Made by a program: the position numbers and the translations under genes. From the NCBI RefSeq assembly GCF_055900595.2, contig NZ_CM148325.1: a stretch of DNA of 64,000 nucleotides. The stretch is one strand, 5' to 3'. Positions 1 to 64,000 of this stretch are shown piece by piece; the first letter of the stretch is position 1; each line of letters opens with the position of its first letter. Under the pieces are notes generated by a model. The model worked only from the letters and a program-made list of their open reading frames with translations. It was not told where the DNA came from and made no database searches.

Positions 1-1927
<1,927 letters not shown>

Positions 1928-2104
1928 TGGAGCACCTCAAAAACACCATCATACACTAAATCAGTAAGTTGGCAGCATCACCAGACACTTCTACAGTTAC
2001 CTTGCGGATGGAGATGCAGTCGACAAATTATTAGCTCTGACGGTATAACCCTCCATCTCCACGGAAAACGCAAAACAGCACAAGTCCTGAATGCTTTAAG
2101 CGTA

Positions 2105-3248
2105 GTGACTCTGTTCATAGTTATCGTCGGCGCCGGATACAGCATCTACCCTGCTCAGGGCAGACGCTATGGCTTGTATTTTCCGTCCGCCACTGGTACT
2201 GCCGTAACCCGGCTTGTTCACGTAAAATTTTTGCCGGGTCGCTTGCCCCCTTCGCCGGTTCACTCCCAGCATTCTTCACAGGTGTTACAAAATTTACAAC
2301 ATCAACTGGGATTAATAGCCGGAGGTGAGGCCGGGAAACAGGCAGCAACGGCAGTGGGGCTCCGTTGCAGTGCTGATACTCTTCTTCGCAGGGTTATTAA
2401 TACCCCGGAGACGAAACAGTCGGGCGCGCCTCATGTCGGTATTGATGAGTGGGCGTGGCATCGGGGCCACCATTACGGCACGTTAATCGTCAATCTTGAT
2501 ACTCACCGTCCCCTCGTCCTGCTTCCCGGTTGCGATCAGAGTACGCTGGCGACCTGGTTCAGAAAATATCCGGAAATACAGGTTGTCTCACGTGACCGTG
2601 GCGGAGTCTATGCGACAGCAGCACGTGAAGGTGCACCTCAGGCCAGACAGATAGCTGATCGATGGCACCTGCTAAAAAATATTGGCGATGCGCCTGAACG
2701 AATGATGTACAGACAGATGCCTCTGATACGTCTTGTTGCCAGTGGGTTGTCACCAAAGAAATCACCTAAGCCAGTACTGTCTGTGCCTGTAGCATCGCTC
2801 CGTCGTCCGGAACGCCTTAAACAGCAAACCCGCCAAAAACGGCATCAGCGTTGGACAGAGGTTATGGCACTACATAACAAGGGATGTGGGTTCAGGGGAA
2901 ATATCCCGTATTACAGGCTTATCCCGTATTACAGGCTTATCACGTGTGACAGTCAGTCTCTGGGTGTGTTCAGGAACATTCCCTGAAATGTCAACCCGGC
3001 CTCCAGAGCGAGGACTTCTGGACCCATGGAGGGAGTGGTTAAAAGAGCAACGAGAAAGTGGTAACTTCGGCGCGTGGCTGCAAGGATGGCAGCTGATGCT
3101 GCGGCTATATGTGAGGCAATCAGCAGTCGCTGGAATAATGGGGGGTGTCGAAAGTCATGTAAATTGGCTAAAAATGCTGAAAGGCCAGATGTATGGTCGA
3201 GCCGGATTTGAACTACTCAGGCAGAGGGTCATGAGTCCACTGGCATGA
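2105..3248 (+). pseudogene. ISL3-family transposase, frameshifted and lacking N-terminal zinc-ribbon region
   Basis: Two overlapping frames (2105..2986 and 2886..3248) together resemble ISL3-family transposases (VGIDEWAWHRGHHYGTLIVNLDTHRPLVLL ... RWHLLKN ... C-terminal GRAGFELLRQRV); N-terminus absent, region upstream is IS1. Confidence 0.7.
2904..2939 (+). repeat. Perfect 18-bp tandem duplication (TCCCGTATTACAGGCTTA x2) inside the ISL3-family transposase pseudogene
   Basis: Direct reading of sequence; gives IPYYRL IPYYRL in one frame. Confidence 0.9.
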
Positions 3249-3274
3249 AAATCTCCATCCAGGTTGCGGAAGAG

Positions 3275-3296
3275 CCACTTTTCATCCGTCGTTGAC
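3275..3296 (+). repeat. 22-bp motif CACTTTTCATCCGTCGTTGACA, copy 2, immediately after a GGTTGCGGAAGAGCC stretch downstream of the ISL3-family transposase
   Basis: Exact identity with 1553..1574. Confidence 0.9.
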
Positions 3297-4083
3297 AGCT
3301 TGGGGGGTAGTGCATCTGTACCTCTAGGTCAAAGGAGGTATTCATATCCATATTAACGACTTGAATATGTTGACAGTACTGATTCAGATTAACGAAAAAC
3401 GACCGAGCTTCTCTACTACGCACCTCACCTATCCAGAGGATTGATGAGTATCCGCATCGGCTACGACGGTGCGTAACGATGAGCTTTGAACAGGGCAAAC
3501 TCTTTCATGACCCGGCCTTGGCAGTACATCAATCAGACCCTGTGACCTCTATTTGCAACTGACGTTTGTCGATAGTATTGATGATATGCTAGTGCAGGGT
3601 AAGAAATTACGAAATATGTTTAATCGGCAAGATTTTGAGTAACGCCTCAACATGCTCAATGAGTCATGTGGTCTGATGAGCATAAGGCTTTAGCCAGCTG
3701 ATATAATCCCGAACTATGCCGTAGTTAGGGCAAAGAATGCGGTAGACGGGTAGGCGTAACTGAACTGGAAATACCAGTATTGTTCATTACGATAAGGTGC
3801 GAAGTGAAGCATCGTGAACGGCTTTAGCCTGTTTGCCACAAGAGTAATGACCGTTTTCAATCGGTTTTAGGTGGATGATGAGGGGGATTTTACTCAGTAG
3901 GGACGACGTCAAAGCCTATCCAGAGATAAATGGAAAAGATAGTATTCGAAATTGAGAACGGTTGGGGTTGGTTATCGTTCTGTTTTAGCAACTAAACAAT
4001 AACTCCCCAACCGTTATCATTTCCAGCCCACGATAATCTGCAATGAACATTAAAAATTCACGGCGGCGGTCGCTTTCCTTAAT

Positions 4084-5046
4084 TTACGTCTCCTCTTGGG
4101 AGTGGATAATATGGGTGCCTGTTTCGCCACGCAGTGCCGCGGACAGGCATTCAGGCGTGGTGATAATCACTCTTTTACCTCCACGTTCCAGGAACTCCAG
4201 ACTGGCAAGAATCTTCGGTAACATACTCCCAGGCGGGAAGTGACCCTCCTGCATGTAACGGGCCATCGTTAGGACATCCACTGTATCCAGTGCATGCTGG
4301 TTGGGTTTCCCAAAATGAATACTCACTTTTTCCACGCCGGTGGTGATCACCAGAATGTCGGCGTGAATTTCGCGAGCCAGTAGCGCGCTAGAGAGATCTT
4401 TGTCGATAACCGCGTCCACGCTTTGGTAATCCCCTGCGTCAGTACGCACCACCGGAATGCCACCGCCGCCCGCGCCAATCACCACAAAGCCTTGCTGGAT
4501 CAGAGTCTTAATGGCAGGTGCTTCGACAATACGTTTCGGTTCCGGCGAGGCGACCACGCGGCGATAGCCCCGTCCGGCATCTTCAACAAAACGCCAGTCA
4601 GGGTTTGCCTTTTGTAGTTCATCACGCTGGTTTTCACTAAAGAATGCACCGATGGGCTTGGTGGGATGGACAAACCCCGGATCGTTTTTATCCACTTCCA
4701 CCTGAGTCACCACGGTGACGGCTTTTTTCTCGCCGTGAGGCGCCAGCCGGTTGTTCAGCGCCTGCTGGATCAGATAGCCAATGCCGCCTTGCGTATCCGC
4801 CACACAGTTCGCCAGCGGCGTTAAGGGTAGCCCTTCGCGCTCGTGGGCTATCTCCGCGCGGCGTAAATCCAGACCGACCTGCGGCCCGTTGCCGTGGGTC
4901 AGCACAATGTCGTAATCGGAAGCCAGCATTTCCAGAACCGTATCGGCGACGGCCTTCACCGCCTCCGCCTGATGCTCAATCGACTGGCTGGCGTTATCTT
5001 TGATAATGCTGTTGCCACCAATGGCAACGACCACAAGTTCTTTCAT
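4084..5046 (-). CDS. yahI: Carbamate kinase-like protein (yahI-type)
   Basis: 320 aa, begins MKELVVVAIGGNSI, carbamate kinase fold motifs (THGNGPQVG, GAGGGGIPV); terminal gene of yah-type cluster. Confidence 0.8.
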   Translation of the reverse strand: MKELVVVAIGGNSIIKDNASQSIEHQAEAVKAVADTVLEMLASDYDIVLTHGNGPQVGLDLRRAEIAHEREGLPLTPLANCVADTQGGIGYLIQQALNNRLAPHGEKKAVTVVTQVEVDKNDPGFVHPTKPIGAFFSENQRDELQKANPDWRFVEDAGRGYRRVVASPEPKRIVEAPAIKTLIQQGFVVIGAGGGGIPVVRTDAGDYQSVDAVIDKDLSSALLAREIHADILVITTGVEKVSIHFGKPNQHALDTVDVLTMARYMQEGHFPPGSMLPKILASLEFLERGGKRVIITTPECLSAALRGETGTHIIHSQEET

Positions 5047-5072
5047 AGAATTATCTTCCGTTTGCAGGCTAT

Positions 5073-6623
5073 TCAGGTCGTTTTAGTCTCTTCCTGCTCA
5101 GACGCAGCCACTGTTTCACGGCTATCAATAACATGCTTGAGGGCAAACATAGCAAGCATCATCAGGTAGGCCACAACAAACACAATCGAGCTGCCTTCCG
5201 CAAAGCCAACCGCTGGGGAGTGAATCACGCCAAACAGCGATAACAGTGCTCCAAAGGATGCAGCTATCGCCCCGCGCAGCGGCTTATTCATAATGGCAAA
5301 GATAGCAATGCATCCCCACAGCATGCTGGCCAGCGGTGCACCGCTTCCCAGATGCATCAGTCCATCGTAATAGACGCCTTTGCTGTGCAACAGGTCGCTA
5401 CCAAGTTTCTCAGCGGATGTTCCGGCTGCGCCCATCACGCTGTTAACGATGGTCAATGCCCAGTTGGCGACCCATGGGAACAGACAGATGAAAATGACGG
5501 GAACCTCGACTTTAGGAGTTTCTCGCACCACCTGATTGGCGGTTACCACACCGATAAAAACCAGAATTGGCACTATAGCAGTCATGGGAATAATGGCGAG
5601 CATAAACGCGCCCAACCCAAACAATGGCACCAGAAACATAGTGATGCCTGATGCGAGGGTATAGCAGATACTAGCGCCCATAGCTTTCCAGCCTGCATGC
5701 CCAACATATACGGTTACCGGGAACGGATTACCCAGCATGCAACCGAGCATGGAGGCAAAGCCGTTCGCCATCATGACCTTACGGGTGTTGTATTCATCAC
5801 CAGCCGCGTGCGCACTTTCAATGTTCTCGAGGTCAAAAATGTAGTTAGCCAGGCCCAAAGGAACTGCAGAAGCCAGATATGGCAGAGCGTGCGGCAAACC
5901 TTGCAGGAAGCTCCTTACATGAATTTCCGGCGGGTTGAAGCCGAAGGAAGACATCGACGCTTTAATGTCTTCCGGGCTTTGTAAACCGGATATCCACGCT
6001 AGGGACGTACCAGCAATCAGCAACAGCAAACCGGTAGGAATATGGGGAAAAATCGGCTTCTTACCGAACCAGTTAATGAAGATCAATAACAGGACGATGA
6101 AAGAAACTGTCGGCGCTTCGAACGCTTGCAGCATCGGGTTCATTGCCAGCAGTAATAACCCCAGTCCGGACAGACAAGAAAGCAGCACTGTACGCGGGAT
6201 CATCTTGCGGATAGTCTCACCCAGGAAGGAGCCACCGACCAGGATCAACGCTTCGACAAAGCACCACACCAATCCTATCTGAATAGCAAAGTTGGCATCT
6301 TTGGTTTGCTGATAAACCGGCATCAGCACCAGGAATGTCACGGTAAAGATTGAGGGTGCGCTCGGTCCAGACGGCAGCGCCGTTACATCGCTACGACCGG
6401 TTTTCTTCACCATCTGTAGACCAAACCAGGAGTAGCAGACACTGGCCGCCAGCACTGCAAGACCAAAGGCAGGCGCAATGCGTCCATAGACAATTTCAGT
6501 AGGGATTCCGACGACAAAAATTAGCAGACCCATCATTGTCAGCAGGTTAGTCAGATTGTTGGTCATCAGTCCAAAGTAAGCCGCCCAGTCACCACGTTTC
6601 CATTCTAGTTTTATGCTGTTCAT
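5073..6623 (-). CDS. Polytopic membrane permease (nucleobase/AzgA-like family suspected)
   Basis: 516 aa, highly hydrophobic with many predicted TM helices; sits between DUF1116 and carbamate kinase genes. Confidence 0.65.
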   Translation of the reverse strand: MNSIKLEWKRGDWAAYFGLMTNNLTNLLTMMGLLIFVVGIPTEIVYGRIAPAFGLAVLAASVCYSWFGLQMVKKTGRSDVTALPSGPSAPSIFTVTFLVLMPVYQQTKDANFAIQIGLVWCFVEALILVGGSFLGETIRKMIPRTVLLSCLSGLGLLLLAMNPMLQAFEAPTVSFIVLLLIFINWFGKKPIFPHIPTGLLLLIAGTSLAWISGLQSPEDIKASMSSFGFNPPEIHVRSFLQGLPHALPYLASAVPLGLANYIFDLENIESAHAAGDEYNTRKVMMANGFASMLGCMLGNPFPVTVYVGHAGWKAMGASICYTLASGITMFLVPLFGLGAFMLAIIPMTAIVPILVFIGVVTANQVVRETPKVEVPVIFICLFPWVANWALTIVNSVMGAAGTSAEKLGSDLLHSKGVYYDGLMHLGSGAPLASMLWGCIAIFAIMNKPLRGAIAASFGALLSLFGVIHSPAVGFAEGSSIVFVVAYLMMLAMFALKHVIDSRETVAASEQEETKTT

Positions 6624-6735
6624 GGAATCTCCTTAACAGGTTAAGCATCGTTTGCGATCATGGAGATCGCCCAGCCCTGAAGGTAAACAACGTTTTCCGC
6701 TACTGTGGGGCTAACTGCGTTAGCCCCGGTTATTG

Positions 6736-8154
6736 TTATTGGCAGTAGTGGTCACGCCAGTTGAGGATCGCCTTTTCAAAACAAGTGAACGGCGGGTGAA
6801 CAATTCCTGCGCCGATCATGCCGATCCCTGCGTCTTTGTGCGCAATGGCTGTGTTAATTACCGGCAGAATGCCTGTACTGCCTACACGCGTAATATCGAT
6901 AGCGGTCGGTACGCCCATAAAACCAAGCAGGGGAATGGTGACGTTGGGGTTTTCTCCGAGAGTGATTTCTCTCATTTTACGTGAGAAATCAATAGCTTCC
7001 TCAACTGTTCCGCCCACCAGTGACACAATAGCTGGTGCCGTCGCCATAGCGAAACCGCCAACGCCGTAGGTTTCGGTAATTGCACTATCACCGATATCAC
7101 GTCCGGAATCCTCTAGCTTATAGCCCGCAAACATCGGCCCAATCACCTGCTGCGCCGGACCGGTAAACCACTTGCCCGGCAAACCGCTAATACGAAGACC
7201 GAACTCAACACCATTGCGTGCCATCGTTGTCACCACGGTGCTGTATTCAATGCCGTGCGCAGCGTCCATTGCGGCTTTACACATTGCCATCCATGTTGGT
7301 CCTGAGAAGTAATCACTACTGAGGACAAACTCGAACACCTCACGCTGCTGCTCAACAGGGTAGCCAGTCTGAATAATCCACGGCGTCAGCGTCTGAATCA
7401 GCAGCGCCGTCCCGGCGTTGTTGCGGTTATGGCACTCATCGCCCATATGCAGCGCCTGCGCTAACATCAAGTGCAGATCGATTTCGCCCGCCAGCTTCAT
7501 AGCATCGCGCAACATAGGTCCCAGTACATCTCGCATCCAGTTAAGACGCTCTATAACGCTCTGGTCGTTAGCGCCCATACGCAGGATCTTTGCCATCTGC
7601 TCGCTCATATTGGTATATGCGCGGTTTCCATAGGTTTTGTTCTCGACGATGTGCATAAACATCGATGCAGACGTGACACCCGCCATTGAGCCGACACAGT
7701 CATGTTCGTGGCACGGAGAGAAGATGATTTCACCTGAAGCAGCTAGTTCGGCGGCATCATCCAGATCTTTCGCCAGTCCTTCAAATACCAGAGCCCCGGT
7801 TACTGCGCCCTTCATTGCGCCGCACATTTTTTCCCAGTGGATTGGCGGCCCGGCGTGAAGGATAGTGTTACGGGTCATACCCGGCACGACGTTGATCGCC
7901 TGATCATAGCCAATTAGCACAGGATGCGACTGGATAATGCGTTCCAGCGCCAGCTGATTAGCAGCTGCAATTTTGTCTGCCAGTGGTGAAGCGGCAATGT
8001 CGTCCAGTGCCGTTACCACTTGTATGTTTCCTTGGCCTGGCGGTGTCCAGTCAAGTTGGGTTACCGGTACATTCTGCTTTTTCATGTCATCGCTGAACAT
8101 TTCGATACCGACATTAATAACGTTCAGCGGCTGATTAAACAGTGTCTGGCTCAT
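6736..8154 (-). CDS. yahG: DUF1116-family protein (yahG/ylbE-type)
   Basis: 472 aa; stop/start coupled with upstream FdrA-like gene at 8154; length and context match yah cluster. Confidence 0.7.
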   Translation of the reverse strand: MSQTLFNQPLNVINVGIEMFSDDMKKQNVPVTQLDWTPPGQGNIQVVTALDDIAASPLADKIAAANQLALERIIQSHPVLIGYDQAINVVPGMTRNTILHAGPPIHWEKMCGAMKGAVTGALVFEGLAKDLDDAAELAASGEIIFSPCHEHDCVGSMAGVTSASMFMHIVENKTYGNRAYTNMSEQMAKILRMGANDQSVIERLNWMRDVLGPMLRDAMKLAGEIDLHLMLAQALHMGDECHNRNNAGTALLIQTLTPWIIQTGYPVEQQREVFEFVLSSDYFSGPTWMAMCKAAMDAAHGIEYSTVVTTMARNGVEFGLRISGLPGKWFTGPAQQVIGPMFAGYKLEDSGRDIGDSAITETYGVGGFAMATAPAIVSLVGGTVEEAIDFSRKMREITLGENPNVTIPLLGFMGVPTAIDITRVGSTGILPVINTAIAHKDAGIGMIGAGIVHPPFTCFEKAILNWRDHYCQ

Positions 8155-9701
8155 CAGCCTTCCTCCCCTTTAAATATAAATTCACGTGCCAGTAATCCGG
8201 TGTTGGTGCTACTGCTTGCCCAAATAACCCCGGCATCGGTCAACATCTGACACTGTTTTTTCAGCGACGGTGTATCAAGGTCGGTTCCCAGCACATAGCC
8301 GAGGATCTCAAGCGGGCGACCGTCTGCGGCAGCAATTTCTTTGGCTTCAACAATTGTATCCAGCATCACTCCAACCGGATCTTCATGTGATCCAAATCCA
8401 AGAATGAAGTCCATCACGATCACGCCAACTTCAGGATCCTGTGCTTCCTGCAAGAGCCGGGTAATGCGATTGGTGGGATCGATCATCGGATGTGGTTTGC
8501 CGTTGGTAAAATAATCATCGCCGAAATCGAGGAAGGTATGCGCCACGCTACGGTTGAGATCTGTAAGGCGGAACGCCGGATTCGGGTGAATATTGCTATA
8601 CACATCCGAGAGTTTTTCCATGGCAGTAAACATCGCTTCATCGCATAACGTGCCACCACAGAACAGGCCACGGATATACTTTTGTTGTGGAGTCAGACGG
8701 GAGCGAACCTCTTCAATCAGCTGCCAGTTGAGCGGATGCAAATCCAGACTCTCTTTTTTCACACCAGTCAACAGTACCGCTTTCAAGGCAGCCTCTTTAG
8801 TACCGCGGGCAAACTGTAGGCCTTCTTCATCCGCAGGGGTGGACTCACGTCCGAGGAAACACACCACCACAGGCTTGTGACAGGTGCGCGCACGTTCCAG
8901 CACCTTACGGGCTACCGCTGGTGCAGGAGGTTTGGATATAAGCGTAATGATCTCAGTTTGTGGATCGGCCTCCAGCATGCTAATCGCGTCAAGCATCATC
9001 AGGCCGCCAATTTTTTCACTCATATCGCGTCCACCTGTCCCAATCAGCTGGGAAATCCCGCCGCCAAATTCGTGAATGCGTACGCTCAGCTCCTGGCTAC
9101 CCGTACCGGAGGCACCAATGATTCCGATGTTGCCGCGACGCACTGCATTGCCAAAACACAACGCTGCGCCGTTAATGATGGCGGTTCCACAATCAGGCCC
9201 CATCATCAACAACCCTTTTTCATGTGCCAGATGCTTGAGTTCCAGCTCGTCCTCAAGAGAGACGTTGTCAGAAAACAGCATAACATTGAGGTTATTTTGT
9301 AGTGCCTGACGAGCTTCACGAGCAGCAAACAGGCCATTGACAGAGATCACCGCCAGATTACTCTCTGGAGCATGCTTCTTCGCACTGGCAATCGTGGCAT
9401 AGCGTGCTTCGTGCTGGCCTCCCTGTTCTTTATGCGCAAACAGCTCATCAATCGCTATTAGCGTCCGCTCGTTCGCCTCCTCGCTGGTACCTTTAATGAC
9501 AATCATCAGATCGCCACTTTTCGCCTCTTCCAGCTCAGGGGTCAGCAGACCGAGATTCTTCAGCACCCCCTTATTCATCTCTGTCGCCATAGCAACAAAT
9601 GCCTGCTCAACTCCATCAAGCTTATTTGCGCGCGTGGAGATAGACATCAGTGAAACAGAATCAAAATACGTGTTTTTTTTTACAACTATCCTGATTGACA
9701 T
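8154..9701 (-). CDS. yahF: FdrA-like acyl-CoA synthetase (NDP-forming)/succinyl-CoA synthetase alpha-like protein (yahF-type)
   Basis: 515 aa, begins MSIRIVVKKNTYFDSVSLMS; CoA-binding/ligase-like glycine-rich motifs. Confidence 0.8.
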   Translation of the reverse strand: MSIRIVVKKNTYFDSVSLMSISTRANKLDGVEQAFVAMATEMNKGVLKNLGLLTPELEEAKSGDLMIVIKGTSEEANERTLIAIDELFAHKEQGGQHEARYATIASAKKHAPESNLAVISVNGLFAAREARQALQNNLNVMLFSDNVSLEDELELKHLAHEKGLLMMGPDCGTAIINGAALCFGNAVRRGNIGIIGASGTGSQELSVRIHEFGGGISQLIGTGGRDMSEKIGGLMMLDAISMLEADPQTEIITLISKPPAPAVARKVLERARTCHKPVVVCFLGRESTPADEEGLQFARGTKEAALKAVLLTGVKKESLDLHPLNWQLIEEVRSRLTPQQKYIRGLFCGGTLCDEAMFTAMEKLSDVYSNIHPNPAFRLTDLNRSVAHTFLDFGDDYFTNGKPHPMIDPTNRITRLLQEAQDPEVGVIVMDFILGFGSHEDPVGVMLDTIVEAKEIAAADGRPLEILGYVLGTDLDTPSLKKQCQMLTDAGVIWASSSTNTGLLAREFIFKGEEG

Positions 9702-10509
9702 AATTACCTCCGGACCTGTGGCTCAGGGCGCAGGCATCCGCCATGCCATACAGCATGTCGCATCCAGAACTTGAGCCTATATTTTTTATGTCAGTAACAT
9801 ATTGCGTAGAAATGGGTTGTGGCTCAGTAATAAATTGGTTCAGTAGCCGTCCGACTCTTTCCCGATAACGCTGATTAAATGCTTCCTCTAAAGTTATTTT
9901 GCTGAGAAGCGTTATGTTATTTCCTGCAAGTTGTAATGCTGCTAAGAAATCGTATCTATACTTCCTTAGTGGATGTCCTTGAATAAATAAAATAGTGCTT
10001 AAACCTACTAAATAATCATCCGATGATGGCGTCAGCCCTATTCCAAGACCAATTAACTGGTTGACTGCCGCAGTGATGTTTTCTCCTGTACACAACGCCT
10101 TCAGCAAATTTTTTCGGCGGTTGAGTAATTGGCGAGAAATTTCCTGATAAAATGGATTGTCACCCTGGTACAGAAATAATGTGTCGTTGCTTCTTAGTTG
10201 TTGGCGGATAAACTCTTCCCAATGCTGCCAGCCGACTTTGGCAAGGCTTGCTGAATCAGATGTCCACCGTGGTATTCGCCACATCTGACAACCGGTTATT
10301 TCTATCCATTTATCATTTCCAACAGTTATTCCAGACCCGCTAAAATTGACCTGTTCACCGGGGTGAAAAAGGTCTTCATAATGTGTCAGTGCTAAACGAC
10401 AACTGTTAGGTGCGTTATCACAATCCTCACTCAGTAACGTCAGCAGTCGCTGCTGTTCAGGTATTAACAGATTTACCGCATGGGAAAAAACCTGTTCAAC
10501 CTGGCCCAT
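9661..10509 (-). CDS. yahE: DUF2877-family protein (yahE/ylbF-type)
   Basis: 282 aa; overlaps start of FdrA-like gene by 41 bp; position in yah-type cluster. Confidence 0.65.
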   Translation of the reverse strand: MGQVEQVFSHAVNLLIPEQQRLLTLLSEDCDNAPNSCRLALTHYEDLFHPGEQVNFSGSGITVGNDKWIEITGCQMWRIPRWTSDSASLAKVGWQHWEEFIRQQLRSNDTLFLYQGDNPFYQEISRQLLNRRKNLLKALCTGENITAAVNQLIGLGIGLTPSSDDYLVGLSTILFIQGHPLRKYRYDFLAALQLAGNNITLLSKITLEEAFNQRYRERVGRLLNQFITEPQPISTQYVTDIKNIGSSSGCDMLYGMADACALSHRSGGNYVNQDSCKKKHVF

Positions 10510-10594
10510 TCCCCGAAAAGTGAGAAACGCGCAGTCTGCGGTTAGTGCCCGAAAAGATTGCCGTGATAATATAGCGATAATCGTGCTCCTGTTG

Positions 10595-11200
10595 TCAGGC
10601 TCCAGCCGAAATCAGCAACTCGGCAATTTTGTGGTAGCCTTTTTCTCGCGCCAGCTCCAGCGGGGTTTTACCGTATTTATCCGTCATGTGCGGGTTTGCG
10701 CCATGCTCAAGCAACAGTTTGACGATCTCCTGCTGCTTTTCACCGCCGTCATTCAGCACGATGGCCTCTAGGAGCGGCGTCCAGCCAACAAAATTAGTAT
10801 GGTTGACATTGATATCAGTACGCATCAGCAATTCACGTACAATCTCGACATGGCCTTTTTCGCAGGCAGGTGTAATACCAACACCGCCAAAACGGGTTAG
10901 GCAATTAAGGTCGGGGTTAGCCGGTAATACCGTACGCAACAGTGTTAAATCATTATTCAGGCAGCCAATCAGGAAGGGATTAAAACAAGTTTGATCTTGT
11001 TTATTAATATCAGCACCTGCGGAAATCAATAAAGAAACGCAGTCATAATGTTTATTCAGACTGGCAATAATAATTGCAGTACGCCCCTCGCGGTTAGTCG
11101 CATTAATATCAACCTTTTTATCAAGGCATGATTTTAATCCATCGGAATTACCTTGTTCTGCCGCCAGCAGAAATTCTGTAATGAGTTCTTTATTGGACAT
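10595..11200 (-). CDS. yahD: Ankyrin-repeat protein (yahD-type)
   Basis: 201 aa with repeated ankyrin motifs (GRTAIIIASLNKHYDCVSLLISAGADIN, GKTPLELAREKGYHKIAELLISAGA). Confidence 0.8.
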   Translation of the reverse strand: MSNKELITEFLLAAEQGNSDGLKSCLDKKVDINATNREGRTAIIIASLNKHYDCVSLLISAGADINKQDQTCFNPFLIGCLNNDLTLLRTVLPANPDLNCLTRFGGVGITPACEKGHVEIVRELLMRTDINVNHTNFVGWTPLLEAIVLNDGGEKQQEIVKLLLEHGANPHMTDKYGKTPLELAREKGYHKIAELLISAGA

Positions 11201-11587
11201 AATCGATCTCCTGCTCTTTTTAAGATTTTACAAATATAACAAGCCAAGAATAGCAACAGAATGCATAGAGCACCATCCATTTAAAATTTACTCATCATTA
11301 GACCATGAATTATTGAAAAAAAATTAACAATAATAAGAGAGTGTGATATAGTGCAATATTTCTATTATAGCTGGGGATATTTTAGCCATTAATCCGCAGT
11401 CATATAAATAAAGGTGGTCTGCAGCACGGATAGCTGCCTGTAATTAAAATTCAGATGTGTGATTTCCTTCAAATTAAATGTAAATACGGTGTTAATTTTT
11501 TCAAAACTGATTGTCGGTTATAAGAATTACAAATACATTCAACAATCATCATGTTGTGTATGTGTATTATCGCCAGAGGAAAGAAAG

Positions 11588-12517
11588 ATGAATTCAATAT
11601 TTACGGAAGAAAACTTACTGGCATTTACTATGGCTGCCCGCTATAGAAGTTTCAGCAAGGCGGCGAAGGAACTGGGCTTAACCACATCGGCAATTAGTTA
11701 CACTATCAAGCGTATGGAAATGGGGCTTGACGTGGTGCTTTTTACCCGAACTACCCGTAGCATTGAGCTGACCGAGCCCGGGCACTACTTTTTTTGCAAA
11801 GCAACTGACCTGCTCAACGATTACCACTCCATCATACGTAGAGTTGATGCCATCGCTCAGGGAATTAAATCCCGGGTGCGCATTTGTATTAATCAACTGT
11901 TGTATACCCCTCAGCATACAGCTCGGCTTCTGCAAGTGCTCAGGGAACACTTTCCAACCTGCCAGATAGCTATTACTACAGAGGTGTATAATGGCGTCTG
12001 GGATTCACTCATTAATAACCAGGCTGATATCGCCATTGGCGCGCCCGATACGTTACTGGACGGTGGTGGAATTGATTACATTGAAATCGGCATGATTCGT
12101 TGGTTGTTCGCGATTTCTCCGGCTCATCCGCTGGCGTTTATTCCTGAGCCCATTTCTGAGAGTCAGTTACGTCTGTACCCGAACATCATGGTGGAAGACA
12201 CTGCAAACACTATTAACAAAAAAGTCGGCTGGCTGTTACACGGGCAAGAGTCGATTCTGGTTCCCGACTTTAATACTAAGCTTCAGTGCCAGATCCTGGG
12301 GGAGGGAATCGGTTTTCTGCCAGACTATATGGTGCGTGAAGCGATGGAAAAGTCATTGCTGGTGACACGGCAGATCCACAACCCACGTCAGGATTCACGA
12401 ATGCTGTTGGCAACCAGGCATTCGGCAAGCGGTCAAGTCACTCAGTGGATAAAAAGAGAATTTAGCTTACAAGGAATACTGACGGGGATTTATCAGGATT
12501 TGATGCATCGAGCGTGA
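11588..12517 (+). CDS. yahB: LysR-family transcriptional regulator (yahB-type), divergent from the yah cluster
   Basis: N-terminal HTH FTMAARYRSFSKAAKELGLTTSAISYTIKRME; ORF in track starts 11459 but Met at 11588 gives typical 310 aa. Confidence 0.8.
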   Translation: MNSIFTEENLLAFTMAARYRSFSKAAKELGLTTSAISYTIKRMEMGLDVVLFTRTTRSIELTEPGHYFFCKATDLLNDYHSIIRRVDAIAQGIKSRVRICINQLLYTPQHTARLLQVLREHFPTCQIAITTEVYNGVWDSLINNQADIAIGAPDTLLDGGGIDYIEIGMIRWLFAISPAHPLAFIPEPISESQLRLYPNIMVEDTANTINKKVGWLLHGQESILVPDFNTKLQCQILGEGIGFLPDYMVREAMEKSLLVTRQIHNPRQDSRMLLATRHSASGQVTQWIKREFSLQGILTGIYQDLMHRA

Positions 12518-13126
12518 TGCACCGGATGGCAGTTTTACCTTTCGGTGCATCAATGAGATAAATGAAGGGCAATCAGTGAGATAAATGACGAATTGGAGTG
12601 GGTTACATGGGTTCTGGTGAACAGAAATGAAATTCTTTTTCTCTATGTGATAGACAAATCGGGAATTGAAATCATCCCTACAGGCAACTCAGAATCTGGG
12701 GGCTGAAAACGCTACGAACCATCAGATTTGGATAATATTCATCACCGTTTCGGCCTGATTGTATCCAATCTGGAAGAAAAGTTTCATGATTTTATGGGCG
12801 TTATCCTTATGGTGCTGGGCGACGAGAGTAATACTTCACGCCGGTTTTGTCGGATAATCCAGAAATATAGGGGCAAATCCAAACAGGAAAGATAGGGGGA
12901 GGGACGCGTTTCCGGCACAACCAGCGTTACGTCACCCTGCATTGTTAGTTACGAAAAGCGTACCGGAAACGCGGAACATTCTTTTAACACATTACAGGCA
13001 TTCGCACACATCTTTTTTCTTCTTTGTGCTCTGAACACTGCAGTGCTCAATTAATATTAGCCACGTTTTACAGTAAGAACGGTATCTGTTCTCTGATTCT
13101 TCCGGCGTCAACCCACAGTGTAATTA

Positions 13127-13556
<430 letters not shown>

Positions 13557-13680
13557 TCAGTCTGGTAACTATCGTAAACCGTTCAGTGGGGAGGATATCA
13601 AGAGCACTGTAGCTTTTTAATATCGTTTTTTGTTCCTCCAGGCGACGAACCTGCTTTTCCAGCTCATGAATACGTTGCTA

Positions 13681-35985: not shown

Positions 35986-37725
35986 TTGACTGGAAAATTA
36001 TGTTGCAGGAACGAGAGGGCTGAGGAACAAAGCTTATCCCGGCGCTGTCCGTCCTTGCTGTCACTGACACTGATGTCTGTTTTATTATCGCCTTTATCTC
36101 TTCAGGCAGCGGATGTCCGGCGTAGCGGAGATGAAGCATTTATCATTCAGCAGCAACGTCAGGAAGCCCTTGAGCAACAACTGACGCCTTCGGCCCCTGA
36201 TGTTCGCCTTTCTGCACCTGGCTCTTTTGCCCGTAAGATTAATTTTCCTGTTGAAACGCCCTGTTTTCAGATTAAACAGACAGAACTGGAGGGGGCTGAT
36301 GCGTTACCACACTGGTTGCCTTTACAAAAAATCGCCAACGGGGCGGTCGGGCATTGCATGGGGGCGAAAGGAATTAATCTGCTGATGAGTACATTGCAGA
36401 ACCGTCTGGTCGATCATGGTTATGTCACTACCCGGGTTCTGGCACCTTCGCAGGATTTAAAAAGCGGTATCCTCCGGCTGGTTATTATTCCCGGTGTTGT
36501 GCGGCATGTGCGTCTGACACCGGACAGTGATGACTATATTCAGTTGTATTCCTCATTTCCGGCACACGAAGGCTCTCTGCTGGATTTACGGGACATTGAG
36601 CAGGGGCTTGAGAATATGCAACGACTGCCGGGTGTACAGGCTGATATGGAAATTGTGCCCGGTGAGCAGCCAGGGGAAAGTGACATTCTTATTACCCGCA
36701 AACAGGACAAATACTGGCGACTGGGGTTTTCGCTTGATGATTCAGGTACCCGCAGCACAGGGCGTTATCTCGGTGGTATAACATTTTCTCTGGATAATCC
36801 TTTTTCCCTGAGTGACCTGCTGTATGTTTCTGCCACCCATAATTTTCCACATTACGGGGGTAAGGGTAGTAAAAACTACACGGCCCATTACTCTGTGCCT
36901 TTCGGCTACTGGCAGTTTTCCGTCACCGCCAGTGATTACGATTACCATCAGACGGTAGCTGGTGCGGTTGAGGATTACCAGTACAGTGGCGAGAGTCAGA
37001 ATCTGGGCATGCAGCTGAGCCGGGTACTGCATCGTAACGGGACGCAGAAAACGGTGCTGACCTACGATGTTCAGGCCCGCAGGTCGCGTAACTACATTAA
37101 TGATACGGAAATCCAGGTACAGCGCCGGCAGACGGCGGCATGGCGACTTGGACTGCAGCACCGCCATTATATTTCGCAGGCCACACTGGATGCCGGCGTC
37201 AGCTGGCAACGGGGAACCCGCTGGTCTGGTGCACAACCGGCACCGGAAGAAACGTTCGGTGAGGCAACGGCGCTCAGTAAGATCCTGCAGTTGAATGCAT
37301 CCTTTAATCTGCCCTTTACACTGGCAGGGCAGCCCTTCAGTTATTCCTTCCGGTATCAGCGTCAGCTGAGCAATACCCCGCTGACCCCACAGGAACAGTT
37401 TGCCATCGGTAACCGCTGGACGGTTCGTGGTTTTGACGGGGAACGAACGCTGAATGCCAGTAACGGATGGTATATCCGCAACGACCTGACCTGGCGTACG
37501 CCACTGCCGGAGCAGGAGTTATATCTGGGAATGGATTACGGCGAGGTGGGGGGAGCCGGCAGTGAATACCTTGTGGGACGTCATCTGGCCGGTGGTGTTG
37601 TGGGGCTGAGGGGGCAACTGTTCAGTACGGATTATGACGTTTTCATCGGTCGTCCGTTTTCAAAGCCGGCGGGTTTTATGACGAGTGATGTGACAGCCGG
37701 TTTTAATCTGTTCCGGGATTTCTGA
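35986..37725 (+). CDS. cdiB: Two-partner secretion outer-membrane transporter CdiB (TpsB/FhaC family)
   Basis: Signal peptide then POTRA/ShlB-type regions; alternative start at 36073 ([12 protein letters not shown]). Confidence 0.85.
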
Positions 37726-37734
37726 GAAAGTTTC

Positions 37735-38172
37735 ATGCGTAACGGGAAATATGACGTTCTGAGTCCCCTGTATTCCGGTGAGCCGGTCAATGAGGCGGAA
37801 GTCCTGGGGGCGGCCGTCTGGCTGTGGATGCACTCCCCCCTGCATCGTGATGCGCCACTGCATACCCTGCCGGACCTGCTGCTGCCGGTGATTAAGCACC
37901 GACAGTATGTGGTGGCAACAGAGCAGGGGCGACCGGTTTTCTTCATGAGCCAGGCCTGGCTCAGCCCGGAGGCAGAGGCGCGTTATCTTACGCAGCCGGC
38001 AATTCTCATGCCTCAGTCGGACTGGAACAGCGGCGACCGGATGTGGGTCTGTGACTGGGTTGCCCCTTTTGGACACACTCCGGATATGAGTCGTCTTGTC
38101 CGGCAGGATATTTTTCCCCGTCTGTGCTGGCGTTCGCTGTACCACCGTGGGCAGCAGACCGGGTTACCCTGA
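37735..38172 (+). CDS. cdiC: HlyC/RtxC-family toxin-activating lysine acyltransferase (CdiC-type), C-terminal end replaced
   Basis: AVWLWMHSPLHRDAP and SGDRMWVCDWVAPFG closely parallel HlyC SWLWASSPLHRNWP and SGDRKWFIDWIAPFG; ORF ends inside the cdiA reading region. Confidence 0.75.
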   Translation: MRNGKYDVLSPLYSGEPVNEAEVLGAAVWLWMHSPLHRDAPLHTLPDLLLPVIKHRQYVVATEQGRPVFFMSQAWLSPEAEARYLTQPAILMPQSDWNSGDRMWVCDWVAPFGHTPDMSRLVRQDIFPRLCWRSLYHRGQQTGLP

Positions 38173-41100
38173 CGGCTGACGGACGTATTGAAAACAGTGG
38201 CAGTATCAGTGCGAAAACGGATGTGCATCTGGCGACAACCCGGGAGCTGCATAACAGTGGTTCTGTTTATGCGGGGCAGGATACGCAGATACAGAGTAAT
38301 GGTGTATTCACCCATACAGGCTCTGTGGCATCACGTCGCAACACCCGGATTCAGACAGCGCGTCTGACCGGCGGTGAGCGAAGTCTGCTCACCGCCGGGG
38401 TGAAAGATGACGGACGTCTGGCGGCAGCGGGCAACCTGACTGTCAGTACCACCGGCGAACTGGCGGCACACGGACAGGTTCTGTCCGGTGGGGACATGCA
38501 ACTGAAGGGGCAGGGGCTGGATTTAAGCAACAGCCGGATACAGGGACAACATACTGAGCTGGATGCAACCAGTGGAAATCTGTCCACACAGAATGCGCAA
38601 CTGAGTGCCGGTACGCTTTCCGCCCGGACTGCCGGGCAGTTCAGCAATAATGACGGCACGATAAATGCCGACACACTGCAGATATCAGCACAGAGCCTGT
38701 CAAACCACAGGGGTAAACTGATTCAGACGGGAACAGGGGATTTTTCGCTGAGTCTGCCGGGAAGCGTGGATAACCGGGAAGGGCTGCTTGCGGCAAATGG
38801 CGCGGTGCGTCTGGATGCACTGAGCCTTGATAATCGCAAGGGGAAAGTGCAGGCGGCGCAGTCAGGCAGTCTGCAGGTGAAGACAACCGGTGCCGTGGAT
38901 AACCAGCAGGGACGTCTGCTTGCCAGCAGTGACATCCTGATTAATACACAGGCGCTGAATAACGACAACGGACTGATTTCAGCTGCTGCCGGAACGGGCA
39001 GGATAAAAACACAGCAGTCTGTCAGCAATACGGAGGGACGAATGGAGTCCGCCGGCAGGCTGGATATTTCGGCAGGGAGTCTGAATAACCACCAGGGTAC
39101 GGTGGTGTCTGACGGGCTGTCCGTGACGCTGGATGGTGCGCTGGATAATACGTCCGGCAGACTGCTTTCACAGAAAACGCTGTCTGTGTCAGGCAGCGAA
39201 CTGGTCTCTGATGATGGTCTGATTCAGTCCGGCAGTGACATGACGCTGGATGTACAGGACGGGGTACTTAGTAACCGGAACACGAAAACACGGGGTGGTA
39301 TCAGCAGCGCCGGTACCCTGACAGTGCGGGCTGGTATGCTGAATAACCAGCAGGGATTTATGGTGGGTCAGAAGGATATGACCCTGAACGCCGGAACGCT
39401 TGATAACCGTCAGGGCGTGCTGGGGAGTCAGGCGTCATTACAGATATCGTCAGGTACGCTGATGAATCAGAAAGGTGCACTGAAGGCCGGGACGGATATG
39501 TTGCTGAGTGGTGGCGATGTCAGTAATCAGGAAGGGACGCTTGCCGCCGGCGGGGACCTGAATACTCACCTGAATGTGCTGGAAAATCAGCAGGGGACGG
39601 TGGTCAGCAACGGTAACAGCAGGCTGGATGTCACACGGTTTGATAATCAGGGCGGCAGACTGGTGGCACAGCAGTCACTGACCCTTTCCTCGACGGATAT
39701 CATCAACGATGCCAGCGGCCTGATACAGAGCGGTGCATCGCTGAATCTCCGTGCTGACACGCTGAGCAACCGTAACAGTGGTGACCGGGGCGGGGTTATC
39801 AGTCAGGGGCCGATGACGCTGAATGCCGGCACACTGGACAGCACTGCCGGTGTGCTTTTGTCGGGAGATGCTCTGTCCCTGACTGCAGGCGTGGTTAACA
39901 ATACATCCGGTCAGGTGGTGGCAAACGGTCTGCTCGGCTGGAACAGCCAGGCGCTGAACAATCAGTCAGGTCTTATTCAGGGGAAAGGCATCAGCATTAA
40001 TACCGCAGGCCAGACGCTGGATAACCGTGAGGGTGGCCGGCTGGTCAGTGAAGGTGAACTCCGTCTGCATACGGGAGGCCTGCAGAACAGCCAGGGACAG
40101 ATACAGTCTGTGGGCGACATTCTGTTCGACAGTGTACGGGGCGTTGTGGACAACGTCTCTGGTCTGATCCGCAGTGGTTCTGCCATTACGCTGAACGCCC
40201 TGCAGTTTATCAATCGCCACACGCAGAATACCGGCCAGGGGCTGGAAGCGCAGACAATACACATCACGACGCAGGACCTTGATAACCAGGAGGGCAGTAT
40301 TCTGGCAGACAGGGCGCTTACGGTTATGGCAGACAGGACGCTCAGTAATAATGATGGCGTGCTCTCTTCCGGCGCGACATTGTCTGTCAGTGGCCGTCAG
40401 CTGACGTTTTCGAACCGTGACGGCGTGGTTAAGGCCGGGCAGTCAGTATCTGTGGATGCCGGTCAGCTCGGTGGTGACGGGAAACTGCTTTCGCTGGGCG
40501 ATATGGCGCTGAAAAGTAACACAACGTTCAGTAACAGTGGTCAGACCATTGCGAACGGAAACCTTACGCTTTCCGTTAATGGCGATGTCTCTAATACCGG
40601 CAGCCTGCTGGCAGGCAGCCGGCTTGACCTGAACAGCATCCGCCTTGAAAACACAGAGAAAGGTGAAATCAGTGCCGGGCAGACCTGGCTTAACGTGACG
40701 GACACACTGCTGAACTGTGGGCTGATTGACGGGAAATATACGCATCTTCAGGCGAACACCCTGACGAATTCCGGTACCGGGCGAATCTACGGCGATGCTG
40801 TTGGTGTCAGTGCTGCCACATTTAATAATCTGGAAGAAAATGGCGTGGCGGCGACGCTGGCCGGTGAGAAAGCGAAGCGGGACCCGGCAGCACTGAATCA
40901 GGCCCGCGCAGAGCTTGAGGCAGCAGGAAAGCCGTTTACGGAACAGGATGTGGCACAGCGGGCCTACAATAACGGTATGGCGGCCTCAGGTTTTGGAACG
41001 GGAGGCAAATACCAGCAGGCGATACAGGCCGCAACGGCAGCGGTACAGGGACTGGTCGGCGGTAATCTGAGTGCAGCCCTGGCAGGTGGTGCAGCGCCGT

Positions 41101-42149
41101 ATATTGCTGAAATTATCAAACAGACCACCCCGGATGGTGCGGGACGTGTGGCAGCTCATGCAGTAGTGAATGCAGCCCTGTCTCTGGCACAGGGTAAGAA
41201 TGCTCTTGCTGGTGCCGCAGGCGCTGCCACCGGCGAGGTGGTGGGAATGATAGCCACACAGATGTACGGTAAGCCGGTGAGTGAACTGAGCGAGACAGAG
41301 AAACAGACGGTCTCCACGCTGGCAACGGTTGCTGCCGGTCTGGCCGGTGGTCTGGTGGGAGACTCAGGTGCTTCAGCGGTAGCCGGAGCACAGTCAGGTA
41401 AGACGACGGTTGAAAACAATATGCTGAACGTGATAGCCACTGAAACAGCGGCTAATACGGCAGCAGCAATAGCTGGTGCTACAGGTAATGCCAGTAGGGA
41501 TACCGGGAATGATAATAGCTGGGATATTGGTGGTGGTTGTGAAGGCTCACGGGAACAGTGTGCTGTACGTGACCCGAGTCGCGATGGTACCCGGGGACCG
41601 GGGCATGTGCTGAATGGCGACAATACAGACGAAAACAAACAGCCGAATCTGGGCAAAGACGTAGCGAGCGCTACGGATAAGGATAAAGCTGAGCTTGGTG
41701 GTGCAGGTGCTGGAACACCGGGTGGGTGGGGACCGGATAATGAAGAAAAAGCCCGTCATCAGGAGGTTCAGCAACAACGATTTGATGAACTGAGTAAAAT
41801 ATATGATAAAAGTCACCCGGTCGGAGAGTTAACAGTGGATGGGCAGACTATCAGGCAGAGTTCGGTAAGTAACCGTTATGGTACGACGAAAGTGTTTGAA
41901 AGCCAGAATCTGACGGATAAACAGATCCACAATTACGCACAACAGCTGGCAGGAGATACACCGCTGAAAGAGGTTCGGCCGGGGATCTATACTGCAAAGC
42001 TGAATAACGGAACATCGATCACGTTGCGGAATTTATCGTCGTCCCAAGAACAAACAGGCGCCAGATGGACTATTGATATTAGAGGGAATCAGCAATTGGC
42101 TGAAATTGCACATAAATACGGACGTCAGGTTGAAATTAAATTTAGGTGA
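38124..42149 (+). CDS. cdiA: CdiA contact-dependent inhibition effector, 5'-truncated (no TPS secretion domain), with VENN-delimited C-terminal toxin
   Basis: 1341 aa starting in FHA-type repeats with no signal peptide or TPS domain; pretoxin region ends ...AGAQSGKTTVENN (VENN at 41409..41420); about 240-aa CdiA-CT. Confidence 0.85.
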   Translation: MLAFAVPPWAADRVTLTADGRIENSGSISAKTDVHLATTRELHNSGSVYAGQDTQIQSNGVFTHTGSVASRRNTRIQTARLTGGERSLLTAGVKDDGRLAAAGNLTVSTTGELAAHGQVLSGGDMQLKGQGLDLSNSRIQGQHTELDATSGNLSTQNAQLSAGTLSARTAGQFSNNDGTINADTLQISAQSLSNHRGKLIQTGTGDFSLSLPGSVDNREGLLAANGAVRLDALSLDNRKGKVQAAQSGSLQVKTTGAVDNQQGRLLASSDILINTQALNNDNGLISAAAGTGRIKTQQSVSNTEGRMESAGRLDISAGSLNNHQGTVVSDGLSVTLDGALDNTSGRLLSQKTLSVSGSELVSDDGLIQSGSDMTLDVQDGVLSNRNTKTRGGISSAGTLTVRAGMLNNQQGFMVGQKDMTLNAGTLDNRQGVLGSQASLQISSGTLMNQKGALKAGTDMLLSGGDVSNQEGTLAAGGDLNTHLNVLENQQGTVVSNGNSRLDVTRFDNQGGRLVAQQSLTLSSTDIINDASGLIQSGASLNLRADTLSNRNSGDRGGVISQGPMTLNAGTLDSTAGVLLSGDALSLTAGVVNNTSGQVVANGLLGWNSQALNNQSGLIQGKGISINTAGQTLDNREGGRLVSEGELRLHTGGLQNSQGQIQSVGDILFDSVRGVVDNVSGLIRSGSAITLNALQFINRHTQNTGQGLEAQTIHITTQDLDNQEGSILADRALTVMADRTLSNNDGVLSSGATLSVSGRQLTFSNRDGVVKAGQSVSVDAGQLGGDGKLLSLGDMALKSNTTFSNSGQTIANGNLTLSVNGDVSNTGSLLAGSRLDLNSIRLENTEKGEISAGQTWLNVTDTLLNCGLIDGKYTHLQANTLTNSGTGRIYGDAVGVSAATFNNLEENGVAATLAGEKAKRDPAALNQARAELEAAGKPFTEQDVAQRAYNNGMAASGFGTGGKYQQAIQAATAAVQGLVGGNLSAALAGGAAPYIAEIIKQTTPDGAGRVAAHAVVNAALSLAQGKNALAGAAGAATGEVVGMIATQMYGKPVSELSETEKQTVSTLATVAAGLAGGLVGDSGASAVAGAQSGKTTVENNMLNVIATETAANTAAAIAGATGNASRDTGNDNSWDIGGGCEGSREQCAVRDPSRDGTRGPGHVLNGDNTDENKQPNLGKDVASATDKDKAELGGAGAGTPGGWGPDNEEKARHQEVQQQRFDELSKIYDKSHPVGELTVDGQTIRQSSVSNRYGTTKVFESQNLTDKQIHNYAQQLAGDTPLKEVRPGIYTAKLNNGTSITLRNLSSSQEQTGARWTIDIRGNQQLAEIAHKYGRQVEIKFR

Positions 42150-42505
42150 GCATTATGTTGACTGAAAATGAGTATCGTGAAACAGCTGACGCATCGGAGA
42201 TGCAAGCGTTAAGTGGTTTATGGGCTTACAGTATTCCAGATCATGTTGATAGCGCAGTATTCAGTTTTGATGAAAGGAAAAAACTCTTTTTCTGGATATT
42301 TGAGCGCCTTCTGAAAGAAGGGCGCATCAAACTCGCCAAGCACGGTAAGTTTCTGGAAGGCAGTGTTGACGAGCAGGTTGAGCGTTTCCGACAGGCATTT
42401 CCAAAAACAGAAGAAGAGATGGAAGACGGTATCTGGTTTTTTGATGAGAGCTGTCCGGGAGGAGCTGTCTGGGTGCTTGAAGATGGCTCTCTCGAATGGA
42501 CCTGA
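42146..42505 (+). CDS. cdiI: Putative CdiI immunity protein
   Basis: 119-aa acidic cytoplasmic ORF overlapping the cdiA stop; assignment by position only. Confidence 0.6.
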   Translation: MSIMLTENEYRETADASEMQALSGLWAYSIPDHVDSAVFSFDERKKLFFWIFERLLKEGRIKLAKHGKFLEGSVDEQVERFRQAFPKTEEEMEDGIWFFDESCPGGAVWVLEDGSLEWT

Positions 42506-43050
42506 TAAACCCGTTCATAGTGCAGGATGCGGTGCAGCAAGCGTATAACAACGATATGACAGCCTCAGGTTTTGGAACGGGAGGCAAATACCAGCAGGCG
42601 ATACAGGCCGCAACGGCAGCGGTACAGGGACTGGCCGGCGGTAATCTGAGTGCACCCTGGCAGGTGGTGCAGCGTCGTATATTGCTGAAATAATCAAAAA
42701 TACCCCCCCCGGACTGTGCGGGAAGTGTGGTAGCTCATGCCTTGGTGAATGCCGCACTGGCTGTGGCACAGGGAAATAACGCTCTTGCCGGTGCCGCAGG
42801 GGCTGCCACCGGCGAGGTGGTGGGAATGATAGCCACACAGATGTACGGTAAACCGGTCAGTGAACTGAGCGAGGCAGAGAAGCAGACGGTCTCGACACTG
42901 GCAACGGTTGCTGCCGGTCTGGCCGGTGGTCTGGTGGGAGACTCAGGTGCTTCAGCGGTAGCCGGAGCACAGTCTGGTAAGGCGGGGGGCGAAGGTAGTT
43001 GGTTCGTGAATTGGTTGGAATTCTGTAATATTAATAATAAAAATCGCTAA
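42496..43050 (+). pseudogene. Orphan cdiA-CT fragment (duplicate pretoxin region, toxin domain lost)
   Basis: Near-identical to cdiA pretoxin region (AYNN.M.ASGFGTGGKYQQAIQAATAAVQGL...[15 protein letters not shown]) but split by indels and in-frame stop at 42691; ends ...[17 protein letters not shown] instead of TTVENN. Confidence 0.7.
42703..42710 (+). repeat. C8 homopolymer at a frame-restoring indel in the orphan cdiA-CT
   Basis: TACCCCCCCC where the cdiA paralogue has CAGACCACCCC. Confidence 0.8.
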
Positions 43051-43072
43051 ATGGTTATTCGGGGATACTCGA

Positions 43073-43474
43073 TTGAATAAATTTATATATTTTCTGTTAG
43101 CAGGTATTTTATTTTCGGGACAGGTGGATGCAGCACGGGGAAGAAAACCCTGCTCGGGTGCTAAAGGTGGCATTTCACACTGTACGTCAGACGGACGTTT
43201 TGTCTGTAACGACGGAAGTCTGAGTCAGTCGAAACGCTTTTGTTCCGGTTATGGCGTGGCACCCGGCAAACGTCAGGTGAAATCACCTGTCACCACGAAG
43301 CCGGTTCAGAAGAAAAAATCAGTGGCTGTCCGGAAGGTGCCACAACCGTCGGTGGCTGAGAAAGATGAGTCTGTACCGGTCACTGAGCCGCGTAAACCCA
43401 CCTGTGCGCCGCTTTATATGGCCAGCAAACCCGGATTCACGCATCTGCCTATTTGTTCCGGTAATCAGTATTAA
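43073..43474 (+). CDS. Small secreted cysteine-containing protein of unknown function
   Basis: 133 aa; signal peptide [21 protein letters not shown]; 6 Cys in mature part; lysine-rich linker. Confidence 0.55.
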
Positions 43475-43708
43475 TCTGACACTGAAATAGCAGAGGCATC
43501 TGTGCTCAGCCTGCAGTTAACCCTGTATTGGCGAGCATCATAAAGCCGGACATCCTTCCGGGTATAAATATTTCCGGAGGGCGTTAATCAGAAATATTCA
43601 GTTACGGAGAAGGAAAATAAAGGAAAGTCATGGCAGGAAGAAAAAAAAGATGATAATGCAGCGGGATTTGTCCTGATTTTAGTTTGCGTTATTCTCTGGG
43701 GGATTTAT

Positions 43709-44875
43709 GTGGCGGTCAGGACGCTGATAAACCTTAATGAGCGCTTTATTGATGCAGTATCGAATCCGGCAGGTATTATTGGTTTGTTTTTTGGTTTGCT
43801 TACCGTATTTGCAATTTTATTTCGTTTTTTTATTTACCGGAGACTCAGAAAGAAAACAGCAGCATTTGAGCAGGCCGTTTCAGAGCTGGTTCAGAGAGAA
43901 CGGGATTTTAATGAAACTGTCAATGCCGCTATAGCCCGGGGAATACGACAGGAAAAGGAGCAGCTTGCCAGACGTCGTGAGGAATTTCATACCACCAGAA
44001 AGAAGGCCGGCCGTGCAATGCAGCGGATTGTTGATTCTGCCTGGAAATTTAAGGCGAAGACTCTGCTGGCTGGTGTAACGATTAATAACTGGCAAAGCAA
44101 ATATGACCAGCTTCGTAAGGAAAGAGAGGCTTACGCTGCTGTCAGTGAGAAAATTGCCTTTCTTAACCTGGAAGATAATTCTGACTGGGAGAGTGTCAGG
44201 CAACAGTTTCTGGACAAAGTGGCATTGCTGGAAAAAGCGCAGGAAGAAAAGGAATATCAGGCAGAGCTTAAGCGTCAGATGCGTGAAGAAAAAGAGCGTC
44301 AGGATGAACTTGACCGGCGCCAGCGGGAAGCGGAAGAGGAAGAACGGCGTCTTGCTGAGCAGCAGAAACTGATTGAGGAGGCGCTGCGCGCAGCAGAAGG
44401 GGCTCACAGGGAGGAGTTAGAGAAACAACGCCTGGAGCTGGAACAGAAAATTCAGGAAGCGCATGCGCAGTATGAACGTGCTAAATCCATGGCTCAGCTT
44501 ACGAAACAGGGGCATGTTTATATCATTTCGAATATTGGTTCGTTTGGTGAGGATGTCTTTAAAATTGGCATGACCCGACGGCTGGAACCCATGGACAGGG
44601 TCAAAGAGTTAAGTGGTGCTTCTGTTCCGTTTGATTTTGATGTTCACGCCATGATTTCCTGTGATGATGCGCCCGCGCTGGAAAAAACACTTCATGACAG
44701 TCTGGAAAAATACCGCATCAACAGGATTAACCTGCGTAAAGAATTTTTCCGCGTGAAGCTTGAGAAAATCATTAATGAAGTGGAGCGTCACCACGGGCAG
44801 GTGGAATATGTGGCTGACCCGGCAGCACTGCAGTATCTGCAGAGTCTGGAGTGCGCGGAAAATGAAGCTGCCTGA
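43709..44875 (+). CDS. Membrane-anchored coiled-coil protein with C-terminal T5orf172/GIY-YIG-like domain (DUF4041-type architecture suspected)
   Basis: N-terminal TM helix GIIGLFFGLLTVFAILFRFFIY; long charged coiled coil; C-terminal GHVYIISNIGSFGEDVFKIGMTRRLEPMDRVKELS...FDFDVHAMI typical of T5orf172. Confidence 0.65.
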   Translation: MAVRTLINLNERFIDAVSNPAGIIGLFFGLLTVFAILFRFFIYRRLRKKTAAFEQAVSELVQRERDFNETVNAAIARGIRQEKEQLARRREEFHTTRKKAGRAMQRIVDSAWKFKAKTLLAGVTINNWQSKYDQLRKEREAYAAVSEKIAFLNLEDNSDWESVRQQFLDKVALLEKAQEEKEYQAELKRQMREEKERQDELDRRQREAEEEERRLAEQQKLIEEALRAAEGAHREELEKQRLELEQKIQEAHAQYERAKSMAQLTKQGHVYIISNIGSFGEDVFKIGMTRRLEPMDRVKELSGASVPFDFDVHAMISCDDAPALEKTLHDSLEKYRINRINLRKEFFRVKLEKIINEVERHHGQVEYVADPAALQYLQSLECAENEAA

Positions 44876-45068
44876 CAATCAGTGTTCTGATTTTATTCCG
44901 GCCGGATATAACAGAAGGGATATCTGCACATATCCTGCAGCATGGTTCACGGTATTCCGGTCATGTTAATGATTCTGTTTTTTTATTTCTGAATAAAATG
45001 ACACCCACGATATAACGTCGTGGGTGTCGGTGATGATTATTTTTTTGTTCACAGATTAAGGTGCGTTT

Positions 45069-46856
<1,788 letters not shown>

Positions 46857-46921
46857 TACCAGACCATTTCTTTATTCCGGGCTTTCACCATACTGTTATT
46901 ATCAGGTTTATTTAATTCGCC

Positions 46922-47227
46922 ATGAACCCGTTATTTAACGATATTCAGATGCGTCTTTTTTATCTGAACCACTCTCCGTACTCCTGGCACTGGAATGTCA
47001 GATTCAGACCTCAGGAAGCCGTATATATTGGCAGCGATACCTGTCATATCACCATTACCTGTAATCAGTCTGGTTTTCATTTAACCCGGGACGGACAACG
47101 GGTATTCACTGAGCGTTATATCAGAAACCTTAATGAGCTGTTACCGGTTCTGAAACGGCGGTGGGATGTGACACCGGCAATCATCCGCGCAGTGGAATAC
47201 CTTTCCCGGGTACCGGTATCACACTGA
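46922..47227 (+). CDS. Small hypothetical protein upstream of ImpA_N-domain gene
   Basis: 101-aa ORF, 43 bp upstream of next gene on same strand. Confidence 0.4.
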   Translation: MNPLFNDIQMRLFYLNHSPYSWHWNVRFRPQEAVYIGSDTCHITITCNQSGFHLTRDGQRVFTERYIRNLNELLPVLKRRWDVTPAIIRAVEYLSRVPVSH

Positions 47228-47269
47228 TGTTCTTTCCGTAACTGTTAATCATGATTTAATACAGCAACA

Positions 47270-48643
47270 TTGAATCTGCCGATGACTTCTGAAGTGAAAC
47301 TGAAAACCGGTGGTGACCCCCGGTCATTACCGGATTATGCTGCCCTGCGTGATGAAATCAGCAAACTGACCCACCCGGCACGCCCGGATGTGGACTGGCG
47401 TCATGTGGAGACGCTCTGCCTGCGTCTGTATGAACACAATGGCGTGGAATTACAGACAGCATCCTGGTACACCATCGCCCGGATGCATACAACAGGGTTA
47501 AGTGGCCTGAATGAAGGGCTGGCTCTGATTGTGGCGCTGACCCGGCATCACTGGTCAGTGATGTGGCCGCTGAATACACACGCCCGGCTGGAAATTATTA
47601 CCGGTCTGTTCAACCGTCTGCAAAAAACGCTCCGGGCCATGCCACCGGACGACCGTGACAACCTGCCCCTGCTGTATCAGACCGAAACATTTCTGAAGGC
47701 ACTGAGTGACACACTGGCCCGGCACGAACTTAAACAGAGCAGTAAAGTGGCTTTACCGGAAGCCATGGTGAAGGGATATATCACCCGTCTGGAAAATCAG
47801 CCAGTGCAGGACGAAGCGTCGTCTCCGGTAACCCTTCCTGCTCAGGCACTCCGGTCTGATGCTCCGGATGTACAGGGACATCAGCCCCTGCCGCACTCCC
47901 GTCTGGTGTATGTTGTTTCTGAAACAAAAACAGAGCCCACATCCTCCCTTCAAAACTCCCCGCCCACGTTTCTGAAACCGTTTGTGACTGGTGTCTGTGC
48001 GGCATTGCTGGCGGTCTGCGTGGCCATTCCGGGATGGCAGTATCTGGCACAGCCATCACCGGCAGAGCAGCAACTCAGGGCGCTGCTGACACCACCACCG
48101 GATGTGCTTTCAGCAGACCAGATGACACAGCTCAGCAGAACACCCTCACTGTTAAATCATGCGTCAGAGTGGATAACCCTTTCCGGTCAACAGATAACGC
48201 GACTGACAGAATTACCCCTGGCATACAACCTGCAGTGCAGTGCGCAGCTACTGCAGCAACTGATGGTACTTTTCCCCGACAATCCCCGGGTACAGGAAAT
48301 GGTGGATAACTGGCAGAAGAGCGTAAGGAGTCGTGCGCTCCCGGAAGAGGCGATGACGGGCTGGAATGAAGGCATGACCCGCTTACAGCAGCTGGCTGAA
48401 CGCCTGAACCGTCTGGATGAACAGCGGGGAAAATACATGACGGTCAGTGAACTGAAAACGGAGGTGTTTGGCATCATGCAGGCTTTTAACCGGCACATAC
48501 CGGCAGAAGAGCGGTTACGTCGCTATGATGAAGCCCGTAACCAGAATGGCAGTGAACAGCAACAAAAACAGATGGAAAATGCCCTGATGGAACTGTTGAA
48601 CCGCTACTATTTTTTAACACGGAATAGTTGTGTGGATATATGA
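47270..48643 (+). CDS. ImpA N-terminal domain protein with central TM helix (TssA/VasL-like)
   Basis: N-terminus GGDPRSLPDYAALRDEISKL...DVDWRHVETLCLRLY...LNEGLALIVALTRHHW resembles ImpA_N domain; TM segment FVTGVCAALLAVCVAI. Confidence 0.55.
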   Translation: MNLPMTSEVKLKTGGDPRSLPDYAALRDEISKLTHPARPDVDWRHVETLCLRLYEHNGVELQTASWYTIARMHTTGLSGLNEGLALIVALTRHHWSVMWPLNTHARLEIITGLFNRLQKTLRAMPPDDRDNLPLLYQTETFLKALSDTLARHELKQSSKVALPEAMVKGYITRLENQPVQDEASSPVTLPAQALRSDAPDVQGHQPLPHSRLVYVVSETKTEPTSSLQNSPPTFLKPFVTGVCAALLAVCVAIPGWQYLAQPSPAEQQLRALLTPPPDVLSADQMTQLSRTPSLLNHASEWITLSGQQITRLTELPLAYNLQCSAQLLQQLMVLFPDNPRVQEMVDNWQKSVRSRALPEEAMTGWNEGMTRLQQLAERLNRLDEQRGKYMTVSELKTEVFGIMQAFNRHIPAEERLRRYDEARNQNGSEQQQKQMENALMELLNRYYFLTRNSCVDI

Positions 48644-48784
48644 GAAGATATTTAACCTTTTGCAAGGTAATTTCCCTAAGGTGCGATAGGGTACAGAATA
48701 TTCTTTATTCTAGGATGGTTTTATTTTGTATGTTGGCAATTTCAATGAATATTTTACATTTAAGTATGGAATAAGGAGTGTTGA

Positions 48785-50491
48785 ATGAAGCTTTCATCAT
48801 TTTTTGTGGAAAACTTTAAATGTATCGGTAGAGAGGTACACATTAAAATAGATGATATTATTATTTTAATTGGGCAGAATAATGTAGGAAAATCAACAAT
48901 CCTTGATGCTTATGAGAAATTTGCTGCTCTTGGAAAAGAAAAGGTCTTAGATATTAGCCATTTTCATAATGAAGATGTTTCAAAGCCAGTGATCATGACA
49001 GGAGTATTTACAGATATTACTGTAGAAGATGAAACGGCAATAGGAAAAAAATGGAAGCACAATGATCCAGTTTATGGTGAGTGTATTAAGTTCAGATGGG
49101 TATGGAATGCACCCGGTGAGTCGGCTAAAAAAGAGGCATTTGATCCAACTAAAGGACAAGGTGAATTTGTAGCTGGTGGCTTGGGCGGGTTTGATAGCAT
49201 AATTAAAAGCCGTATTCCTAAGCCACTTCGAATTAAACCTGATGATTCAGTCCTGAAAACACAGGAGCTTATAATCGAAATATTGAAAAGTAATGTGAAG
49301 GAATACCTCAGTAATGGGCCTGATTCCAAGGCTGATGTGATAGCCAAAATTGAATCCCTAACAAGCGCTCTGGTTGAGTCATCTAAAGCAGAATTTGATC
49401 GATTGCTTGGTCGTATAACAGACAATATAGAATCGATTTTTCCAGGGGTTATTATGGAATTGGTTCCTCAGTCGAAAGATCCTATTGATGAGAAGATTAT
49501 CGCTTCAGCATCCTATTTAAAGGTTCGAAACCCGACTAGTCGTTCAACTATGCTTGAACTCCAAGGAACCGGGCTTAAGCGTTCTTTACTGTGGTCTGCA
49601 TTGTCAGTACTTTCGCAAGAAGGAAAAAGCAAAAAAGGTGATGTTGTCAAGGAGTGTAATATCCTGCTTATAGATGAGCCAGAGGCTTTTTTGCATCCAC
49701 CAACAATCCGTGGCGCACGAGAGGCTTTGTATACATTTGCAGCCAATAATCCTGGTTGGCAGGTAATGGCTACCACGCACTCTCCAGTATTCATCGATTT
49801 GTCGAAAGATCATACGACAATTATTCGGGTTGATAAAGATAGCCAGAACAAATACATCTCAACAAACGATATTGGGTTTGATAAGGATGAGAAAGTCAAT
49901 CTTAAAATTGTTCGAGCATGTAATCCAATGGTAAATGAGTTTTTTTTCTATAATAAAATTGTTCTTGTGGAGGGCCCTACTGAAAAAATTGTACTGAATC
50001 ATCTTCAGGATACTCTGGGGATAGAGATGCATGTAATCGATTGTCTTGGTAAAGGTAATATACCTATGTTTGTTAAAATTCTTAATCAGTTCGATGTTCC
50101 TTATGTTGTTATTCATGATTCTGACTCACCTAAAATCCGTCGTAAAGGAAAATATGTGAACAACGGGATGTGGACTATAAATACTTTGATTAGAAATGAA
50201 GTTGCTAAATCAAAAAAAGGACGTATTTTTACTCAGGTGCCGCACTTTGAAGGCGAATTTTTTGGCGAAACTCTTACCTCTGGTAAGGTATCAAATGTGC
50301 TCGAGGTTCTCCAGAACGTTACGGCTGAAGAATACACTCGCTTAATAAGCGTTTATAGCCGTATTTTAAATGACGCAGAAGAATCATTATTTACTGGGAC
50401 ACTTGAGTCTTTTATGGCTAAAATTAATGCATATACGGCAGATAAAACTGCATTAACAGATCCAGAGTTATGGGGATTATCGGGTTTATAA
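48785..50491 (+). CDS. OLD-family ATPase-Toprim nuclease (class 1 OLD-like, stand-alone)
   Basis: 568 aa; Walker A GQNNVGKST; ABC-type ATPase core (LLIDEPEAFLHP); C-terminal Toprim (VLVEGPTEKIVL ... VVIHDSDSP); gene is AT-rich. Confidence 0.8.
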   Translation: MKLSSFFVENFKCIGREVHIKIDDIIILIGQNNVGKSTILDAYEKFAALGKEKVLDISHFHNEDVSKPVIMTGVFTDITVEDETAIGKKWKHNDPVYGECIKFRWVWNAPGESAKKEAFDPTKGQGEFVAGGLGGFDSIIKSRIPKPLRIKPDDSVLKTQELIIEILKSNVKEYLSNGPDSKADVIAKIESLTSALVESSKAEFDRLLGRITDNIESIFPGVIMELVPQSKDPIDEKIIASASYLKVRNPTSRSTMLELQGTGLKRSLLWSALSVLSQEGKSKKGDVVKECNILLIDEPEAFLHPPTIRGAREALYTFAANNPGWQVMATTHSPVFIDLSKDHTTIIRVDKDSQNKYISTNDIGFDKDEKVNLKIVRACNPMVNEFFFYNKIVLVEGPTEKIVLNHLQDTLGIEMHVIDCLGKGNIPMFVKILNQFDVPYVVIHDSDSPKIRRKGKYVNNGMWTINTLIRNEVAKSKKGRIFTQVPHFEGEFFGETLTSGKVSNVLEVLQNVTAEEYTRLISVYSRILNDAEESLFTGTLESFMAKINAYTADKTALTDPELWGLSGL

Positions 50492-51507
50492 AATTCTCCA
50501 TAAGGGATTTTAAATCAATGAGTTTATTTTTATGCAGATAGAGTCTTTGAGTGAATTGAAATATTAGTACTGTCGACCTGCTGTTTTTGTAATATGATGG
50601 ATTTGGTAGGGGGATGTAATTTTTGTGATAGTGGTTAATATTAAAATGTTTTAGTGTGGATTTTTAGAGTAAAATGATTTAAGTAGTGTTCATATAAAGC
50701 AAGTTTGTTTTTTTTGGGGGGGTGATATTGATAGTAATGTGTGATATATTTTATTGAAATTATTTGTTGTGTGTTGTGAGAATAACAGAGTGTGATTGAT
50801 AAGTATGACGTAAAGAATGAATTATTGGTTCGCTGTATCAGAACAGGTAGGTTATGTTTTATTGACGTTATTTCTAACGAAACTAATTAACTCTGAGTTG
50901 CTTTTGCGTTATCGTATATTTGATCGTTTTTCGTTATAAGAGAAAAGTTTTAGATATATAATTCTTTGAGTGATGTTGAAGTTGGTTTTATCTGTCAGGA
51001 AGTATTGACTATATATGAACATACTCAACGATGCTGCAACGAAAAGAAAATTACAACTGTCCAGTTAGGCAGGAAACTTAATGGCAGGTATGCAGATATG
51101 ATTGCTGAGTTAAAAGAAACAGTAGAGATGAGGGGGGAGGGGTAATTTCTTTTGAGATGGATATATTGAATTCTTTTAATGATGCGGATGAATATCACGG
51201 ACGTGTTAAACTGGAATTGGATATACCTGCTTCAGATATATTATATTGCCATGATTTTATTGATTCAAAACATGTAAACTCCTGGCTGGTTGAACCACAT
51301 GAGTGGGTGGTTATTAATCGTTCTCTTACTGGGATTGTTACAGTGCCAGTATCAGCAATAAAAATCTCTTATTGAAAAAATTATGTATGTAACTTACTTT
51401 ATATATATAAGGGTAAAAACAGTCCCGGTAATAATTAAATATTATTTAATGTTTATTGCTATGTATTGGAGATATAAGCGGGTTTCTTTTGCATAAAGTA
51501 AAAATAA

Positions 51508-52438
51508 ATGAATGATAATTTTTTAACGGAGAAAGTCCTTACTGGAGAGAATGTTCTGCGTGCAGCAATTGCTCGTATTGAGTGGGTTTTTGAAACATTT
51601 CCATCAGTTTGTCTCTCTTTTTCCGGTGGTAAAGATTCCACCGTGCTTTTCCATCTTTTGGCTGATGTGGCCCGCAGGAAAAAACGTCGTTTCTCTGTAC
51701 TGTTCATTGACTGGGAGGCTCAGTACCAGTGCACCATTGAACATATTCAGAAGATGCGGGAAATGTACCATGATGTGACGGATACCTTTTACTGGGTGGC
51801 ACTTCCCCTGACCACGGTAAACGGTGTCTCGCAGTTTCAACCGGAATGGATATGCTGGGAGTCGGGCGTGAAGTGGGTTCGCCAGCCACCGGAGGGGGCC
51901 ATTACAGATATGGCGTATTTTCCCTTTTACCGGTATGCCATGACGTTTGAAGAATTTGTTCCGGCATTTTCTTCCTGGTTTGCAGACAATAAATGTGGTG
52001 TGGCAGTACTGACCGGTGTCCGTGCGGATGAGTCCCTTAACCGGTTCATGGGACTGGTATCCCAGCGCAAACTGAGATACGCCGATGATAAGCCCTGGAC
52101 CACGGCATCGCCTGAAGGGTTTTACTACACCATGTATCCGCTGTATGACTGGAAAACTCGTGATATCTGGATATATCACACCAGAACCCGTGCCATCTAC
52201 AATCCCCTGTATGATCTGATGTACCGTGCCGGCGTACCGTTACGCAACATGCGTGTCTGTGAACCTTTTGGTCCTGAACAACGTAAGGGACTGTGGCTTT
52301 ACCATGTTCTGGAGCCGGATACCTGGGCCAGGATGTGTGAGCGGGTGTCAGGGGCTGCCAGCGGGGCACTTTATGCCAATGAAAGCGGTGCTTATTTTGC
52401 CCTGCGTAAGCGCATATCAAAACCAGCCCATCATACCT
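51508..52438 (+). pseudogene. PAPS reductase-like (phosphoadenosine phosphosulfate reductase family, IbrA-like) gene, 3' end truncated by IS911
   Basis: PP-loop motif SFSGGKDSTVLFHLL; ORF runs from native sequence into IS911 left end at 52439. Confidence 0.7.
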
Positions 52439-52510
52439 TGAAGTGGTTTACTGAATTTGGCCACCTGAACAGAGGTGATATGCTCACCTCAGAACAACAC
52501 AGGTGCCATA

Positions 52511-53658
<1,148 letters not shown>

Positions 53659-53802
53659 CTCGGTGGCCAGTTTTTGTTGACCACTTCATATCTGTAAGAC
53701 TCTCATAAAGAATGATTTCTGGTGCCGGACCCTCTCCTTCAGTCCTAACAAACCCCGGCACTATGAACGTTATCTGCAGCGTATGAAAGAAAGGAGGAAG
53801 GA

Positions 53803-54441
53803 ATGGGGGATTCTGTGACAGCGGAGGTACTGAGTGACATGATTCGTCAGTACTTCAGCCAGGAACGACCAGAAGAAGAGACCATACAGGCTCTGAATCA
53901 TCTGCGCAGGGTGCTTCATGAGGTCAGTCCATTTGCACAGGAGCCTGTGGACTGTGTGCTGTGGGTGAAAGCAGATGAGGTGGTGGCCAATGATTATAAT
54001 CCTAATGTCATGGCGCCGGGTGAGAAAAAACTGCTGAAACATTCGCTGGAGCAGGACGGGTTCACGCAGCCTGTGGTTGTCTCGGAAGAGAAGGAGCATT
54101 ATCTGGTGGTGGATGGTTTTCATCGTCAGTTACTGGGCAGGGAAGCAGGTACGGGAAAACGTCTGAAGGGCTGGTTGCCAGTGACCTGTATTAATCCGGA
54201 GAGAAAGGGACAGGCCGCACGCATTGCCGCGACCATTCGACATAACCGGGCCAGGGGAAAACACCAGATAACTTCAATGTCTGATATTGTCAGGGATCTT
54301 TCACGTCTGGGCTGGACGGATGAACGCATTGGCATGGAGCTGGGTATGGACCAGGATGAAGTTCTCAGGTTGAAACAGATTAGCGGGCTGACGGAGCTGT
54401 TTCAGGAAGAGGATTTCAGCCCGGCATGGACGGTTCGCTGA
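53803..54441 (+). CDS. ParB-like nuclease domain protein (IbrB-like)
   Basis: 212 aa; ParB N-terminal-like segment (VVANDYNPNVMAPGEKKLLKHSLEQDGFTQPVVV...YLVVDGFHR). Confidence 0.65.
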   Translation: MGDSVTAEVLSDMIRQYFSQERPEEETIQALNHLRRVLHEVSPFAQEPVDCVLWVKADEVVANDYNPNVMAPGEKKLLKHSLEQDGFTQPVVVSEEKEHYLVVDGFHRQLLGREAGTGKRLKGWLPVTCINPERKGQAARIAATIRHNRARGKHQITSMSDIVRDLSRLGWTDERIGMELGMDQDEVLRLKQISGLTELFQEEDFSPAWTVR

Positions 54442-54480
54442 GACTGTCAGATATGTGTATTATTTCAGTGAGTTGATGTT

Positions 54481-54789
54481 TTGAGCAGGAAAAATAGTAC
54501 CCCGGAAGTCGTGGAAGACATGGTTGCACAGACGCTGGAGGCGGCGGGTTGCTGGCGCAGAGCTTCTGCCCGCTGGCTTTTTGTTATGGGAAATGTTGAA
54601 TGTACAGAAGCACAACGGGAGTGGTTGTTGTTACGCAGGAATTATTGCCTGGCGCAGATATCGTCCCCGCCGCTACCTGAAAAGCTGGATATCAGCGAGG
54701 TGGCGAAAGCTGCAGATGCCACGCTGAGGCGAATGGGGATTGCCAGTCCGTCTGGGGAGGTATTCAGAAAAGGTACACTGGTCTGTTGA
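54481..54789 (+). CDS. Hypothetical protein
   Basis: ORF only. Confidence 0.35.
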   Translation: MSRKNSTPEVVEDMVAQTLEAAGCWRRASARWLFVMGNVECTEAQREWLLLRRNYCLAQISSPPLPEKLDISEVAKAADATLRRMGIASPSGEVFRKGTLVC

Positions 54790-54809
54790 TATTCAGGTAA
54801 CAGGTATTA

Positions 54810-55454
54810 ATGATGAAGAAAGTAATGGTGGACAGCGTATCAGTGCCATGGCAGCTTTTGTGCGATGAACATGGTTTTACCCGGGAGCACCACAATCAGT
54901 TGAAGAAGTTCAGCCCGGAGGCATTACGTGAAATTATTGCTGAAATAGCCTGCTGCCATCCATCAACCAGTGTATTGCTCAGGAATAAGTGGCTGACACC
55001 GCCGGAGGATATTCCGGAGCAGGTTACCCGTGAATACGAACGAAGAATACAGAACTGTCCATCGTTCAGGAGCGAGAAGGAAGCGGAATCCTGGTTAAAT
55101 GAACTGTTTTTTGCTGTGATTGCTCCGCTATACCGTGTTGCCCCCGAACAAACAGAACAGGTTGAGTCCTTTGTTCTGCAGCTTATTGCCGAGCAGGAGC
55201 GGGTTTGGGAGCTTATTTTAACCAATGATGGTTATTCATGGCATTGCGCACTTTATGATATATTATTTCATCTGGTTTTACGAAATATGGAAGACCAGCC
55301 TGAACATCAGAGACAGCGAATAACAAAAATACTTAATGAGTCCGATACAAAACGGGTTGCAGAAGAGATTAAATTTCGGATTCAATATCTTCAGGATGAA
55401 GAACAAAAAAGAGTTTTAAGTGAACTGGTAAATGTCCTGACTTCAAAAAGATAA
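54810..55454 (+). CDS. Hypothetical protein
   Basis: 214-aa ORF with plausible RBS spacing; no family recognised. Confidence 0.45.
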   Translation: MMKKVMVDSVSVPWQLLCDEHGFTREHHNQLKKFSPEALREIIAEIACCHPSTSVLLRNKWLTPPEDIPEQVTREYERRIQNCPSFRSEKEAESWLNELFFAVIAPLYRVAPEQTEQVESFVLQLIAEQERVWELILTNDGYSWHCALYDILFHLVLRNMEDQPEHQRQRITKILNESDTKRVAEEIKFRIQYLQDEEQKRVLSELVNVLTSKR

Positions 55455-55495
55455 AACATGCCGGAGTAATTTTTTCTATATGTTAATAAAATCGG

Positions 55496-55563
55496 TGCGT
55501 ATTACCATGAAGGAGATCGATGAGTAACCGTTATTGGATGATCTCCTTCCATAAAAATACGCG
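55496..55563. repeat. MITE-like element: two ~33-bp inverted repeats matching the termini of the IS3-family element in asrB, separated by 2 bp
   Basis: TGCGTATTACCATGAAGGAGATCGATGAGTAAC-CG-TTATTGGATGATCTCCTTCCATAAAAATACGCG; compare termini at 30737 and 32480. Confidence 0.7.
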
Positions 55564-56876
55564 TAATCTAATGGTTCGCTCTGTACCAAAAGAAGACATT
55601 GTTCACAATATCGAGTTAATCATTCGATCGTTGAATATTTTCATTGAAAAATTTCTCAGTATAGAATATATCAATGTTGAGGGTATTCCTCTTACATCTC
55701 GAAGGATAACTATCATGGGTCTTAAACCTGGTCCAAAACCAATTGCTAAGTCGACAGGAAAACCGGATCAACGCCGACGCGATAATAAAGATACTCCTGG
55801 CAATACTCCGGGACTAAAGCCAAGTAAGTCCACAGGTAAGTAAAAAAATAAGGGTATAAATAAGCATTTATACCCTGACTATATATCCAGTCCACCGAAG
55901 GTGTTTCAGCAGCCAGATGCTCGTTCTTTCTATATCATACGCCTTTGCCCCGTACCCTTTCGCAAGCAAAGACTCTGGTAAATACTCGTCATATTTATCC
56001 AGATCCTTATCAGGAACAACTGTAGCAGGCTCAAATTCTGAAGGTGCAAAATGGCATCTGAATCGATCACGACTTGGCATGCTTCCGATCATTGATTGGC
56101 ATCCTGCCAATCGTATCGTTCCGGCAAACTCATATTGACGCATTTTTCAGGCGAGCCACTGGGAGCGCATACGAATGGGCGCCGTCTGACGATGGTTGAT
56201 TTATTTTGTTGTACAGGGGCGATCGCCAGGCAGGTGCCGGAGGCTGGCTCTGAAGTGCTGAGTCGGGTAATCGCGTCAGGCTGCGCAGTACTGACATGGG
56301 TACTGGTGGCAGGTGATGAAGTTCGACTCCGGAAATGCCGCCGGGTTGATTGCGTATTCCGCTCTATTCGATCACGGATTGGCCCCCTGTGTACGAACAT
56401 CTGACGGCAGGTGTTGCTCATACAGGGTAAATCCCTCAAGAGGCAACAACTTTGTCAGTCGCTACTCCGGCCACTCAGGCAGACGCGTCAGGATGTTCGT
56501 CAGCCCGGCATGTGACTCTAGGCCATTACGTTTTGCTGTATCCAGAAGACTCATTATCTGTGCTGCATGTTTTCCGTCCCATGATAACCCGATGGATGGC
56601 GTGTTCGTAGATATTGTTGCAGTATGGAACCATATTCTAAGATACTTTGCTGTAAGAAATGCTACGTTTGATGAGCTCTATTTTATTATTCTGCCAGCTA
56701 AAAATTAGTATTGAATATAAAACTCACCACATTGAGAATAAATGAAACAAATATATTTAATCAGGAAGTTAAAAACAGATAACATGGGTGTAATACAATA
56801 AGGTACAGCCAGTAATTCCGGGCTTGCGGAGTTGCTGGATCGTATGACTTAGACGTGATAAAAAACAGGGAATACG

Positions 56877-59800
56877 ATGAAATTCACTGAAGATACTCGG
56901 GTAAAAATCCCCGTAATCCTCCACCTGATACGGTTGGGATACTACTACCTGTCCCTTAAAGAACAACGCTGGGACAAAGAAACCAACATCTTCCCTGACC
57001 TCTTTACTGCTGCGATTGGCCGAATAAACCCCGGACTTGCGCCAGACGACATCGGACGCCTGTTAAAAGACCTCACGCTGCTTCTCGACAACGATGATCT
57101 GGGCCGCGCCTTCTTCGAAAAACTCAGTGATCGTTCCGGTATCAAACTGATCGACTTTGATAACTTCAACAACAACAGTTTCCATGTCGTCACCGAATTG
57201 ACCTGCGAAAACGATGATGAAGAATTCCGCCCGGACATCACGCTGCTGATCAACGGCATGCCGCTAATCTTTATCGAAGTGAAAAAACCCAATAATCGGG
57301 AAGGCATCGTCGCAGAACGCAATCGCATCAACGAACGCTTTAAAAACCCCAAATTCAAACGCTTCGCCAACATCACCCAGTTCATGATCTTCTCCAATAA
57401 CATGGAGTATGACGACAGCGACCCGGAGCCGATTCAAGGGGCATTCTACGCCAGCAGCTCTTACAGCAACCCGGTATTCAACTACTTCCGCGAAGAAGAA
57501 CTCTTCAACCTGACCAACTTACTGAAACCGCTGTCAGACGAAACCGAGATCGCCGTCCTGAAAGACAACAACCTGGAAGTCATCCGTACCAACCCGGAAT
57601 TCCAGACCAACAAAGATCACAACTGCCCGACTAACCGCCTTTGCACCGCGCTGTTGAGCCGGGATCGGCTGGCATTTATTCTGCGCTATGCGCTGGTGTA
57701 TGTCGCCGAACCGGGCGGAATCCAGAAACACATCATGCGCTACCCGCAGCTCTTCGCCACTAAAGCAATCGAGCGCAAACTGAACGCTGGTGTGAAGAAA
57801 GGCATCATCTGGCACACCCAGGGCAGCGGGAAAACCGCGCTGGCTTACTACAACGTGCGCTTCCTGACAGATTACTTCCAGAATCAGCAGGTGATCCCCA
57901 AATTCTACTTTATTGTTGACCGTCTGGATCTGCTCCAGCAGGCGCAGCGCGAGTTCACCGCCCGTGGCTTAATCGTTCACCTTATCGACTCCCGCGAAGC
58001 CTTCACTCGCGATATCAAAGCGACGCAGGCGCTGCACAACCACCACGGCAAAGCGGAAATCACCGTCGTCAACATCCAGAAATTCCGCGATGACCCGGAC
58101 GTCGTCACTACCAAAGACTACGATATCAACATCCAGCGCGTGTACTTCCTCGATGAAGTCCACCGCAGCTACAACCCCAAAGGAAGTTTCCTGGCGAACT
58201 TAAGCCAGTCGGACACCAACGCCATCAAAATTGGCCTGACCGGTACGCCTCTGCTGGGCACAGACTACAACTCCCGCGACCTCTTCGGCGACTACATCCA
58301 CAAATACTACTACAACGCCTCCATTGCCGACGGCTACACGCTGCGCCTGATCCGCGAAGAGATCGCCACCAACTACCGAATGATCCTGCAACAGGCGCTA
58401 AAAGAGGTGGAAGTCAGAATGGGCGATGTGGATCGCAAAGACATCTACGCCCATCCCAGCTTCGTCAAGCCGATGTTGAACTACATCATCACCGACTTTG
58501 CCAAAAGCCGGGGCGCGCTGAATGATGACACCATCGGTGGCATGGTGATTTGTGACAGCTCTGAACAGGCCAAACAGATGTTTGAGATATTCAACACTGA
58601 CTACGCCGAATCGCCCACCACCGTTTACCACATCCACACCAAAGAAACGCGGAAAATCAAACGCGCCGCCCTGATCCTACACGACGTCGGCAGCAAGCAG
58701 GAACGCAAAGAGTGGGTGGAGCAATTCAAAGCGGGAGAGATTGACCTGCTGTTCGTCTACAACATGTTGCTCACTGGCTTTGACGCCAAACGGCTAAAAA
58801 AACTCTACCTCGGGCGGGTGATCAGAAAGCACAACCTGCTCCAGGCGCTGACCCGCGTCAACCGAACCTACAACCACTTCCGCTACGGCTATGTGGTGGA
58901 CTTCGCCGACATCCGCCAGGAATTTGACGCCACCAACAAAGCCTACTTCGAAGAGCTACAGGCTGAACTGGGCGATGAAATGGAGCATTACTCCCGCCTG
59001 TTCAAATCAGCGGATGAGATCCGCGAAGAAATCGAACATATCAAAGACGTTCTGTTTAGCTTTGATACCGAAAACGCGGAAATCTTCACTGACCAGATAA
59101 ACCAGATCCAGGACCGGGAAACCGCGCTGGTACTGAAGAACGCGCTGACCGACGCCCGCAGCCTTTACAACCTGATTCGCCTCCAGGGCAACACAGAGTT
59201 TCTCCAGGCGCTGGATTTCAACAAACTCAACATCCTCTACCGCGAAGCCAGCCGCCGCCTCGACTTACTCAACCTGAAAGCGGATCTGGTACAGGGCGTT
59301 GACCTCTCCGGCCTGCTGAACCGGGCGCTGGAAGAGGTGATCTTTGAATTCCATAAAGTGGGCGAAGAAGAGCTGGTACTGGCCGACGAGCTGAAAGAGA
59401 CGCTGCGCCGCACCCGCGAAGCGCTGGCCGCCAACTTCGACCAGCAGGACCCGCAGTTCGTCAGCCTGAAAGACGAACTGGAGCGTCTGTTTAAGAAAAA
59501 GAAACTCAGCGAAGTCACCCAGCAAGAAATGGTTGCGAATATCGGCACACTCAATAAAATTCATGGCCGCATCAAAGAGCTAAACCGCCAAAACAACCTG
59601 CTGCGCCAGAAATACCGGGGCGACGTGAAATACGCGCGTACCCACAAACGCCTGCGTGAGCGCGGCGGCCTGAGCGAGCCGGAGCGTAAAATCTTCGAAG
59701 CACTGCTTAGCGTTAAGCTGGATGCAGATGAAAAAGTGCTGAACAACAGCCAGATACTGAACAATGAAAGCTATTTTGAGCGGCATATGGAGTCATGTGT

Positions 59801-64000: not shown

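What the first reader, a model, noticed from the sequence alone, without database searches (positions are those of the whole stretch)
55496..55563. 68-bp MITE-like element made of the two terminal inverted repeats of the IS3-family element that disrupts asrB
The two ~33-bp repeats at 55.5 kb match the left and right termini of the 1744-bp IS at 30737..32480, with a few mismatches, and are separated by only 2 bp. It is a miniature derivative of that IS family and overlaps the start of a 107-aa ORF (55520..55843). Abutted IS termini can create promoters.
Basis: seen in the sequence. Interest (0 to 1): 0.55.

Follow-up and report, generated by a model that had tools for sequence, protein, structure and literature searches.

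The report
Decayed mini-ISEc12 (IS21-family MITE) relic
The 68-bp palindrome is a real but dead miniature transposon made of the two ends of ISEc12, an IS21-family insertion sequence rather than an IS3-family one; it sits at a junction in an E. coli genomic island, shows no sign of promoter activity, and is an ordinary relic.

Summary
Window 55496-55563 is 33 bp + CG + 33 bp. The arms match the two ends of the 1744-bp element in asrB at 31/33 and 28/33 positions, with no chance matches expected.

- **The termini are ISEc12 ends.** They are 100% identical to the ends of ISEc12 over 33 bp and 80 bp. ISEc12 is an IS21-family element with istA/istB. The ends carry the IS21 hallmark of 15-bp motifs repeated every 23 bp.
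- **The asrB "IS3 element" is a composite.** An IS3-family core is nested inside a mini-ISEc12 frame.
- **The 68-mer belongs to a small Escherichia MITE family.** Members are 57-85 bp and lie at eight or more loci. Several have intact TG..CA tips, 5-6 bp target duplications, and matching empty sites.

The window copy is an old, immobile member. Its right tip is CG instead of CA, and it has no target duplication. It sits on the seam between the ibrAB cassette and a widely conserved 42-aa-ORF module. The same copy is present in 559 of 5426 complete E. coli genomes.

The promoter idea does not fit. The tips face outward, and no sigma-70-like site lies inside the element. As RNA it folds into a -26.5 kcal/mol hairpin that buries the SD and start codon. 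The 107-aa ORF is probably an over-extended call.

The parts
55496..55563 (.). 68-bp mini-ISEc12 (MITE). Tips are TG...CG, with no target-site duplication (flanks ATCGG / TAATC).
55496..55528 (+). Left arm, equivalent to the istB-proximal ('ACC-type') end of ISEc12. It is an 18-bp tip followed by one 15-bp unit, AGATCGATGAGTAAC (55514-55528).
   Evidence: 31/33 identical to window 30737-30769, which is itself 33/33 identical to the ISEc12 end
55531..55563 (-). Right arm, equivalent to the istA-proximal ('TTT-type') end of ISEc12. It carries one unit. The terminal base is mutated (CA to CG).
   Evidence: 28/33 identical to window 32448-32480, which is itself identical to the ISEc12 end
30737..32480 (-). 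1744-bp composite element in asrB: an IS3-family core inside a mini-ISEc12 frame. The outer 5-bp TSD GCCCT lies at 30732-30736 and 32481-32485.
30737..30769 (+). ISEc12 ACC-type end of the composite, with one unit.
   Evidence: 33-bp run identical to L014 ISEc12
32401..32480 (-). ISEc12 TTT-type end of the composite, with three 15-bp units at 23-bp period.
   Evidence: 80-bp run identical to L014 ISEc12
30770..32400 (-). IS3-family core. orfA is at 32383-31838 and orfB at 31718-30813. Its own imperfect IRs are CCCCCTGTGTCAGCATAGTTGTCGCC and CGGCGTTTTTCAAGGTAGTTGTCGCC.
   Evidence: PGAP annotates a programmed frameshift in identical copies.
55520..55843 (+). 107-aa ORF as called by annotation pipelines. 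The first 15 codons are read from the mini. It is probably over-extended.
55715..55843 (+). Conserved 42-aa ORF (MGLKPGPKPIAKSTGKPDQRRRDNKDTPGNTPGLKPSKSTGK). It is the core of a roughly 300-bp module that begins 9-19 bp to the right of the mini.
55638..55672 (+). Promoter-like sites inside the conserved module. The scan found TTTTCA-18-TAGAAT. By eye, TTGAAA(55644)-17-TATATC(55672) is conserved in Raoultella and in another E. coli context.
   Evidence: alignment (the second site is my own reading of that alignment)
55851..55876 (.). Hairpin just after the 42-aa ORF (AGGGTATAAAT...ATTTATACCCT). The scan scored it as terminator-like on the minus strand.

Best explanation
Window 55496-55563 is a non-autonomous miniature derivative (MITE) of the ISEc12 lineage of the IS21 family. 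It consists of one 33-bp copy of each terminal inverted repeat. Each copy is the TG tip plus a single IstA-type repeat unit, and the two are joined by 2 bp.

Elements of this family have no genes. They can only have been moved, or first inserted as longer elements, by IstA/IstB supplied by a resident ISEc12. That enzyme cuts at the TG..CA tips and leaves 5-7 bp target duplications.

This particular copy is an old fossil. Its right tip has lost the CA, other alleles have also lost the left TG, and it has no target duplication. It lies exactly on the seam between the ibrA-ibrB-perC-like cassette and a conserved small-ORF module, which suggests it took part in or survived a rearrangement.

It resembles the element in asrB only because that element is an IS3-family IS nested in another mini-ISEc12.

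Its present-day effects are probably incidental. It forms a strong RNA hairpin in the intergenic transcript. It also supplies a fortuitous SD plus start codon that makes gene callers extend the 42-aa ORF to 107 aa.

**Shown:** sequence identity to ISEc12 ends, family membership, target duplications and empty sites of sister copies, and decay of this copy.

**Inferred:** mobilisation in trans by IstA/IstB, immobility of this copy, and absence of function.
For: **The ends are IS21-type.**
- The ends of the asrB element are 33/33 and 80/80 identical to ISEc12 ends.
- ISEc12 IstA scores 310 bits and IstB 270 bits against the NCBIfam IS21 models, both above cutoff.
- The ends carry 15-bp units at a 23-bp period. 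This is the published IS21-family architecture (PMC10122671).
- ISEc12 makes 5-bp TSDs: AACGG in L014 and ACTGC in the literature (PMC10711316).

**Sister minis at other loci.**
- L006: 62 bp, arms 100% identical to ISEc12, TSD CCTGG, empty site in strain 298.
- L028: 57 bp inside an ISL3 transposase gene, TSD GCATAA.
- L038: 85 bp, TSD ATGCA.
- L004/L005/L029: 68 bp with the same architecture as the window copy, and an allele lacking the element in ETEC1703.
- Plasmid copies L007 and L027.

**Abundance in 5426 complete E. coli genomes.**
- 2195 hold a near-full-length mini somewhere.
- 559 hold this locus.
- 1897 hold the CP4-like locus.
- 543 hold the ST131-type locus.
- Full-length ISEc12 is present in 1365.

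**Decay of this copy.** The right tip is CGCG in all alleles. The left tip is TTCG or TTTG in L023 and L025.

**Junction position.** O157:H7 homology stops at the left edge of the mini. Homology to the conserved module starts 9-19 bp to its right.

**Lack of function signals.**
- The hairpin is -26.5 kcal/mol with z = -6.
- No promoter-like site lies inside the element.
- There is no Rfam match.
Against: - No experiment shows that IstA/IstB acts on these minis.
- IS5376 IstA needs two complete repeats per end in vitro, and these minis have one per arm. A roughly 60-bp duplex is also unlikely to synapse its own ends. Some or all minis may therefore have inserted as longer elements and collapsed afterwards.
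- This copy has no TSD, and no empty site was found for it, so its own insertion event is not documented.
- Its arms differ from modern ISEc12 at 2/33 and 5/33 positions. They share variants (TTTTTATGGAAGG) with other old copies, so the true parent may be an extinct ISEc12 relative.
- A regulatory role for the hairpin cannot be excluded from sequence alone.
Confidence: 0.82

Rival explanations
1. The 68-mer is a deletion derivative of the IS3-family element itself. That element's OrfAB transposase owns and uses the TGCGTATT... ends and could mobilise the mini.
For: - Composites made of the IS3-family core plus these outer ends occur at several loci with outer TSDs: window GCCCT, L030 CTGGC, L031 CCTTAA, L034 GCTGAAA, L016 GCACT.
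- The core is always bounded by these units and never shows a TSD of its own.
- OrfA has an extra N-terminal HTH with 12/28 identity to IstA HTH-1.
Against: - The same ends bound a bona fide IS21-family element with istA/istB and show IS21-type 23-bp repeats.
- The core has separate IRs, conserved even in a sibling that is 75% diverged.
- The core occurs in both orientations relative to the frame (L016). It occurs after unit 1, 2 or 3. It also occurs inside a real ISEc12 end with a deletion into istB (L017).
- Unoccupied frames exist, for example L038.
- The HTH similarity is weak and generic.
Confidence: 0.1
2. The element is domesticated. It supplies a promoter, or an SD plus start codon, for the downstream 107-aa ORF. 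Alternatively its hairpin acts as a 3' stabiliser or attenuator for the ibrAB-perC-like operon.
For: - A perfect AAGGAG lies 5 nt before an in-frame ATG.
- The frame stays open in all six alleles examined.
- One common protein variant has lost the internal Met66 (P0004).
- The hairpin is very stable.
- The copy is retained at this site in 559 genomes.
Against: - No sigma-70-like site lies in the element. The only such site is inside the conserved module downstream.
- The SD and start codon are paired in the hairpin stem.
- The start codon is GTG in four of six alleles.
- Variable sites in the 65 N-terminal codons show no third-position excess (4/4/6).
- Those 65 codons are absent from homologues in Raoultella, Vibrio, Pseudomonas and Xanthomonas, which keep only the 42-aa core.
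- No U-tract follows the hairpin.
Confidence: 0.1
3. It never transposed as a mini. A full-length ISEc12-like element inserted here and later collapsed in place, by deletion between its inverted units. Flanking rearrangements then removed the TSD.
For: - The arms are inverted copies of each other, and palindromes are prone to central deletion.
- Minis of 57, 62, 68 and 85 bp have different inner junctions.
- The IS21 two-repeat requirement argues against mobility of one-unit arms.
- L020 keeps only the left arm at this very site.
Against: The 68-bp copy at the CP4-like locus has the same length and the same inner junction (..CCGTTA..) and is 87% identical. This is easier to explain if a 68-bp element already existed and moved. 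The evidence is not decisive.
Confidence: 0.25

Closest known systems
ISEc12 (IS21 family; 2581 bp; istA + istB)
   Same: The tips and first repeat units are the same, at 31/33 and 28/33 positions. Sister minis L006 and L038 are identical to ISEc12 over their arms. Sister copies share the TG..CA tips and the 5-bp class of target duplications.
   Different: The mini has no istA/istB. It has one repeat unit per arm, where ISEc12 has two or more at one end and four or more at the other. The right tip of the window copy is CG.
Bacterial MITEs in general (e.g. Correia/CREE elements, MITEAba12, ERIC/MITEEc1)
   Same: It is small and non-coding, with terminal inverted repeats borrowed from an IS. It occurs at multiple loci, sister copies have target duplications, and it can form an RNA hairpin when transcribed.
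   Different: - It is much shorter (57-85 bp) and has a low copy number, typically 1-3 loci per genome.
- Its IS family is IS21. I found no description of an IS21-derived MITE in the searched literature.
- No sequence similarity to ERIC or REP was seen.
IS21 tandem / circle junction promoters ((IS21)2)
   Same: Both involve two IS21-type ends lying a few base pairs apart.
   Different: The geometry is opposite. In the real junction the outer tips abut, as in L037 where ..ATACGCA-AC-TGCGTAT.. lies between two ISEc12 copies. In the mini the inner sides abut and the tips face the flanks, so the junction promoter cannot form.
IS3-family elements that target repeats (IS1397/ISKpn1 inserting into BIME/REP palindromes; from general knowledge)
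   Same: The IS3-family core in asrB is always found between inverted ISEc12-type units, which suggests palindrome or repeat targeting.
   Different: The target here is another IS's terminal repeats. No TSD of the core is visible. The resulting composite has outer TSDs, as if it moved as a unit.

Membership tests
MITE (non-autonomous miniature IS derivative) | Small size and no coding capacity of its own | tested here: met
   It is 68 bp. The only ORF touching it is a read-through call.
MITE (non-autonomous miniature IS derivative) | Terminal inverted repeats matching those of an autonomous IS | tested here: met
   The arms match at 31/33 and 28/33 positions to ends that are identical to ISEc12 ends.
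MITE (non-autonomous miniature IS derivative) | Target-site duplication flanking the element | tested here: not met
   The window copy has flanks ATCGG / TAATC. The feature is met in sister copies: L006 CCTGG, L028 GCATAA, L038 ATGCA.
MITE (non-autonomous miniature IS derivative) | Several copies in unrelated genomic contexts | tested here: met
   There are at least eight loci. They are the ibrAB island, the CP4-like island, the ST131 locus, an ISL3 transposase gene, the F17 region, two plasmids, and frames occupied by the IS3 core.
MITE (non-autonomous miniature IS derivative) | Insertion polymorphism (filled versus empty sites) | tested here: inconclusive
   Empty sites were found for L006 and for the CP4-like copy. 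None was found for the window copy, which lies on a junction of two modules.
IS21 family / ISEc12 lineage | Ends terminate in 5'-TG...CA-3' | tested here: not met
   The left tip is TG, but the right tip is CG in all six alleles. Sister copies L006, L028 and L038 have intact TG..CA tips.
IS21 family / ISEc12 lineage | Each end is built of two or more direct repeats spaced 23 bp apart (L1/L2, R1/R2) | tested here: not met
   The mini has one unit per arm. The parent-type ends have 3 units (window IS) or 4 or more (ISEc12) at a 23-bp period. The requirement is described in PMC10122671.
IS21 family / ISEc12 lineage | An autonomous partner encodes the IstA transposase and the IstB ATPase | tested here: met
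   In L014, IstA scores 310 bits (cutoff 160) and IstB 270 bits (cutoff 200). Full-length ISEc12 is present in 1365 of 5426 genomes. No copy lies in the 64-kb window.
IS21 family / ISEc12 lineage | Mobilised by IstA/IstB | not testable with these tools
   This needs an in vivo or in vitro transposition assay.
   The core IRs (CCCCCTGTGTCAGC... and ...GAAAAACGCCG) are absent from the mini. The mini's arms match only the outer IS21-type frame.
IS junction promoter (abutted termini) | Outer tips of IRR and IRL abut with a 2-3 bp spacer, giving a -35 in one end and a -10 in the other | tested here: not met
   The tips face outward in the mini, and no promoter-like site lies in it. The true geometry is seen in L037.
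REP / ERIC or another longer repeat family | The 68-mer is part of a longer conserved repeat unit | tested here: not met
   The flanks of copies at different loci are unrelated right up to the tips. There is no Rfam family at E <= 1 over the element.

The most novel reading that the evidence does not exclude
A layered parasitism built on IS21-type ends.

1. Minis of 57-85 bp with a single IstA repeat per arm are, or recently were, transposition-competent in vivo. This would be at odds with the two-repeat requirement measured for IS5376 IstA.

2. An IS3-family element has specialised in nesting exactly between the inverted repeat units of these minis. It carries an extra N-terminal HTH faintly resembling IstA HTH-1. 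It then rides them as a composite that moves with 5-7 bp outer target duplications.

3. Such minis mark seams where defence and accessory cassettes have been joined, as with ibrAB and the conserved 42-aa-ORF module here.
Probability: 0.25. Interest if true: 0.55.

Novelty: new member of a known kind. Interest (0 to 1): 0.3.

Why it matters
**Annotation.** The practical value is mainly here. Thousands of E. coli genomes carry this mini, and gene callers start a 107-aa "hypothetical protein" inside it. The conserved unit is a 42-aa ORF with its own likely promoter. The "IS3 family transposase" element in asrB and elsewhere is really an IS nested in an IS21-type frame, which matters for IS typing and for interpreting insertion events.

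**Transposon biology.** A catalogued ISEc12-derived MITE family would give natural substrates for asking how many IstA repeats an end needs in vivo. The nested IS3-family core is a candidate case of one IS targeting another IS's ends.

None of this changes the verdict on the 68-mer itself, which is a decayed relic.

Tried and rejected
- **Literature searches.** I searched for the terminal sequence, for E. coli IS3/IS21 MITEs, for ISEc12, and for the 42-aa peptide. None described this mini-family. A MITE review has no IS21 entry. The OXA-1054 paper was irrelevant.
- **Scan of 100,044 species genomes with a mini-specific pattern.** It gave only two hits. Both are E. coli-like contigs in gut MAGs carrying loci I already knew. 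No spread beyond Escherichia was detected, but the pattern was exact and limited inner gaps to 26-56 bp.
- **Family searches on the ORFs.** Rfam, PADLOC, Pfam and NCBIfam gave nothing for the 107-aa ORF, the 42-aa ORF or the upstream 214-aa ORF.
- **Empty site for the window copy.** I found only module junctions (O157:H7, L021) and a half-element (L020), not a clean empty site.
- **An unoccupied 3+1-unit frame.** The perfect BLAST hit turned out to be an ISEc12 tandem junction (L037) rather than a mini. A 2+1 mini (L038) was found instead.
- **Do IstA and the IS3-type OrfA share DNA-binding domains?** I found only a 28-residue generic HTH similarity, which I judged too weak to use.
- **Rejected readings.**
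  - IS circle or tandem junction: the geometry is wrong.
  - Intrinsic terminator: there is no U-tract.
  - REP/ERIC: the repeat unit is limited to the element.

Full report
**1.

Window 55496-55563 reads TGCGTATTACCATGAAGGAGATCGATGAGTAAC / CG / TTATTGGATGATCTCCTTCCATAAAAATACGCG. The left 33 bp match the left end of the element at 30737 at 31/33 positions. The right 33 bp match its right end at 32480 at 28/33 positions.

A degenerate core pattern shared by all four termini occurs exactly four times in the window. None is expected in shuffles.

The 1744-bp element is bounded by a 5-bp direct repeat, GCCCT, and splits an asrB-like frame. The window itself is Escherichia DNA. Both the asr island and the 50-64 kb island have 96-98% matches in complete E. 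coli genomes.

**2. The termini belong to an IS21-family element, not to the IS3 family**

I searched the 68-mer against 5426 complete E. coli genomes. Besides full-length matches, half-matches turned up at the ends of ISEc12.

- **Identity.** ISEc12 in O55:H7 (L014, 2581 bp, TSD AACGG) has ends identical to those of the asrB element. Identity runs for 33 bp at one end and 80 bp at the other.
- **Genes.** Its genes are a bona fide IstA (310 bits, cutoff 160) and IstB (270 bits, cutoff 200).
- **Architecture.** The ends consist of a tip, TGCGTATT..., followed by 15-bp units AGATCNNTGANTAAC repeated every 23 bp. There are three units at the asrB element's right end and four or more in ISEc12. 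This is the architecture described for IS21-family ends: L1/L2 and R1/R2 repeats spaced 23 bp apart, each bound by IstA HTH domains (PMC10122671).
- **Target duplication.** ISEc12 is reported to make 5-bp target duplications (PMC10711316).

**3. What the asrB element is**

Its orfB is an IS3-family transposase (173 bits, cutoff 160), and identical copies are annotated with a programmed frameshift. However, the IS3-type genes and their own imperfect inverted repeats form a core of about 1631 bp that sits inside the IS21-type frame. Those repeats are CCCCCTGTGTCAGCATAGTTGTCGCC and CGGCGTTTTTCAAGGTAGTTGTCGCC.

The core is found in several arrangements in other genomes:

| Arrangement | Loci |
|---|---|
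| After unit 1 | L030, L031 |
| After unit 2 | L001, L032 |
| After unit 3 | window |
| Opposite orientation in a different mini | L016 |
| Directly after the first unit of a real ISEc12 end, with a deletion into istB | L017 |

A sibling core only 75% identical occupies the same frame on a Klebsiella pneumoniae plasmid (L034).

The outer ends of these composites carry 5-7 bp duplications: GCCCT, CTGGC, CCTTAA, GCTGAAA and GCACT. The core itself shows none. An unoccupied frame with 2+1 units exists (L038, 85 bp, TSD ATGCA).

The simplest reading is an IS3-family element that inserts preferentially between inverted ISEc12-type units. The composite then behaves as a unit bounded by IS21-type ends. 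Which transposase moves the composite is not established.

**4. The 68-mer is one member of a small family of mini-ISEc12 elements**

| Locus | Size | Features |
|---|---|---|
| ibrAB island (this copy) | 68 bp | Tips TG..CG, no TSD |
| Between a YeeP-like GTPase gene and yfjI in CP4-like islands (L004, L005, L029) | 68 bp | Same length and inner junction as this copy, 87% identical; an allele lacking it in ETEC1703 |
| ST131-type locus (L006) | 62 bp | Arms identical to modern ISEc12, tips TG..CA, TSD CCTGG; uninterrupted site with a single CCTGG in strain 298 |
| Inside an ISL3 transposase gene (L028) | 57 bp | TSD GCATAA |
| F17 fimbrial region (L038) | 85 bp | 2+1 units, TSD ATGCA |
| Plasmid copies (L007, L027) | about 57-62 bp | No clear TSD seen |

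Counts among the 5426 complete genomes:

| What is present | Genomes |
|---|---|
| A near-full-length mini somewhere | 2195 |
| The ibrAB-locus copy | 559 |
| The CP4-like copy | 1897 |
| The ST131-type copy | 543 |
| Full-length ISEc12 | 1365 |
| The IS3-in-mini composite | 183 |

An exact-pattern scan of one genome per species found the mini only on two E. coli-like contigs in gut MAGs. The family therefore appears confined to Escherichia.

**5. State of the window copy**

- **Decay.** In all six alleles compared, the right tip is ...ACGCG rather than ...ACGCA. In two alleles the left TG has become TT. There is no target duplication.
- **Left side.** The ibrA-ibrB-perC-like-214-aa cassette of O157:H7 is homologous up to the base before the mini and then diverges completely.
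- **Right side.** Homology to a roughly 300-bp module begins 9-19 bp after the mini. This module is found in Raoultella and in other E. coli contexts.
- **A variant at the same site.** One genome keeps only the left arm here, followed by an IS66 fragment (L020).

The copy therefore lies on a seam between two modules and is best seen as a fossil. I infer that it is no longer mobile. That inference rests on the general requirement of DDE transposases for the terminal CA, which is noted for IstA.

**6. Function**

- **Geometry.** That mechanism needs the outer tips to abut. An example is the ISEc12 tandem in strain 4/1-1, where ...ATACGCA-AC-TGCGTAT... lies between two full copies (L037). In the mini the inner sides abut and the tips face outward.
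- **Promoter scan.** The consensus scan finds no sigma-70-like site in the element. The one site in the region (55638-55667) lies inside the conserved module. By eye, a TTGAAA-17-TATATC pair at 55644-55672 is conserved across three contexts in the alignment. That second site is my own inference.
- **RNA structure.** As RNA the element folds into a hairpin of -26.5 kcal/mol, with z = -6.05 and 0 of 200 shuffles as stable. The hairpin pairs the AAGGAG and the start codon. No U-tract follows, so it is not an intrinsic terminator.

**7. The 107-aa ORF**

- PGAP annotates it in E. coli genomes.
- Homologues in Raoultella, Klebsiella, Vibrio, Pseudomonas, Xanthomonas and others share only the last 42 residues, at 80-100% identity. 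Their upstream parts are unrelated.
- The start codon in the mini is ATG only in the window/L002 allele and GTG elsewhere, as in the ISEc12 end itself.
- Variable sites in the 65 upstream codons are spread 4/4/6 over codon positions. In the neighbouring 214-aa gene the spread is 18/11/27.
- Against this, the frame stays open in all alleles examined, and a common variant has Ile at the internal Met (P0004).

I regard the long ORF as probably an over-extension, but this is not proven.

**8. Open mechanistic problem**

The minis carry one repeat unit per arm, whereas IS5376 IstA needs two in vitro. A roughly 60-bp duplex is also too stiff to bring its own ends together; that point is my inference from general DNA mechanics.

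Clean TSDs and empty sites do not distinguish two routes: insertion as a mini, or insertion of a longer element followed by central deletion of a palindrome. The shared 68-bp architecture at two unrelated loci favours movement as a mini, at least once. The different inner junctions of the 57-, 62-, 68- and 85-bp copies favour repeated collapse. I leave this unresolved.

**9. Verdict**

The parent family was misassigned: it is IS21/ISEc12, not IS3. The promoter and ORF-start suggestions are not supported.

The element is an ordinary, decayed mini-IS of a family that I could not find described. It is a new member of a known kind and of modest interest. The more unusual by-products are the IS3-family core that nests in IS21-type ends and the widely conserved 42-aa-ORF module next to varied defence genes.

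Noticed in passing
window 55572-55900 (ORF 55715-55843): A roughly 300-bp module encodes a 42-aa Lys/Pro-rich peptide, MGLKPGPKPIAKSTGKPDQRRRDNKDTPGNTPGLKPSKSTGK. It has a likely promoter and a terminal hairpin.

The peptide is 80-100% conserved from E. coli to Vibrio, Pseudomonas and Xanthomonas. The module lies next to different defence-type genes in each context: BrxC/D-like ATPase + helicase + TerB, an SMC-like ATPase + phage integrase, or a type I R-M system.

It has no Pfam, NCBIfam, PADLOC or Rfam match and no literature hit.
   Followed up: partly
window 30770-32400; L001, L016, L017, L030-L032, L034-L036: The IS3-family core is always found between inverted ISEc12-type repeat units, after unit 1, 2 or 3 and in either orientation. 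It has no TSD of its own, while the composite carries 5-7 bp outer TSDs. A 75%-diverged sibling core sits in the same frame on a K. pneumoniae plasmid. This suggests an IS that targets another IS's ends and rides them.
   Followed up: partly
window 31838-32383 (-), OrfA of the IS3-family core: OrfA has an N-terminal extension of about 85 aa containing an additional HTH. Residues 36-63 show 12/28 identity with IstA HTH-1 of ISEc12 (pairwise E = 5e-4). The Pfam HTH hits are all weak.
   Followed up: partly
L037 1201-1315 (E. coli 4/1-1 chromosome): Two full ISEc12 copies lie in tandem with their tips abutted and a 2-bp spacer (..GGTAATACGCA-AC-TGCGTATTTTC..). This is the classical reactive (IS21)2-type junction.
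   Followed up: partly
window ~52420-53690: Another IS3-family element (272-aa orfB at 52840-53658) interrupts the 3' part of the ibrA-like PAPS-reductase gene, just upstream of the ibrB-like gene at 53803-54441. Related E. coli islands lack this insertion.
   Followed up: partly
L015 ~2950-3035; L020 3667-3740: Single arms of the mini abut the same IS66-family-associated sequence (..GGCATCTGAATCGATCACAGTTTG..) in two different genomes, in opposite orientations. It looks as if an IS66-type element had split a mini.
   Followed up: no
F-type plasmids, hits H341-H366 at psiA: A 114-bp sequence about 75% identical to a 3+1-unit mini-ISEc12 frame lies at or inside the psiA annotation on many F-like plasmids.
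   Followed up: no
window 55514-55518, 55540-55544, 30755-30759, 32402-32462: Every 15-bp repeat unit of these ends contains a GATC (Dam) site. Dam methylation could therefore modulate transposase binding, as it does in some other IS. This was not tested.
   Followed up: no
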